Assembly: GCA_958295905.1 (NCBI GenBank)
Contig: OY282382.1
Coordinates: 4,134,910 to 4,198,909 of the forward strand
Origin: an uncultured Vicinamibacterales bacterium
GTDB taxonomy: Bacteria; Acidobacteriota; Vicinamibacteria; Vicinamibacterales; UBA8438
Length of the DNA: 64,000 bases
Direction of reading: 5' to 3'
The translations under genes were made by a program, and so were the position numbers. The notes beneath the pieces are model-generated. The model saw only the letters and a program-made list of their open reading frames with translations. It searched no databases and was not told the DNA's origin. Positions within the stretch are counted from its first letter, which is position 1, and each line of letters starts with the position of its first letter. Shown here piece by piece: positions 1 to 64,000 of the stretch.

Positions 1-650
1 TGAATCCCGTCGGCTTGGTTGAGAGTCGGATCGGCGGCCACCCCGTCGAGCAGGAACGGCAGAAACGCCACCTCGTGATCGCCGGCAAGGTCCGCGAACA
101 CCGCCCGAAACTGCGCGGTATAGGTCGCCCCGAAGTTCGGGGGCGCCTCCATGCCCGCCAGCAAGACCCGAATGCCGCGCTCCGCGGCCACCGAGAGGAT
201 CTGCGAGAGATTGCGTCGCATCTGATCGACCGGGAGTCCCCGGAGCCCGTCGTTCCCGCCCAGGGCCAGGATCAGGATGCGTACGTCGCCCTCGAGAGCC
301 CACTCCGCGCGGCTGAGCCCGGCCGCGCTCGTATCGCCGGACACCCCGGCGTTCACGACCGTCACCGCGTAGCCGTCGTCACGTAGCGCCCGCTCCAACC
401 GCGCCGGATAGGCGTCGTCCATGTCGAGCCCGAGCCCCGCGGTCAGGCTGTCTCCGAGGGCCACCACCAGCGGGCCGGGCCGGCCGGCGGGCGGGGCGTC
501 GCGGGCCGCAACCACCGAGCCGGCGCCGGGCGCGGCCGCCGGCGCCGCCGATTCGACCGCGTCCTCCGGGGCCCCGCCGCAGCCCGCGAGGACCATCCCC
601 GACAGGACCGCCCGCACCAGCCGAACGCTCACCCCCACGGTCCCTGTCAT
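1..650 (-). CDS. SGNH/GDSL-family esterase-lipase (TesA-like) with lipoprotein signal; C-terminus lies beyond the window edge
   Basis: Not in the ORF track because there is no stop in the window. Own translation from ATG 650-648: MTGTVGVSVRLVRAVLSGMVLAGCGG...PLVVALGDSLTAGLG...RILILALGGNDGLRG... Shows GDSL block I, GGND block III and an LAGC lipobox. Confidence 0.8.
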   Translation of the reverse strand, partial: MTGTVGVSVRLVRAVLSGMVLAGCGGAPEDAVESAAPAAAPGAGSVVAARDAPPAGRPGPLVVALGDSLTAGLGLDMDDAYPARLERALRDDGYAVTVVNAGVSGDTSAAGLSRAEWALEGDVRILILALGGNDGLRGLPVDQMRRNLSQILSVAAERGIRVLLAGMEAPPNFGATYTAQFRAVFADLAGDHEVAFLPFLLDGVAADPTLNQADGI

Positions 651-795
651 CACCTGACTAATGTTATTACGCAACGCGGTCTGCGCCGGTTCCCGCGGCG
701 GGCGGCCAGGGCGGCTGCGGCCGGCCGGCGGTGCGGCCCCGGCGATGCGCCGGAAACTCGGCGGACCATCTGCCGGCGCCTTCGGTCCGCCGGCG

Positions 796-1203
796 CTACC
801 CGCCGCCCCCGGTGCGGCGCGGGGTTGCGCCACGGGCTGGTACCCGGCGTCGAGAGGCGGACCACGCGCGCCAGTACAGAAGGACGCTCACGAGGAGCAG
901 CGCCCCGCCGAGGGCGGCCTGCATGCCCCGGGTCAATCCCGCCGGATAGATCGCCGCCGCGACGTAGTGCTCGATGAAGCCGCTCTCGTAGCCCGATGCC
1001 CCCGCCTGCCGCCGGAGGCGGACCTCGAGCGGGGTGAGCGGACAGACGGCCCCGGACCACGCGATGCCGACGCCCCACACGACCGCGGGCAGATGCAGCC
1101 ACGCGAGACGCGGGAACCGCCGAATCAGCAGCGCGCCGGCGGCCGCGAACAGGATGAACCCGGCGTGCGCCAGCAGGACGAGGTCGGCAAGAGCGCCGTA
1201 CAT
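796..1203 (-). CDS. DUF2784-like small integral membrane protein
   Basis: ORF 796..1314(-). I chose the internal ATG at 1203 (MYGALADLVLLAHAGFILFAAAG...). The product has several hydrophobic helices and the upstream 37 codons are R/G-rich filler. Confidence 0.6.
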   Translation of the reverse strand: MYGALADLVLLAHAGFILFAAAGALLIRRFPRLAWLHLPAVVWGVGIAWSGAVCPLTPLEVRLRRQAGASGYESGFIEHYVAAAIYPAGLTRGMQAALGGALLLVSVLLYWRAWSASRRRVPARGATPRRTGGGG

Positions 1204-1327
1204 CGGACTATCCCGCGCCCGTGCGCGCCGGGCCGCGGGACCGGCCCGCCGTTGTCTCGTCCCGCGCCCCGTGTAGAATAGGCCCATTCCCCGGCCGTCG
1301 CCCCGTCCTGTCACGAGGTGTCATCTG

Positions 1328-3013
<1,686 letters not shown>

Positions 3014-3068
3014 ACGCACCACGCGGAGCAGGGATGGACGCAACGCGGGACATCGACGCGGGCACGGC

Positions 3069-3335
3069 ATGACGGGGAACCCGGGCTGGTTCGCACGGCT
3101 GCAGGAACTGCTGGACGAGTTCTACGCGGCGCCGTATCGGGGGGCCCTGGCGCGCGCCCGGCGGGACGAGGACGACCTGTTCATGCTCTTCGTCTTCGCC
3201 GAACTCATGGGGGTGCCGAACCCCGCGGCGTACTACACGCTCGAGCTGCAGCCGGTGCTGCTCGAACGCTTTCACGACTGGCATCGCCGGCAGGGGTTGG
3301 ACCACTCTCCCCTCGACGGCTTCCGCTGCTGTTAG
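3069..3335 (+). CDS. small (88 aa) conserved protein ending in Cys-Cys-stop; resembles the family I recall being named cory-CC-star, which sits next to cstA and an ArsA-like ATPase
   Basis: ORF 3069..3335 starts with ATG and ends ...LDGFRCC-TAG. It lies between cstA and the ArsA-type ATPase. The family name is from memory only. Confidence 0.65.
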   Translation: MTGNPGWFARLQELLDEFYAAPYRGALARARRDEDDLFMLFVFAELMGVPNPAAYYTLELQPVLLERFHDWHRRQGLDHSPLDGFRCC

Positions 3336-3377
3336 CCAGCGCGAGCCGTCCCGGAGACATCACGCGGGAGCGCCGCC

Positions 3378-4409
3378 CTGCTCGATCACGTCCTGAACCG
3401 CCCCCTCCTCTTCGTCGGCGGCAAGGGCGGCGTCGGCAAGACGACGACGGCGGCCGCCCTCGGGCTCGCCGCCGCCGCCCGCGGCCGGCGGTGCCTGCTC
3501 GTCTCGACCGACCCGGCCCACTCGCTGGCCGACCTCTTCGGCCGCCCCGTCGGCGACCGGGACACCGCCATCGCCGACTCGTTGTGGGCGCTGGAGATCG
3601 ACCCCGACCGGCAGGCCGACGCGCACGTGCGGACCGTCAAGAACCGCATGAAGCGGCTCGTGCACCCCCGCCTGTTCGACGAGATCGACCGGCAGCTCGA
3701 TCTGGCGCGGATGGCCCCCGGCACGATGGAGGCGGCGCTGCTCGAACGCGTCGCCGAGATCATGACGCGGGCCGGACGCGACTACGACCGGGTCATCTTC
3801 GATACCGCGCCGACCGGGCACACCGTCCGGCTCCTGTCGCTGCCGGACATCATGGCGGCGTGGACCGACGGGCTGCTCGGCCACCGCGAACGGTCGGCGC
3901 GGCTCGGCGCCGCCCTCCGGCATCTGGGCGGGGGACGCGTCAAGGGCGACGAGCTGTCGAGGCTCGAGAGCGCCGCCGACCACGAACCGGGCAGCCGGGA
4001 TGCGCAGCTCGACGACCTCCTGCAGGCGCGGCGGCGGAAGTTCATTCACGCCCGCGGGCAGCTCCTCGATCACGCGCAGACCGCCTTCATCTCCGTGCTG
4101 AATCCGGACCGGCTCTCGGTGCTCGAGACGGCCAGGGCGCACGAAGTCCTGCGCCGGTTCTCGATACCGGTGACCGCGGTGGTGGTGAACCGGGTGCTGC
4201 CGGAAGACGCCGACGGCGCGTTTCTCGCCGCCCGGCGCGAGCAGGAAGCCCGCTACCTGGCGAAGATCGACCGGGTGTTCGCCGGGATACCGCAGGTGCG
4301 CACTCCCCTGCTGCCCGACGACGTCCACGACCTCGACACCCTTCGCGCGCTGGGCCGGCGCATCACCGGCGACGAAACCCGGCCGGACCCTCCGCCGCAC
4401 CCTGGGTAG
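3378..4409 (+). CDS. ArsA/GET3-family P-loop ATPase (single-domain); start codon uncertain (CTG 3378 proposed)
   Basis: The frame is open from 3336. Walker A LFVGGKGGVGKTTTAAALG starts at about 3408, and the signature FDTAPTGHTVRLLSLP is present. The track ORF (ATG 3582) would lack the P-loop. There is no ATG, GTG or TTG between TAG 3333-3335 and the P-loop. GGGAG lies 7 nt before CTG 3378. Confidence 0.8.
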   Translation: MLDHVLNRPLLFVGGKGGVGKTTTAAALGLAAAARGRRCLLVSTDPAHSLADLFGRPVGDRDTAIADSLWALEIDPDRQADAHVRTVKNRMKRLVHPRLFDEIDRQLDLARMAPGTMEAALLERVAEIMTRAGRDYDRVIFDTAPTGHTVRLLSLPDIMAAWTDGLLGHRERSARLGAALRHLGGGRVKGDELSRLESAADHEPGSRDAQLDDLLQARRRKFIHARGQLLDHAQTAFISVLNPDRLSVLETARAHEVLRRFSIPVTAVVVNRVLPEDADGAFLAARREQEARYLAKIDRVFAGIPQVRTPLLPDDVHDLDTLRALGRRITGDETRPDPPPHPG

Positions 4410-4498
4410 CGGGCAGGCGAGCCCTCTGCGCGCTGCAAACGGCCCGCCCTGCCCGTCATTGGCCTTGATCACACCCGGCGTCGGCCTGCCGGCTCCGG

Positions 4499-4600
4499 GT
4501 CAGCGCCCTCCCGAGGACGTTGCGGGAAGTTGATCGCCGTGTCGGTGACGTCGAGGTTGAGGGGGCTCCGCGTCAGCGCCCTCCCGAGGACGTTGCGGGA
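4499..4600. repeat. 29-bp perfect direct repeat (4499-4527 and 4572-4600), period 73 bp
   Basis: GTCAGCGCCCTCCCGAGGACGTTGCGGGA occurs twice. The second copy contains the stop codon (TCA 4573-4575 on plus) and the last codons of CDS 4573..6483. Confidence 0.9.
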
Positions 4601-6483
4601 GACGGCGCCGGAAACGGATACCCGGGCGGCCCGTAGGTATAGAACGCCCCCAGGGAGTCGATCTCGTCCATGTCGGGATACAGCACCCCGAAGGCGGGCG
4701 CCTCGCGGCTGCCCCGCGGCGAGTACCAGACGGCGCCGTCTCCGGTGATCTGGATCTTGGGCGAGTCGGCGTGCCGCTGCGGCTTGGGATAGAACGTGAA
4801 CTTCTCGGCGCGCGGGTCGAACTTCCAGAGCGAGGCGCCGTACTCGCCGTCGGTCCGCTGGCCCACGTCGGCCGCCCAGATGTTGTCGTCGGGGTCGGCG
4901 GCGACGTCGTACGGCTCCGCGTTCTGCTGCGGGATCGTCCACTCGGTCATCTTGCCGGTGGCCTGGTCCAGCTTGACCAGCTTTCCGGCCCGCCTGCCGG
5001 CGGAGTAGATGCCCCACCAGATGTTGTTCTCGGAATCGACGTTCAACCGCCGCGTGTGCCCCGGGTAGGTGGGAGCCGTGAACTCCGTCCACGAGTTGTT
5101 GGACGTGTCGAACTTGACGATCTTGCCGCCGCTCCAGAGGGCGATCCAGATGTTGTCGTTGCGGTCGGCCACGACGCCGTAGGGGATGGCGTGCGGGGTC
5201 GGGATGCGGAACACCGACACCTCCCCGGTGGCCCGGTCCCACTTGCTCAGGGCCCCGCCCATGATCCACCCGACGTAGATGTTGCCCTTCGAATCCATCG
5301 CCAGCGACTGCATGAACTTCGTCGGGTTGCGCACCACGTCGTCGGGGTCCATCGGAATCTGGTGCTCGAACTCCTCGGTCTCGGGATTGAACCCCAGGAG
5401 CCGCTTCTCCTTGGCCCCGGTGCGGCCCCGGTGCTCCGGCAGCCAGATGAGGCCGGACGGATCGATGAGAATCTCGTGGTTGCCGTTGCGGGGATCGGGA
5501 TAGAGGTACTCCCACTGCCCGCCGGTGCGGGGGTCCAGCTTGACGAGCCGGTGCGGAACGCCGCGGTCGACCAGCCAGACGTTGCCGTCCGCGTCGAAGC
5601 GCGGGTCCTGGCCGTAGCGGGCGACCCGGTCCCGGGCCCAGCGGGGATCGTTGACGCCTTCACCGGGTCCGTCCTTGGCGAGGTAGTACTCGATGTACAT
5701 CGCCTTGCCGAGGGCCTCTTCGTCGACCGGCGTCTGCTGCTCGATGCGCACGCGCCGGCGCTTGCTGTCGGGCCCGAAGTTCTCGGCGGCATACGCCAGC
5801 AGGTCGTCCCGGTCCTGCCGGCCGAAGCGGAACATCGACGCCCGGAACGAGAGCAGGCCCTGCGCGTACCGGGTGGGATCCTGCTCCCCGAGGGTGCTGC
5901 CGACCATGTGGTCGATCCAGGTCATCCACTGGCGTTCGGTTCCCGGACGCGAGGGGAAGAAGTTCTCGCCGTGGCACACCATGCAGACCTGCTCGGCGAC
6001 CGCCCGGCCGGGCCCCGGCGGGTAGATCTCGTCGTAGCCCGCGTACTCGAACGCGCCGGCCGCGCCGCTCTCCATCGCGGTCCGGCCGGCCGGGATGACG
6101 AGCGGGGGCGCGTCGCCCGAGAGCGCGCCCAGCGCCAGATCGATCTCCGCCGCGTCGCCGGCGCCCACCGTCACCGTCCGGACATCCGACTCGAGGCGCT
6201 TCGTGCTGGCGCTCACCTCGTAGGTGCCCGGAAACAGGGCTACGGCCCGGTAGCGCCCCGCGTTCGTGTACACCATGTGCACGATCCCCCGGTCGACGTT
6301 GCGAACGTAGACCTGCGCCGCCGTGAACGGCTGGGAGGCCGTCACGGTCCCCGACAGGCTTGCGGTTCCCGGCACCTCCGCCTGCAGACCGATCCCGGTC
6401 AGGGCGAGGACCGGCGCGAACAGCGCCACGGCCAACCGCCGGGCACGATATCGGCCCGCGCCACGCATTGTCGAAAGCTCCAT
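4573..6483 (-). CDS. secreted multidomain protein: carboxypeptidase-regulatory-like Ig domain + c-type heme site + Vgb/NHL-like beta-propeller
   Basis: 636 aa. Signal peptide RRLAVALFAPVLALTGIGLQA. N-terminal region GTVT...ARVYV-like. One CxxCH motif (CMVCH). C-terminal repeated D.(G/D)N(I/V)W(F/I/V/L) blades (DGNVWLV, KGNIYVG, NDNIWIA, ENNIWWG, DDNIWAA). Confidence 0.8.
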   Translation of the reverse strand: MELSTMRGAGRYRARRLAVALFAPVLALTGIGLQAEVPGTASLSGTVTASQPFTAAQVYVRNVDRGIVHMVYTNAGRYRAVALFPGTYEVSASTKRLESDVRTVTVGAGDAAEIDLALGALSGDAPPLVIPAGRTAMESGAAGAFEYAGYDEIYPPGPGRAVAEQVCMVCHGENFFPSRPGTERQWMTWIDHMVGSTLGEQDPTRYAQGLLSFRASMFRFGRQDRDDLLAYAAENFGPDSKRRRVRIEQQTPVDEEALGKAMYIEYYLAKDGPGEGVNDPRWARDRVARYGQDPRFDADGNVWLVDRGVPHRLVKLDPRTGGQWEYLYPDPRNGNHEILIDPSGLIWLPEHRGRTGAKEKRLLGFNPETEEFEHQIPMDPDDVVRNPTKFMQSLAMDSKGNIYVGWIMGGALSKWDRATGEVSVFRIPTPHAIPYGVVADRNDNIWIALWSGGKIVKFDTSNNSWTEFTAPTYPGHTRRLNVDSENNIWWGIYSAGRRAGKLVKLDQATGKMTEWTIPQQNAEPYDVAADPDDNIWAADVGQRTDGEYGASLWKFDPRAEKFTFYPKPQRHADSPKIQITGDGAVWYSPRGSREAPAFGVLYPDMDEIDSLGAFYTYGPPGYPFPAPSPATSSGGR

Positions 6484-6760
6484 CTCCTGCTCCTTGGAAG
6501 GTCGGCGGATCGACGGGATGTCGTCACGTGAAGAGAATGCGCCCCGCGGCAGGCCAAGTCAAGTCACGGCCGCCCGCCGCCGCCCGCGCAAAAGCGCGGC
6601 GCAAAGCGTCGAAGCAACCGTCGGATGTGGGCGCCGCCGGTCTTCCGGCCCCGGCCCCGCCGGCCGACGAACCAATCCTGCAGGAGCCCGCGACGCATCT
6701 GCGGCGCAGGCTCCCCGGAGCCCGCGACCGCGCCCGCCAAGTCCGCCCGGAACCCGGCGC

Positions 6761-8263
<1,503 letters not shown>

Positions 8264-8351
8264 GCCTGTCTCCTTGCACGACCCGCCGCCGGCTCCTCTC
8301 GGGCCCGGGGCCGCCGATCAGATGTCGTTTCCGCCGTATGCGGACGATGGG

Positions 8352-9740
8352 TCAGCCGCTCCCGGCGATCCGGTAGAGCTTCGACTGCGTGCGCAGAATC
8401 ACGCTGCCGCGCGCCACCGCGGGTGTCGCCAACGTCATTTCATCCAGAGAGTTCTTGTGCAGGATCTCGAACTCGGGTCCCGCCTTGACCACGAAGGTGT
8501 CGCCGTCCTCGCTCAACAGGAAGATCCGGCCGTTGTAGCCCCACGGCGACGCGGTGAAGCCGTTCCCGATCTCCAGACGCCGCCGGCCGTAGATCTCCTC
8601 CCCGGTGACCGCATCGTGCGCGAGCAGGAAGCCGCGGTCGAGCAGGGTGTAGTAGATGTCGCCGTAGACGAGGGCGGTGGTGTTGTAGGTGCCCAGCAGC
8701 GGATAGGCCCAGACGACGTGGGAGTCCTGCGAGTAGGTCCGGCTGCCGGGAAACCCCTCCTGCAGGCCGCTCGCGACCTCCTGGTAGATGGAGATGTCGC
8801 CGGCCGCGCCGGGCTGGATGGCGTAGACCGGCCGCAGGGCGCCGCCGGGATAGCCCGAGCTGATGTAGACCAGCCCGTGGCTCGTGAACGGGCTGGGGGT
8901 GGTCAGCAGCGACATCCCCCCGAGCTCCCACAGCAGCCCGCCGTCGAGGCCGTAGGAGCGGACCCTCCCGGTGGCGGAGGTGACGATCTCGGTGCGCAGA
9001 GGGTTCTCCCACACGAGGGGGGTCGACCACGTATGCCCGGGCTCGTCGCGCTCGACCCGCCACACGTCCTCGCCGGTCGCCGCATCCAGCGCCGCCAGAA
9101 ACGACTGCGTGGTGTTGTCGTTCAGGACGTACAGCCGGCCGTCGTGCAGGGCCGGGGACGACGCGGTGGCCATCGCCTGCATGGTGTTGAACGTCCCGAC
9201 GTCCCGGCGCCAGACCTCCCGGCCCTCGAAGTCGAGGGCCGCGACCAGTCCGATGGGGCCGAAGTAGACGTAGACCCGTTCGCCGTCGGTGACCGGCGTC
9301 TCCGAGGCGTAGCTGTTCTTGAGATGCCGGGTAATCCCCGGCACCGCGCGGTGGAGCTCCCGCACCCACCGCACCGCGCCGGTCTCGAAGTCGATGTCGT
9401 ACACCAGCCACCGGTGCTCGCCGCTGGCCGGCACCGACCCGTTGTGCTCGCCCGGGTCGTACAGGCCGGGAATGGGCTGCACCTCGTCGTCCGCCGCGCT
9501 GACCGCGGTGGTGACGAATATGTGGTCGCCCCAGACGATCGGCGAGCTCCAGCTCAGCCCGGGGACGTCGATCTTCCAGGCGATGTTCTCGGTCTCGCTC
9601 CACCGGTCGGGCAGGGCCGGGTCGTCGGCCACGTTGCCGGCGTTCAGCCCCCGGAACTGCGGCCAGTGCTGCGCCGCCGCGTCCGGGGCGGGGACCAGCA
9701 GCCAGCCGACGCCGAAAATGCCGATCAGGATGCGCTTCAT
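8352..9740 (-). CDS. secreted PQQ-like (BamB-type) beta-propeller repeat protein
   Basis: ORF 8352..9863. The start is placed at ATG 9740 (MKRILIGIFGVGWLLVPAPDAAAQ signal peptide). Then HWPQFRG and repeated W....(G)....SP.. propeller blades. Confidence 0.85.
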   Translation of the reverse strand: MKRILIGIFGVGWLLVPAPDAAAQHWPQFRGLNAGNVADDPALPDRWSETENIAWKIDVPGLSWSSPIVWGDHIFVTTAVSAADDEVQPIPGLYDPGEHNGSVPASGEHRWLVYDIDFETGAVRWVRELHRAVPGITRHLKNSYASETPVTDGERVYVYFGPIGLVAALDFEGREVWRRDVGTFNTMQAMATASSPALHDGRLYVLNDNTTQSFLAALDAATGEDVWRVERDEPGHTWSTPLVWENPLRTEIVTSATGRVRSYGLDGGLLWELGGMSLLTTPSPFTSHGLVYISSGYPGGALRPVYAIQPGAAGDISIYQEVASGLQEGFPGSRTYSQDSHVVWAYPLLGTYNTTALVYGDIYYTLLDRGFLLAHDAVTGEEIYGRRRLEIGNGFTASPWGYNGRIFLLSEDGDTFVVKAGPEFEILHKNSLDEMTLATPAVARGSVILRTQSKLYRIAGSG

Positions 9741-9818
9741 CGTGTCGCTCCTCGTCCGGACCGCGCCGGCGATGACGATGCGGCCGCACACCAAGATGTT
9801 CGTGTCAACCGCAATCAC
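9741..9818 (-). pseudogene. vapC: vapC (PIN toxin) 5' stub, truncated after about 10 codons and fused in frame to the downstream propeller gene
   Basis: GTG at 9818-9816 overlaps the vapB stop (TGA 9817-9815) in a GTGA junction. It encodes V-IAVDTNILV, the canonical PIN N-terminus. It then reads CGRIVIAGAVRTRSDT straight into ATG 9740 with no stop. Confidence 0.55.
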
Positions 9819-10063
9819 GGCGTTCCCCGGCCGCGTCGATACGTATCGCGCAGGTCCTGCCACGAGTACGACTCCAAGGGATCGGGCGCCTCGGCTTCCC
9901 CTGCGCTCAAGTCCGGCAACCGATAACGAGAACGGGCCGACGGCGTCGCCGGCACCGGGCGGAGCCCCTCCTCGATCACCGCGCGCAACGGTCGACCGAT
10001 GCGCCGGGCATGCCGCTTCGCCCGAATCAGGAGGTCATCGTGCATGTCCAGCGCCGTCTTCAT
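9815..10063 (-). CDS. vapB: VapB-type antitoxin (orphaned)
   Basis: MKTALDMHDDLLIRAKRHARRIGRPLRAVIEEGLR... is a typical antitoxin N-terminus. It is followed by the PIN stub. TAGTAT lies 8 nt upstream of the ATG and there is no SD. Confidence 0.7.
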   Translation of the reverse strand: MKTALDMHDDLLIRAKRHARRIGRPLRAVIEEGLRPVPATPSARSRYRLPDLSAGEAEAPDPLESYSWQDLRDTYRRGRGTP

Positions 10064-10099
10064 GATTTCCCATACTACCCATATCAAGTGAGATGGGCC

Positions 10100-10505
10100 A
10101 ACCCGCCGGGCGGAGCCGGTCCGCGCAGCCGCGGGCCGGCGACGTCAGACCACGCGGGCAGGGAGCCGACCCAGCCCCCCGCGGATGGCACGCCGCCAGC
10201 AGACGACCGCACAACCGGCGCTCCGCAGTCCCAGCCCCGCCACCTTGGCGCGGCGCAGGCAGTCGCCCCACCGTCGACCGCGACGCCCCCAGGCTGCGGG
10301 CGATGACTCGGATGCTCAATGCCGCGGCGAGTACAGCCGCCGCACTTCTCGGATCTTGCGCATGGACAACCTCCTGTTCGCCGGCGTTCGTCCCTCCTGC
10401 AAAAGCAGAAAGGTCTCACGGCCAGCGGGTCGTCCCGCGCCGCTCAGCGCCGACGGGTGATCGATTTCGACCGGAATCGGTGATCGATTTTCGGTCGGAA
10501 TACGC
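10100..10505 (-). mobile_element. IS21-family insertion sequence remnant: left end with tandem terminal repeats plus a frameshifted, truncated istA 5' stub
   Basis: ATG 10363 is preceded by GGAGG. It reads MRKIREVRRLYSPRH*, then in other frames LSIRVIARSLGASRSTV (HTH) and RRAKVAGLGL, which together match the IstA N-terminus MRKIREVLRL..LS.R.IARS.GVSRSTV..YL.RA.AAGLSWPL. Only about 70 of about 500 codons remain. Confidence 0.55.
10456..10501. repeat. tandem 22-24 bp direct repeats (GGTGATCGATTT(T)CG.CCGGAAT x2) at the IS21-like terminus
   Basis: The copies are at 10456-10477 and 10478-10501. IS21-family ends characteristically carry multiple repeated transposase-binding sites. Confidence 0.6.
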
Positions 10506-10614
10506 AGGTGCCGAGACCGAGGAGCCGGCCGGCGGTCCGGACTGCTCCGGCGCGTAACCTGCAGGGGCGGCGCCGGTCAGCGGGGTCCGTTTCCGCAGAC
10601 TTCGGTCTGCGGCC

Positions 10615-10860
10615 TCACTGAAGCAGGAACCGCGGTGCTGCGATGACCAAGCCGGCCACGGCGGGCATCCGCCACGTCATGCGCGTTTCGGCGGCGCTCA
10701 CGGCGGTCAGCACGTCGGCAATCCGGGCGTTGAGCTGGTCGGGCGTGACGTGCTCGCCGTGCTCGGCCGCGCGCCGAATGCCGTCTGCGATGGCGTCGGC
10801 CTGCGAGCGATCGATCCCCGCGGCGGTCAACTCCCGGGCGATGGTGAGTGGATCGAACAC
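10615..10860 (-). CDS. DUF1640-like small protein with C-terminal membrane anchor (paralog 1)
   Basis: GTG 10860 is preceded by GGAGGTGACC. Product: VFDPLTIARELTAAGIDRSQADAIADGIRRAAEHGEHVTPDQL...WRMPAVAGLVIAAPRFLLQ. Confidence 0.65.
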   Translation of the reverse strand: MFDPLTIARELTAAGIDRSQADAIADGIRRAAEHGEHVTPDQLNARIADVLTAVSAAETRMTWRMPAVAGLVIAAPRFLLQ

Positions 10861-10862
10861 GG

Positions 10863-11276
10863 TCACCTCCCCCGTTCGAAGCGCTCCTGTTGAAGCTCCT
10901 GCAGGCGCCTGCGCCCCCGGTCCTGGAGCGCCGTTATGCCCTGCCTGCGGACGGCGTCGGCGCTGATGAAGCGGGCCCGGGTCGCCGGCTCGCGCCTGCA
11001 GCCACAGCGCCACGGCCGCGGCGCCGCGGTTGACGAAGTGTGTCCGCCGTTCACGGTTTCCCTTCCCCACCGCGCGGATCGCCAGCCAGTGTGCCGTTCC
11101 GTAAAATAGGGAACGTAATTCTCTCGCTTCGTGCCGCGGGTCGATGGCGCGGTGCGGTCCCGGTGGAACCACCGGGCGGCGTCACCGTAGTCCTGCGCCA
11201 CACCCCGGCCTTCTTCAATGCAATGAAGCCGAGTCGCCGCGCCCAGCCGCGATTCAGTTGTCCCCTCCTTACTCAT
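10863..11276 (-). pseudogene. mosaic of gene fragments: one Sel1-type repeat plus pieces of a tyrosine recombinase
   Basis: Frame a: LGAATRLHCIEEGRGVAQDYGDAARWF, a Sel1 consensus. Frame b (ORF 10615..11172): LFYGTA..LAIRAVGKGNRERRTHFVNRGAAAVALWLQAR, which resembles XerC/D V.V.GKG.KER..P....A...L..WL. No catalytic HxxR or Tyr region is present. Confidence 0.4.
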
Positions 11277-11764
11277 TCGAGAAACCGCAGGATCGCGAAT
11301 GTCAACGTGGCCGTCGCGATCACGGTCCCGACCATCCAGCGGACGAGCCTGGTTTCGAGGTTCGCGACCTCGGTGCGCACGCCGGCGATATCCGTGCGTT
11401 GCTCAGTCCGTAAATCGGCAATCTGGGTCGAGAGTCGGGTGTCGAGGTTCGCGATTTCAGTTCGCACCTCGGCGATCTCGGCGCGTTGCTCAGCGATCTG
11501 CCCGGCAACCTCGGCGATCTGCCCCTTGAACTCGGCGCGTTGCGCCGCGAGCTGCTCCGTGAGCTCGGCGCGCTGCCCGGCGATCTGCTCCGTGAGCTCG
11601 GCGCGTTGCGCCGCGATCTGCCCCGTGAGCTCGGCGCGTTGCCCGGCGAGCTGCTCCATGAGCTCGGCGCGCTGCCCGGCGATCTGCCCCGTGAGCTCGG
11701 CGCGTTGCCCGGCGATCTCGGTGCGCAGATCGGCGAGGCCGGCCTTGAACTGGTCGGCCGTCAC
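11273..11764 (-). CDS. coiled-coil protein of 11-residue tandem repeats with C-terminal TM anchor (DUF1640-like paralog 2; N-terminal domain frameshifted off)
   Basis: GTG 11764. Product: ..TADQFKAGLADLRTEIAGQRAELTGQIAGQRAELMEQLAGQRAELTGQIAAQRAELTEQIAGQRAELTEQL...LVRWMVGTVIATATLTFAILRFLE. The N-terminal MLDTLAVARSLTDAEFT is encoded by ORF 11761..11874 in another frame. Confidence 0.7.
   Translation of the reverse strand: MTADQFKAGLADLRTEIAGQRAELTGQIAGQRAELMEQLAGQRAELTGQIAAQRAELTEQIAGQRAELTEQLAAQRAEFKGQIAEVAGQIAEQRAEIAEVRTEIANLDTRLSTQIADLRTEQRTDIAGVRTEVANLETRLVRWMVGTVIATATLTFAILRFLE
11527..11724. repeat. six tandem 33-bp coding repeats
   Basis: Unit GAGCTCGGCGCG(C/T)TGC(C/G)C(G/C)GCGA(T/G)CTGC(T/C)CC(G/A)T. 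Units start at 11527, 11560, 11593, 11626, 11659 and 11692, with degenerate units continuing to about 11300. Confidence 0.9.
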
Positions 11765-11967
11765 GTGGTCGCTCCGCTCGGCGGCCGAACGAACGGCGGT
11801 CGTGATGGCGTCGGCCTGAGCGGGGTGAACTCGGCGTCGGTCAACGAACGGGCGACGGCGAGCGTATCGAGCATGTCCAGCAAGCGTAGCACGCCCGACC
11901 CGGCGATTTTCCGCTTCGGATTAGATCGACCAACCCAGGGCGGATAGTGGCCATTTGGACCAAACGG
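11731..11967. repeat. direct repeat copy A (about 237 bp): 5' end and upstream region of the DUF1640-like gene
   Basis: Aligns by eye at about 90% with 12082-12311. It differs by a 12-nt indel (AACGAACGGCGG) and a 1-nt deletion (TTCACC-CCGCTCAGG versus TTCACCTCCGCTCAGG). Confidence 0.85.
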
Positions 11968-12211
11968 TCATGGTCGCGCTGCGCGGCCACCCTGAAGACA
12001 TGAAATTCGTCAGGGCCTCCAGCGACTTCCTCAGCTCCAGCAGATGCACGAGCCTGACCCGCGTCATCCCCGCCATCAGCACGGCGAGGCCGGCCTTGAA
12101 CGGGTCGGCCGTCACGTGGCCGCTCCGCTCGGCGGCCGTGATGGCGTCTGCCTGAGCGGAGGTGAACTCGGCGTCGGTCAACGAGCGGGCGACGGCGGGC
12201 GTATCGAGCAT
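11921..12211 (-). CDS. DUF1640-like paralog 3, probably a chimeric or truncated duplicate
   Basis: MLDTPAVARSLTDAEFTSAQADAITAAERSGHVTADPFKAGLA, then unrelated sequence that reads through the repeated upstream region of paralog 2 (..SKWPLSALGWSI*). Confidence 0.45.
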   Translation of the reverse strand: MLDTPAVARSLTDAEFTSAQADAITAAERSGHVTADPFKAGLAVLMAGMTRVRLVHLLELRKSLEALTNFMSSGWPRSATMTVWSKWPLSALGWSI

Positions 12212-12311
12212 GTCCAGCAAGCGTAGCACGCCTGACCCGGCGGTTTCCGCTTCGGATCAGATCGACCAACCCGATGGTGGCAGGGCGGATAGTGGCCGGT
12301 TGGACCAACCG
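12082..12311. repeat. direct repeat copy B (about 230 bp)
   Basis: See copy A (11731-11967). Confidence 0.85.
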
Positions 12312-12414
12312 CTGCGCGCCGGCGACACGCGGGTCCGTGCGGCCGGAGGCGCGGATTTCGGCGCCGACCTCGGCCCGGGCAACCTTCGGCGAAAGCTCCG
12401 CGCCGCCCGCGCGG

Positions 12415-13809
12415 TCAGACCACCCGAATCGGGACGCGGTGAATCGTGTTGTTGCCGTAGCCGAGCCGGTTCCACTCCGCCTGCGCGGGTTGGGTGCGTC
12501 CGGCCATGTCCGTCGCCCGCGCCTGCAGCACCAACGGACCGGGCCGTTCGAGCCGGGTGATCAGCTCCCACCACTGCCAACTGTGCCGATGGCGCTCGCC
12601 GACGAGGCGGGCCGCCTGCCAGTCCCCGCCGAGGCTGACGTCCACGCGCGCGATGGGCGCCGCGCCCGACCAGGCCACCCCCCGGATGGCGAACTCGCCG
12701 GCCCGGACCTCCTGGTCGGGCCCCGGCTCGGTGACGAGCGCCCGCACCTGCTGCAGGGTGACCGGCTCGCGCACCCGCCCCTCCCCGCGTTCCCATTCGT
12801 ACCAGTACTTCGTGCCCTGATAGTGCCCCGTGAATCGATGGTCGATCAGCGTGATGTCCGTCAGCCACTTCACGGAAGCCACCGCGTACCACCGGGGCAC
12901 GATCACGCGCAGCGGATGGCCGTGCTGTTGCGGGAGCGCTTCGCCGTTCATCCCGTAGGCGAGCAGAACGTCGGCGTCGCGCGCATCGTCGAGACCGAGG
13001 CTGCGTTCGAAGGCGATCGACGCCGGCCCGCCCTCGACCGCCCCCCGGTCCGCCCCGCGGAACAGCACCTCGCGGGCCCCGGGGGTCGGTCCGGCGCGGT
13101 CGAGCAGCTCCTTGAGCGGCACCCCGGTCCATTCCGCGGTGCTCACCGCGCCCAGATCCCAGCGCTCGCCCTCGACCGGGGGGTCGAACAGCGCCCGCCC
13201 GTTGCCGGCGCACTCGAGGGTGACCATGAGGGTCCGCGACGGCATGTTGTGCAGGTCGCGCAGGCTCACGCTGAGCGGACGCTCGACGAGGCCGCCCACC
13301 GCGAGACGAAACGTCTCGGTGTCGAAACTCGGAATCTGAAAGTGGTTCCGCACGTAGAAGTGCGCGTTGGGCATGACGACGCCGCCGAGGAGAGCGGGGA
13401 TCGACGTCTCGCCGTTGAGGGGGTGGGCTCTGTGCACGACGAGACCGTCGTCGAGCGCCTGCTGGCAGGCGGTCTCCGGGTCGACGGCGGACACCGGATC
13501 GCCGGAGGCGGCGGGAGCGGCGCAGCCGCCGTTGGCGACGACCCCCGCGCAGGTCGACGCCGGATAGACGTCCACGCGGCCCGCCTGCCGGAACGGCTGC
13601 ATGAACGCGGTCAGTCTCGCCTCGTCGTCGGCCTCGACGATGAAGTAGACGGTGTGCTCGCCCCGGACCACCGCCTCGCCCTGGATGCGCACGCCGTGCT
13701 GCCGCACGTTGGGGCGGCTGAGATGGTTCAACAGACTGGCCCCGGCAAAGGGATCCCGGGCCGGACAACTCTCGGCATCGTGCTGATGCCGGACGACGAA
13801 CAGCGCCAT
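12415..13809 (-). CDS. sulfite-oxidase-family molybdopterin oxidoreductase with an extra ~100-aa N-terminal domain
   Basis: ATG 13809 is preceded by GAGGAGG. The SUOX core shows HFYVRNHF, the Mo-ligand motif TLECAGNGR, GHPLRVIVPRWYAVASVKWL, and a C-terminal dimerisation domain. The N-terminus is MALFVVRHQHDAESCPARDP...TVYFIVEADDEARLTAFMQPF. No signal peptide and no heme motif. Confidence 0.85.
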   Translation of the reverse strand: MALFVVRHQHDAESCPARDPFAGASLLNHLSRPNVRQHGVRIQGEAVVRGEHTVYFIVEADDEARLTAFMQPFRQAGRVDVYPASTCAGVVANGGCAAPAASGDPVSAVDPETACQQALDDGLVVHRAHPLNGETSIPALLGGVVMPNAHFYVRNHFQIPSFDTETFRLAVGGLVERPLSVSLRDLHNMPSRTLMVTLECAGNGRALFDPPVEGERWDLGAVSTAEWTGVPLKELLDRAGPTPGAREVLFRGADRGAVEGGPASIAFERSLGLDDARDADVLLAYGMNGEALPQQHGHPLRVIVPRWYAVASVKWLTDITLIDHRFTGHYQGTKYWYEWERGEGRVREPVTLQQVRALVTEPGPDQEVRAGEFAIRGVAWSGAAPIARVDVSLGGDWQAARLVGERHRHSWQWWELITRLERPGPLVLQARATDMAGRTQPAQAEWNRLGYGNNTIHRVPIRVV

Positions 13810-13869
13810 GGTGCCTCCTCCGCGCCTTCGGGACGCGGCCATCAATCTTATGCTGCCGGGAGCACCTCC

Positions 13870-13975
13870 TCGATACCGAGACACCGGAGAGGGCCGGGAT
13901 CGGGGTGCGCGTCCGATTTGCGCAATGACTGCCCCCCGGGCACTGCCGGTTGGCGATTTCCGTGCCGTTCCCGGC
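13870..13975. repeat. diverged partial copy of intergenic repeat family C
   Basis: The reverse complement of 13926-13975 (GATGCCGGGAACGGCACGGAAATCGCCAACCGGCAGTGCCCGGGG) matches 41071-41115. Confidence 0.5.
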
Positions 13976-14700
13976 ATCAAGGCCCTCCCGACGAGCCTAT
14001 TGGGGCTCCGGCGCCATGGATGCCTCGGGGACCGGCCACGACGGATGGTTCCAGCAGTGGCGCCTCACCTTCTTGATGTGCACCCCCGGCATCAGGGGCA
14101 TCCCACGCTGACTGCGCGTGACGGCCCGCCCCCGATTCGAGGGGTCGCCACCGTCTTGCCGACCGGCCGGCGCCGCGTGAGACCCGCGATTCCGCACGTC
14201 CGGAACCCCAGGACCCGCCACGATGCTGCCCGCGCCCGGCGGTGGCGGAGCGTGGGATGGTCCTGCCCCCGGGAACAGGGTGTACGTCAGATTTGTGGGA
14301 CGACTGCCCTGTCACGGTCAGATCGGCGATTTCGATCTCGTTCTCGGCCTCGAGACCCTCCGAACGGGCCCTTCGGGCCTTGGCGCGATAGAACGCCTCG
14401 GAGCCAGCGGCGTCGGATACCTCCAGCGCCGGCGTCTCACTTTCTTGACGTGCGCCCCCGGGGAACACCGGGCATGGAAAACGCCGCGAACAACGGCTAC
14501 ACTAGGAACCCTCGGCGCGGCCCCGCGTCGCCCCGGGGCGTCTGCCCGACGGGCGTGACGAGAGGCCTGTCGGGCAGAGTGACCGAGGAAGCACTTGGTG
14601 CGCGCGGGTCGCGGCGCCCGCCCATTGCAGCCCGCAGCAACCGGAAACGCGCGTGGACGGACGGTCAGGACGACCGCCGCGGCGCGGGAGTCATCGGACG

Positions 14701-17118
14701 ATGGTGAACACCGGACCGGCCGCCCGCTCCGGGATCGCAGTCTGCCTCGCGCTCGGGCCCGTCGCGGGTCCGCCGACAGAGGCGCGCACGACCGCCCCGG
14801 AAGCGGCCCAGGCGGTGGTGAACGAGACCTGCCGGCGCTGCCACAACGACCGGGCGCGCTACGGGAATCTGTCGCTGGACCACTTCGAGGTCGGCCGCGC
14901 CGCCGGCGAACGCCCGCTGGCGGAGAAGATAATCCGGAAGGTGCGGACGGGCCTGATGCCCCCGGCGGGGGCCGTCCGTCCCGACGAGACCGCCCTGCAG
15001 GGGCTCGCCGCGACCCTGGAGACGCTCGTCGACGGCGCCGCGGCCGAGCAGCCGCTTCCCGGACGCCGCAGCTTCCAGCGGCTCAACCGCGCGGAGTACG
15101 AGCGGTCTGTCCGCGATCTGCTCGCCGTCGACGTACGCGCGGGCGACTACCTGCCCCTCGACACCAAGAGCGCGGGTTTCGACAACATCGCCGACGCGCA
15201 ACTGCTCTCTCCCACCCTGATGAACGGCTATCTCCGGGCCGCGGCCGAGATCAGCCGGCTCGCCGTCGGCGACCCGGCGGCCGGCCCCCGGGAGGCGACC
15301 TACAAGGTCACGCGGTGGGTTTCCCAGCGGGAACAGGTCGACGGAGCGCCCTACGGCTCGCGGGGCGGGATCTCCGTCGTCCACACCTTCCCCGCCGACG
15401 CGGACTACCGGTTCCGGGTCTCGTTCCACCACGAGACCACCGGAGAGCTGTTCGGCAGCGGCCGCGGAGCGCTGCACACGGCCGAGCATCCGGAGCGGAT
15501 CGAGATCTCGATCGACGGCGAACGCGCCGCCCTCCTCGACATCGACCGGTGGATGCACGTCTCCGATCCGAACGGCGTCAACCTCCGCACCGATCCGATC
15601 CGCGTCACGGCGGGGCCGCACCGGGTCTCGGCCGTCTTCATCCGCCGGTTGGAAGGCCCGGCGCAGGATCTCATCTCGCCCCACGAGTGGTCGCTGTCGA
15701 GCACGAGCGTCGCCAACGCCTACGGCTTCACCAGCCTGCCCCATCTGCGGGATCTGGCGATCCGGGGGCCGCTCGATCCGGTCGGGGTCTCCGACACGCC
15801 GAGCCGGCGCCGGATATTCTCCTGCCGGCCCGACGCGGCCGGCGATGCGCCGGCGTGCGCCCGCGGGATCGTCACCCGGCTCGGGACCGCCGCTTATCGC
15901 CGCCCCCTCGCCGCCGGCGACCTCCGGCCGCTGATGGCGTTGTACGACACCGGCGCGGCCGAGGCGGGATTCGAGGCGGGCGTCCGGATGGCCCTCGAAG
16001 GCATCCTCGCCAGCCCGCACTTCGTGTTCCGGTTCGAGGCGCCGCCGGCCGGCACCGACCCGACGGGCGGCTTTACCGTTTCGGACCATGCGCTGGCGTC
16101 GCGCCTGTCGTTCTTCCTCTGGGCCTCGGGTCCGGACGCCGAGCTCATCGACCTCGCCACCGCCGGCCGCCTGTCGGCCCCCGCGGTGCTCGACGCCCAG
16201 GTGCGGCGCATGCTCGCCGACCCGCGGTCGGAGGCCCTGGCCACCCGGTTCGCGGCGCAGTGGCTGCGGCTGCCCGATCTCGACGCGATGCATCCGGACG
16301 TCCGGACGCATCCCGATTTCGACGAGCAGCTCAAGCGCGCCATGCGTCGGGAGACGGAGCTGTTCTTTCACCACCTCGTCCGCGAGGACCGGAGCCTGCT
16401 GGAGCTGCTGACGGCGGACTACAGCTTCGTCAACGAGCGTCTCGCCCGGCACTACCGGCTTCCAGGGGTCGCCGGCGACCACCATCGGCGTGTGGCGTGG
16501 CCGGCCGGCCATCGGCGCCGGGGGCTGCTGGGACACGGCAGCGTGCTCACGCTGACCTCCCACGCCGACCGCACGTCGCCGGTGCTGCGCGGCAAGTGGG
16601 TGATGGAGGTGCTGCTCGGCAGCCCGCCCCCGCCGCCTCCGCCCGACGTGCCCGACCTCGACGACACCGCGGTCGCCGACGGCGGCCGGCTGCTGTCGGT
16701 GCGGGAACGCCTGGAGCACCACCGGCGGAGCCCCGCCTGCAGCTCGTGCCATCGGATGATGGACCCGATCGGGCTCGCCCTGGAACACTACGGCGTGACC
16801 GGGGCGAGGCGGATCAACGACAACGGCAACCGCATCGACGCGTCGGGCGAGCTGTACGACGGCACGCCCATCGCCGGTGCCGGCGACCTGCGCGCCGCCC
16901 TGCTCGATCGGCCGGGCGCGATCGCCCGCACGTTCACCGAGAACTTGATGGCCTACGCGCTGGGCCGCCGCCTTGAGTACTTCGACATGCCCGCGGTCCG
17001 CGGCATCGCCGGCGCGGCCGAAGCGGACGGCATGCGCCTGTCCCGCTTCATCCGCGGGATCGTACGCAGCCCCGCGTTCCGCACGCAGGGCGCGGCCCCC
17101 GCTTCCGTGGAGGACTGA
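14701..17118 (+). CDS. DUF1592/DUF1588/DUF1595-type protein with N-terminal planctomycete-type cytochrome c motif
   Basis: ORF 14653..17118, start placed at ATG 14701. Contains NETCRRCHNDRARYGNLSLDHFEV (CxxCH), and later SCHRMMDPIGLALEHY, which is typical of this family. Confidence 0.88.
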   Translation: MVNTGPAARSGIAVCLALGPVAGPPTEARTTAPEAAQAVVNETCRRCHNDRARYGNLSLDHFEVGRAAGERPLAEKIIRKVRTGLMPPAGAVRPDETALQGLAATLETLVDGAAAEQPLPGRRSFQRLNRAEYERSVRDLLAVDVRAGDYLPLDTKSAGFDNIADAQLLSPTLMNGYLRAAAEISRLAVGDPAAGPREATYKVTRWVSQREQVDGAPYGSRGGISVVHTFPADADYRFRVSFHHETTGELFGSGRGALHTAEHPERIEISIDGERAALLDIDRWMHVSDPNGVNLRTDPIRVTAGPHRVSAVFIRRLEGPAQDLISPHEWSLSSTSVANAYGFTSLPHLRDLAIRGPLDPVGVSDTPSRRRIFSCRPDAAGDAPACARGIVTRLGTAAYRRPLAAGDLRPLMALYDTGAAEAGFEAGVRMALEGILASPHFVFRFEAPPAGTDPTGGFTVSDHALASRLSFFLWASGPDAELIDLATAGRLSAPAVLDAQVRRMLADPRSEALATRFAAQWLRLPDLDAMHPDVRTHPDFDEQLKRAMRRETELFFHHLVREDRSLLELLTADYSFVNERLARHYRLPGVAGDHHRRVAWPAGHRRRGLLGHGSVLTLTSHADRTSPVLRGKWVMEVLLGSPPPPPPPDVPDLDDTAVADGGRLLSVRERLEHHRRSPACSSCHRMMDPIGLALEHYGVTGARRINDNGNRIDASGELYDGTPIAGAGDLRAALLDRPGAIARTFTENLMAYALGRRLEYFDMPAVRGIAGAAEADGMRLSRFIRGIVRSPAFRTQGAAPASVED

Positions 17119-17123
17119 TCAGC

Positions 17124-18521
17124 ATGGCCTTCGTCACCGGCAGGCATCTCCCGCGCCGTACGTTCCTGCGAGGCCTCGGAACGACCGTCGCGCTCCCCTT
17201 CCTCGACGCGTTCGTGCCCGCCGGCCGGCCCTGGCGCCGCGCGGCGGCGGCCCAGTCGCTCGACGATCCGACCCGCCTGGTCTGCATCGAGAACGTCCAC
17301 GGGGCCGCCGGCAGCACCGCCCACGGGGCCGCGCGGCACCTCTGGTCACCGGCCGCGGTGGGCCGCGACTTCGATCTGGCGCCGAGCGCCCTGAGCCCCC
17401 TCGAGCCGTTCCGGGACGTGCTGACCATCGTCAGCGACACCGACGTGCGGCCGGCGGAAGCGGTCACCCCGCCGGAGATCGGCGGCGACCACTTCAGATC
17501 GAGCGCGACCTTCCTCACCCAGTCGCATCCGAAACAGACCGAGAGCTCCGACGTCCGGGCCGGCGTTTCCCTCGACCAGCTCTACGCCCGGCGGTTCGGC
17601 CAGCGCACGCCGATTCCGTCCATGCAGCTCTGCATCGAGAACGTCGATCAGGCCGGGGGCTGCGCCTACGGCTACTCGTGCGTGTACACCGACACCATCA
17701 GCTGGGCGTCGGCGACCGAGCCGTTGCCGATGATTCGCGATCCCCGGCTGGCGTTCGATCAGTTGTTCGGCACCGGCGGCACCCCCGGCGAACGGGCCGT
17801 CCGGCGCCGCCAGCAACGCAGCGTGCTCGACTTCATCACCGAGGAGGTCGCCCGGCTCGCCCCCACCCTCGACCCGGCCGACCGGCGCCGCATGGATCGC
17901 TACCTGACGGACATCCGGGAGATCGAGCGGCGGATCGAGCGCGTCGAGGCCCGGAATCTCGGCGGCGAGCCCCGCGAGCTCCCGAACGCGCCGGCCGGGG
18001 TGCCCGACTCGTTCGACGAGCACGTCCGGCTGATGTTCGACTTGCAGGCGCTCGCATTCGAGACCGACGTGACCCGCGTCTTCTCGTTCAAGCTGTCGCG
18101 CGACGCGACCGGCCGCGTCTATCCCGCCAGCGGCGTCGCCCGGGGCTTCCACCCGGTTTCGCACCACGGCGGGCGCGAGCGCAACATCGAGGAGTTCGCC
18201 CGGCTCAACCGCTATCACGTGAGCCTGTTGCCGTACTTCCTGGGCAAGCTGCGGGCGCTGCAGGAGGGCGACGCGACCCTGCTCGACCGTTCGATGATCA
18301 TCTACGGTTCGCCGATGGGCGACCCCAACGTGCACAACCACAAGCGGTGCCCGCTCTTCGTGGTCGGCGGGGCCAACGGCCGGCTTGCCGGCAACCTGCA
18401 CCTGCGCGCGGCGCCGGGGACGCCGATGGCGAACGTGATGCTCGACCTCATCCACCGCCTCGGGGTCGACGACGTCGAGCGGTTCGGCGACAGCACCCGC
18501 GCATTCTCGTTGAACGCCTGA
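17124..18521 (+). CDS. DUF1552 domain protein with twin-arginine signal
   Basis: MAFVTGRHLPRRTFLRGLGTTVALPFLDAF. It starts 5 nt after the DUF1592 gene, which is the canonical gene pair. Confidence 0.88.
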   Translation: MAFVTGRHLPRRTFLRGLGTTVALPFLDAFVPAGRPWRRAAAAQSLDDPTRLVCIENVHGAAGSTAHGAARHLWSPAAVGRDFDLAPSALSPLEPFRDVLTIVSDTDVRPAEAVTPPEIGGDHFRSSATFLTQSHPKQTESSDVRAGVSLDQLYARRFGQRTPIPSMQLCIENVDQAGGCAYGYSCVYTDTISWASATEPLPMIRDPRLAFDQLFGTGGTPGERAVRRRQQRSVLDFITEEVARLAPTLDPADRRRMDRYLTDIREIERRIERVEARNLGGEPRELPNAPAGVPDSFDEHVRLMFDLQALAFETDVTRVFSFKLSRDATGRVYPASGVARGFHPVSHHGGRERNIEEFARLNRYHVSLLPYFLGKLRALQEGDATLLDRSMIIYGSPMGDPNVHNHKRCPLFVVGGANGRLAGNLHLRAAPGTPMANVMLDLIHRLGVDDVERFGDSTRAFSLNA

Positions 18522-18557
18522 GAGACCGACAGGCCACGTCGATCGTCTGGAGAAACC

Positions 18558-20333
18558 ATGCTTCGAATCCGGACCGGCGTCCTCCTGACACTGCTGTGCG
18601 CCGTGCCCGGCCCCGTGCGGGCCGCCGTCGACGCCCCGCTCGCCGATGCCGTCATGCGTCAGGACCACGACGCGGTGCGGGCGCTGCTGGCGGCCGGCGC
18701 CGCCGTCGACGCCCCGCGCGGCGACGGCATGACCGCCCTCCACTGGGCGGCGCGGCACGGCGATGTCGAGACCGCCCGCCGGCTCCTCGCGGCCGGCGCC
18801 GACCTCGAAGCGTCGACCCGTCTCGGCCGCCACACGCCGCTGCACGTCGCGGGCCGGGCCGGCCATACCCCGGTGATCGCCGCCCTGCTCGCCCATCGGG
18901 CGAATGCCGAGGCGTTGACCTCGGCCGGCGCCGCCCCACTGCACTTCGCCGCGCAATCGGGGAACGCCGACGCCGTCGAGACGCTGCTGGCGCACGGCGC
19001 CGACCCCGACGTGCGCGAGCCCCGGTGGGGCCAGACCCCCCTCATGTTCGCGGCGGGGGCGGCGCGGACCGCGGCCGTCGCGCCCCTGCTGCGGTGGGGG
19101 GCGGACCCCGGCATCGCCGCGGCGGTCGTGGACATCTCCGCCCGCAACGCGTTCGACCAGGCCGACAGCCGGCGGCGGCGCGCCCGCGTGGCCGCCGCCC
19201 GCGCCGGACGGGCGACGGGACGCGACCCCGGGCGCCGCTTCCGGGCCCGGCGCCCGCGTCTGCCGCGTACGTCGGCGCCGCCCCCCTTTCGGCGTCCGGC
19301 TTCGCCCCGGCCCGCGACGGCGGCCGAGGCCGACCGGCAGGAAGAACCCGAGCCTCTCGGCTTCGCCGATCTGGTGGGAACCCACGGCGGCCTGACGGCG
19401 CTGCTGCTCGCCGCGCGCGACGGCCACACCGATACGGCCCTGGCGCTGATCGCGGGCGGCGCCGACGTCAACCAGGTGAGCGCGGCCGACGGCACGAGCC
19501 CCCTGCTCATCGCGGCCATCAACGGGCACTTCGATCTGGCCCTGCGGCTCCTCGAGTCGGGAGCCGACCCCACCCTGGCGAGCGCGGCCGGCGCGACGCC
19601 GCTGTACGGGGTGCTCAACATGCAATGGGCCCCGAAGGCCCGGCATCCGCAGCCCACGGACCACCTGCAGCAGACCGTCTCCTATCTCGACGTGATGCGG
19701 ACACTGCTCGAAGCCGGCGCCGACGTCAACGCGCGACTCGAGATGTCGCTGTGGTACACGACCTACAACCGCGACCTGCTCGGGGTCGACCGCGCCGGCG
19801 CGACCGCGTTCTGGCGCGCCGCCCACGCCCTCGACGTCGGGGCCATGCGGCTCCTGCTGGAGTACGGGGCGGACCCGCATCTGCCAACCGTCACGGTGCC
19901 CACCCGCCGGCTTCCCGCCCATCCGGACCCGTCCGGTCTGCCGCCGGTCCCGCTCGGCGGCCCCGCCGTGTCCCCGCTGCTCGCCGCGTCCGGCGTCGGA
20001 TACGGCCAGGGCTACGCGGGGAACTCGCACCGGCACGCGCCCGGCGGGTGGCTCCCCGCGGTGCGGTTTCTCGTCGAAGAGGTGGGGCTCGACGTCCATT
20101 TCCGGGACCACAACGGGTACAACGCGGTCCACCATGCCGCCGCCCGCGGGGACAACGCCCTGATCCGCTATCTCGTCGGCCGGGGCGTCGACGTCACCGA
20201 GGTCAGTCGCCGGGGGCAGACGACCGTCGACATGGCCAATGGTCCCGTGCAGCGGATTCAACCGTTCCCGGACACCATCGCCTTGCTCGAGAGTCTCGGC
20301 GCGAAGAACAATCACCGCTGCCTGAGCTGCTGA
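18558..20333 (+). CDS. secreted ankyrin-repeat protein with a central R/P-rich linker
   Basis: Signal peptide [22 protein letters not shown]. Multiple G.TALHWAA..G......LL..GAD repeats in both halves. Confidence 0.85.
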
Positions 20334-20460
20334 CGAGGCTTCGCCTCAACGCCGGCCAGCCAAGCCAGCCAACGAGGCTTCGCCTCGAACCGACGCGATC
20401 ATCCGGTCCTCGGCGGCAGCGACGCTGCTCGACGGCGCCGGCGTCACCGAGGGCGACCGC

Positions 20461-20494
20461 TTACCTCATAGCAGGCTTCCGTTATACTACCCCC
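20461..20494 (+). promoter_or_regulatory. putative promoter giving a leaderless vapB transcript
   Basis: TATACT at 20483-20488 lies 6 nt before ATG 20495. There is no SD (CTACCCCC). A weak -35 TTACCT at 20461-20466 has a 16-nt spacer. Confidence 0.35.
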
Positions 20495-20740
20495 ATGAGT
20501 ACCCGACTGCAGGTCGTGATGGACGAAACGGAGGCGGACGAGTACCGCCGCCTCGCCGCGCGCGATGGGCTGACGCTGTCCGAGTGGGTCCGTCAGAAGC
20601 TGCGCCGGGCCGAACGGGACGAAGCCTCGGGCAACGTCGATCGGAAGCTCGCCGCGATTCGCGCCGCCGCGCGCCACGACTTCCCCGCCGCGGACATCGA
20701 CCGGATGTTGCGCGAAATCGAGTCGGGCTACCGGGCATGA
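20495..20740 (+). CDS. vapB: ribbon-helix-helix (CopG/VapB-type) antitoxin
   Basis: [40 protein letters not shown]... ATGA overlap with the following PIN gene. Confidence 0.8.
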
Positions 20741-21135
20741 TCCTGATCGATTCGAACGTCCCGATGTACCTCGTCGGCGCCGCCCATCCACACAAGACGG
20801 ACGCGCAACGATTGCTCGAACGTTTCGCGATGGACAATCGACGCTTGGTCAGCGACGCGGAGGTCATGCAGGAAATCCTGCACCGCTACGTCTCGATTGA
20901 GCGGCGAGACGCGATTCAGCCGGCCTTCGATGCTCTCCTCGGCATCGTCGACGACGTTTTCCCGATCACGGTGGAGACCTTGAAGGGCGCGCGCGACGTC
21001 GTGCTCGGGTCACCGGCGCTCTCGGCCCGCGACGCGATTCACGTCGCGGCAATGCGGCAACACGGTGTCGAGGAAATCCTGTCGTTCGACCGCGCCTTTG
21101 ACCACGTCCCCGGGATCCGCCGCCTCGCCGTCTGA
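20737..21135 (+). CDS. vapC: PIN-domain toxin VapC
   Basis: [19 protein letters not shown]...[29 protein letters not shown]. The acidic PIN residues are present. Confidence 0.85.
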
Positions 21136-21187
21136 CGCGCCGGTGTTCGGCGCGGGCGTTCGGCCGCGCCCTCCACTTTGAGTTAAT

Positions 21188-22270
21188 ATGGGCCTTTTGA
21201 TGCCCTCTGCGCCCGTCGAAGTAGCGCTCACGGTACAGCCGCGCACCCGCATCGACCTGCTTGATGTCCGCCGCCGGGTGTCGGAGACCCACGGCGATGT
21301 GATCGAGCCGTTTCCGCTAGCGCTGTACAGCTCGTTTCACACCACCGCCGGCTATCTCGATCAGAGCTTGGCGACCCGTCTGAGCCGGAAACGCGGCGGC
21401 CTCGGGTCGTACCTCTCCTTCTTCCGCAAGGTGTTCCCGGAGGGGGCTGGATACAAGCACGATCAGCTCGATCTGCGCGAGGAGCTGTCGGACGCGCAAC
21501 GGCGCACGGAACCCCCCAACGCCGACTCGCATCTCGCGTTCATCAGCGCGGGGCTGCGCAACTGCGTGACCTACCGCGGCCGGACCGGCGAACCGGTGTA
21601 CTTCATCGATCTCGACGGCGTCTACCGCGGCCGGCCGCGCCAACGCGTGACCACGGTGCTCGGTTACAGCAGGGAGGAGGAGGTGGCGCGCGATCGGGTG
21701 GCGGTGCCCATGTCGGCGCATCCCGTCGACGCCGTCAGCCTCAAGGATCCGCGCTTCGGGGTGTTCGAGCGTTGCCGCGAGCTCATCCGACGCCACGGCG
21801 TCGACAAGGGCCGCGTTCAGCTCACCCTCGGTCCCGGTGAGGAGCACGCGGGCCTCACCGTCAACGAGTACGAGACCCTGCTCATGCGCCACGACCTCGC
21901 CGAGGTCCTGCGCGACCCGCTGCGGTTCATGGCCGAGAAGAGCCGGGACCTGCTGTCCGACCCCCGGGCCATTCCCAACAAGACCATCAACTACGCCAAG
22001 TACGACTTGGTGAGGGTGTTCAACGAGTTGTTCGACGCGCTCCACCTCAGCGACTCGATGGTGGAACGGATTCTATCCCGGTTCTTCGTCGCCCCGGCGC
22101 GTCGTTTCCTGCAGGTTAAGCGGTCGGTGAGCCTGCCCGTATCCGACCGGGAAACCCCGGGCGCGGGTCGTCTCGCGCAAGGACGCTACCAGAGTCCGAT
22201 CTTGATGCAGTGGCGGCGAAACGAGCCCCGCGCGCGCATGCTGGACATCACTCTGACCCGCTTTCGATAG
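21188..22270 (+). CDS. uncharacterised protein with YjbQ/UPF0047-like N-terminal domain and ~200-aa C-terminal extension
   Basis: 360 aa. LYSSFHTTAGYLDQ, FPEGAGYKHD and NADSHLAFISAGLRNC resemble the YjbQ motifs (HTTA, Y.H, NA.AHL). The rest is unrecognised. Confidence 0.55.
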   Translation: MGLLMPSAPVEVALTVQPRTRIDLLDVRRRVSETHGDVIEPFPLALYSSFHTTAGYLDQSLATRLSRKRGGLGSYLSFFRKVFPEGAGYKHDQLDLREELSDAQRRTEPPNADSHLAFISAGLRNCVTYRGRTGEPVYFIDLDGVYRGRPRQRVTTVLGYSREEEVARDRVAVPMSAHPVDAVSLKDPRFGVFERCRELIRRHGVDKGRVQLTLGPGEEHAGLTVNEYETLLMRHDLAEVLRDPLRFMAEKSRDLLSDPRAIPNKTINYAKYDLVRVFNELFDALHLSDSMVERILSRFFVAPARRFLQVKRSVSLPVSDRETPGAGRLAQGRYQSPILMQWRRNEPRARMLDITLTRFR

Positions 22271-22295
22271 GCATCCTGCGCGCCTCGCGGCGAGA

Positions 22296-22485
22296 ACTGC
22301 CAGCAGCGCGTTCTCAAGACACCCGTGGCGTCCCGTCTGACTGCGTCGCCCGCCGAACGGGTTGCCGACAGCTACGGCAGGCACGACGTTCGCCCTCCCC
22401 ACGCTTCGGCAGGCAGGCGTCTTGCAGCCCGCCGGCGCCCCCGCCGCTCCCGTGCGGGCGCGGGGTTCCACCACGGGGCCGATGA
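22296..22485. repeat. intergenic repeat family C, partial copy (inverted relative to 23846-24010 and 62775-63015)
   Basis: The reverse complement contains GGGAGCGGCGGGGGCGCCGGCGGGCTG, a 27-nt run identical to 62805-62831, with flanking similarity of about 85% over about 85 nt by eye. Confidence 0.7.
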
Positions 22486-22558
22486 ACCGCACCGCGCCCG
22501 GAGCTCGGTGAATCGCGGGTCGCGCGAGAGGCGCGCCCGCCAACTAAGGAGGACAGCC

Positions 22559-23803
22559 ATGACCGTCGACACCGCACGGCGCCGATTCCTGCAAACCCTG
22601 GCCGTCGGCAGCGTCGTCCAGCCGATGCTGGCCGGCCGCCCCGCGGCGGCGCAGTCAGACCCGACCGAGTCGTTCTGGCAGGAGGTCCGTCGCCAGTTCG
22701 CCTTCCGCGAGGAACGGGTGCCGATGAACGCGGCGAACCTGTGCCCGTCGCCGCGGGCGGTGGCCGAGCGGGTCCGCGAGCTGACCCGCGACATCGACGT
22801 CGACTGCTCGTTTCCGAACCGCGCGAAGTTCGGCGCCCTGCTCGAGGCGTCGCGCGGGGCGGCGGCGGCGCAGCTCGGGGTCACCGCGGACGAGATCGCC
22901 CTCGTGCGCAACACCAGCGAGGCCAACAACGTCGTCAACGCGGGGTTGCCGCTCGGCGCGGGCGACGAGGTCGTGGTGTGGGATCAGAACCATCCGACCA
23001 ACAACGTCGCCTGGGACGTGCGGGCGGCGCGCCGCGGGCTGTCGGTCAAGCGGGTGGCGACGCCCGCCGCGCCGTCGGGCGCGGACGAGCTCGCCGCCGC
23101 CTTCGAGCGCGCCCTGACGCCGCGCACGCGGGTGCTCGCCCTGACCCACGTCTCGAACGTGAGCGGGGTGCGGCTGCCGGTGCGCGCGCTGTGCGATGTG
23201 GCCCACCGCCGCGGCATCCACGTCCACGTCGACGGCGCGCAGACCTGGGGTGCGCTCGACGTGAACCTGCGCGACCTCGGCTGCGACTCCTACACCGGCA
23301 GCGCCCACAAGTGGTTCCTCGGACCGAAGGAGGTCGGGCTGCTCTACGTCCGCGCCGACCGCGTGGCGGACATCTGGCCGAGCATCGTCGCACCGAGCTG
23401 GGGCGGCGGGGTCGCGCCCCGCCCCCGCGGCACGCGCAAGTTCGAGTCGCTGGGCCAGCGCGACGATGCGGCCCTGGCCGCCGTCGCCACCACCGCGGCG
23501 TTCCAGAACCGCCTGGGCAGGGCGCGCATCGAGGCGCGCATCGTCGAGCTCGCGACGTTGCTGAAGAACGGGCTCGTCGAGGCCGGCTTCGAGCTCGTCA
23601 CGCCGATGGCGCCCGAACTGAGCGGCGGCGTCGTGATCGCGGCCTGCGCCCCGGACCGGCGGGGCCCCCTGGTGACCGCGTTGCACGAGCGGCACGGCAT
23701 CGCCGGCGCGGCCACCGGGGGCCTGCGGCTATGCCCGCACGTTTACAATACCCGGGATCACGTTCATCGCGCGGTTCGCGGTGCGGCGGCGCTCCGGGGG
23801 TGA
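22559..23803 (+). CDS. class-V aminotransferase / cysteine-desulfurase-like PLP enzyme with Tat signal
   Basis: AAGGAGG lies before ATG 22559. Product starts MTVDTARRRFLQTLAVGSVVQPMLAGRPAAAQ and contains SAHKWFLGPKEVG (PLP-Lys) and HVSNVSG. Confidence 0.85.
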   Translation: MTVDTARRRFLQTLAVGSVVQPMLAGRPAAAQSDPTESFWQEVRRQFAFREERVPMNAANLCPSPRAVAERVRELTRDIDVDCSFPNRAKFGALLEASRGAAAAQLGVTADEIALVRNTSEANNVVNAGLPLGAGDEVVVWDQNHPTNNVAWDVRAARRGLSVKRVATPAAPSGADELAAAFERALTPRTRVLALTHVSNVSGVRLPVRALCDVAHRRGIHVHVDGAQTWGALDVNLRDLGCDSYTGSAHKWFLGPKEVGLLYVRADRVADIWPSIVAPSWGGGVAPRPRGTRKFESLGQRDDAALAAVATTAAFQNRLGRARIEARIVELATLLKNGLVEAGFELVTPMAPELSGGVVIAACAPDRRGPLVTALHERHGIAGAATGGLRLCPHVYNTRDHVHRAVRGAAALRG

Positions 23804-23845
23804 CGCCCCGGCTATCAGCCCCTGGCGGCGCCCCGCGTTGCCGCG

Positions 23846-24010
23846 GGACCCCGCGCGGCGGCGGGCCGCAAGAGCGCCTGTGCCTGAGAAGTCGTGGGCA
23901 GGGCGCGAATTCGATGTCTCGAAACCGCGGACCGCAAGCAGTCCGTCCGAAATGACACCGTCGGGCGGGATGCATCGCCGGTGGAACGCAGCCGGGACTT
24001 TCGCCACCGG
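23846..24010. repeat. intergenic repeat family C, partial copy
   Basis: GCGGGACCCCGCGC...GTGCCTG...GGCGGGATGCATCGCCGGTGGAACGCAGCCGGGACTTTCGCC aligns with 62779-63015 with internal deletions. Confidence 0.7.
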
Positions 24011-24029
24011 CCGCAACGGGAGAACCACG

Positions 24030-25784
24030 ATGGAACCAACCGGCGCCGACACCGCCCGGGGCATCCGCTACGAGCCCGACGAACGCCCGCCCCACGCCCA
24101 CGCCCTGGGGTTCGGGTTCCAGGACGCGATGCTCGCCGTCCCGAACACCGTGGTGATCCCGGCCATCGTGGTGCGGGCGGCGGGCGCCGGCGAGGACTAC
24201 CTGACGTGGGCGGCCTTCGCCGCGCTGGTGATCAGCGGCGTCACCACGGTGGTCCAGGCGATCCGGATCGGCCACGTCGGCTCGGGTTACATCCTGATGA
24301 TGGGCACCTCCGGGGCCTTCATCGCGGTCTGCGTCACCGCGCTGGCCGAGGGCGGGCCGGCGATGCTCGCCTCGCTGGTCGCGGCCTCAGCCCTCGTGCA
24401 GTTCGCCCTTTCGGCGCGCCTGGCCCTGCTGCGGCGCATCTTCACGCCGACCGTCTGCGGCACCGTGATCATGCTGATCTCGGTGACCATCATGCCGATC
24501 GTCTTCGACGCGCTGCCCCAGGTGCCGGACGGGGCGCCGCCGGCGTCGGCGCCGGTCAGCGCCGCCGCCACGATGGTCGTCACCGTCGCGGTGATCCTGC
24601 GCGCGGCCGGCGTCTGGCGTCTCTGGGCGCCGGTCATCGGCATCGTTTCGGGCTGCGTGGTCGCCGGCGCCTTCGGCATCTACGACACGCGACTCATCGC
24701 CGAGGCAGGCTGGATCGGCCTGCCCGCGGGCGCATGGCCGGGACTCGACCTCAGCTTCGGGGTGACCTTCTGGTCTCTCCTGCCCGCGTTCATCTTCGTG
24801 ACCCTGATCGGGGCCATCGAGACCATCGGCGACGGCGTCGCCATCCAGCGGGTGTCGTGGCGGAAACCGCGGGCCGTCGACTTTCGTGCGGTGCAGGGCG
24901 CGGTGGCCGCGGACGGACTCGGCAACCTGCTTTCCGGTCTCGCGGCCACGGTGCCGAACACGACCTACTCGTCGAGCATCGCGGTGGCCGAGATCACCGG
25001 CGTGGCCTCCCGCCTCGTCGGTGTGTACATCGGGGCCGTCTTCGTCTGCCTGGCGTTCATGCCCAAGTTCATGGGCCTCATCCTCGCGATCCCGGGTCCC
25101 GTGGTGTGGGGATACACCGTCGTTCTGTTGTCCGTGCTGTTCGTGATCGGCATGGAGATAGTGGTGCAGGACGGCATCGACTACCGCAAGGGGGTCGTGG
25201 CCGGCGTCGCGTTCTGGGTGGGCACCGGGTTCCAGCAGCAGTGGATTTTCCCCGAGGCGCTGGGGCCGTGGTGGGGCGGGCTGCTCGGAAACGGCATGAC
25301 CGCGGGCGGCCTCGCCGCGATCCTCATGACCGGGTTCCTCCGTTTAGCGCAACCGCGGCCGCGGCGCCTCCGGACCCGGCTGAACGTCGAGGCCTACCCG
25401 AAGATCGATGGGTTCCTGGCCGAGTTCGCGGCCCGCCAGGGCTGGAGCGGCGCGATGACCGACCGGGTTCGCGCCGTCGGCGAGGAGACGCTGCTGACCC
25501 TCACCGGGCGCGGCGGGGAGGGCGCCGCCCCCGACGGACGGCGCCTGCGGCTGACCGCCCGCCGCGACGGCGCCGCCGCCGAGCTGGAGTTCGTGGCCTC
25601 GACCGAGGAGACGAACATCGAGGATCAGCTTGCGCTGCTCGGGGACCGGACCGGCGGCGCGCCGGGCGACCGCGAGGTTTCGCTGAGACTGCTGCGCCAC
25701 TTCGCGTCGTCGGTGCGCCACCAGCAGTACCACGACACCGACGTGGTGACCGTCCGCGTCGAGCCGACCGCCGCCGCGTCCTAG
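24030..25784 (+). CDS. NCS2 (xanthine/uracil/vitamin C) family permease with ~150-aa cytoplasmic C-terminal domain
   Basis: GGGAGA lies before ATG 24030. The product has about 12-13 TM helices. The tail RLNVEAYPKIDGFLAEFAARQGWSG..RVRAVGEETLLTL...RLRLTARRDGAAAELEFVA resembles an RsbW/SpoIIAB-like fold (tentative). Confidence 0.8.
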   Translation: MEPTGADTARGIRYEPDERPPHAHALGFGFQDAMLAVPNTVVIPAIVVRAAGAGEDYLTWAAFAALVISGVTTVVQAIRIGHVGSGYILMMGTSGAFIAVCVTALAEGGPAMLASLVAASALVQFALSARLALLRRIFTPTVCGTVIMLISVTIMPIVFDALPQVPDGAPPASAPVSAAATMVVTVAVILRAAGVWRLWAPVIGIVSGCVVAGAFGIYDTRLIAEAGWIGLPAGAWPGLDLSFGVTFWSLLPAFIFVTLIGAIETIGDGVAIQRVSWRKPRAVDFRAVQGAVAADGLGNLLSGLAATVPNTTYSSSIAVAEITGVASRLVGVYIGAVFVCLAFMPKFMGLILAIPGPVVWGYTVVLLSVLFVIGMEIVVQDGIDYRKGVVAGVAFWVGTGFQQQWIFPEALGPWWGGLLGNGMTAGGLAAILMTGFLRLAQPRPRRLRTRLNVEAYPKIDGFLAEFAARQGWSGAMTDRVRAVGEETLLTLTGRGGEGAAPDGRRLRLTARRDGAAAELEFVASTEETNIEDQLALLGDRTGGAPGDREVSLRLLRHFASSVRHQQYHDTDVVTVRVEPTAAAS

Positions 25785-25793
25785 CTCGCCGGT

Positions 25794-26747
25794 TCAGCGC
25801 GGAGCGAGACCGCTCAGCACCCGCTTTCCGAGCGCCGATGCGACGAAGTGGACCGCGAGCTCCGCCGTCTGGTTCCGCAGATCGAGTACCGGGTTGACCT
25901 CGGCGACCTCCAGCGACCGCAGGCCTCCGCACGCGGCGACCCGCTCCATCACCGTATGGACCTCGCGGACCGTCAGCCCTCCGGGAACCGGCGTGCCGAC
26001 GCCGGGTGCGGCCGAGGGGTCGAGAACGTCCATGTCAAGGCTCAGATGGACCCCCCGCGTCCCGTCGAGAGCCAGCCCGAGGGCCTCGTCGATGACTGAC
26101 GAGATCCCGCGCCGGTCCACTTCCTCCATCGTGTAGACCCGCGGCCCGAGCGACGCCACCACCGCGGCCTCCTCGGGGTCCACGCTCCGCGCCCCGATCA
26201 CCACCGCGTTCGCCGGCGACACGCGGGCGGTTCCGGCCGCGAATCCCCCGACGCGGGTCAGCGCCTCCGGACCCTTCCCCAGAATCGCGGCCAACGGCAT
26301 GCCGTGGAGATTCCCGCTCGGCGACGTCTCCGGGGTGTTGGCGTCGGTGTGGGCGTCGATCCAGAGAAGGCCGATCGACTTGCGGGAGCTCCCCCCGCCC
26401 GGCGACGCCGCCATCCCCGAGACCGTCCCGAGCGCGATCGAGTGATCGCCGCCCAGCACCACCGGCAGCCGCCCGGCGAGCCGGGCCCGCCGCACCCGTT
26501 CGGCGAGCGCCTCGAGGACCCCGGCGATCTCGGCGAGGTAGCGGGCGTTCTCGTCTCCGGGACCGGCGAGCGACTCGACCACCGGGGCGGCGAGGTTGCC
26601 CTCGTCGACGACCCCGCGCCCCAGGCTCCTGATCTTCTCCACGAGACGGGCGTGCCGCATCGCCGACGGCCCCATGTCCACCCCGCGGCGGCCGGCCCCG
26701 AGGTCGAGCGGAACCCCGATGACGGACACCGGAGCGCGGGAGGGCAT
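25794..26747 (-). CDS. arginase-family ureohydrolase (arginase/agmatinase/formiminoglutamase)
   Basis: GGDHSIALG, IDAHTDANTP, SLDMDVLDP and EVNP are the metal-binding motifs. The start is ambiguous (26747, 26762 or 26774). Confidence 0.85.
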   Translation of the reverse strand: MPSRAPVSVIGVPLDLGAGRRGVDMGPSAMRHARLVEKIRSLGRGVVDEGNLAAPVVESLAGPGDENARYLAEIAGVLEALAERVRRARLAGRLPVVLGGDHSIALGTVSGMAASPGGGSSRKSIGLLWIDAHTDANTPETSPSGNLHGMPLAAILGKGPEALTRVGGFAAGTARVSPANAVVIGARSVDPEEAAVVASLGPRVYTMEEVDRRGISSVIDEALGLALDGTRGVHLSLDMDVLDPSAAPGVGTPVPGGLTVREVHTVMERVAACGGLRSLEVAEVNPVLDLRNQTAELAVHFVASALGKRVLSGLAPR

Positions 26748-26953
26748 GGCGATGTCCTGCATGCGGGGGAGCATACTCCCCGCGTCGCGGCATCACCACC
26801 CCGCCACGGCCCAATCACGCGCGGCGCCGACGACGTTTCGCCGCGCCGCGCGCACGGGCGCCGCGTCTTCAGAGGGCGTGCTATGGTCGGCCGATGTTCC
26901 CCGGCGCAGTCACCGCACCCCCCCGCCGGAACGCCGGACGCCGGGGGGCGGCG

Positions 26954-28246
26954 ATGCCGTTCGCCTCCGGCGCGCGGGTGCTGATGCTCGGCTGCGCCCT
27001 GACGGCCCCCGCCGCGGCCCAGTCCACCGACGCCGGCCGGCCGCCGATAGCGCTCACCGGCCGCCTCCACTGGGACGCGGGTATCCACCCCCAGGTCGAG
27101 GACACCGGCGCCCTCGGCGGCGGCGCGCGCCGGACCGGAGTCCTGCTCCGCCGCGCCCGTCTCGGCGTGGAGGGCGCAGCCGGGCGCTTCTCCTACCTCG
27201 TCGTCGTCGACGCCGATGCCGACGCCGACGCCGGCGACCCCGCCCACGCGGTGGACATCGAACAGGCCGCGCTCTACTATTCGCCGTCGGACCGGGTCAG
27301 GATCGGTGTCGGCAAGATGAAGATTCCCGTGACGTTCGAGGAGAGCACCTCGTCCAACGACATCAGCTTCATTGAGCGCTCCCTGCCGGTCGACGTGTTC
27401 ACCGACGAAACCCTGGGTCCCAAGGTGACGAACGCCCAGGTCTGGATATACGGCCGCAACCATCTCGTCGAAGCGGCGATGCACCTCGCGCGCGATACCC
27501 GCGGCGCATCGAACGTCGAGGCCCGCGCAAAGGTGATCGGCGTCACCGGCCGGGTGGCGTTCGCTCCCGTTCGGACCGGGACGACCGTCGTGCACCTGGG
27601 CGCCTGGGTCGACCGGTCCGGGGGCTCCGTCGACGACCCGCGATGGGGCTACGGCCCCGAGCTCGAAGTCGCGGACATCCTGACCCTCTCGGGCCGCCGG
27701 CCCGAGGGCCGGTTCGACGCGCTGCTCCACCGGGGTCTCGAAGCGGCCTGGCTCAACGGTCCGTTCTGGGCGCAGGCCGAGGCGATCGGAGGGCGGTTCC
27801 GTCGCGTGGACAGACCCGACTTCGCGGCCGCCGGATGGTACGCGCAGGTCGGGTACGTGGCGGGCGGCGCCAGACGTTACGACATGCGGGAGGGGGCGTG
27901 GTCCGCGCCGGCGGTCACCCATGCGGTCACCGGCGGAGGCGCCGGCGTCGTGGAGTTCGCGCTGCGATACAGCACCGTCGACTTCGGTGAGCCGATGAAC
28001 CCGACCGATGCCCGGCCTGTAGGCGACACCGGGCATGCCGGCCGGCAATCGAACTTGACCGCGGGCGTCAACTGGTACCTCACCAGCCGCAGCCGGCTGA
28101 TGTTCAACGCGATCCACATCGACGTCGAGGGCGCCTTCGGCCTCTGTTTCGAGTCCGGACCCGCCGACGGCATGCCGGTCTCCTACGCCGCGCCGGCCAC
28201 CGGCAGCTTCCGGATCTACGGCGTACGCTGGCAGTACCAGTGGTGA
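26954..28246 (+). CDS. OprO/OprP-like phosphate-selective porin family outer-membrane protein
   Basis: ORF 26894..28246, start placed at ATG 26954 (signal MPFASGARVLMLGCALTAPAAAQ). Contains GKMKIPVTFEESTSSNDISFIERS and ends with an aromatic residue (YQW). Confidence 0.7.
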   Translation: MPFASGARVLMLGCALTAPAAAQSTDAGRPPIALTGRLHWDAGIHPQVEDTGALGGGARRTGVLLRRARLGVEGAAGRFSYLVVVDADADADAGDPAHAVDIEQAALYYSPSDRVRIGVGKMKIPVTFEESTSSNDISFIERSLPVDVFTDETLGPKVTNAQVWIYGRNHLVEAAMHLARDTRGASNVEARAKVIGVTGRVAFAPVRTGTTVVHLGAWVDRSGGSVDDPRWGYGPELEVADILTLSGRRPEGRFDALLHRGLEAAWLNGPFWAQAEAIGGRFRRVDRPDFAAAGWYAQVGYVAGGARRYDMREGAWSAPAVTHAVTGGGAGVVEFALRYSTVDFGEPMNPTDARPVGDTGHAGRQSNLTAGVNWYLTSRSRLMFNAIHIDVEGAFGLCFESGPADGMPVSYAAPATGSFRIYGVRWQYQW

Positions 28247-28274
28247 GAAACCGGCATCGGATGTGGCCACGTCA

Positions 28275-31200
28275 TCACGAGCCGGGCTCGCTCATCAGGC
28301 GGTCCATGCCCGTCTCGTAGATCTCCCGGACCTGCGCGGTGACGTCGCGGTAGCGCGCAAGCAGTTCACGCCCCGCCAGCGGCTCGCGGAGCCGGCGGGC
28401 GATGGGCTCGACCGCGTCCGGGTCGGTCGAGATGACGCCCCCGCCGGCATCGGCGGCGATGCGCTGCACCGTTTCCAGATCCCGGAGAAAGACGTAGGCA
28501 TCGCGCAACGCCGTGACCTCGCCCGGGCGCAGGACGTCGGTCCCGGGGAACGCGGCCAGCAACCGCCGCGCCCCCGCGACCCGGAACTCCGGACGGGCCG
28601 GTCCTTCTCGGAGCTGCAACACCTGCAGCAGGAAGTCGATGTCGGCGAGGCCGCCGCGGCCGCGCTTGAGATCGAGATGGTCACCGCCCGCCTCGTTGGC
28701 GAGCTCGCGCTCGATGCGGGTGCGAACCCGCCGGGCGTAGGCGGGCACGTCGAGCGACCACGGCGCGTACACGAAACGGCTGACGACGTCCTTCACCCGT
28801 TCGGCGAGAGCCGGGTCTCCACCCGCGAAGCGGCAGCGCGTCCACGCCATCCGCTCCCAGATCTCCGCGCGGTCGCGCAGATAGCGTTCGAAGGCGGTGA
28901 GGGAGATCGCGAGGGCCCCCATCCGGCCCTCGGGGCGCAGCCGGGTGTCGATCTCGTACGCGGCCCCCGCCGCCGTTCGCTTCGAGAGCAGGTCGTAGAT
29001 CGCGCGCACGAACTTCTGCTGCGGTTCGAACCAGGACGCATCGCCGGCGTAGAGGAAGACCAGATCCAAGTCCGAATGGACGGTCAGCTCGCGGCCCCCG
29101 AGCTTGCCGAGGGCGAAGACGACCCAGCCGGTCTCCGGGCTCGCAGACGGCGGTCCCGGCGGCCGATGGTGCGCGACCGCCCGCGCCGCCGCCTGCAGCG
29201 CGCAGTCGGCAACGAGCGAGAGCTTCTCGTTCAGTTGATCGAGGCGGCGCTCGGTCAGCCACTCGACGAGCGCCTTGAACTCCTGCATCGCCTTGACCCG
29301 TCGAAACGGGTCGAGGCTCGAGGCCAGGTCGGGCCCCGCCTCGACCGCGTCGAACCCCCGGACCACCTCATCCCGGAACGTGTCCGGGTCGACGACCGCG
29401 CGCACGAGAGAATCGAGCAGCTCCGGGTAGGCGGCGAGCCTTGCCGCGTAGAGATCGCCGGCGTCGAGTCCCGAGAAGAACCGCCGCCGCAACACCTCGT
29501 CATCGAGCAGCGTGCGGTAGAGGGCGCCGGCCGCGCCGGAACGGGTCGCCACGCGCCCGAAGCGGACGAGCATCCGGGCCACCCCGGACGGCGGGGTCTC
29601 GCCCTCCAGCATCGCCGCCAGCAGATTCGCCAGGAGGTTCCGCGCGGAGGACCAGCCGGGCGACGGCACCGCATCGAGCTCCCGCATGGCCGCGAGGGCG
29701 CTGTCCGGTTCGTCGACGCCGGCCGCGGCGAGGCGCGCGCGCGCGTCGACGTCGGCCATGTCCCCGGCCAGCAGCCGGAACATCGCGCGGCCGGCGAGGC
29801 CGCCGTCTTCGGCATCGTCTTCGAAGAGGCCGGCGTAGACCACGTGGACGCGGTCCCGGTGGCGGTCGAGCACCGTCTTCAGGGTATCGATGTCATCGAA
29901 CCCGAGACGCCGCGCCAGCACCCGCAGCCCGCGTTCCGTGCCGGACAGACTGTGGGTCTGCTGACCCTGCGCGACCTGCAGGCCGTGCTCGACGTTGCGG
30001 AGGAATATGTACGCCGCGGCCAGATCCTGCTGCACTTCCGCATCGATGAGCCCGTGCGACCCGAGCTGGTCGAGCGCGGTCAGGGTGTGGCCGGTGCGGA
30101 GGGCCGGCGTGGCACCGCCGTAGATGATCTGGAACACCTGCGCGAACAGCTCGATCTCGCGGATGCCCCCGCGCCCCTCCTTCACGTTCTGGTCCAGATC
30201 GCCCCGTTTTCCGTGCTCTCGGTCCGCCCGCGCCTTGTACCGGGCGAGCTCGGCGATGGCCGCATGATCGAGATACTTTCGGTACACGAAGGGGACGGTC
30301 ACCTCGACGAACCGCCGTCCGAGGTCGAGATCGCCCGCGATCGGCCGCGCCTTCAGGAGCGCGAACCGCTCGAACGTCTCGCCGAGGCTCTCGTAGTACT
30401 GGGCCGACTGCTTCAGCGAGTAGACGAGGTTGCCGCGCTGCCCCATGGGCCGGAGCCGCATGTCCACCCGGTAGAGATAGCCCTCCCCGGTGTGCTCGGT
30501 GAGCAGCATCGTGAGACGGCGTCCCAGCTTCTGATAGCGCCGGTGGGCCGTTCCGGTCCGATCGTCGGGGGCGTCGTAGACGTAGATGAGGTCGATGTCG
30601 GAGCTGTAGTTGAGATCGCCGCCGCCGAGCTTGCCCATGCCGACCACCGCGAACCGTCCCGGCAGCGGACCCTCGGCCGCCGTCTGTTCGGCCGTCGCGG
30701 CGGCCAGCACCTTGTCGACCAGCGTATCGGCCAGGTTCGACAACTGCGCGGTGGTCGCGGTCAGCGTCTCCCGGTTCAACATGCCGAAGAGGTCGGTGGC
30801 CGCGACCCGCAGCATCTCCCGGCGCTGAAACCGCTTCAGCCCGTCCACCTGATACTCGATCGTGCCGCCGCCGTCTATCAGCCGGGCGATCTCCTGGTCG
30901 TAGTCGGCGCGATCCGGCGGCGCCCCGTCCAGCGCGCTCCGCAGCCAGTCCAGGTAGCCGGGGTTGCGGATCAGAATCTCGCTGAGGAACGGCGAGGCCC
31001 CGAGAATCTGCGTCATGATGTCCAGGACGTGCGGGTCCGCCTGCAGGGTGCCGATGAACGCCGCCTTCGGCGTACGCGTGGCGACGTAGCGGCAGAACCC
31101 CACGACGGCCGCGTCCGGATCCGCGGTCGTGGCAATCTCGTTGAACAGCAGGGGAGCGAGATGCCCCAGGGCCAGACGGCTCGTCAGGTCGTCCGCGAGC

Positions 31201-31334
31201 TGCTGCAGATGCTGGTCGGCGGCCGCGCCGTCGCGGATCCCGCACCCTTCCAGAAAGCGCGCCGCGGCCTCCGGGGACAGATCCGCCCCGAGGAAGATGT
31301 CCTTCGGCGTGACGGCGTTCGGTTCGGGCGGCAT
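28275..31334 (-). CDS. glnE: bifunctional glutamine synthetase adenylyltransferase / adenylyl-removing enzyme
   Basis: 1019 aa. Two nucleotidyltransferase modules (GKLGGGDLNYSSDIDLIYVY and GKLGGRELTVHSDLDLVFLY). Confidence 0.95.
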   Translation of the reverse strand: MPPEPNAVTPKDIFLGADLSPEAAARFLEGCGIRDGAAADQHLQQLADDLTSRLALGHLAPLLFNEIATTADPDAAVVGFCRYVATRTPKAAFIGTLQADPHVLDIMTQILGASPFLSEILIRNPGYLDWLRSALDGAPPDRADYDQEIARLIDGGGTIEYQVDGLKRFQRREMLRVAATDLFGMLNRETLTATTAQLSNLADTLVDKVLAAATAEQTAAEGPLPGRFAVVGMGKLGGGDLNYSSDIDLIYVYDAPDDRTGTAHRRYQKLGRRLTMLLTEHTGEGYLYRVDMRLRPMGQRGNLVYSLKQSAQYYESLGETFERFALLKARPIAGDLDLGRRFVEVTVPFVYRKYLDHAAIAELARYKARADREHGKRGDLDQNVKEGRGGIREIELFAQVFQIIYGGATPALRTGHTLTALDQLGSHGLIDAEVQQDLAAAYIFLRNVEHGLQVAQGQQTHSLSGTERGLRVLARRLGFDDIDTLKTVLDRHRDRVHVVYAGLFEDDAEDGGLAGRAMFRLLAGDMADVDARARLAAAGVDEPDSALAAMRELDAVPSPGWSSARNLLANLLAAMLEGETPPSGVARMLVRFGRVATRSGAAGALYRTLLDDEVLRRRFFSGLDAGDLYAARLAAYPELLDSLVRAVVDPDTFRDEVVRGFDAVEAGPDLASSLDPFRRVKAMQEFKALVEWLTERRLDQLNEKLSLVADCALQAAARAVAHHRPPGPPSASPETGWVVFALGKLGGRELTVHSDLDLVFLYAGDASWFEPQQKFVRAIYDLLSKRTAAGAAYEIDTRLRPEGRMGALAISLTAFERYLRDRAEIWERMAWTRCRFAGGDPALAERVKDVVSRFVYAPWSLDVPAYARRVRTRIERELANEAGGDHLDLKRGRGGLADIDFLLQVLQLREGPARPEFRVAGARRLLAAFPGTDVLRPGEVTALRDAYVFLRDLETVQRIAADAGGGVISTDPDAVEPIARRLREPLAGRELLARYRDVTAQVREIYETGMDRLMSEPGS

Positions 31335-31421
31335 ACTGGCATCCCCGGGAGCCCGCGGCGACCGCCCCGCTGCGGGCTCCCGGAGGGGCTCGACGCAGCA
31401 CGCGGGCTCGCCGCGGGCTCG

Positions 31422-31544
31422 GGTGCAGACTCCTGGCTAGGAGTCTGCACCACAGTAATTACAACCATATATTGCGGAGCGCCGGTGATTGACCGCTACA
31501 TATTGCGTCAGATCGGACCCAAACCGTTCTGCGGCGCAGACTTC
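31422..31544. repeat. MITE-like element (family B) copy 1, 105 bp (31440-31544), plus an abutting inverted terminal copy forming a perfect hairpin (31422-31451)
   Basis: Termini are GGAGTCTGCACCACAG...CTGCGGCGCAGACTTC. The reverse complement aligns at about 78% (by eye) with 48947-49057. GGTGCAGACTCC-TGGCTA-GGAGTCTGCACC is a 12-13 bp perfect stem. Confidence 0.75.
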
Positions 31545-31876
31545 TAGGTGATGTCCGTCTCCCCGGTCCGGATGACCCAGCTCTGCTCGACCGGCAACAC
31601 GAACACCCGGCCGTCGCCGATCTCCCCGGTGCGGGCGGCGTCCATGATGACCTCGACGGCGGCGTCGACGGCCTCGTCGGCCACGACGATCTCGATCTTG
31701 GTCTTCGGCAGCAGGCTGATGTCGTACTCCCGCCCGCGATAGACGGTGGTGTGGCCGCGCTGGCGGCCGTGTCCCCGCACCTCGGTGACGGTGATGCCGG
31801 CGATGCCACGCTTCGCGAGCCCATCCCTGATGATGTCGACCTTGCTGGGCCGGACGATGGCTTTGATCAGCTTCAT
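31544..31876 (-). CDS. glnB: nitrogen regulatory protein P-II
   Basis: 110 aa. MKLIKAIVRPSKVDIIRDGLAKRGIAGITVTEVRGHGRQRGHTTVYRGREY. T-loop Tyr is present. Confidence 0.95.
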   Translation of the reverse strand: MKLIKAIVRPSKVDIIRDGLAKRGIAGITVTEVRGHGRQRGHTTVYRGREYDISLLPKTKIEIVVADEAVDAAVEVIMDAARTGEIGDGRVFVLPVEQSWVIRTGETDIT

Positions 31877-32158
31877 TTACGGTATCCGCGTGCGGCTCAC
31901 CGGGCCTGCGCCCCGATCCGGTTCAGTACGTCCCGCAGATGGAGTGTACACATTTCCCGGGTCGCTCGAAACACCCCGCCCTTCGGGACCGCTCGTCTTG
32001 GCGGACTATCATAACGGACGGGGGAAGGGTCCGGCGCGCCCGGCGCGGACCGGCGCGGCCGGCGCGGGCGCCCGGTAGCGGTTGTGGTACGATTGCGCGG
32101 CGGGCGTACGGCGCCGCCCACGGCAATCAGGCCTCCAGTTCGAGACGAGTCGCACCGT

Positions 32159-33313
32159 ATGGTCGTCGGCATCCCGGCAGAAACCTTCCCCGGCGAGCGG
32201 CGCGTCGCCACCGTTCCGGCGGTGCTTCCAGCCCTGATCAAGGCCGGCCTCGACGTACTCCTGGAACCCGGCGCCGGCGCGGCGGCGGGATTCGGCGACT
32301 CGAGCTACGTCGACAAGGGGGCCGCCCTCGCGGTCGATCGAGCCCACGTCTTCGCCGCCGCCGACGTCGTTCTGCAGGTGCGCACGCTCGGCGCCAATCC
32401 GGACGCCGGGCGCGCCGACCTGGAGCTGCTGCGGACCGGACAGGTGGTCATCGGCCTGTCCGAGCCGCTCGGGGAACCGGGGGCGGCCCGCGACCTCGCG
32501 GCCCGCGGCGTCACCGCGTTCTCGATGGAGCTGATTCCGCGGATCACCCGCGCCCAGAGCATGGACGCCCTGTCGTCGATGGCCACCATCGCCGGGTACA
32601 AGGCGGTGCTGGTGGCGGCCGAGACCCTGCCGCGCATGTTCCCGATGATGATGACGGCGGCCGGGACCGTCACGCCCGCCCGGGTGTTCGTGGTGGGGGC
32701 GGGAGTGGCCGGGTTGCAGGCCATCGCGAGCGCCCGCCGCCTGGGCGCCAAGGTCGAGGCGTACGACGTGAGACCCGCGGTCAAGGAGCAGGTGGAGAGC
32801 CTCGGCGCCTCGTTCGTGGACCTCCCGCTCGACACCCGCGAATCGGAGGACGCGGGCGGCTACGCCAAGGTCCAGGACGAGACGTTCTACGCGCGGCAGC
32901 GCGGGATGATGGGCCGCGTCGTGGCCGGCAGCGACGTCGTCATCACCACCGCCCTGATCCCCGGACGGCCGGCTCCGGTGCTGGTGACCGACGAGATGGT
33001 GGCGGGGATGAACCCCGGCTCGGTGGTGGTGGACCTGGCGGCCGAGCGGGGCGGCAACGTCGAACCGTCGCAACCCGACGACGTGGTGACCGCGCACGGG
33101 GTCACCGTGCTCGGCCCGACCAACCTGCCGTCCACGGTGCCGTATCACGCCAGTCAGATGTACGCCCGGAACGTGTCGGCGCTGCTGCTGCATCTCGTCC
33201 GGGACGGCGCGGTGGCGCTCGACCCCGACGACGAGATCACGACGGGCACGCTGGTGTCGCGCGACGGCGGGGTCGTGCACCCGCGGGTCCGCGCGCTCCT
33301 CGAACCGGCCTGA
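32159..33313 (+). CDS. pntAA: NAD(P) transhydrogenase subunit alpha part 1
   Basis: MVVGIPAETFPGERRVA..., ITRAQSMDALSSMATIAGYKAV, VVGAGVAGLQAIASARRLGA. Confidence 0.95.
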   Translation: MVVGIPAETFPGERRVATVPAVLPALIKAGLDVLLEPGAGAAAGFGDSSYVDKGAALAVDRAHVFAAADVVLQVRTLGANPDAGRADLELLRTGQVVIGLSEPLGEPGAARDLAARGVTAFSMELIPRITRAQSMDALSSMATIAGYKAVLVAAETLPRMFPMMMTAAGTVTPARVFVVGAGVAGLQAIASARRLGAKVEAYDVRPAVKEQVESLGASFVDLPLDTRESEDAGGYAKVQDETFYARQRGMMGRVVAGSDVVITTALIPGRPAPVLVTDEMVAGMNPGSVVVDLAAERGGNVEPSQPDDVVTAHGVTVLGPTNLPSTVPYHASQMYARNVSALLLHLVRDGAVALDPDDEITTGTLVSRDGGVVHPRVRALLEPA

Positions 33314-33333
33314 CGTTGCGCCGAGGTGGCCCC

Positions 33334-33612
33334 ATGGATGCGTTCCTGCCCCTGTTGACGATCTTCATGCTGGCCGTCTTCGTCGGCTTCGAGATCATCA
33401 CGAAGGTACCGCCGCTGCTCCACACGCCGCTGATGTCCGGCAGCAACGCGATCTCCGGCATCACCATCATCGGGGCGCTCCTGTCGGTCGCGGCCGAGGG
33501 CCGCCTCAGCACCATCCTCGGCTTCGCGGCCCTGGTGCTCGCCACCGTCAACGTGGTCGGCGGATTCCTGGTGACCCACCGCATGGTGGGCATGTTCAAG
33601 AAGAAGGATTAG
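33334..33612 (+). CDS. pntAB: NAD(P) transhydrogenase subunit alpha part 2 (membrane)
   Basis: MDAFLPLLTIFMLAVFVGFEIITKVPPLLHTPLMSGSNAISGITIIGAL... 92 aa. Confidence 0.9.
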   Translation: MDAFLPLLTIFMLAVFVGFEIITKVPPLLHTPLMSGSNAISGITIIGALLSVAAEGRLSTILGFAALVLATVNVVGGFLVTHRMVGMFKKKD

Positions 33613-33617
33613 ACGGT

Positions 33618-35018
33618 GTGAGCGCTGTCTTCATCGATCTGACCTACCTCCTGGCGTCGATCCTCTTCATCTTCGGGATCAAGGGACTGACTCATCCGCG
33701 GACGGCGGTCCGCGGCAACCTGTTGGGCGCCGCCGGCATGTCGCTCGCGGTGGCCGCCACCCTCGCCGACCGCGAAGTGCTCGGCGCCGGCGCGCTGAGC
33801 TTGGGCCACATCGCGGCCGGGGTCGGGCTCGGGGCGGCCGTCGGCGCCACCCTCGCCCTCCGCATCCAGATGACTGCGATGCCCCAGATGGTGGCGTTGC
33901 TGAACGCGTTCGGGGGCGGCGCCTCGGCCCTCATCGCGGGGGCGGTGCTGAGCACCGGCGGCGACCCGACGGCGCAGACCGCGGTGGCCACCGTCGCCTC
34001 CGGCATCATCGGGTCGGTGACGTTCTTCGGCAGCCTCGTCGCTTTCGACAAGCTGCAGGGGCTGCTGCTGCCGGACCGGCCCGTGCACTTCCCCGCCCAG
34101 CAGGCGATCAACGTGCTGCTCGGGGTGGGCGCCCTCGCCCTCGGGGCGCTCGTCGTCGGCGACCCCGGCGACCTCACGAACTATGCCCGGCTCGTGGCCG
34201 TCGGATCGGTGCTCGGGGTGCTCCTGACGATTCCCATCGGGGGCGCCGACATGCCCGTCGCCATCGCCCTGCTCAACTCCTATTCGGGACTCGCCGCCGC
34301 CTCCACCGGGTTCGTGCTGGACAACAACATCCTCATCATCACCGGTTCGCTCGTGGGCGCCTCCGGCTTGATCCTGACGCGGATCATGTGCAAGGCGATG
34401 AACCGCTCGCTGATGAACGTCCTGCTGGGGGCCATCGGTCCCGACGTCGTCGGCGCCGCCGCCGGCGCCGACGACGTCTACGCCGGGCGGATCAAGAGCG
34501 CCGCGCCGGAAGAGGTGGCGATGCTGTTCGACGGCGCGCGGCGGGTGGTGGTGGTGCCCGGCTACGGCATGGCGGTGGCGCAGGCGCAGCACCAGGTGCG
34601 CGACCTCGCCAACCTCCTCGAATCGCGGGGCACGGAGGTGGAGTTCGCGATTCACCCGGTGGCGGGACGCATGCCCGGCCACATGAACGTGCTGCTGGCC
34701 GAGGCGGACGTCGACTACGACAAGCTGCGGGAGATGGACGACGTCAACCCGTCGTTCGCACAGACGGACGTCTCCCTCGTCATCGGCGCCAACGACATCG
34801 TCAACCCCGATGCCCGGACCGATCCGTCCAGTCCGATCGCGGGGATGCCGATCCTCGACGTCGACAAGTCCGGCACCGTCGTCGTCGTCAAGCGCAGCCT
34901 GTCGCCGGGCTTCGCGGGCGTTCCGAACCCGCTCTTCGCCGCCGACAACACCCTGATGCTGTTCGCCGACGGCAAGCAGGCGGTGCTCGATCTCATTGCC
35001 GCCGTCAAGGAGTCCTGA
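33618..35018 (+). CDS. pntB: NAD(P) transhydrogenase subunit beta
   Basis: GTG start at 33618. 466 aa. VVPGYGMAVAQAQHQV and GANDIVNP are present. Confidence 0.95.
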   Translation: MSAVFIDLTYLLASILFIFGIKGLTHPRTAVRGNLLGAAGMSLAVAATLADREVLGAGALSLGHIAAGVGLGAAVGATLALRIQMTAMPQMVALLNAFGGGASALIAGAVLSTGGDPTAQTAVATVASGIIGSVTFFGSLVAFDKLQGLLLPDRPVHFPAQQAINVLLGVGALALGALVVGDPGDLTNYARLVAVGSVLGVLLTIPIGGADMPVAIALLNSYSGLAAASTGFVLDNNILIITGSLVGASGLILTRIMCKAMNRSLMNVLLGAIGPDVVGAAAGADDVYAGRIKSAAPEEVAMLFDGARRVVVVPGYGMAVAQAQHQVRDLANLLESRGTEVEFAIHPVAGRMPGHMNVLLAEADVDYDKLREMDDVNPSFAQTDVSLVIGANDIVNPDARTDPSSPIAGMPILDVDKSGTVVVVKRSLSPGFAGVPNPLFAADNTLMLFADGKQAVLDLIAAVKES

Positions 35019-35126
35019 TTCCGGCCGGCGCGCGCGGCGGCCGACCGCGTCGGCGATCCGCGAAGCCCGGGTTGAAACCGGGCGCCGGATCAGGCCGCGG
35101 CGCCTCCACCCGGCGTCCCCCCCCTC

Positions 35127-35960
35127 GTGACGACGACCGGAAAGCGAAGTCTGACAATGACGTCGTCGACGGATCCGCCGGTGGTGCTGAAGTTGACCGG
35201 CGTGCGGCTGATCCGCGACCGTGCGACCATCCTCGAGGGGATCAACTGGCAGGTGCGCGCCGGCGAGCGTTGGGTCGTGCTGGGGCCCAACGGCAGCGGC
35301 AAAACCTCGCTGTGCCAGATTCTCACCCTCTACCAGCACCCCTCGGCGGGCGCCGTCACCGTGCTCGGCGGCGAGCTGGGCCGCGTCGACGTGCGGGCCC
35401 TCCGCCTGCGCATCGGGAGCACCAGCGCCGCCCTCGCCGCGATGATCCCGCCCGCCCTGACCGCCGAGCAGATCGTGGTCGCCGGCAAGCAGGCCGCCCT
35501 GGCCCCCTGGTGGCACCGCTACGACGAGGCCGATTGGGACCACGCGCGGCACTGCCTTGCCCGCGTCGACTGCCTCGGACACGCCGGACAACGCTTCAGG
35601 ACGCTGTCGTCGGGCGAGCGCCAGCGTGTGCTGCTGGCCCGCGCGCTGATGTCCACGCCGGGTCTGATGGTACTGGACGAACCGAACGCCGGGCTGGACC
35701 TGCCGGGCCGCGAGCAGCTCGTGCAGACCCTGACCACGCTTGCCCGCAGCGCCGCCGGGCCGCCCATCGTGCTCGTCACCCACCACCTGGACGAGATTCC
35801 GCCCGGGTTCACCCATGCGCTGCTGCTCGCGTCGGGGCGCATCGCCGCCGCCGGTCCCATCGGGCGGGTGCTGACCCCGCCCCGGTTGTCGGCCTGCTTC
35901 GGGCTCGCCCTGCACGTCGAGCAGAGCCACGGCCGCTGGCACGCCCGGGCCGCCGGCTGA
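35127..35960 (+). CDS. orphan ABC-transporter ATP-binding protein (ModF/YlmA-like)
   Basis: Walker A GPNGSGKTS, signature LSSGERQRV, Walker B LMVLDEP. The start is GTG 35127 or ATG 35157. Confidence 0.8.
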   Translation: MTTTGKRSLTMTSSTDPPVVLKLTGVRLIRDRATILEGINWQVRAGERWVVLGPNGSGKTSLCQILTLYQHPSAGAVTVLGGELGRVDVRALRLRIGSTSAALAAMIPPALTAEQIVVAGKQAALAPWWHRYDEADWDHARHCLARVDCLGHAGQRFRTLSSGERQRVLLARALMSTPGLMVLDEPNAGLDLPGREQLVQTLTTLARSAAGPPIVLVTHHLDEIPPGFTHALLLASGRIAAAGPIGRVLTPPRLSACFGLALHVEQSHGRWHARAAG

Positions 35961-36056
35961 CCGGGCCCGGCGACCGATGCGGCGCCCGGTGCCACCGCAG
36001 GCTCGTCGGCGATGCGAGCCGGCACGCCGATGGCGGGCAGTCGGCTTCCCAAGCCG

Positions 36057-37184
36057 TCAGGACGCAGCGAACACGCTCGTCCGCAACGCGCCGACGAGGG
36101 AGTCCACGACCTGGGTGAAGTCGCCGGTCTCGGCGTAGACCCGGCGCTGGTAAGCGCAACTGGGTCCGGCCTGCATGAGGGCGCGGATGCGCATCAGCTC
36201 GGCGTGGCTGCCGAGCCGCTTCGACACCGACTCGAGCGACTCCAGCAGCCGAAGTACGGCCTCCGACAAGGGTTCGAGACGACCCTCCTCGTCCACGATC
36301 ACATCCGCATCGAGGGCCCACCGGGCGGCGCGCCACTTGTTCTCGCGGACGATCCAGTAGCGCTGCAGCGGCAGATAGATGCCTTGGTCGTACTGGTCTC
36401 CCAGCCATACCACCAGCGCCTGAATCAGCGCGGTCATCGCGATGATGTCGTTCAGCGTGGGCAACCCGTCGCAGATCCGCACCTCGACCGTGCCGAATTC
36501 CGGGTGGGGCCGAATGTCCCACCAGATTTCCCGCACCGACTCGATCGCCCCGGCCCCGACCAGCGTGATCATCAGACGCTGGAACTCGGCCCAGTTCAGA
36601 AGCCGGTACGGCAGCCCCGCCGTGGGCAGACTCTCGAAAATCTTCACGCGGCACGAGGCGAGCCCCGTCTCCTCGCCCTGAAAGAACGGCGAACTGGCGG
36701 ACAGCGCGAGCAGATGGGGAATATAGGTGGTCAGCGCATTGAAGATGGCAATCGCCTTCTCGCCGCTCTCGATCCCCACGTGCACGTGCAGGCCGAAGAT
36801 CATCAGGCGCCGGGCCGGCCACTGGCAGCGGTTGGCGAGGAGGTGATAGCGCTCCTTGTCGGTGATGTCCTGATCGGCCCACCGCGAGAAGGGATGGGTG
36901 CCGGTGCTCGCCAGCTGGTAGCCGAGGCCGTCGCACCGCGTGAAGAGTTCACGGAGACGCGTCGACAGCTCGCCCCGGACCGCCGCGACGTCGGCGCATA
37001 CGTCGGTGTTCAACTCGATGGTCGACTGAATCAGCTCCGGCTTGAGGTTGTTGACGTCGCCCGCGCGCTCAAGAATGGCGGAAGCGCCCGATACGAGATT
37101 GCGGGTCTCGGGGTCGATGATCTGCAGCTCCACCTCGACTCCGAGCGTCGGCCCCGACGAACCATTGAACCGGATACGCATCAT
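36057..37184 (-). CDS. ybdK: carboxylate-amine ligase, glutamate-cysteine ligase family 2
   Basis: Start at ATG 37184 (MMRIRFNGSSGPTLGVEVELQIID...). FGLHVHVG and WWDIRPHPEFGTVEVRICD are present. Confidence 0.9.
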   Translation of the reverse strand: MMRIRFNGSSGPTLGVEVELQIIDPETRNLVSGASAILERAGDVNNLKPELIQSTIELNTDVCADVAAVRGELSTRLRELFTRCDGLGYQLASTGTHPFSRWADQDITDKERYHLLANRCQWPARRLMIFGLHVHVGIESGEKAIAIFNALTTYIPHLLALSASSPFFQGEETGLASCRVKIFESLPTAGLPYRLLNWAEFQRLMITLVGAGAIESVREIWWDIRPHPEFGTVEVRICDGLPTLNDIIAMTALIQALVVWLGDQYDQGIYLPLQRYWIVRENKWRAARWALDADVIVDEEGRLEPLSEAVLRLLESLESVSKRLGSHAELMRIRALMQAGPSCAYQRRVYAETGDFTQVVDSLVGALRTSVFAAS

Positions 37185-37358
37185 CGTGTCCCTGGGAATC
37201 CCCGCCCCGCGGCTCCGCCGCCTTGCGGCGCCCCCGCCCCGACCGCCTCTCCGCCAACGGACGCGGGTCAGTATACCCGCCCGCCGCGCGCCCCACGCCG
37301 GCCCGCCTCTCTGCAGAACGGCTTCCCTTTCCGCCCGCAGGGATGAGATAGTGGACCC

Positions 37359-37772
37359 GTGCCCCGCGCGACACCCCGCTCCACCCTGGTCCGCTATACG
37401 CTCTACCAGATCCCGGAATGGGTGCTCGTCCTGGGCGCCGCGATTCTGCTCTACCGCCGGGGCATGCTGCCGGGCTGGGCCGGCGCCCTCCTCGTCGCGA
37501 GCTGCATGGCGAAGGACGCCGCGCTGTATCCGTTGCTGCGCACCGCCTATGAAACCGACACGTCGAGCGCCATCGAACGTCTGATCGGCCTGCGCGGGGT
37601 GGCCGTCGAGCCGCTCGCACCCGGCGGCTACGTGCGCGTCCGCGGCGAGCTGTGGCGCTCGGAGGCGACGGCCGTCGATCCGGCGATCCGACGCGGGCAT
37701 CCCGTCACCGTGCACGCGGTACGGGGCACGACGTTGCTCGTCCGCCCCGCGCCGCCGCGAACCGCCCGGTAG
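37359..37772 (+). CDS. NfeD-family membrane protein
   Basis: GTG start. Two TM helices, then an OB-fold tail GVAVEPLAPGGYVRVRGELWRSEA. Confidence 0.7.
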   Translation: MPRATPRSTLVRYTLYQIPEWVLVLGAAILLYRRGMLPGWAGALLVASCMAKDAALYPLLRTAYETDTSSAIERLIGLRGVAVEPLAPGGYVRVRGELWRSEATAVDPAIRRGHPVTVHAVRGTTLLVRPAPPRTAR

Positions 37773-37915
37773 CGGCCCGTGGCGAAAGTCCCCGCTGCCT
37801 TCAAGCGGCGATGCTTCCCGCCGAACCGCGCGGTTCGGCGGTTGCCCATGCCCAAACCGTCATGATCGGGGACGCCGATCGCCCCGACGCCGCGAAACGT
37901 CGGGACTTGTTCATA
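37773..37915. repeat. intergenic repeat family C, copy with 27-mer core
   Basis: AAACCGTCATGATCGGGGACGCCGATC at 37854-37880 is identical to 41128-41154. The left arm GGCGAAAGTCCCCGC..GGCGATGCTTCCCGCC is the reverse complement of the motif at 62960-63015. Confidence 0.8.
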
Positions 37916-37922
37916 CGCACGA

Positions 37923-38349
37923 AGAGCGCCGCAGTGGGACGATAAGCCGAATTCTGTACCCGACGGCCCCCCGCGGACGGGACGACGCCGGGCGACGACC
38001 ATTCCTCTAGCCCCGCCATCACTGGCGGGGTCGAGCAACCTACCCGGAGGCTTCGGACGGGCCGCCCTGATGACGCCTCCCTATTTGGTCTTGCTCCGTG
38101 CGGGGTTTAGCCTGCCATCCGCCTTGCGGCGAACGCGGTGCGCTCTTACCGCACCTTTTCACCCTTACCTCCCGACGCACCGACCTGAATCGGTCGTCAT
38201 CGAGGCGGTATGTTTTCTGTGCCACTTTCCTTCAGGTCGCCCTGACCGGGGATTACCCGGCGCACTGCCCTCTGGAGTTCGGACTTTCCTCCCCACCCGA
38301 TGCCCCGAGGCATCGTGCGCAGCGGTCGTCTGTCCCACTGCGGCGCGTC
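37923..38349 (-). ncRNA. rnpB: RNase P RNA, bacterial type A
   Basis: The minus strand reads CGCCGCAGUGGGAC AGACGACCGC...GGAGGAAAGUCCGAACUCC...ACAGAAAACAUACCGCC...GGGUAAGGGUGAAAAGGUGCGGUAAGAGCGCACC...ACAGAAUUCGGCUUAUC GUCCCACUGCGGCG. The P1 strands (38332-38345 and 37927-37940) are perfectly complementary. Confidence 0.92.
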
Positions 38350-38366
38350 AACCTCCCTGCCTTCGA

Positions 38367-39737
38367 CTAGCCATCCGTGTCCTGTGAAATCGCGTACTGC
38401 TCCAGCTTCTTGTAGAGATTGCTGCGCGGCGTATCGATCACCTCCGCGGTCCTCGAGATGTTCCAGCCGTGCTCCCGCAGCTTGTCGATCAGAAACGCGC
38501 GCTCCGCCCGCTCCTTGAACTCCCGCAGGGTGCCGGCCTGACTCGCCGCGAGCCCCGCCGGGGCCTCCCGGGACCCGCTCCGCAACACGGCGCGAACGTC
38601 GCCCACGTCGATCGTCCCGCCCGGGGTCATCACGAGCAACCGTTCCACCGTGTTCTTCAGCTCGCGGATGTTGCCACGCCACCGCTCGCCGCCCAGCGCC
38701 TCGATCGCGGCCGGCGTGAACTCCCGGGGCCGGAAATTGTTGTCCCGGCAGAACAGCGCGGTGAAGTGACGGACCAGCCGGGGAATATCCTCCCGCCGGT
38801 CGCGGAGCGGCGGCACCCGAATGGGGATGACGCTGAGTCGAAAATACAGGTCCTCGCGAAAGCGCTCCTGGTCGATGGCCTCCTCGAGATTCCGGTTGGT
38901 GGCGGCGAGCACCCGCACGTCGACCTTGATCGTCCGGGCGGATCCGAGCCTCTCGACCTCTCCCTCCTGCAGCACCCGCAGCACCTTGGCCTGCGTACGG
39001 AGGCTCATGTCACCGACTTCGTCGAGAAAGATGGTACCGCGATCCGCCTGCTCGAACTTGCCGATCTGCTTCTGGGTCGCCCCGGTGAAGGCCCCCCGCT
39101 CGTGTCCGAAGAGCTCCGATTCGATGAGCTCCTCGGGAAGCGCGGCGCAGTTGACCTGCACGAACCGCTCCCGGCCCCGCCGGCTGTTGCGGTGGATCGC
39201 CCGCGCCACGAGCTCCTTGCCGACCCCGCTCTCGCCCTGGATGAGGACGGTGCTGCTGGTGGGCGCGGCCCGGCCGATCGCATCGGTCACCTCCTCGAGC
39301 GCCGGACTGTCCCCCACCATCTCGTGGCGGATCTCGACCAGTTCGCGGTAGCGGCTCACCTCCGTCTGCAGCCGGTGCTGCTCCAAGGCGTTTCGGATGT
39401 CGAGCTTGAGGACGTCACCCTCGAAGCCCTTCTCTAGAAACGTGAACGCGCCCTGCTTGGTCGCCTCGACCGCGGTGCCGATGGTGCCGTGCCCCGAGAT
39501 CACGATCACCGGGACCGCATCACCCCGTTCGCGCATCCGCCGCAGCACTTCCAACCCATCCATCCCCGGCATCTTCACGTCGAGGAGTACCAGGTCGATG
39601 CTCTCGGAATCGATCAGGTCGAGACCCTCCCGGCCGCTGCGCGCAAACAGGCACTCGTAGCCCTCGTACTCAAGGGTCATTTTGAGCGCATCGCGCACGC
39701 CTTCGTCGTCATCGACCACCAGAATCCGCTCGTTCAT
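38367..39737 (-). CDS. sigma-54-dependent response regulator (NtrC/AtoC family)
   Basis: REC domain (VVDDD..D..MPGMDG), AAA+ domain (GESGVGKE, GAFTGA, ESELFGHERGAFTGA), C-terminal Fis-type HTH. Confidence 0.95.
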   Translation of the reverse strand: MNERILVVDDDEGVRDALKMTLEYEGYECLFARSGREGLDLIDSESIDLVLLDVKMPGMDGLEVLRRMRERGDAVPVIVISGHGTIGTAVEATKQGAFTFLEKGFEGDVLKLDIRNALEQHRLQTEVSRYRELVEIRHEMVGDSPALEEVTDAIGRAAPTSSTVLIQGESGVGKELVARAIHRNSRRGRERFVQVNCAALPEELIESELFGHERGAFTGATQKQIGKFEQADRGTIFLDEVGDMSLRTQAKVLRVLQEGEVERLGSARTIKVDVRVLAATNRNLEEAIDQERFREDLYFRLSVIPIRVPPLRDRREDIPRLVRHFTALFCRDNNFRPREFTPAAIEALGGERWRGNIRELKNTVERLLVMTPGGTIDVGDVRAVLRSGSREAPAGLAASQAGTLREFKERAERAFLIDKLREHGWNISRTAEVIDTPRSNLYKKLEQYAISQDTDG

Positions 39738-39765
39738 CGGCTCCCGCCGGCCATTATAAGTTCAC

Positions 39766-39901
39766 GGAAGCCGGAACCGCTGCGAAACCGGCGGCGCGCG
39801 GGTCGCGGGTGGTTGGGCGGCAATCGGAGGCCGCAGCGCGACCTTGCGGTCGCGTTCGGAGTTTCGCCGGCGCGAAACTCCTACGGCGACGATTTCCGGG
39901 C
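39766..39901. repeat. intergenic repeat family A, full unit (reverse orientation)
   Basis: The reverse complement is CCCGGAAATCGTCGCCGTAGGAGTTTCGCGCCGGCGAAACTCCGAACGCGACCGCAAGGTCGCGCTGCGGCCTCCGAT... It matches 45548-45625 and 46615-46692 almost exactly. Confidence 0.85.
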
Positions 39902-40926
39902 TAGCGATCGCGGGCGAGCACGTAATCCGGCAGCGCCATCAGCGCATCGAGCTCGGGCGTCGGCGGGAAGCCCTGAAGAGACCGCTTCGCCGCGGCGGCG
40001 AAACCCGCCGCCCGCTCGAAGGCGAGATCGAGCACCTGATGCTCCGTCAACAGCGCGCGCAGCTCGCTCCAGGCGTCCGGGGTGAACCGGCGGTCCCGCA
40101 CCATCGCGTCCAGCAGGACCCGGGCCGAATCCCCGGCCTTCTGGAGCAGGTAGATCGCGGGCAGGGTCATCTTGCCTTCGCGCACGTCGCCGCCGACCGG
40201 TTTCCCGAGCACGCTCTCGTCCGCGGTGTAGTCCAGGAGATCGTCGACAAGCTGGAAGGCGATGCCGAGATTGATGCCGTAGTCGCGCAACGCCAGTTGC
40301 CGGGCCTCGGACAGCTTCCCGAGCATCGCGCCGATCCGGGCGCAGCCCCCGAACAGGTGGGCGGTCTTGCGCCGGATGATCTCCAGATGCTCTTCCTCGC
40401 TGATGTCCACGTCTCCGACCTTGGTGAGCTGGTAGAGCTCTCCTTCGATCATGCGCCGGGTGACGTCGCAGAGCAGCCGCACGAGCTCGAGCGAGTCGAC
40501 GGTCAGGGCCATGCCCATCGACTTGATGTAGAGGTAGTCGCCGAGCAGGACGGTGATGTCGTTGCCCCAGCGGGAATGCACGGTCTTCCGCCCGCGCCGA
40601 ATGACCGAATCGTCGATCATGTCGTCGTGCACGAGGGTGGCGGTGTGGATGAACTCCACCACCGCCGCATACAGCGTCGCATTGTCCCCCCGATAGCCGC
40701 CGAGCCGGGCGCACATCAGGAGGAGCGCCGGTCTCACCCGCTTGCCGCCGCTCGTCTGCAGGTAGCGGCCGATCTCGGGAATCAACTCGACCCGTGATTC
40801 GATGTGCCGAACGAACTGCCGCTCGACCGATTCGAGGTCCTGCCGTATCGGATCGAAAATCTCGGCGAGATCCGGGGGGGAAGAGGTTCTCGACACGGTG
40901 GCAACTCGCGGCCCGGATTTGAGCAT
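39901..40926 (-). CDS. long-chain polyprenyl diphosphate synthase
   Basis: 341 aa. First DDxxD in TLVHDDMIDDS and second in QLVDDLLDY. Confidence 0.9.
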   Translation of the reverse strand: MLKSGPRVATVSRTSSPPDLAEIFDPIRQDLESVERQFVRHIESRVELIPEIGRYLQTSGGKRVRPALLLMCARLGGYRGDNATLYAAVVEFIHTATLVHDDMIDDSVIRRGRKTVHSRWGNDITVLLGDYLYIKSMGMALTVDSLELVRLLCDVTRRMIEGELYQLTKVGDVDISEEEHLEIIRRKTAHLFGGCARIGAMLGKLSEARQLALRDYGINLGIAFQLVDDLLDYTADESVLGKPVGGDVREGKMTLPAIYLLQKAGDSARVLLDAMVRDRRFTPDAWSELRALLTEHQVLDLAFERAAGFAAAAKRSLQGFPPTPELDALMALPDYVLARDR

Positions 40927-41070
40927 ACTTGCGTTCCAAGTGTCAATGCAGCAAGCCTTTAGGCCTTTAGTCAGGGGTGCGCGTCAAGAAAGCGCGGCAC
41001 CGCCGCTGGAACCGCCCCCGAGGGATCCCAGGCGCCAAAGCCCCAAGAAAAGCCCGTTCAGGACGGCCTC

Positions 41071-41190
41071 GATGCCGAGAACGGCACGGAAATCGCCAAC
41101 CTGACGGCGCCGGGGCGGTCATTTCGCAAACCGTCATGATCGGGGACGCCGATCATCCAACGTCACGAAACGCCGGGACAGGCTTCAGGA
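41071..41190. repeat. intergenic repeat family C, copy with 27-mer core
   Basis: 41128-41154 is identical to 37854-37880. The flank CGTCACGAAACGCCGGGAC resembles CGCCGCGAAACGTCGGGAC. Confidence 0.8.
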
Positions 41191-41214
41191 GGAAATCCGA
41201 CGTGCGCCCAGCCT

Positions 41215-42054
41215 TTAGTTGGGAAGCCTTCCCGGGGGTTGATCCCCCTCTGGACACGCGGCGGGCCGTGGAGGCCCCGCGGGGAAGAGCGCCTCGAAAG
41301 CGGCCGAGGTTCGCGCGCGCACCTCGCCGGCGGTCGTCCCCCGCACGCCGGCCACGACGTCGACCACCCGGGTCACCCAGGCCGGCTCGTTGCGCCGCCC
41401 CCGATGCGGCACCGGTGCCAGGTACGGGGCATCGGTCTCGACGAGCAGCCGGTCCCAGGGCACCACGGCCGCCGCCTCGCGCACGGCATCCGCCCGCTTG
41501 AACGTCGCGATACCCGAGAACGACACGTGAAACCCGAGATCGACGGCCCGCCGCGCCATCGATGCGCCGCCGGTGAAGCAGTGAAACACGCCGCCCGGCG
41601 GCGGCGCGCCCTCGTCCGCCAGGACCGCGAAGGTGTCCTCGTCCGCCTCGCGGGTATGGATCACCACCGGACGTCCCAGATCGCGCGCCACCCGAACCTG
41701 ACGCCTGAACACTTCGCGCTGGATCTCGCGCGGCGCGGAATCGTAGTGGTAGTCGAGACCGATCTCCCCCACCGCGCAGGCGCCGGCCCGCGCCGCGACG
41801 GCCGAGCGCAGCCGCGGACCCACGTCGTCGAGACAGTCGGCGAACTCGCCGGCCTGGTGCGGATGCACGCCGACCGCGAATCCGACCGCCGGCCAGAGCG
41901 CCGACACCCGCCGGGCGCGGGTCGCTTCGGCCGGGTTCGTGGCGTCGAGAATGCACAGCGCGCCGCGGAGCCCGGCCCCCCGAGCCCGTTCGACGACCGC
42001 GTCGAGGTCGTCCTCGAACGCCTCGTCGGCCAGATGACAGTGCGAATCGAACAT
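41215..42054 (-). CDS. tatD: TatD-family metal-dependent hydrolase
   Basis: MFDSHCHL..., GEIGLDYHY, VVIHTREA, ETDAPYLAP. Confidence 0.9.
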   Translation of the reverse strand: MFDSHCHLADEAFEDDLDAVVERARGAGLRGALCILDATNPAEATRARRVSALWPAVGFAVGVHPHQAGEFADCLDDVGPRLRSAVAARAGACAVGEIGLDYHYDSAPREIQREVFRRQVRVARDLGRPVVIHTREADEDTFAVLADEGAPPPGGVFHCFTGGASMARRAVDLGFHVSFSGIATFKRADAVREAAAVVPWDRLLVETDAPYLAPVPHRGRRNEPAWVTRVVDVVAGVRGTTAGEVRARTSAAFEALFPAGPPRPAACPEGDQPPGRLPN

Positions 42055-42070
42055 CGGCTCCCCCGACCCG

Positions 42071-44161
42071 TTATCGGACTCGAGCCCCGGGGGGAGCGGC
42101 ATCCGGGTTGTCGACGCCCAGCAGCACCGGCTGACCGTCCGGATCGGTCGCAGCAAGAATCATGCCGTTCGACTCGACCCCCATCAACCTGGCCTTCTCG
42201 AGGTTGGCGACAATCACCACCGAACGCCCCACCAAGGTCTCGGGGGCGTAGGCGCGCGCGATCCCCGCGACGAGCGTGCGCTCGCCGCTTCCGTCGTCCA
42301 CCGTCACCTTCAGCAGCTTCCTGGACTTCGGAATCACCTCGGCCACGAGCACCCTGGCCACCTGCAGCCGCACCTTCATGAAGTCGTCGAACGAGATGCG
42401 CGGCTCCGGGGGGGGCGCCGGCGCGGCGGGTGCGGGCGCGGGAGGGGCTGCCGCCGGGCCGGGGTCGGTCCCGCCGGCGGGCGGCGCGGACGGGGTGCCG
42501 TCCCGCGGCCCCCCCACGCGCCGCGAACCCGGGTCGCGCTCTACCGGCAGCGGCGCCGTGGTCGGTATGTCGTCTGTCATCGTCGTCCCTGATCCCTTCT
42601 CCGCGGCAACCCCGGGCGCACCGGCGGCGATCCCGCCGATGGAACCACCCGCCTCGAGCCGCGGCCAGAGCGGCGGTCCCTGGACGACATGCCGCCCGCC
42701 CCCGGACCACGCCGCATCCGCATCCAGCCGACTCTCGGCAATCGGCCTCGTCTGGCCCATCCGGCGCCAAATCTCCGCGCAGGACGAGGGCATTGCCGGC
42801 CACAGCAGCAGCGCCGCAATCCGCACCGCCTCCACCATCTCGAACAGCGCCTGGTCGAGCTCGCGGCGGCGGTCGGCGCTCTTGGCCAGCGCCCACGGCT
42901 CGGACCGGGTGATGAACTCGTTGGTGGCGTCGATCAGGTCGAACGCCGCCGCCATCCCCGCGTGCAGCGCGTAGGCGTCGAGCGCCGCGCGGTACCGCCG
43001 CACCACGTCGGCCGCGACGTCCGCCAGACGCGGCGCCGCGCCGGGCGCCGGAGCCACCCGCCCCCCGCGGTACTTGTGCGCCATCGCCGTGACGCGACTC
43101 ACCAAGTTGCCGAAGTTGTTCGCGAGGTCCGCGTTGTAACGCTCGTCGAAGCGTTCCCAGGTGAAATCGCCGTCCTGGCCGTACACGATCTCCTTGACGA
43201 GATACAGGCGCAGCGGATCGGGGCCCAGCCGATCCGCCGCATCGAGCGGATCGACGTTGGTGCCGAGGGACTTGCTCATGCGCCGGCCCTGCCAGTTCAC
43301 CCATCCGTGGCCGAATACGCGCCTCGGCGGCGCGATCCCCGCGCTCATGAGCATGGCCGGCCACACCACGGCGTGGAAACGGGTGATGTCCTTCCCCACC
43401 ACGTGCACGTCGGCCGGCCACCAGGTGGCGAACTGCTCCTCGTCGCTGCCGTACCCGACCGCAGCCATGTAGTTGGTGAGGGCGTCGAACCAGACGTAGA
43501 CCACGTTCGACGGGTCGAACGGCAGCGGAATGCCCCAGCGCTGTCCCGTGCGGCTGACGGAGATGTCCTCGAGGCCGCGTTCCAGCAGCCGGAGCATCTC
43601 GTTGCGCCGGACCTCGGGCTGCACGAACGTCGGATGCGCCGCGTAGTGCTCCAGCAACCGGTCCCGATAGCGGGACAGGCGAAAAAAGTGGTTCTTCTCC
43701 TTGACCCAGTCCGGCTTGCTGCGGTGCACCGGACACTCGCCGTCGACGAGGTCCCGGTCCTGCTTGAACGCCTCGCAGGAGACGCAGTACCACCCCTCGT
43801 ACTCGCCTTCGTACAGGTCGCCGGCGGCGGCGATGCGCTCGACCAGGGTCGTGACCGCCACCCGGTGGCGCGCTTCGGTGGTCCGGATGAAATCGTCGAA
43901 CGACACGTCGAGCTTCGCCCAGACCTCGCGGAACACCGCCTCCATCCGGTCGCAGAAGACCCGCGGGTCGAGCCCGAGCTCGGTCGCGCGCTGGAAGACG
44001 TTCTGCGAGTGCTCGTCGTTGCCCATGACGAACCGCGTCGGGTGGCCGCGCAGCCGGCGATAGCGGGCGATGACGTCGGCCGTCACCTTCTCGTAGGCCG
44101 TGCCCAAATGGGGCCGGCTGTTGACGTAGTCGATCGCGGTGGTCAGGTAGAAACGGTTCAT
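42071..44161 (-). CDS. metG: methionine--tRNA ligase with P/A-rich linker and C-terminal tRNA-binding domain
   Basis: MNRFYLTTAIDYVNSRPHLGTAYE (HIGH-type region), KMSKSLGN, and a C-terminal KVRLQVARV...EKARLMGVESNGMILAA domain. Confidence 0.97.
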   Translation of the reverse strand: MNRFYLTTAIDYVNSRPHLGTAYEKVTADVIARYRRLRGHPTRFVMGNDEHSQNVFQRATELGLDPRVFCDRMEAVFREVWAKLDVSFDDFIRTTEARHRVAVTTLVERIAAAGDLYEGEYEGWYCVSCEAFKQDRDLVDGECPVHRSKPDWVKEKNHFFRLSRYRDRLLEHYAAHPTFVQPEVRRNEMLRLLERGLEDISVSRTGQRWGIPLPFDPSNVVYVWFDALTNYMAAVGYGSDEEQFATWWPADVHVVGKDITRFHAVVWPAMLMSAGIAPPRRVFGHGWVNWQGRRMSKSLGTNVDPLDAADRLGPDPLRLYLVKEIVYGQDGDFTWERFDERYNADLANNFGNLVSRVTAMAHKYRGGRVAPAPGAAPRLADVAADVVRRYRAALDAYALHAGMAAAFDLIDATNEFITRSEPWALAKSADRRRELDQALFEMVEAVRIAALLLWPAMPSSCAEIWRRMGQTRPIAESRLDADAAWSGGGRHVVQGPPLWPRLEAGGSIGGIAAGAPGVAAEKGSGTTMTDDIPTTAPLPVERDPGSRRVGGPRDGTPSAPPAGGTDPGPAAAPPAPAPAAPAPPPEPRISFDDFMKVRLQVARVLVAEVIPKSRKLLKVTVDDGSGERTLVAGIARAYAPETLVGRSVVIVANLEKARLMGVESNGMILAATDPDGQPVLLGVDNPDAAPPGARVR

Positions 44162-44204
44162 CTTCCTTGCCTTCGACGCGCTGCCCCCGACGCCGGCGCG
44201 CCGC

Positions 44205-45416
44205 TCACCGGGCGCCCGGCCGCGCCGCCAGTCCGGCGTCGCGCGACGCCTGAACGGCGGCCGCGTGAACCTCCTTCACCGATACGCGGTGCGCGCGGGC
44301 CGCGCGGGCGCAGTCCTCGAACTCGGGCGACACGTTGACCACCGCGGCGCCGCGCCGCGCCACCTTGCATCGTATCTCGCCGTAGCCGGTCGGCACCGGC
44401 ACGATCTCCCGCGCCAGCACCTCCCGGGTCACCTCGCCGTAGCGGAGTCCGATGGTGCTCGTCTCCCGGAACAGGGTGGCGCAGACCGCCTCGCGGCGTC
44501 CCGGCGGCACGAGCACCGTCACCTGCGTACCCGGACGGTTCTTCTTCATCTGCACCGGCGTATAGAACACGTCGACCGCCCCCGCATCCTGGAGATGCTC
44601 CCGGAGCACCCCGAAGATCTGGGGGTTCATGTCGTCGATCTCGCAGTGGACGGCGGCCACCCGTTCCTCGGGGGCGCCCTCCGCCGCCTCGCCGAGGAGC
44701 ACCCGCAGGACGTTGGGATGGCCCCGGGGGTCGCGCGACCCGGCGCCGTACCCGATCCGCTGGATGCGCATCGGCGGCAACGGTCCGTACTCAACCGCGA
44801 ACTCCGACACGAGCAGGGCGCCGGTCGGGGTCAGGAGCTCGCCGCCCGGCGCCCCCGCGTACACCGGGGCGCCGGCGATCAACGCCGCCGTCGCCGGCGC
44901 CGGCACCGGCAGGGTCCCGTGCGCGCACGTGACGGCGCCGTTCCCCACGTTCACGGCGGAGGCGACGATCCGCTCGGCTCCGAACCACTCCAGCGCGAAG
45001 ACCCCGCCGACGATGTCGATGATCGAGTCGAGGGCCCCCACCTCGTGCAGGTGCACCTTCTCCACCGGCATCCGGTGTATCGCGGCCTCGGTCTCGGCCA
45101 AGCGCCGAAACAACGCGGCCGCCCGCGCCCGGGAGCCATCGGCCAACGACGATCGTTCCACCCGCTCGAGAATCCCGGGAAGATGGCGGTGGGGATGGCC
45201 GCCGCCGTCACCGGCGGTCCCGGTCACCGTGAACTTCGTGGCTCCCACGCCGGACCGGCTCACCGGCTCGGCCGAAACGGTGCACTCGTCGCCGAGGGCG
45301 AGGCTCCCCAACGCCTCCTGGAGACGCTCGAAGGGCAGGCCCGCATCGAGCAGGGCGCCGATCATCATGTCGCCCGATGCGCCGGAGAAGCAGTCCAGAT
45401 AGAGAATCCGCCCCAT
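44205..45416 (-). CDS. larC: nickel-pincer cofactor biosynthesis protein LarC (DUF111)
   Basis: MGRILYLDCFSGASGDMMIGALLDAG, HEVGALDSIIDIVG. Confidence 0.9.
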   Translation of the reverse strand: MGRILYLDCFSGASGDMMIGALLDAGLPFERLQEALGSLALGDECTVSAEPVSRSGVGATKFTVTGTAGDGGGHPHRHLPGILERVERSSLADGSRARAAALFRRLAETEAAIHRMPVEKVHLHEVGALDSIIDIVGGVFALEWFGAERIVASAVNVGNGAVTCAHGTLPVPAPATAALIAGAPVYAGAPGGELLTPTGALLVSEFAVEYGPLPPMRIQRIGYGAGSRDPRGHPNVLRVLLGEAAEGAPEERVAAVHCEIDDMNPQIFGVLREHLQDAGAVDVFYTPVQMKKNRPGTQVTVLVPPGRREAVCATLFRETSTIGLRYGEVTREVLAREIVPVPTGYGEIRCKVARRGAAVVNVSPEFEDCARAARAHRVSVKEVHAAAVQASRDAGLAARPGAR

Positions 45417-45425
45417 GGGTTCCTG

Positions 45426-45676
45426 GAAGTTTCACACGCCGGCGGAACGCCAACGCGACCGTCAGGCCGCGCCAAGAATCTGCGCCGCAGAAGTTCCGCG
45501 TCAGCGGAACTTCCAACGCGACCGTCAGGCCGCGCGGTCACGCCAGCCCGGAAATCGTCGCCGTAGGAGTTTCGCGCCAGCGAAAATCCGAACGCGACCG
45601 CAAGGTCGCGCTGCGGCCTCCGATGGCCGCCCAACCAACCCTCCAGGAATCCGCGCCGTTCCGCGGCGCGGACGCC
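45426..45676. repeat. array of family-A hairpin modules plus terminal family-B hairpin (BIME-like cluster)
   Basis: There are three AACGCGACCG-(4 nt)-GG(C/T)CGCG modules, with AACGCGACCG starting at 45452, 45515 and 45591. Perfect 10-bp hairpin GAAGTTCCGC-GTCA-GCGGAACTTC at 45490-45513. Hairpin GGAGTTTCGC-GCCA-GCGAAAATCC at 45567-45590. GNRA-looped CGCGACC-GCAA-GGTCGCG. 9-bp hairpin TCCGCGCCG-TTC-CGGCGCGGA at 45650-45670. Confidence 0.85.
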
Positions 45677-46344
45677 TAGATCCGCCCCATTTCCTTGAAG
45701 CTGCAGTACTTCGCGTCGGCCAGGATCACGTGGTCGACCACTTCGATTCCCATCACCAACCCCGCTTCGACCAGCCGCGCCGTCAACGCCACGTCGTCGC
45801 CGCTCGGCGTCGGGTCGCCGGACGGATGATTGTGGAACAGCACGATCGCCGCCGCGCCGCCCCCCGCCGCCGTCCGGAACACCTCTCTGGGATGAACGAG
45901 GCTGGCATCGAGGGTCCCGCTCGACAGAAGGGCAGTCTTGAGAACGCGGTGCTTGGTGTCCAGCAGCACGATGCCGAACTGTTCGACGCCGCGGGCGCCG
46001 TAGCTCGGCAGCAGGAAGGATGCGACCTCCCGCGGAGAACCCAGACGCTTGCGATGATCCGGCGGCCGCACCAACGTGCGGCGACCCAGCTCGACGGCAG
46101 CCAGCACCTGCGCCGCCTTCGCGGCACCGAGCCCCTTCAAACGGCACAGGTCGCCGAGAGACTGCCGCGTCAACCCGTGCACGCCCTGCACCGCGGCCAG
46201 CACACGATTCGAGACGTCGATCGCACTCACGTCGCGAAACCCGTGCCCGAGGATGATCGCCAGCAACTCGTTGTCGCCCAGACCTGACGGCCCGAGACGT
46301 TCGAGCTTTTCGCGGGGTCGGTCGTGAAGAGCGAGTGATTTCAT
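45676..46344 (-). CDS. radC: RadC-family JAB/MPN-domain protein
   Basis: Start at ATG 46344 (MKSLALHDRPREKLERLGPSGLGDNELLAIIL). Contains HNHPSGDPTPS (JAMM motif). Confidence 0.9.
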   Translation of the reverse strand: MKSLALHDRPREKLERLGPSGLGDNELLAIILGHGFRDVSAIDVSNRVLAAVQGVHGLTRQSLGDLCRLKGLGAAKAAQVLAAVELGRRTLVRPPDHRKRLGSPREVASFLLPSYGARGVEQFGIVLLDTKHRVLKTALLSSGTLDASLVHPREVFRTAAGGGAAAIVLFHNHPSGDPTPSGDDVALTARLVEAGLVMGIEVVDHVILADAKYCSFKEMGRI

Positions 46345-46614
46345 CGTACCACACGTCGGCTTCGGCCCCGGTCGAGAGCCGGGGACACCGGCGCCCGCGG
46401 TCCGGCGGCCACCGCCGCATTTGCCTGCAAGAATCGCGCACATCCCGGCGGGAGGCCCGTTCGCGCCCCGCCGCGGCAGGATACGCCGACCGATGGGAGA
46501 ATCCCGCCGGCGCCGCCCCGCGTGCCGGGCGGGGATGTACGCGTACGCTGCATGCGGCGGCCGGATCGAGGATCGCGTGGTTTGCACGAACGGCGCGTCT
46601 ACGACGACTCCTGC

Positions 46615-46745
46615 CCCGGAAATCGTCGCCGTAGGAGTTTCGCGCCAGCGAAACTCCGAACGCGACCGCAAGGTCGCGCTGCGGCCTCCGATTACCGCCC
46701 AACCAACCCTCCAGCAGTCCGCGCCGTGCTACGGCGCAGACTCCT
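46615..46745. repeat. intergenic repeat family A full unit ending in family-B hairpin; overlaps the last codons of dapF
   Basis: CCCGGAAATCGTCGCCGTAGGAGTTTCGCGCCAGCGAAACTCCGAACGCGACCGCAAGGTCGCGCTGCGGCCTCCGATTACCGCCCAACCAACCCTCCAGCAGTCCGCGCCGTGCTACGGCGCAGACTCC. Confidence 0.85.
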
Positions 46746-47532
46746 GGCCAAGCCAGTGTCCGGTCATGACGATGTCCGCCCACCCGGTGAGGTGTATGCC
46801 CTCGTCCGTCCAGCGCACGTGCTGCGCGCCGCCGGGGGACACCACTTCGACGTCGCGCGAAGCGCCGCCGTAGGCGGCCGCCGCCACCGCACTCGCGCAG
46901 GCGCCCGTGCCGGACGCGGCGGTCGGACCCACCCCGCGCTCCCAGATGAGTATCCGAACGCGGGATGGAGACTCGACCTCGACCAGCTCGACGTTGGTTC
47001 CTTCGGGGAACGCCGGGTGGGTCGCCAGCGCCGAGCCGAGACGGCGCAGACGCGCCTCGTCCACCGCGCCGCCGAGCACGATGCACTGGGGATTGCCCAC
47101 CGACAGTTCCACAACCTCGACCTGCTCGCCCGCGGCCTCGAGGCGCCGTTTCCGGAGCCCGGCCGGGGGTCGCATGAGCGCGTCGAAGGTCGTACGGCGC
47201 CCCGCCGACGCCACCCGCGTCAACGGTATCGACCCGGCATCCGTCTCGATGACCAGGCGTTGGAGGGATGGCCGCTCCCGCACCACGATGGCGGCCAGGC
47301 AACGCACCGCGTTGCCGGAGACCTCCGCGCGCCCGCCGTCGGCGTTGTAGAGCGTCATCCGCGCGCCCGTCCCGGTGGGCGCGTGGAACACGAGTCCGTC
47401 CCCCCCCACCCCCGTGTGACGATCGCAGAGGCGCCGGGCCAACGCGGGGCGCCCGCCGTCCGCGGTCTGGCCGGCGGGAACGAAGAGGAAGTCGTTTCCG
47501 TAGGCGTGGGCCTTGACGAGATCGAGAGGCAT
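46729..47532 (-). CDS. dapF: diaminopimelate epimerase
   Basis: MPLDLVKAHAYGNDFLFV, NADGGRAEVSGNAVRC, WERGVGPTAASGTGACA (both catalytic Cys regions). Confidence 0.93.
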   Translation of the reverse strand: MPLDLVKAHAYGNDFLFVPAGQTADGGRPALARRLCDRHTGVGGDGLVFHAPTGTGARMTLYNADGGRAEVSGNAVRCLAAIVVRERPSLQRLVIETDAGSIPLTRVASAGRRTTFDALMRPPAGLRKRRLEAAGEQVEVVELSVGNPQCIVLGGAVDEARLRRLGSALATHPAFPEGTNVELVEVESPSRVRILIWERGVGPTAASGTGACASAVAAAAYGGASRDVEVVSPGGAQHVRWTDEGIHLTGWADIVMTGHWLGQESAP

Positions 47533-47555
47533 CGCTCCGCCGGGGGCTTGCGCCG

Positions 47556-47610
47556 GAGGAGCTTCGCGCCGGCGAAACCCCCAACGCGACCGCCAAGCCG
47601 CGCCAAGTCC
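47556..47610. repeat. single family-A module
   Basis: GGAGGAGCTTCGCGCCGGCGAAACCCCCAACGCGACCGCCAAGCCGCGCCAAGTCCGG. Confidence 0.6.
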
Positions 47611-47613
47611 GGC

Positions 47614-48468
47614 TCAGGGAGCCAAGGGGCTCTGGAACACCCAGGTCACGCCGGTGGTCACGCCGATCTTCGGATCGAGCGCAGTGAGCCCGGTGAACAG
47701 CCCGGTGTCGAACCGAAGGGTCCCGCGCGTATAGCGGAGCCCGAAGGTCATGCGGCCGCGGGACTCGGTGCCGGGAGGCGGCGTCCCGCGCCGGGTGCTG
47801 ATCCGCCCGTTGACCTCGCCGACGATCTCCGAGGCGGTGGTAATCGCGCGGGCCAGCGAGATGCCGTAGGTCAGCACGTCGTTCTGCCGATCGCCGCGGG
47901 TCGGATCCGACAGAATACCCACCCCGACGTTGCCGACGACGCGAATCGACTGCACGGTCTTGCCGACCAGCAGCGCCTGAAAAAAGTCCATCGTGTCGAG
48001 TCCGAGCCCGGTCTCGTTGCTGGCGTTGGGCAGCCGGGTCGCGAAACGCAGGCCGACGGCGGGCCTCCGCGCGCCCTCGCTGACCAGCTTCACCTTGGCC
48101 CCGATCACCGCGTCGTCCCAGCCCCGCGTCGTATCGCCGGGGACCTCGAGCATGTGAGCCAGCGGTGCGGGAGAGCGCTCCGAGATGACCAGGCGGCTGA
48201 TCGACACGGCATCGAGCTGAATCTCGGCCTGGGACCCCATGCCGAAGCTGAAGCCGAGCCGCGGCGCCCGCAGCAGGGTCCCCTTGAGTCCGGACGCCGG
48301 ATAGATATGGTTCCAGGTATGGTCGACCCCCGCCTCCAGGAGTACCAGGCGGTCGCCCACGGGCTCGGGGTCTTCGGTCAGCAGCGGCCGCTGTTGGGCC
48401 AGCGCCGATCCGGCGGCCAAGCAGAATCCCAGTCCCCAACACCCGAGATGCGTCACGCGGCGGTTCAT
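47614..48468 (-). CDS. outer-membrane beta-barrel protein of unknown function
   Basis: ATG 48468 is preceded by AGGAGAAGG. Signal MNRRVTHLGCWGLGFCLAAGSALAQQ. Alternating beta-strand pattern. Confidence 0.6.
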   Translation of the reverse strand: MNRRVTHLGCWGLGFCLAAGSALAQQRPLLTEDPEPVGDRLVLLEAGVDHTWNHIYPASGLKGTLLRAPRLGFSFGMGSQAEIQLDAVSISRLVISERSPAPLAHMLEVPGDTTRGWDDAVIGAKVKLVSEGARRPAVGLRFATRLPNASNETGLGLDTMDFFQALLVGKTVQSIRVVGNVGVGILSDPTRGDRQNDVLTYGISLARAITTASEIVGEVNGRISTRRGTPPPGTESRGRMTFGLRYTRGTLRFDTGLFTGLTALDPKIGVTTGVTWVFQSPLAP

Positions 48469-48480
48469 CCTTCTCCTCAC

Positions 48481-48930
48481 TCAGAATGCCTTCCCGGTGT
48501 CGAGGAGAATCGTCACCGGTCCGTCGTTGACCGAGTGCACCATCATGTGGGCCTGGAACGTACCGGTCTCGACCGCGACCCCCTGATCGCGAAACCGGTC
48601 CACAATCTCCTCGTACACTGCGCGCGCCCGATCCGGAGCCGCGGCCCGGTCGAACGACGGGCGGCGCCCGCGGCGGCAGTCTCCGTAGAGGGTGAACTGT
48701 GAAACGAGCAGGACCCCGCCATCGACCTCCCGAACGGAACGATCCAGCCGCCCGTCGGCATCGGGAAAGACACGCAAACCGACAATCTTGTTCACCAGAT
48801 ACGTCGCGGCGTCGCGCCCGTCGTCACGCGCGATCCCGACCAGGACCAGCAGGCCGCGGCGAATGCTGCCCACCGCCCGATCGCCGACGGTGACCCGGGC
48901 CGAGGCCACCCGCTGCACAACCGCTCTCAT
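48481..48930 (-). CDS. dtd: D-aminoacyl-tRNA deacylase
   Basis: MRAVVQRVASARVTV..., LVLVGI, VSQFTLYGD, SF..AA.P..A. 149 aa. Confidence 0.93.
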   Translation of the reverse strand: MRAVVQRVASARVTVGDRAVGSIRRGLLVLVGIARDDGRDAATYLVNKIVGLRVFPDADGRLDRSVREVDGGVLLVSQFTLYGDCRRGRRPSFDRAAAPDRARAVYEEIVDRFRDQGVAVETGTFQAHMMVHSVNDGPVTILLDTGKAF

Positions 48931-48946
48931 CCGTTCCCTGAAGCTA

Positions 48947-49057
48947 GGAGTCTGCGCCGTAGAACCGTTTTGGGTCCGATCCGGCACAATATGCAGTGGT
49001 CAATCGCCGGCACTTGCGCAACATAGGGTGGCCATAATTTCCTGCGGCGCAGACTCC
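48947..49057. repeat. MITE-like element (family B) copy 2, 111 bp
   Basis: GGAGTCTGCGCCGTAG...CTGCGGCGCAGACTCC terminal inverted repeats. It lies 16 nt upstream of the dtd ATG. Confidence 0.75.
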
Positions 49058-49069
49058 CCGCCCGGATAG

Positions 49070-49140
49070 CGTCGCCTGCGGCTCCGCTCACCGCCCAACC
49101 AACCCTCCAGCAGTCCGCGCCGTGCTACGGCGCAGACTCC
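49070..49140. repeat. 3' half of a family-A unit with family-B hairpin
   Basis: CCGCCCAACCAACCCTCCAGCAGTCCGCGCCGTGCTACGGCGCAGACTCC is identical to 46696-46745. Confidence 0.8.
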
Positions 49141-49215
49141 CGGCGCCTGCAGCCCGCGTGGATACCCCCCCGCGGTTCCCCCGGGCCGGCAGGACCCGCG
49201 CCCATCCCGGCGCGC

Positions 49216-50046
49216 TCAGACGACCGCCGCCCCGCCCGCAGACCGCCGGGGTCGGGTCGAGGATGCGGCCACGCCCGCCCGGAGCTCGGCCACGGGGTTG
49301 ATGCGCCGGTCCAGGAGATGCCGCCCCGCCACATTGCCGAGAGCCTTCAGCATCGACTGCTTGACCCCCGGATGCCCGCGTTCGAGATCGAGCAACAGAC
49401 GCTTGACGCGCTGCCGCTGCAGCCCCAGGTCGCCGCACGCCGGACAGCAGCAGCCAATGACCGGCAGACCCGCCTGCCGGGTATAGTCCCGCGCCTCCTC
49501 CTCGCCGATGTACGCGAGCGGGCGAATGACCACGTGGCGTCGATCATCCGACACCAGCCGGGCCGGCATCGCCTTCAGGGCGCCGGCGAAGAAGAGGTTC
49601 AGCAACAGCGTTTCGATGAAGTCGTCCGCATGGTGTCCAAGGGCGATCTTCGTCGCCCCCACCTCGCCGGCAATCCGATACAGCACGCCGCGGCGGAGCC
49701 GAGCGCACAGCGAACACGGGGTGGCCCCTTCCTCCAGCTTGTCGTCGATGATCTCACCGATCGACGTGTGCTCGATCCGAAGCTCCCAACCCCGCTCTGC
49801 GCACGCCTGCGCAATCGCGTCGTGCCGGTAGTCGCGATAGCCGGAATGGACGTTCACCGCCACCAGCGTGAAGGCGACCGGCGCCCGCCGGCGCAAGGCA
49901 TCCAGCAGTTGCATCAACGCCCAACTGTCCTTGCCGCCGGACAATCCGACCATGACGCGATCGCCGTCTTCGACGAGGTCGAAGTCGACGATGGCCTTCG
50001 TCATCTTCCGGGCCAGCTTCTTCTCGAGTGCGCTCTCGTACGCCAT
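49216..50046 (-). CDS. ttcA: tRNA 2-thiocytidine(32) synthetase
   Basis: PP-loop VGLSGGKDS, the CSLCARLRRG and CCCPACG Cys clusters. Confidence 0.93.
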   Translation of the reverse strand: MAYESALEKKLARKMTKAIVDFDLVEDGDRVMVGLSGGKDSWALMQLLDALRRRAPVAFTLVAVNVHSGYRDYRHDAIAQACAERGWELRIEHTSIGEIIDDKLEEGATPCSLCARLRRGVLYRIAGEVGATKIALGHHADDFIETLLLNLFFAGALKAMPARLVSDDRRHVVIRPLAYIGEEEARDYTRQAGLPVIGCCCPACGDLGLQRQRVKRLLLDLERGHPGVKQSMLKALGNVAGRHLLDRRINPVAELRAGVAASSTRPRRSAGGAAVV

Positions 50047-50160
50047 GACTGCACTGTCGGGATGCCGCGCCGCAGGCCGGTCCGCCGGAGGCCGCGGCAG
50101 AGCCCCACAGCTTCACCGCGAGCCGCGGGATGCCGCGCCGCCGATGCGAACCCGCCGCCC

Positions 50161-50200
50161 GGAGTCCGCGCCGATCCACCCGATCCACGGCGCGGATTCC
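50161..50200. repeat. family-B hairpin with enlarged loop
   Basis: GGAGTCCGCGCCG-ATCCACCCGATCCA-CGGCGCGGATTCC. Confidence 0.6.
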
Positions 50201-50318
50201 AACTCCATGATACGACGAAAGGCCGCCGGCCGGCCCGGGCTGCCGTCTAACGTATCTGCTGGAAGCGGCGTCGGGAGTGCTGGGCGTCCGGCCGGCGATG
50301 CTCCGCGGGACCGGAGCC

Positions 50319-52208
50319 TCAGTCGAGAAACGTCTGCGACCACCGCTCCAGCACCATCAGGCTGAACAGGAGACGAGCGTGGTCGCGGCGGCCCGCCAGG
50401 TGCTCGTCGACCCGGCGGGTGACCTCCGCGGGTTCGAACCAGCCCCGCCGCCGCACCTGATCGGGCCCCAGGAGATCCTGCATCATCGGCGCCCACTGCT
50501 GCCGCAGCCAGATCTGCGTGGGAATGGAAGGCTCCGCCGGGCTCTGCCGCAACATCGACTCGGGAAGCAGGGGGCGCATCGCGCGCTTCAGGATGTACTG
50601 GCGTTCACCGTTCCGAATCTTCAGCGAGCCCGGCATCGAGAACGCGAGCTCCATGACGTCGACGTCCAGGAAGGGCGCCCGCGTCTCCAGCGAGGTCGCC
50701 ATGCTCGTCCGGTCCGCCATCACGAGCACATCGTCGCGCAGGAACACCTGCAGGTCGACATAGAGCTGCCGGTTGAGCAGGTCGTCGGTGTGGGCCCCCT
50801 GCAGATGCCGGCGAATCGGCGCGTACACATCGCTGTCGACCAGGGCGCCGCGAAGCGCCGGCGTGTAGACGTGCCGCTTGGCCGGCCCGTCGAGGACCGT
50901 CATCCACCGGTAGTGGGCGATGTTCCCGGGCGCCGTCGCCAGACCGAGGATGAAACGGCGCAGGCGGTTGACGACCCCCTGCTTCTTCTCGCTCGGAGGC
51001 AGCAACGCCGCCGCGGCCGCGGCCAACCGCAGCGCGGCGTCGGGAACCAACGTCGACACGCGCCGGGCCAACGCCTCCGTCCGATACGTCTCGTATCCAC
51101 CGAAGAGCGCACGGCCCCCGCCGCCGGACAGGGCCGCGGTCACATGCTGGCGCGCGATCTGCGATACCAGAAAGGCCGGGAACAACGATGCATCGGCGAA
51201 CGGCTGGTCGAAACAGCCCACGACGCGCTCGAACAGCGTCGCAAGGTCGGGATCGACGACCCCCTCCCGATGATCGGTCCCGAAGTGGGAGGCTACGGCG
51301 CGGGCCCGCGGCAGCTCGTCGTAGCCGGCCGCGCCGAACCCCAGACTGAACGTGGCGACGGGCCGGCCGGCCGACGAAGGCGCCATCAGGCCGACGACGG
51401 CGCTCGAATCGAGGTCCCCCGACAGGAACGCCCCCAAGGGAACGTCCGACATCATCTGGGCGGAGACGGCCCGCGAGAGGGCCTCGCGGAGCGCCGACGC
51501 CGCATCGTCCTCGGTCCAGCTCCGGAGCGGCACCGACGCCACGTCCCAGTACCGCTCGACCTTGACGGAGCCGCGCTCATAGATCAGGTAATGGGCCGGG
51601 GGGAGGGTTCGCACATCGGCGAAGATCGTCCTGGGGGACAGCACGTACTCGTAGGTCAGGAACTGATCGAGCGCCTCGAAGTCCATCTCCCGCGACACTT
51701 CGGGCCGTACCAGCAGCGCCTTCATTTCGGAGCCGAACAACAGACGCTGCGGGGTCTGCGCGTAGAAGAGCGGCTTCTCGCCGGCCCGGTCGCGGCCGGC
51801 GAACAGGCGGCGGTTGTTCGCGTCCCACAACGCGAAGGCGAACATCCCCCGCAGCCGGGTCACCACGTCGACGCCGAACGCCTCGTAGCCGTGCAGGATG
51901 ACTTCGATGTCGGAGCGGCTGCGAAACCGGTGTCCCCGGGCGACCAGCTCCCGGCGCAGCCCGGCATGGTTGTAGATCTCCCCGTTCGCCACGAGATGCG
52001 TGGACCCGTCCTCGCTGGAGAACGGCTGCTGGCCGTTGCGGAGGTCGATGACCGACAGCCGGCGCATGCCGAGACCCACCCCCGGCCGAACGAGCTGACC
52101 ATGCTGATCCGGCCCCCGATGACGCAGGGATTCGACCATGCGATTGATCTGGGTCGGATCAACCGGGCGGGCCGCGTCGCGTTCGACGATACCGGCGATA
52201 CCGGACAT
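50319..52208 (-). CDS. asparagine synthase (glutamine-hydrolysing) family amidotransferase; N-terminal nucleophile is Ser, not Cys
   Basis: ATG 52208 followed by TCC GGT ATC GCC GGT gives MSGIAGIV (the canonical sequence is MCGI.G). Also contains ANGEIYNH, and the synthetase domain SGDLDSS (PP-loop-like). Confidence 0.88.
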   Translation of the reverse strand: MSGIAGIVERDAARPVDPTQINRMVESLRHRGPDQHGQLVRPGVGLGMRRLSVIDLRNGQQPFSSEDGSTHLVANGEIYNHAGLRRELVARGHRFRSRSDIEVILHGYEAFGVDVVTRLRGMFAFALWDANNRRLFAGRDRAGEKPLFYAQTPQRLLFGSEMKALLVRPEVSREMDFEALDQFLTYEYVLSPRTIFADVRTLPPAHYLIYERGSVKVERYWDVASVPLRSWTEDDAASALREALSRAVSAQMMSDVPLGAFLSGDLDSSAVVGLMAPSSAGRPVATFSLGFGAAGYDELPRARAVASHFGTDHREGVVDPDLATLFERVVGCFDQPFADASLFPAFLVSQIARQHVTAALSGGGGRALFGGYETYRTEALARRVSTLVPDAALRLAAAAAALLPPSEKKQGVVNRLRRFILGLATAPGNIAHYRWMTVLDGPAKRHVYTPALRGALVDSDVYAPIRRHLQGAHTDDLLNRQLYVDLQVFLRDDVLVMADRTSMATSLETRAPFLDVDVMELAFSMPGSLKIRNGERQYILKRAMRPLLPESMLRQSPAEPSIPTQIWLRQQWAPMMQDLLGPDQVRRRGWFEPAEVTRRVDEHLAGRRDHARLLFSLMVLERWSQTFLD

Positions 52209-52447
52209 GAATCGTCGTGATTGGAGAAAGCGGGAACGCCGCCGCCCGCGGCCGGACGGCGCCGGCCGCGGGCGTAACCGCGACGATGGTACAATGGCGG
52301 CGGTCGCAATCACCAGTTCTTTGCTCTGCAGCGCGGCGGCTCGCTGCGCTTCTCCAGTTAGTTTCTTCCCCGCGCAGCACCACGCGGGAGATTCCCGGGT
52401 TCCGGCGGATCACGCGGGTGATCGTCCTCACGGGCCGGCGGGGGCGG

Positions 52448-53524
52448 ATGGGAGCCATGACCTGCGTCCTTCCCCGTCTGGCGGCCGGCGCGGCCGCCAT
52501 GACGCTCCTCGGCGGGTGCGGCGGACCGGACGTCGGCAAGGTGCTGGCGCCGTTCCGAGCCGAGCTGGATCGGTTGGCGCACGAGGCGGAAGCCGAGCAG
52601 CGCATCGCGGTGTCCGGGCTGGACGACTGGCTCTTCTTCGGCCCCGAGCTGCGGCACGTGGGTCTCGACGGCTTCCGGGCGCCGAGCCCCGGCGCTCCGC
52701 CCGCGACCAACCGCACGGAGGCCGAGGCCGGCCCGGTCCCGGCCGTCCTCGACGCGCATCGCCGCTTCGCCGCGCAGGATGTCGAGCTGCTGCTGGTGCC
52801 CATACCGCCGAAGTCCGTCATCTTCCCCGAGAAGGTGTCCGGCGCGCTGACGATTCCGATTCCGGTGCCTCGTCTCGACCCCGCTCTGCAGGCGCTCTAC
52901 GACGAGCTCCGCGCCGGCGGCGTCGAAGTCCTCGACCTCACGGAGCACTTCATTCGCGAGCGTTTCCACGCCGAGGGACCGCTCTACTGCCGCACCGACA
53001 CCCACTGGTCGGGCAGCGGATGCACGACGGCCGCCGCCGCCATCGCCGCCGACGTCCGGGCCAGACCGTGGTACGCGGAGCTCGACACGGAATCGTTCGG
53101 GGCGAGCTGGTACAGCACCAGCATCAGGGGTGATCTGACCGGCCCCGGCGGAGTGCCCGCGGGCCGGGAAGAGCTGCGCCTGCGCGGCGTGGTTCGGAGA
53201 ACGGACGGTGGGCCGACGCCGGTCGCTCCCGACCCGCAGAGCGCCATCCTGCTGCTCGGCGACAGCCATGCGCTGGTGTTCCACGCCGGAGGCGGCCTGC
53301 ACGCCGCCGGGGCGGGGCTGCCCGACCAGCTCGCCTTCGAGCTCGGCCTCCCCGTCGACGTTGCCGCGGCTCCGGGCGCCAGCCCGACGGCGGCTCTCGA
53401 GGACCTCCTGGGGCGGCTCCAGGCGAACCCGGACTACTGGAGCCGGAAGCGGCTGGTCATCTGGTGCTTCGCGGCGCGCGCGTTCAGCGAGCACGACTGG
53501 CGTCCGGCCTCCCCCACATCGTGA
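52448..53524 (+). CDS. AlgX/AlgJ-like (DHHW-type SGNH) lipoprotein, probable polysaccharide O-acyl-transfer accessory protein
   Basis: Start placed at ATG 52448 (MGAMTCVLPRLAAGAAAMTLLGGCGG lipobox). CRTDTHWSGSG (D.HW motif) and LLGDSHA are present. Confidence 0.6.
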   Translation: MGAMTCVLPRLAAGAAAMTLLGGCGGPDVGKVLAPFRAELDRLAHEAEAEQRIAVSGLDDWLFFGPELRHVGLDGFRAPSPGAPPATNRTEAEAGPVPAVLDAHRRFAAQDVELLLVPIPPKSVIFPEKVSGALTIPIPVPRLDPALQALYDELRAGGVEVLDLTEHFIRERFHAEGPLYCRTDTHWSGSGCTTAAAAIAADVRARPWYAELDTESFGASWYSTSIRGDLTGPGGVPAGREELRLRGVVRRTDGGPTPVAPDPQSAILLLGDSHALVFHAGGGLHAAGAGLPDQLAFELGLPVDVAAAPGASPTAALEDLLGRLQANPDYWSRKRLVIWCFAARAFSEHDWRPASPTS

Positions 53525-54627
53525 CCGACATCCCCCTGGTGGACCTCCGGAGCCAGTATGCGTCGATCCGGCGGGAAATCGACGAGGCGGTGGCGCGCGT
53601 CCTCGAGAGCGGGCAGTTCGCGCTCGGGCCGGAAGTGGAGGCTTTCGAGCGCGAGTTCTCGGCCTACTGCGGCGCCGGGCACGGCATTGCCGTGAACTCC
53701 GGCACCAGCGCCCTCCATCTCGCCCTCCTCGCCGCCGGCGCCGGACCCGGCGACGAGGTGATCACCGTCCCCTTCACGTTCATCGCCACGGCGGCGGCCA
53801 TCCGATATGCCGGCGCGACCCCCGTGTTCGTGGACATCGCCCCCCGGACCCGGACCATCGACGTGAACCGGGTGGCGGGCGCGATCACCGCGCGCACGAA
53901 GGCGGTGGTCGCGGTGCATCTCTTCGGCCATCCCGCCGACCTGGATCCACTGCTGGCGCTGGCCCGCCGGCACGGCCTGACGGTGATCGAGGATGCGTCA
54001 CAGGCGCACGGCGCCGAGTACCGCGGCCGGCGGGTCGGCGGGCTGGGCGACCTGGGTTGTTTCAGCTTCTACCCCACCAAGAACCTCGGGTCGTACGGCG
54101 AGGGGGGCATCGTCGTCACCAACGACGACGCGCACGCCCGAACGATTCGCGCGCTGCGAAGCTGGGGCGACGACGAGCGCCATCCCCCCCCACACCCCGG
54201 CTTCAACTACCGAATGGAGGGCCTGCAGGGCGCGATTCTCGGGGTCAAGCTCCGGCATCTTCCCGGGTGGACCGAGGCCCGCCGCCGTATCGCCGCCGCG
54301 TATGATCGCGCGCTGGCCCCGACCGGTGTGACGACGCCCGCCGAGACGCCCGACGTCCGGCACGTCTACCACTGCTACGCGGTGGATACGCCTCATCGGG
54401 ACGCGCTGCGCCGGGCCCTCGGCATGGAAGGGATCCGGACCGGACTGCCCTACCCGGTCCCCATCCATCTGCAGCCCTGGTGCGCCGATCTGGGGGGACG
54501 GGCAGGCGACCACCCCCATGCGGAGACCGCCGCGGCCCGCACGCTGACCCTGCCCCTCTACCCCGAACTGCCGCATGACGTGCCGGCGCGGGTGGCCGAG
54601 ATCGCCCGGCGGGTCTGCGGGGGGTAG
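53521..54627 (+). CDS. DegT/DnrJ/EryC1/StrS-family sugar aminotransferase
   Basis: GTG 53521 overlaps the upstream stop (GTGA). IPLVDLRSQY, NSGTSALHLAL, DASQAHGA, SFYPTKNLG (PLP-Lys). Confidence 0.9.
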   Translation: MTDIPLVDLRSQYASIRREIDEAVARVLESGQFALGPEVEAFEREFSAYCGAGHGIAVNSGTSALHLALLAAGAGPGDEVITVPFTFIATAAAIRYAGATPVFVDIAPRTRTIDVNRVAGAITARTKAVVAVHLFGHPADLDPLLALARRHGLTVIEDASQAHGAEYRGRRVGGLGDLGCFSFYPTKNLGSYGEGGIVVTNDDAHARTIRALRSWGDDERHPPPHPGFNYRMEGLQGAILGVKLRHLPGWTEARRRIAAAYDRALAPTGVTTPAETPDVRHVYHCYAVDTPHRDALRRALGMEGIRTGLPYPVPIHLQPWCADLGGRAGDHPHAETAAARTLTLPLYPELPHDVPARVAEIARRVCGG

Positions 54628-54764
54628 CCTGGGCGCTCACGCGGCGCCGCGATCACGCCCCTCGTCATGAAGCGTCGATCGGGCCTTTCAGCGCGGCCAT
54701 GCGCCCGCGCTGCTCGACGAGCCCGCGGCCGACACCGTCGACGCGCCTTGCCGGTCGCGCCCGC

Positions 54765-55307
54765 TCACGGCCGCGGCTCGGCCGGCGGTTCGTAGTGGCG
54801 CCGATAGTCCCGACCGATACCCCGCCGGAACAACCATCCCCCGAGCGGACCCAGCCACCGCAGCACATGGCGCATGTGCCGCAGATCGGTCAGCTCGATG
54901 AGGTTCCCGTCGAAGTCCCGGGCGAAAAACAGGGTGTGGCCGTTGGGAGAGCGCTCGGGCGGGCTCACGATCTCCACGCCCTTGTCCACCAGGTAGTCAT
55001 ACCAGCGGCGGGTGTTGCGCACGTTGAAGCAGATGTGGGTCAGCCCGACCCGGTTCCAGACCGCCTCGGCGGCCGGCCGGTCCGGCCGGAACTCGAAGAT
55101 CTCGATGACCGCCCCCCCGGGGGCCCGAATCCACCCTATCTTGCAGGTCGGCTCGGGCGCGTCGACCCCGAAGAAGCCCCGCACACGGTCCGTGGGGGCA
55201 TCGGATACGCCGACCAGGGGGCACCCGAAGACGTCCCAGTAGAACCGGACCGCCTGGTTGAAATCGGACACCGTGATGCCGGTGTGGCTGAATGACCGTA
55301 CGCGCAC
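54765..55307 (-). CDS. VOC (glyoxalase/bleomycin-resistance/dioxygenase) family protein with C-terminal extension
   Basis: GTG 55307, with GGAGGA 7 nt upstream. FSHTGITVSDFNQAVRFYWDVFG, HICFNV, DFDGNLIEL. Confidence 0.75.
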   Translation of the reverse strand: MRVRSFSHTGITVSDFNQAVRFYWDVFGCPLVGVSDAPTDRVRGFFGVDAPEPTCKIGWIRAPGGAVIEIFEFRPDRPAAEAVWNRVGLTHICFNVRNTRRWYDYLVDKGVEIVSPPERSPNGHTLFFARDFDGNLIELTDLRHMRHVLRWLGPLGGWLFRRGIGRDYRRHYEPPAEPRP

Positions 55308-55332
55308 GGCGACGTCCTCCCCGGGCGGCGCA

Positions 55333-55393
55333 GCCGTCGGCCGCCCAATCCGACCCTCCGGGAATCCGCACGGTTCTCCGGCGCGGATTACCC
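55333..55393. repeat. family-B module (CCGCCCAATCCGACCCTCCGGG + hairpin)
   Basis: Compare with CCGCCCAACCAACCCTCCAGG + hairpin at 45628-45670. Confidence 0.6.
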
Positions 55394-55586
55394 GATTCCG
55401 GTCACGCGGTCCCGGCCGCAGGAAGTTAACAGCCGGCGGCAAACTCCGCGGTGCGCCGGAACTGGCCGGCGATGGCGCGGAAACGGCTCCGATCGGCCGG
55501 ATTTCGGCGATTTCGACCGCTGTACGACACGTTCTTGGGCCGAGTACGGCCCCGGCCGGACGCAGCACAACTTCTGCCACGGACTG

Positions 55587-57143
55587 TTAATGGGCCGCGG
55601 CCGCCGAGTCCCCGGGACCGGTGCGGCCGATGCGCAGCTCCGTCTCCTTGATGTGGTCGGCCACCCGCAGGGCCTGAGCGACGATGGTCAGGCCCGGGTT
55701 GACCGCCGACGACGACGGAAAGAACGACGCATCGACCACGAAGAGGTTCTCGACGTCGTGGGTCCGGCACCAGGGATCGAGCACCGAGCGGCTCGGATCG
55801 GTCCCGAAGCACAGCGTGCCGCACTGGTGGGTCGTATTGTGGATCGATCGCGGATGGACGTAGACGATCGCCAGTCCCAGCCGGCGGAGCATCCGCCGGA
55901 CCTCGCGGACCAGCCGCCCGTGGGCGCGCACGTTGTTCGGCCGGTAGCGCAGCCGGATGCGCCCCCCGGCGCCGACCGTCACACGGTTGTCGGACCGGGG
56001 CAGGTCCTCGGTCATGGCGAGCCAGTCGAGGCCCCGCGCCACCCAGTAGTCGAAGAACTTCAACGGCATCCACGGCGCGGCGGTCTGGGCCATGACGCCG
56101 TGGGTCCGCCCCTGGGACTGGATCTGTCCCAGGGGGTGGTCTCCATCCGGTCCGCGGAGATAGAAGTCGTTGATCGCCACCGTCTTCTGGAACACGGTGC
56201 GGTTCCGGCGAAACGGATGGAACCCCGCCATCATCGTGGCGAGATGCGCCATGTAGCGCCGTCCCGCGAGACCGGAGGAGTTCGCCAGACCATCCGGGTG
56301 CCGCTCGTTCGCCGACTGCAGCAGCAACGCCGCCGAATTGACCGCTCCACACGACAGGACCACGATCGACGCCTCGACCCGACGCCGTTCGCCGGCGTGG
56401 TCGACCTCGACGGCCTCGACCCGCCGTCCGCCCGGGTCCGTCAGCAGGCGCCGCGCCCGCGCGCCGGTCCACAGGGTGACGTTGTCCCGCATGGCGGCGG
56501 GGCGGACGCAACAGATGTCGGCGTCGCTTTTCGCCCCGCGGTGGCACGGGAACGAGTTGCACGTATCGCACAGGATGCAGCGTCCCGGTTCCCCCGGCCC
56601 CCGGAGTCCCAGCGGCAGGGCCGAGGGATGCAGCCCCTGGCCGCGAATCCGGGCCACGTACGCCTCCACCTGCTCCGCGTGCGGAATCGCGGGGTGGGGA
56701 AACGGCTTCCTCGGCGGCTCGGTGGGATCCTCGCCGGCCGTTCCGTGCACCTCGTACAGGCGCTCCGCCCGCTCGTAGTACGGCTCGAGGGCGTCGTAGT
56801 CGATCGGCCAGGCCGGCGAGACGCCGTCGACATGCTCGATCTCGCCGAAGTCCTCGCGGCGCATCCGGAAGAGGACGCTGCCCCAGAACTTGGTGTTGCC
56901 CCCGACGCAGTAGTGGGTGTAGGGGCGGAACGCCCTGCCGCCGTCGTCCAGCCAGCGCTCCGACGTCTGGTAGCGCCGGTGCTTCCAGACCGCGGCGGGG
57001 TCGCGGTTCTCGGGCTCCTGCGGCACGAACCGGCCCCGCTCGACCAGCAGGATCCGGGCCGGCGTATCGGCCAGCGCCCGGGCCAGGGTGCCTCCCCCGG
57101 CGCCCGTCCCGACGACGACGATGTCGTACCGCTCGCTGGGCAT
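55587..57143 (-). CDS. GMC-family FAD-dependent oxidoreductase
   Basis: MPSERYDIVVVGTGAGGGTLARALA (FAD fold). C-terminal HQCGTLCFG...VVDASFFPSSSAVNPGLTIVAQALRVA. Confidence 0.85.
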   Translation of the reverse strand: MPSERYDIVVVGTGAGGGTLARALADTPARILLVERGRFVPQEPENRDPAAVWKHRRYQTSERWLDDGGRAFRPYTHYCVGGNTKFWGSVLFRMRREDFGEIEHVDGVSPAWPIDYDALEPYYERAERLYEVHGTAGEDPTEPPRKPFPHPAIPHAEQVEAYVARIRGQGLHPSALPLGLRGPGEPGRCILCDTCNSFPCHRGAKSDADICCVRPAAMRDNVTLWTGARARRLLTDPGGRRVEAVEVDHAGERRRVEASIVVLSCGAVNSAALLLQSANERHPDGLANSSGLAGRRYMAHLATMMAGFHPFRRNRTVFQKTVAINDFYLRGPDGDHPLGQIQSQGRTHGVMAQTAAPWMPLKFFDYWVARGLDWLAMTEDLPRSDNRVTVGAGGRIRLRYRPNNVRAHGRLVREVRRMLRRLGLAIVYVHPRSIHNTTHQCGTLCFGTDPSRSVLDPWCRTHDVENLFVVDASFFPSSSAVNPGLTIVAQALRVADHIKETELRIGRTGPGDSAAAAH

Positions 57144-57151
57144 TCCGCGGT

Positions 57152-58144
57152 TCACGTTCCCGGTCGCGCCGCGGGCCGGCGCGTCGCGTAGATCTGGTCC
57201 ATGAGCCGCTGGTCGTCCATGGCCGCCTCCAGACTCATCGCGGGCCGCCGCCCCGATCGCACCGCCTCGACGAAGTCGCGGTACATCGCCCGATAGCCGC
57301 GGATGTCCCGCACCCCGGGGAACAACAGCCGCGGCAGGCCGCGGCTCCGCACCAGCACGAAACCGCCGTTCGACTCGAACGTGATGACGCCGTCCCGCCC
57401 GAACAGTTTCGACACCCGCACCCCCCGCAACAGCGAGGGCACCTCGCGCGAATAGAAGAGCGCGCCGGCCGCGCCGTTCGCATACCGGAACGCCGCGAGC
57501 ATGCTCTTGGCGCGGCGATCCGGTCCGCGCCGGGCCGGGGCCGGCGCGAACCCGGCCGCGGTGGTGATGGCCATGCCCAGGCTGTTGGCAAGGTGCAGCC
57601 AATGGATGCCCTCCTCGAAGAAGGCGTCGCCCCCCGCCAGCCGTTCGTCGTTGCGCCAGTCGTCGGCCCGCTTCAGGCGTCTGGCCACGGTCGTGAACTG
57701 GGCGAGCACCAGATCGCCGATGACCCCCCGGTCCAGCAGCCGCCGCAGACAGACGGCCAGCGGCTTGTAGTGGTCGTTCTCGCCCACGAGCACCACCCGG
57801 CCGGCCCGGTCACGCGCCGCCTGCACCCGCCGATAGTCCTCCATCCGGAGGAAGGCCGGCTTCTCGACCAGCACGTGCTTCCCGGCCGACAGCGCCTGCA
57901 GGGACAGATCGAGATGGAATCGCGGGGGCACCGCGACCACCACCGCGTCCACCCGGGAATCCTCGATCGCGGCGGCATAGCCGCCGTAGCTGCCGACACC
58001 GCGATAGCGGCGGCGGTAGGCCTCCGCCCGCGCCGCGTCCCGGCTCGCGTAGCTGCAGACCACCCTTGGGCGCAACCGCCGCAGGTGCCGGCTGTGCACC
58101 CCGGCGATGAACCCGCACCCGAGAAACGCCAGATGCACCGGCAT
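57152..58144 (-). CDS. Gfo/Idh/MocA-family NAD(P)-dependent oxidoreductase
   Basis: MPVHLAFLGCGFIAGVHSRHL and GKHVLVEKP. It ends 8 nt upstream of the GMC gene. Confidence 0.85.
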   Translation of the reverse strand: MPVHLAFLGCGFIAGVHSRHLRRLRPRVVCSYASRDAARAEAYRRRYRGVGSYGGYAAAIEDSRVDAVVVAVPPRFHLDLSLQALSAGKHVLVEKPAFLRMEDYRRVQAARDRAGRVVLVGENDHYKPLAVCLRRLLDRGVIGDLVLAQFTTVARRLKRADDWRNDERLAGGDAFFEEGIHWLHLANSLGMAITTAAGFAPAPARRGPDRRAKSMLAAFRYANGAAGALFYSREVPSLLRGVRVSKLFGRDGVITFESNGGFVLVRSRGLPRLLFPGVRDIRGYRAMYRDFVEAVRSGRRPAMSLEAAMDDQRLMDQIYATRRPAARPGT

Positions 58145-58210
58145 GTCCTGCCGTCCCCGCCCGGGAAACTGCCGGCGGCGGGCTCCGCCGGCCGACCCAT
58201 CAACCCCGCC

Positions 58211-58326
58211 GGAGTCCGCACCGTGTCTTCGGCGCAGATCCCGGCCCCGGAAATCGCCGCCGGCGGGCTCGGCTCGCCGACCCATCCATCCCGCCCGGGG
58301 TCCGCACCGTTCTTCGGCGCGGACCA
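58211..58326. repeat. two family-B hairpins flanking a family-A-like segment
   Basis: GGAGTCCGCACCG-TGTCTT-CGGCGCAGATCC at 58211-58241. GGGGTCCGCACCG-TTCTT-CGGCGCGGACCA at 58297-58326. CCCCGGAAATCGCCGCC lies between them. Confidence 0.65.
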
Positions 58327-58351
58327 CCGGCTTTGAGACCGCCGCCCCGGG

Positions 58352-59323
58352 TCATTCCCGAAGCGTCGGGGCCGCCGGCGTCTCGAGCACCTCGCGGATG
58401 TGGTAGGTGGGCTTGCCCTGCGACTCGTGATAGGTCCGGACCAGCAGCTCGGCCAGGAGCCCGAGCGTCACGAGCTGCACACCCGTAAACAGTAACAGAA
58501 TGCCGAACAGCAGCAGCGGCCGCCCCCCGATGTCCCGGCCCCCGAAGAGCCGGATATACGCCAGCCATCCGGTAATCGCGGCCCCCGCCGCGCCCATGAC
58601 GAGGCCGACCAGGCCGAAGATCTGCAGCGGCCGGGTCGAGTAGCTCAACAGGAACTTCACGGTGACGAGGTCCAGGATCACGTGCGGGGTCCGCCACAGG
58701 CCGTACTTCGACCGACCGTGCCGGCGGGGCCGATGATTGACGACGACCTCGGCGATACGGACGCCCTGCTCGCTCGCGATGGCGGGTATGAACCGGTGCA
58801 TCTCGCCGTAGAGGCGGAGCGACTTGACCACCTCGGCCTGGAACAGCTTGAGCGAGCATCCATAGTCGCGCAGCCGCACCCCCGTGACCCGCGATATCAG
58901 CCGGTTGGCGAGGGCGGAGACGAGCCGGCGGGAGAACCAGGGGTCCCGGCGCGCCTTGCGCCACCCGCAGACGATGTCGAACCCCTCGTTCAGCTTGTCG
59001 ACCATCCGCGGAATTTCGCGCAGGTCGTTCTGCAAATCGCCGTCCGCGGTGGCGATCAGGCGTCCCCGCGCGGTCGAGAACCCGGCCGAGAACGCCGCCG
59101 TCTGTCCGAAGTTCCGGCGCAGCCGGACCACCCGCATCCGGGAATCCGCGGCCTGAAGCCGGGCAAGCCGCTCGAAGGTCCCGTCCGTGCTCCCGTCGTC
59201 CACGAAGACCATCTCGTAGGTCCGCCCCCAGGCGTCGAGGGTCTCCGTGAGCTCCCGGTAGAGCGCATCGACGTTCGGCGCCTCGTCCAGGAGGGGGATG
59301 ACGACCGACAGCTCTGGACTCAT
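58352..59323 (-). CDS. GT2 polyprenyl-phosphate glycosyltransferase (ArnC/GtrB/DPM1-like, two C-terminal TM helices)
   Basis: MSPELSVVIPLLDEAPNV, VFVDDGSTDGT, DGDLQND, two C-terminal hydrophobic helices. Confidence 0.9.
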   Translation of the reverse strand: MSPELSVVIPLLDEAPNVDALYRELTETLDAWGRTYEMVFVDDGSTDGTFERLARLQAADSRMRVVRLRRNFGQTAAFSAGFSTARGRLIATADGDLQNDLREIPRMVDKLNEGFDIVCGWRKARRDPWFSRRLVSALANRLISRVTGVRLRDYGCSLKLFQAEVVKSLRLYGEMHRFIPAIASEQGVRIAEVVVNHRPRRHGRSKYGLWRTPHVILDLVTVKFLLSYSTRPLQIFGLVGLVMGAAGAAITGWLAYIRLFGGRDIGGRPLLLFGILLLFTGVQLVTLGLLAELLVRTYHESQGKPTYHIREVLETPAAPTLRE

Positions 59324-59384
59324 CGCGCGTGGGGTGGAGACTCGGCTCGGCGGGTTCGCCACGGGCTGCCAAGGTGCGCACGCC

Positions 59385-59897
59385 TCAAGGTGCGCACGCC
59401 TCCGGGACGACGTCGAGGATGTAATCGAGCATCCGATCGCCGTCGAAGATCCACCGGCCGGAGAATCGGCGTCCGTCGACGACCAGTGGCAGCCAGTGGC
59501 GGTCGTCCTCCCACATCTCGTGAAAGGGGATCGCATCGACGTCGAACCAGAGCGGAGCCGCCTCGTCGGTCTCCACCGGATCGCCGTCGAGGTCCGACGC
59601 CCGATAGACCCGAACGAACGTCGAATAGCCGTCGACGAACTGGAAGCAGTGCTCCCCGAGCCGGACAAGGTCGAGCGGGGTCACGCCCAGCTCCTCGCGC
59701 ATCTCGCGGACGGCGCAGTCATCGAACGACTCGCCCGCCTCGCGCCGGCCGCCGGGGCCGTTGATCTTGCCGGCCCCCAGCCCGCGCTTCTTGCGGATCA
59801 GCAGAATGCGCCGGTTCTTGACGACGAAGACGAGCGTCGCCGGGTCCGCGGCCCGCCAGGACGTCCAGTCGATCTCACGCACGCGCCGCGCCGGCAT
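59385..59897 (-). CDS. NUDIX hydrolase
   Basis: Nudix box GPGGRREAGESFDDCAVREMREELGV. Confidence 0.85.
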   Translation of the reverse strand: MPARRVREIDWTSWRAADPATLVFVVKNRRILLIRKKRGLGAGKINGPGGRREAGESFDDCAVREMREELGVTPLDLVRLGEHCFQFVDGYSTFVRVYRASDLDGDPVETDEAAPLWFDVDAIPFHEMWEDDRHWLPLVVDGRRFSGRWIFDGDRMLDYILDVVPEACAP

Positions 59898-60717
59898 CCC
59901 GCAGACTCCCGCCCGGTCGGGCTCCGGACGAACCGCCCGCGATGATCCGGAGCATCTCGTCGTGAATTCGGCCGTTCGAGGCCACGATCTCGTCCCCGTG
60001 GGTGTCGAACGCGGCGCCGTCGAACCTCGACAGGCGTCCCCCCGCCTCCTCGACCACGAGACTCGCCGCCGACATGTCCCAGGGGCGCAGGCGCTGCTCC
60101 CAGAACCCGTCGAACCGTCCCGCCGCCAGATAGCACAGGTCGAGCGCGGCGGAGCCCAGTCGGCGCACCGCCCGGGCCCGCGCGACGAATGCGCCGAACA
60201 GCCCGACGAGGTCGTCCACGGTATCGTGCACGTCGTAGGGGAACCCCGTGCACAGCATCGCGTCGAGGACGGACCCGGTGTCGGACACCCGCAGGGGGGC
60301 GTCGTTCAACCAAGCCCCGGCGCCCCGTTCGGCGGTGAACAGCTCGCGGCGGGTGGGATCGAAGACGGCCGCCGCCACCGGCCGCCGATCGATCTCCAGC
60401 GCGAGGCAGGAACAGAAGATCGGCAGGCCGTGGGCGAAGTTGACGGTGCCGTCGAGGGGGTCGAACACCCACCGGTACCGGGCCGGGGTCCGGCCGGTGT
60501 CGTTACGCAGTTCCTCGGCGAGCACCTCGTGGTCGGGAAACCGTTCCGCGATGACGGCGCGGCCCATCCGCTCCACCTCGACGTCGATCGCGGTGACGAG
60601 GTCGATCGCGCCCTTCTTGCGGATCTGCAGATTGCCGCCCAGATACTCGAGTTGCATCGTACCGGCGCGCCGAACGATCTCGACGGCGGTGGCCAGCCAC
60701 GCGGAAGGGTACGCCAT
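59875..60717 (-). CDS. suhB: inositol monophosphatase family protein
   Basis: VFDPLDGTVNFAHG and WDMSAASLVVEEAGG. It overlaps the NUDIX start by 23 nt. Confidence 0.9.
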   Translation of the reverse strand: MAYPSAWLATAVEIVRRAGTMQLEYLGGNLQIRKKGAIDLVTAIDVEVERMGRAVIAERFPDHEVLAEELRNDTGRTPARYRWVFDPLDGTVNFAHGLPIFCSCLALEIDRRPVAAAVFDPTRRELFTAERGAGAWLNDAPLRVSDTGSVLDAMLCTGFPYDVHDTVDDLVGLFGAFVARARAVRRLGSAALDLCYLAAGRFDGFWEQRLRPWDMSAASLVVEEAGGRLSRFDGAAFDTHGDEIVASNGRIHDEMLRIIAGGSSGARPGGSLRDAGAARA

Positions 60718-60734
60718 GTCGGATGCCGCAGGCG

Positions 60735-61184
60735 TCAGCCGGACTCGGAATCCGCCCCGAGGGTCTTCACCATCACCACCTCCATGCCCCCCTCCGGCGC
60801 CCGCCCCATGCGCACGTCGTCCATGAGGCTGCGCATGAAGAAGATGCCCCGGCCGCTCGACTTCAGCAGGTTCTCGGGGGCCAGCGGATCGGCGATCTCC
60901 ACCGGGTCGAAACCCTCTCCCTGATCGACCACCCGCACCGTCAGCCGCGTCGGCTCGGCCGGCGGCGCCAGCGTGAACTCCACCGTGACCAGCTTGTCCT
61001 CGATATCCTGATTGCCATGCTTGATGGCGTTGATCACCGATTCACGGACCGCCACGCTTATCCAGTGAATCGAGTCGCCGTCGAAGCCGATGATCTTCCC
61101 CAGCTCGTCGCTGACGACCTGAACGAAGTCCAGCATGTCGAAATGGCTCCGGAACGCCAGACGAACGACGGGGTCGCGGGTCAT
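60735..61184 (-). CDS. anti-sigma regulatory factor (RsbW/SpoIIAB-type Ser kinase, HATPase fold)
   Basis: Start at ATG 61184. SVAVRESVINAIKHGN, VVDQGEGFD, GRGIFFMRSLMDDV. No STAS or sigma gene is adjacent. Confidence 0.75.
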   Translation of the reverse strand: MTRDPVVRLAFRSHFDMLDFVQVVSDELGKIIGFDGDSIHWISVAVRESVINAIKHGNQDIEDKLVTVEFTLAPPAEPTRLTVRVVDQGEGFDPVEIADPLAPENLLKSSGRGIFFMRSLMDDVRMGRAPEGGMEVVMVKTLGADSESG

Positions 61185-61363
61185 GCGGCAACTGTCTCGG
61201 GTCGGACGGGTGGTTCCCCGGGCTCCCGGCACGCGGCCGGGACGCCTGAGTCCTGGGTCCGGCGCGGCGATTCCAGTGCGTAACATACTGTCCGTCCCCG
61301 ATTGGCGCAAGGGGCGCAAGGTCATCGATCGATTCACCCTTGACGGACGGAAACCGACGCCCC

Positions 61364-61372
61364 TGATATAGT
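61364..61372 (+). promoter_or_regulatory. extended -10 element (TGATATAGT) placed for a leaderless aroA mRNA
   Basis: TG-A-TATAGT ends 7 nt before ATG 61380. There is no SD. TTGACG at 61340-61345 is too far away (21-nt spacer). Confidence 0.35.
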
Positions 61373-61379
61373 GCCAAGA

Positions 61380-62687
61380 ATGCCGTCCGTCGTCGTTCAC
61401 CCCGTCACCCGCGTCCGCGGCCGCATCCCCATACCGGGCGACAAATCGATCTCCCACCGGTACGCGCTGCTGGCCGCGCTGGCCGGCGGCCGGTCGACGC
61501 TCACCGGCTACGCGCCGGGGGCCGACTGCGCCTCCACCCTGAGGTGTCTCCAGGCGCTGGGCGTCCGCGTGGAGGGTCCGGGAGCGCCCGAGCGCGGAAC
61601 GGACCGGCGCATCGTGACCATCGACGGCCGCGGCATCGGGGGACTGAAGTCTCCGCCGGCGCCGCTGGACGCCGGCAACTCCGGCACGACCCTGAGGCTC
61701 CTGTCCGGCGCCCTCGCCGGCCATCCCTTCACCAGCGTCATCACCGGGGACGGTTCTCTCCGCCGCCGGCCGATGCGGCGGATTATCGAACCGCTCACCC
61801 GAATGGGCGCGCGGGTGACGGGAGAACAGGACCGCCCGCCGCTCGCCATCGCCGGCGCGCAGCTCGAGGGCATCCACTTCACCCCGGCGGTCCCGAGCGC
61901 GCAGGTCAAGAGCGCGGTGCTCGTGGCCGGGCTCCATGCGAACGGCGACACCACCGTCAGAGAGACGGCCGCCACCCGAGACCACACCGAGCGCGCGTTG
62001 CCGGTTTTCGGGGTCGAACTGCGCCGGGCCGCCGGGAGCATCACGCTGCGCGGTGGCCAGCGTCTGCAGGCGGCCGAACTCGCGGTGCCCGGCGACCTGT
62101 CGTCCGCCGCGTTCTGGGCGACCGCCGCGGCGGCCCTGCCCGGCTCGGACATCACCCTCGACGACGTGGGACTCAATCCCTCCCGGACCGGGATTCTCAC
62201 GTGGCTCGAACGCGCGGGCGCCGGCATCGACCTGTTGCGGGTCACCGAGGACGCCGGCGAGCGCCGCGGATCCATCCGGGTCCGCCATGGCGGCAACGCC
62301 GGGCTCGCCGTCGGCCCGGCCGACGTGCCGGGTCTCATCGACGAGCTGCCGGTCCTCGCCGCGCTGGCCACCCACGGTGGAGAGCTGCACGTCACCGGCG
62401 CCGGCGAACTGCGGCACAAGGAGAGCGACCGCATCGCCGCGCTGGCCGACGGTCTGCGCGGACTCGGGGGATACGTCGCGGAGATGGAGGATGGCTTCCA
62501 CGTCGTGGGCCGCCGGCGAATGCAGGGCGGCGAAGCCGATGCGGCCGGCGACCATCGTCTGGCGATGGCGTTCGCCATCGCCGCCCTGGGCGCCCGGCAG
62601 CCGAGCCGCATCCGCAACGCCGAGGTCGTCGACGTGTCCTACCCCGGTTTCTTCGATGTCCTCGAATCCATCTGCATCCGCGCGTGA
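61380..62687 (+). CDS. aroA: 3-phosphoshikimate 1-carboxyvinyltransferase (EPSP synthase)
   Basis: MPSVVVHPVTRVRGRIPIPGDKSISHRYALLAALAGG, LDAGNSGTTLRLL. An alternative GTG start at 61371 is used by the ORF track. Confidence 0.95.
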   Translation: MPSVVVHPVTRVRGRIPIPGDKSISHRYALLAALAGGRSTLTGYAPGADCASTLRCLQALGVRVEGPGAPERGTDRRIVTIDGRGIGGLKSPPAPLDAGNSGTTLRLLSGALAGHPFTSVITGDGSLRRRPMRRIIEPLTRMGARVTGEQDRPPLAIAGAQLEGIHFTPAVPSAQVKSAVLVAGLHANGDTTVRETAATRDHTERALPVFGVELRRAAGSITLRGGQRLQAAELAVPGDLSSAAFWATAAAALPGSDITLDDVGLNPSRTGILTWLERAGAGIDLLRVTEDAGERRGSIRVRHGGNAGLAVGPADVPGLIDELPVLAALATHGGELHVTGAGELRHKESDRIAALADGLRGLGGYVAEMEDGFHVVGRRRMQGGEADAAGDHRLAMAFAIAALGARQPSRIRNAEVVDVSYPGFFDVLESICIRA

Positions 62688-62774
62688 CCTTTCGAAATCC
62701 GGCTCCGGCGGCCCGCGGTGGAACCCCCGGCTGCACCGGGAGCGCCAGCGGACGGTGAGACGCCCGCCTGACGA

Positions 62775-63140
62775 CAGCCCGCGGCGGGACCCCGCGCCGC
62801 CCCGGGAGCGGCGGGGGCGCCGGCGGGCTGGAAGAACGCCCGTGCCTGGCAAGGCGTGAGGAGGGCGCCCATGGCGGTGAAAACACGTCCCCCGACGTAT
62901 TCGCGGCGTTGCGGTGATCGGCATCCCCGATCATGACGGTCGGGCACAGGTTGACCGGCGAACAACGCAGTCAGGCGGGATGCATCGCCGGTTGGATGCG
63001 GCGGGGACTTTCGCCGCGGGCTGACATGGCGGAGGAGGGTGCATTCTCGGCATCCGCAACCGCGGACGGCGCGGCGTCCGACGAACAACGCAGTCAGGCG
63101 GGATGCATCGCCGGCCGGATGCGGCGGCGATTCTCACCCC
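62775..63140. repeat. longest family-C element (62775-63015) followed by a tandem duplicate of its distal arm (63080-63140)
   Basis: Contains the core in reverse (GATCGGCATCCCCGATCATGACGGT, 62916-62940). CGAACAACGCAGTCAGGCGGGATGCATCGCCGG occurs at 62959-62991 and 63081-63113. Confidence 0.8.
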
Positions 63141-63170
63141 GGGCCGCCGGCCCGGACCCGGCGGCGGTCA

Positions 63171-63671
63171 ATGCGCACTGACAAGATCTACCTGGTCGGG
63201 TTCATGGGCGCCGGCAAGAGCACCGTTGCCCGCGCTCTCGGAACGAAGCTCGGATGGCGTGTCGACGACGTCGACGACCTCATCGAGCAGCGCGAGGGCA
63301 TGACCGTCGCGGACATCTTCTCCCGGCGCGGAGAGACCTACTTCCGCCGGGTGGAGCGGGCGGTGCTGGCCGCCCGGATTCCCGTGCGCCACACCGTGGT
63401 GGCGACCGGCGGCGGCACCTTCGTGGACCCGGCCAACCGCTCGTTGATCAATGGAGACGGCGTCTCGATCTGGCTTGATGTATCCTTGACGCAGGTCATC
63501 GAGCGTCTGCCGAGAGACGGACGACGGCCGCTGGCGACGGACCGGTCGGGCATGGCGCGGCTTTTTCGCCACCGGCAGGGCGCCTACAACCACGCCCATG
63601 TGCGTCTGGATGCCGGAGCGGCGGCGGCCGGCGAGCTCGTCGAACGGATCATCGACCGGCTCGGTGTCTAG
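63171..63671 (+). CDS. aroK: shikimate kinase
   Basis: MRTDKIYLVGFMGAGKSTVARALG (Walker A), GGGTFV. Confidence 0.9.
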   Translation: MRTDKIYLVGFMGAGKSTVARALGTKLGWRVDDVDDLIEQREGMTVADIFSRRGETYFRRVERAVLAARIPVRHTVVATGGGTFVDPANRSLINGDGVSIWLDVSLTQVIERLPRDGRRPLATDRSGMARLFRHRQGAYNHAHVRLDAGAAAAGELVERIIDRLGV

Positions 63672-63716
63672 GCTCTTCGGACGAGAGTCCCGCGTCGCAC
63701 TGCGAGGCCGCTCCTG

Positions 63717-64000
63717 ATGCGTTTCCTGATTCTCAGCGACATTCACGGCAACATCGATGCGCTCGATGCCGTGCTCGCCCGCACGCCGCCGGACACCTAC
63801 GATCGCCTGCTGGTGCTCGGCGACCTGGTCGGCTACTGCGCAAACCCGAACGAGGTGGTCGAGCGGATCTTCGAGCTCGAGCCGCACGTCATGATCCGGG
63901 GCAACCACGACAAGGTCTCGACCGGCGTGCAGGAGCCCGACAGCTTCCGCCGGGTGGCGGGAGAGGCGGCCCGCTGGACCCACAAGGCGCTGACTCCGGA
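63717..64000 (+). CDS. metallophosphoesterase (YfcE/MJ0936-like), 5' part only
   Basis: Not in the ORF track because there is no stop. MRFLILSDIHGNIDALDAVL...LVLGDLVGY...IRGNHD. Confidence 0.75.
   Translation, partial: MRFLILSDIHGNIDALDAVLARTPPDTYDRLLVLGDLVGYCANPNEVVERIFELEPHVMIRGNHDKVSTGVQEPDSFRRVAGEAARWTHKALTP

Follow-up and report, generated by a model that had tools for sequence, protein, structure and literature searches.

A candidate CUG start codon for the Get3/ArsA-family ATPase gene behind cory-CC-star in Vicinamibacterales

The ATPase encoded behind the cory-CC-star gene in the 64,000-nt stretch of Vicinamibacterales DNA analysed here (the window) is, on comparative sequence evidence, very probably a separate 343-aa protein, translated from the CUG codon at 3378–3380 behind a strong Shine-Dalgarno (SD) site. 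In the mechanism that we propose, GGGAG at 3366–3370 would position the ribosome 7 nt before this near-cognate codon, which the initiator fMet-tRNA would decode as Met, and the 42 nt between the TAG of the CC-star gene and the CTG would be left untranslated. An ATG or GTG start would have mutated to CTG in the ancestor of the clade to which the window belongs, with the CTG retained since. As a start at CTG is favoured, the in-frame position of the ATPase behind the TAG would therefore be a coincidence in the window's species.

The cstA / CC-star / ATPase locus and its missing canonical start

The features of the locus are as follows.

1328..3013, + strand: cstA-family gene (carbon starvation / pyruvate transporter; PF02554 CstA, E = 3e-133)
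3069..3335, + strand: cory-CC-star small protein gene (NF041419), 88 aa, ending ...DGFRCC, TAG at 3333–3335
3336..3377, + strand: putative non-coding intergenic spacer from the CC-star stop to the ATPase start, its 5' part hypervariable and its 3' part a conserved ribosome-binding block
3366..3370, + strand: predicted Shine-Dalgarno site GGGAG, 7 nt 5' of the CTG, kept in the clade
3378..3380, + strand: CTG, proposed initiation codon (read as fMet), from the clade alignment
3378..4409, + strand: re-annotated coding sequence of the single-domain Get3/TRC40/ArsA-family ATPase, 343 aa if begun at the CTG, TAG at 4407–4409 (TIGR00345, PF02374)
3417..3443, + strand: Walker A / P-loop GGKGGVGKT, from the translation, invariant in all clade members
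3582..3584, + strand: TTG, the first canonical in-frame start of the ATPase frame, wrongly used by ORF and gene callers

The cstA-family gene is apparently the first of an operon in which CC-star is second and the ATPase third, and this order is identical across all related loci. By a simple scan, which is weak evidence, the sole promoter-like site within 1000–4700 lies at 1252–1279, 5' of cstA, and no promoter or terminator was found between the genes. The product of 3069–3335 is a cory-CC-star protein (NF041419, 129.9 bits vs. a cut-off of 80), the homologs of which (748 found) carry PF25952/DUF7990. It ends in FRCC followed by the stop, with R86, C87 and C88 invariant in 16 aligned homologs; a literature search on 'cory-CC-star' found no papers.

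The ATPase belongs to the TRC40/GET3/ArsA family (TIGR00345, 256.8 bits vs. a cut-off of 135; PF02374, 227.3 bits vs. 24.3, E = 3.4e-67), and its sequence places it in the fold family of ARSA1 (5zme), the archaeal Get3 homologs 3zq6 and 3ug6, and E. coli ArsA (1f48) with E = 5e-60 to 2e-43. Like the solved Get3/TRC40/ArsA ATPases, it has the P-loop GKGGVGKT and the switch II motif DTAPTGHT. The ArsA equivalog TIGR04291, with two tandem domains and ~580 aa, was rejected for this single-domain protein of 343 aa (150.9 bits vs. 650). Thus, unlike the two-domain ArsA pump ATPase, the window ATPase is single-domain, and its partner is the CC-star protein beside cstA rather than arsB or arsD.

A preliminary description of this DNA had noted that the ATPase lacks any canonical start and continues the frame of the CC-star gene beyond a single TAG, and its reading of the letters proved correct in nearly every respect. 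The 88-aa ORF ends ...TTC CGC TGC TGT TAG with the TAG at 3333–3335, the same frame continues as PARAVPETSRGSAALLDHVLNRPLLFVGGKGGVGKTT, reaching GGKGGVGKT from 3417 and staying open up to the TAG at 4407–4409, ATG, GTG and TTG are absent from 3336–3418 in all three frames, and GGGAG (3366–3370) does lie 7 nt before CTG 3378–3380. Only the codon at 3582, given there as the first in-frame ATG, had to be amended, as it is TTG. The in-frame near-cognate codons 5' of the P-loop are CTG 3378 and CTG 3393 only.

Given that start-type codons make up 6.4% of codons in the genes of the 64-kb window, a 27-codon stretch free of them is unremarkable (P ~0.17), while the 82-codon run to TTG 3582 is unusual (P ~0.004), with 6 of 646 gaps being equally long. 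Among the 56 high-GC3 ORFs of the window, the ATPase is the sole case in which long high-GC3 coding sequence precedes the first canonical start; a screen of GC3 and leaders over these ORFs gave no other convincing case, and the one other candidate, on the minus strand (44275..42071), turned out to be a gene with a normal SD and ATG. The clade was sampled as 19 Vicinamibacterales loci, representing 17 distinct gene sequences, and in all 19 a canonical start is absent between the upstream stop and Walker A, the only exceptions being non-conserved GTG or TTG codons in L007, L010, L016, L017 and L018, which lie 32 to 169 codons upstream.

This recurrence bears on one explanation offered in the preliminary description, a base-call error, by which a canonical start would have been lost or the frame displaced during sequencing or assembly, with a normal ATG or GTG in the true genome. 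The window does come from a metagenome-type assembly, and a related contig (L005) has signs of local errors in its ATPase gene (P0144). The explanation is nevertheless rejected, because independent assemblies, both long-read and short-read, yield the same sequence in more than 20 contigs, and its probability is close to nil. At least 21 contigs, drawn from several independent samples, carry the exact CC-star protein with the same junction, the 84-nt stretch from stop to Walker A is identical in L003 and L006 and differs by one base in L005, and the CTG arrangement is found in 17 distinct sequences from hifiasm/Flye-style long-read and MEGAHIT short-read assemblies (L015, L016).

Conservation of CTG 3378 and its Shine-Dalgarno site

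The CTG is invariant in 19/19 clade loci and always lies exactly 13 codons before GGKGG. It is preceded, throughout at a distance of 7 nt, by GGGAG in 18 of the 19 loci and by CGGAG in the remaining one (L013), and this conserved site sits within an otherwise hypervariable spacer. Moreover, CTG 3378 aligns with an ATG at codon −13 in five outgroup Vicinamibacterales loci (L042, L044, L048, L084, L088) and with a GTG at −13 in a sixth (L022), as exemplified by the alignment of outgroup MLDDLLAHQLVFVGG with (L)LDHVLNRPLLFVGG of the window; P0139 reads MLDHLLTGRLLFVGG. To the question raised in the preliminary description of whether a canonical start is ever present in orthologs, the answer is thus divided: outgroups have ATG or GTG, but the window clade never does at the CTG position. 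Its proposal of initiation at CTG 3378 gains support from the clade conservation, the SD site and this outgroup alignment, and it is from these that we infer ribosome initiation at the codon.

Invariance of the CTG alone is a weak argument, because 4 of the 17 Leu columns with a CTG majority in the same alignment (24%) are equally invariant. Across the clade, the coding signature of indels, stops and dN/dS begins at this codon. No frame-breaking change is found 3' of it, and all stops and all indels that are not multiples of three lie 5' of it. An in-frame TGA is located 6 codons 5' of the CTG in L013, and stops are located 13 codons 5' of it in L001, L011 and L015, so translation in these loci cannot begin further upstream. 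Over the 68 codons that precede TTG 3582, starting with the CTG, dN/dS is 0.12–0.28 at pS of 0.19–0.29, and over the remainder of the gene it is 0.18–0.26, both ranges being drawn only from comparisons with more than 10 substitutions. Further, the N-terminus given by a CTG start has the same length as that of E. coli ArsA (1f48), residues 9–164 aligning with 9–164.

The same 68 codons decide against an inactivated or truncated ATPase, begun at TTG 3582 or later and amounting to a P-loop-less protein or a pseudogene. Products of 247–275 aa, begun at TTG 3582 or at an internal ATG, are indeed what gene callers give for most clade members. The segment before TTG 3582 is, however, under purifying selection with an invariant Walker A and is free of frameshifts and stops in the 17 distinct sequences; TTG 3582 is also not conserved as a start, and the calls in relatives begin at differing internal Met codons. 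We consider this alternative very unlikely.

Another non-canonical start, be it CTG 3393, a codon that is not near-cognate, or 70S re-initiation with scanning after the upstream stop, is also unlikely, if somewhat easier to entertain. CTG 3393 is in frame, RefSeq handles an analogous case in Halopseudomonas by starting at an ATC just 3 codons before the P-loop, and the upstream stop can lie close to the CTG (42 nt in the window, 18 nt in L013). Against CTG 3393, the codon is CTC in L001, L002 and L004, and it lies 22 nt from GGGAG with no SD at a usable distance. Clade loci differ in the distance from stop to CTG (41 to ~540 nt), so the clade does not uniformly require coupling, and a start nearer the P-loop would come at the cost of part of the conserved LLD(E/H)(I/V)LNRP segment and of the beta-1 strand. 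Codon −9 reads GTC in the window and in L001–L006 and L009, the nearest relatives, and ATC or ATT elsewhere in the clade.

The SD site preceding CTG 3378 is strong, with a predicted anti-SD duplex energy of −6.6 kcal/mol, where ATG-start orthologs have a median of −3.1. Across the family, the candidate near-cognate starts have a median SD energy of −6.6 kcal/mol vs. −3.1 for ATG starts, in a comparison that ignores kinship and for which the SD was part of the reason for choosing some of the near-cognate sites from outside the clade. RNAalifold applied to 11 distinct sequences gave only a 7-bp hairpin in which the SD pairs with sequence around the CUG (−7.5 kcal/mol), without covariation; such an invariant hairpin might hinder or regulate initiation.

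Reading frame and spacer between the CC-star and ATPase genes

The remaining explanation in the preliminary description was programmed readthrough of the CC-star TAG, by which a fusion of CC-star and ATPase would be the functional ATPase. The window shares with its nearest relatives L003, L005 and L006 an in-frame arrangement of the two ORFs, separated by a single TAG with no further stop, and 28 of 147 distinct CC-star/ATPase junctions share the property of being in frame with no other stop. Over these 147 junctions, however, the three frame relations are uniformly represented (44/49/54; chi-square p = 0.60), and within the clade they are found 7, 3 and 7 times. To the question, posed in the same description, of whether the stop is always in frame with the ATPase, the comparison therefore answers no, and the emphasis laid on the in-frame TAG was misplaced, the arrangement being no more frequent than chance. 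It had also been stated there that orthologs in different frames with a normal start would speak against its reading; orthologs do differ in frame, but those of the clade still lack ATG and GTG.

The identity of the stop and the spacer itself point the same way. The junction stops are TGA in 72 cases, TAG in 45 and TAA in 30 (n = 147), and in the clade TAG in 14 and TGA in 3. Counting the CC-star stop codon and the CTG themselves, the junctions of the clade loci measure 44, 45, 48, 50, 52, 170, 176, 177, 191, 213, 220, 224 and 544 nt. Close relatives carry mutually unrelated insertions of 120–500 nt with in-frame stops between the genes, L013 has a whole additional ORF there, in-frame stops occur within the spacers of L001 and L013, and the spacer indels are not multiples of three. 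In addition, PF25952 is absent from all of the best 120 ATPase homologs, and in a fusion the Cys-Cys-stop, the conserved C-terminal hallmark of the CC-star family, would become internal. Given the random frame relation, the varying stop identity and a hypervariable spacer that contains in-frame stops, readthrough is refuted as a conserved mechanism and we regard it as extremely improbable. The peptide GSAALLDHVLNR, or any other peptide spanning the spacer, would be the mark of readthrough or of an upstream start.

Relation to known systems and near-cognate starts elsewhere

The module mirrors E. coli btsT-yjiX-yjiA and resembles cstA-ybdD, in that a CstA-family transporter is followed by a small protein ending in Arg-Cys-Cys-stop (YbdD ...GGARCC, YjiX ...GGMRCC). 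In E. coli, the gene of a P-loop NTPase (yjiA) lies 10 nt downstream of yjiX, just as an NTPase is third in the window. Unlike the window ATPase, YjiA carries the annotation of a P-loop GTPase rather than a Get3/ArsA ATPase (it presumably belongs to the COG0523 GTPase family), and yjiA has a normal start with GGAGAG and ATG. Homology of CC-star to PF04328 (YbdD/YjiX, 'Sel_put') was also considered and not upheld: no Pfam match was obtained at E <= 10, YjiX itself scoring 94.9 bits, and hhalign gave a probability of 4% with the RCC tail alone aligned. What CC-star and the PF04328 proteins share is gene context and the RCC-stop tail only.

Near-cognate starts are an exception of a kind already described: infC and pcnB of E. 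coli start with AUU, and translation table 11 admits CTG as a start. The window ATPase resembles such bacterial genes in lacking a canonical start, in having a codon one position off AUG and in its good SD, on which initiation would depend, and low, possibly IF3-sensitive expression would be expected as in those genes. It differs from infC and pcnB in that the putative start codon is CUG rather than AUU and the host is an uncultured Acidobacterium; the autoregulatory logic of infC and IF3 is not evident at the ATPase. In E. coli, CUG is one of four near-cognates, with AUA, AUC and AUU, that have measurable initiation, at 1–2% of AUG (Hecht et al., 10.1101/063800). By this analogy, the ATPase level would be far below that given by an ATG start, with the strong SD partly compensating, and low or regulated expression may be a consequence of the CUG. 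If so, this would be a clue, amenable to testing, as to what the cstA / CC-star / ATPase module does.

The clade provides a well-supported comparative case of a putative CUG start kept across many species. It also has a bearing on annotation, as this gene is miscalled by automatic gene callers throughout a whole clade of Acidobacteria that are abundant in soil. The public calls of 247–275 aa start at TTG 3582 or downstream and so cut off the P-loop, and others, of 345–418 aa, have false N-terminal extensions overlapping the CC-star gene. Protein databases thereby accumulate ATPases that look dead or chimeric, errors that the CTG start at a conserved position would correct.

Within Acidobacteriota, candidate CUG starts probably arose independently also in the lineages L021, L024, L065, L091, L128/L129 and L163, and the Halopseudomonas candidates for a near-cognate start are AUC, AUU and AUA. 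Such starts in other lineages of the family hint that expression of the ATPase is held down compared with that of its CC-star partner. That CC-star-partnered ATPases were repeatedly driven to near-cognate starts as a family-wide translational control is a tentative idea that we rather doubt; if true, selection, rather than a one-off tolerated mutation, would have made translation of the ATPase very low, or IF3/stress-sensitive, compared with that of CC-star and CstA. By exact look-up in a collection of 15 billion proteins, the CTG-start (M-initiated) versions of the window, L007 and L010 are absent, as are the Halopseudomonas versions from ATC, ATT or ATA (−16/−17) and GTG (−1), which were guessed sequences; the corresponding version of L021 is present.

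The L021 locus, from a different lineage that is the sister group of the window clade, likewise has the ATPase ortholog after the CC-star gene and no canonical start near the P-loop, with a CTG 12 codons before GGKGG and cGGAG 7 nt upstream. Its CTG is probably an independent change, because its nearest neighbour in the NJ tree (L019) has GTG. Other gene calls in this lineage mostly begin at a GTG located 48 codons upstream and give 372 aa, and GenBank HCQ98407.1 (arsenic-transporting ATPase, 336 aa, Acidobacteria bacterium UBA9620), which derives from L021, is the exact translation from the CTG.

The CC-star–ATPase locus and its missing canonical start codon

The window has a G+C content of 70.5%. 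The genome that matches it most closely is a MAG of the Vicinamibacterales (Acidobacteriota), in which the small protein is 98% identical. Three consecutive genes make up the locus:

1328-3013, + strand: cstA-family gene (PF02554, E = 3e-133)
3069-3335, + strand: CC-star ORF, 88 aa (NCBIfam NF041419 'cory-CC-star protein', 129.9 bits vs a cut-off of 80)
ending at TAG 4407-4409, + strand: TRC40/GET3/ArsA-family ATPase ORF (TIGR00345, 256.8 bits vs 135; PF02374, E = 3.4e-67)

The CC-star ORF ends in ...DGFRCC, followed by a TAG at 3333-3335, and the ATPase frame continues past this stop to TAG 4407-4409, with the Walker A motif GGKGGVGKT beginning at 3417. The ATPase is a single-domain protein scoring 150.9 bits, far under the cut-off of 650, against the ArsA pump equivalog, and membership of that group was ruled out on both counts. 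No paper was found in a literature search on CC-star proteins.

These positions agree with the preliminary description, as do the absence of ATG, GTG and TTG in any frame of 3336-3418 and the presence of GGGAG (3366-3370) and of CTG (3378-3380). The codon at 3582, described there as ATG, is TTG instead; it is the first canonical in-frame start, and a protein truncated to begin at it would lose the P-loop. The ATPase frame runs for 82 codons up to this TTG with no canonical start-type codon, which is unusual for this genome (P about 0.004); gaps that long accounted for 6 of 646 intragenic ones. Coding signal clearly ahead of the first canonical start was seen in the ATPase ORF only, among 56 high-GC3 ORFs in the window, and this leader screen yielded no second non-canonical start. 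The screen also flagged 42071-44275 on the - strand (38 start-less codons, GC3 0.90), a methionyl-tRNA-synthetase-like gene that begins MNRFYLTTAIDYVNSRPHLGTAY and has AAGGCAAGGAAG preceding its ATG; this other candidate turned out to have an ordinary ATG start.

Upstream of CC-star, a mini-ORF of 12 codons (region 3025-3072) runs from ATG 3034, with GGAG at 3025-3028 (5 nt upstream), to TGA 3070-3072, and its stop overlaps the CC-star start ATG 3069 as ATGA. In sister species CC-star has 101 aa and an N-terminal extension, MTxRDPRR...; the mini-ORF resembles what a frameshift would leave of that extension, and its translation may be coupled to that of CC-star.

Two rejected explanations of the junction: sequencing error and readthrough

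A base-call error had been proposed as one explanation of the start-less junction, and was rejected because the junction recurs across independent assemblies. Several ENA metagenome assemblies, independent of one another, carry the identical CC-star protein, on at least 21 contigs in all, and the 84-nt stretch from stop to Walker A is identical in two related loci (L003, L006) and differs by one base in a third (L005). Further, a scan of the genome collection added ten species-level Vicinamibacterales genomes of the window clade, long-read chromosomes and short-read MEGAHIT MAGs among them, and a canonical start is absent in all ten. The L005 contig (ena:ERZ19489113:s3476.ptg003945l) carries several adjoining genes in fragments, and its ATPase (P0144) has a short internal IHGPRAAPRSRADRLHLRAESGPALV out of frame relative to IHARGQLLDHAQTAFISVLNPDRLSV in the window; these oddities are probably local assembly indels of that contig and not biology.

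Readthrough of the in-frame TAG to produce a CC-star–ATPase fusion was likewise discarded, since frame, stop and spacer all vary. In the 19 clade loci, which hold 17 distinct gene sequences, Walker A follows the CC-star stop at a distance of 80, 81, 84, 86, 88, 206, 212, 213, 227, 249, 256, 260 or 580 nt; each of the three frame relations is represented, and the stop is TAG or TGA. A wider set of 147 distinct junctions, drawn from genomes and metagenomes, spreads evenly over the frame relations (44/49/54, p = 0.60), with TGA as the stop in 72, TAG in 45 and TAA in 30. One clade member (L001) has an in-frame TGA directly behind the CC-star stop, in another (L013) the two genes are separated by a whole extra ORF with ELKSDTA(K/R)QFQ repeats, and the long clade spacers are insertions unrelated to one another. 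Among the best 120 ATPase homologs, none carries a CC-star domain. Taken together, the variable frame, stops and spacers and the lack of fused homologs mark the window's in-frame TAG as a coincidence of its species.

The position directly 3' of the CC-star stop is an insertion hotspot, with unrelated inserts of ~120-180 nt (spacers of L001, L002, L004, L010, L012, L013, L014, L016 and L017). The insert shared by L001, L002 and L004 opens with the inverted repeat GTGTCACTTGAACAAATTGACAC, and that of L013 spans ~500 nt, its small ORF holding the repeats in tandem. In another large subclade (L026, L027, L030, L031, L046 and many metagenome loci, L097, L101, L103 and L105 among them) only 34 nt separate the CC-star stop from Walker A. 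A single canonical start is available, a TTG (in L031 a GTG) that precedes the P-loop GGKGG by 18 codons (-18) and falls within the conserved Pro-Leu-Asp codons of CC-star; the two genes therefore overlap by ~20 nt, which suggests translational coupling.

Comparative evidence for the proposed initiation at CTG 3378

The remaining proposal, initiation at CTG 3378 behind GGGAG, gains support from the clade comparison, and we consider it very probable. Every clade member retains the block ...ACATCACGCGGGAGCGCCGCC-CTG, shortened in L013 to CGCGGAGCGCCGCC-CTG, and the CTG stands exactly at -13 in 19/19 loci. Taken by itself this invariance counts for little, since 4 of 17 comparable Leu columns do not vary either. 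The other in-frame near-cognates are not conserved: CTG 3393 is CTC in L001, L002 and L004, and where other clade members have ATC/ATT at -9, the window and the loci nearest to it (L001-L006, L009) have GTC. L013 carries an in-frame TGA 6 codons ahead of its CTG, and its translation therefore cannot begin before that point. The homologous codon in outgroup Vicinamibacterales is ATG or GTG: L048, L084 and L088 read ATG CTC GAC GAC CTG CTG (MLDDLLAHQLVFVGG), L042 and L044 have ATG and L022 has GTG, and the outgroup protein P0139, MLDHLLTGRLLFVGG, aligns with (L)LDHVLNRPLLFVGG of the window. When the ATPases are placed on a neighbour-joining tree, the CTG clade comes out as monophyletic, next to a sister group that switches between GTG, CTG and ATG.

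The 68 codons from CTG 3378 to TTG 3582 behave as coding sequence, with pairwise dN/dS against clade members of 0.12-0.28 (pS 0.19-0.29), the two closest comparisons giving 0.40-0.41 on only 10 substitutions each; the remaining ATPase gene gives 0.18-0.26. The segment is free of frameshifts and stops in 17/17 distinct sequences, and Walker A is invariant. Residues 9-164 of the CTG-start protein align to residues 9-164 of E. coli ArsA (1f48); judged by alignment, the predicted CTG start gives the N-terminal length normal for the family.

Candidate near-cognate starts in the family, gene calls and related modules

Ordinary starts prevail in the family (ATG/GTG at -11 to -13, or TTG/GTG at -18 overlapping the CC-star 3' end), so that near-cognate starts are a recurring minority. 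No canonical start lies near the P-loop in L021 (CTG at -12, cGGAG 7 nt upstream), L065 (GGGAGAGG, then CTG at -14), L024 (CTG at -14 or -12, weak SD) or L091 (CTG at -12), and in L020, L057, L128/L129, L141 and L163 the position of the SD suits a CTG at the homologous codon, although a canonical codon, less well placed, is present too.

In four Halopseudomonas genomes (L068, L071, L079, L075) the usual ATG (MFDLL) is replaced by AGC, CGC or ACA, and the only canonical codon left is a GTG at -1 from GGKGG. The only upstream candidates, ATC, ATC, ATT and ATA, stand at -16/-17 and are preceded at 6-8 nt by GGAG or GGGAGA. Three RefSeq Halopseudomonas/Pseudomonas proteins of 326 aa start MWVGGKGG, at -3 (the L079 codon is ATC), and a metagenomic relative, P0257, starts at GTG -19. 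In Halopseudomonas the gene family has lost its canonical start a second time, independently, here with the other class of near-cognates.

CUG, AUA, AUC and AUU form the near-cognate class that initiates in E. coli at about 1-2% of AUG (10.1101/063800). The most plausible mechanism at the ATPase gene is a start at CUG by initiator tRNA, directed by the SD. Median SD energies in the family are -6.6 kcal/mol for near-cognate candidates, -3.1 for ATG and -5.6 for GTG/TTG, figures that ignore kinship and are partly circular outside the window clade; a strong SD at near-cognate candidates is the expectation if a weak codon is compensated. No covariation for RNA structure was found at the start site. 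We infer actual initiation at CUG and a resulting low or regulated ATPase level. The ATPase is a well-supported further case of a known exception, the near-cognate start codon, and is a modest pointer to how translation in this ATPase family may be controlled.

The CTG start also has practical worth for annotation. Wrong public calls in the clade are either 247-275 aa without the P-loop (P0144, P0154, P0158, P0163) or 345-418 aa (P0121-P0127), extended from a fortuitous upstream ATG/GTG, some of which sit inside the CC-star gene in another frame. Exact look-ups of the window, L007 and L010 versions returned no CTG-start record for the clade. For the sister-lineage locus L021, GenBank HCQ98407.1 (336 aa) is the exact CTG-start translation, and the phenomenon is thus already recognised in annotation for one relative.

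Window 1328-4409 was also compared with two E. coli K-12 loci, cstA-ybdD and btsT-yjiX-yjiA (L089 3683-3880, L090 2910-6280). In both, as in the window, the gene after a CstA-family transporter encodes a small protein with the tail Arg-Cys-Cys-stop, and yjiX, like CC-star, is followed by a P-loop NTPase gene (annotated GTPase), 10 nt downstream; yjiA, unlike the window ATPase, has a normal SD and ATG. CC-star has no detectable homology to PF04328, the family of YbdD and YjiX, beyond the RCC tail, which makes this an analogy with the E. coli module and not membership. The CC-star and E. coli PF04328 loci look like a functional module that is either convergent or only very distantly shared.
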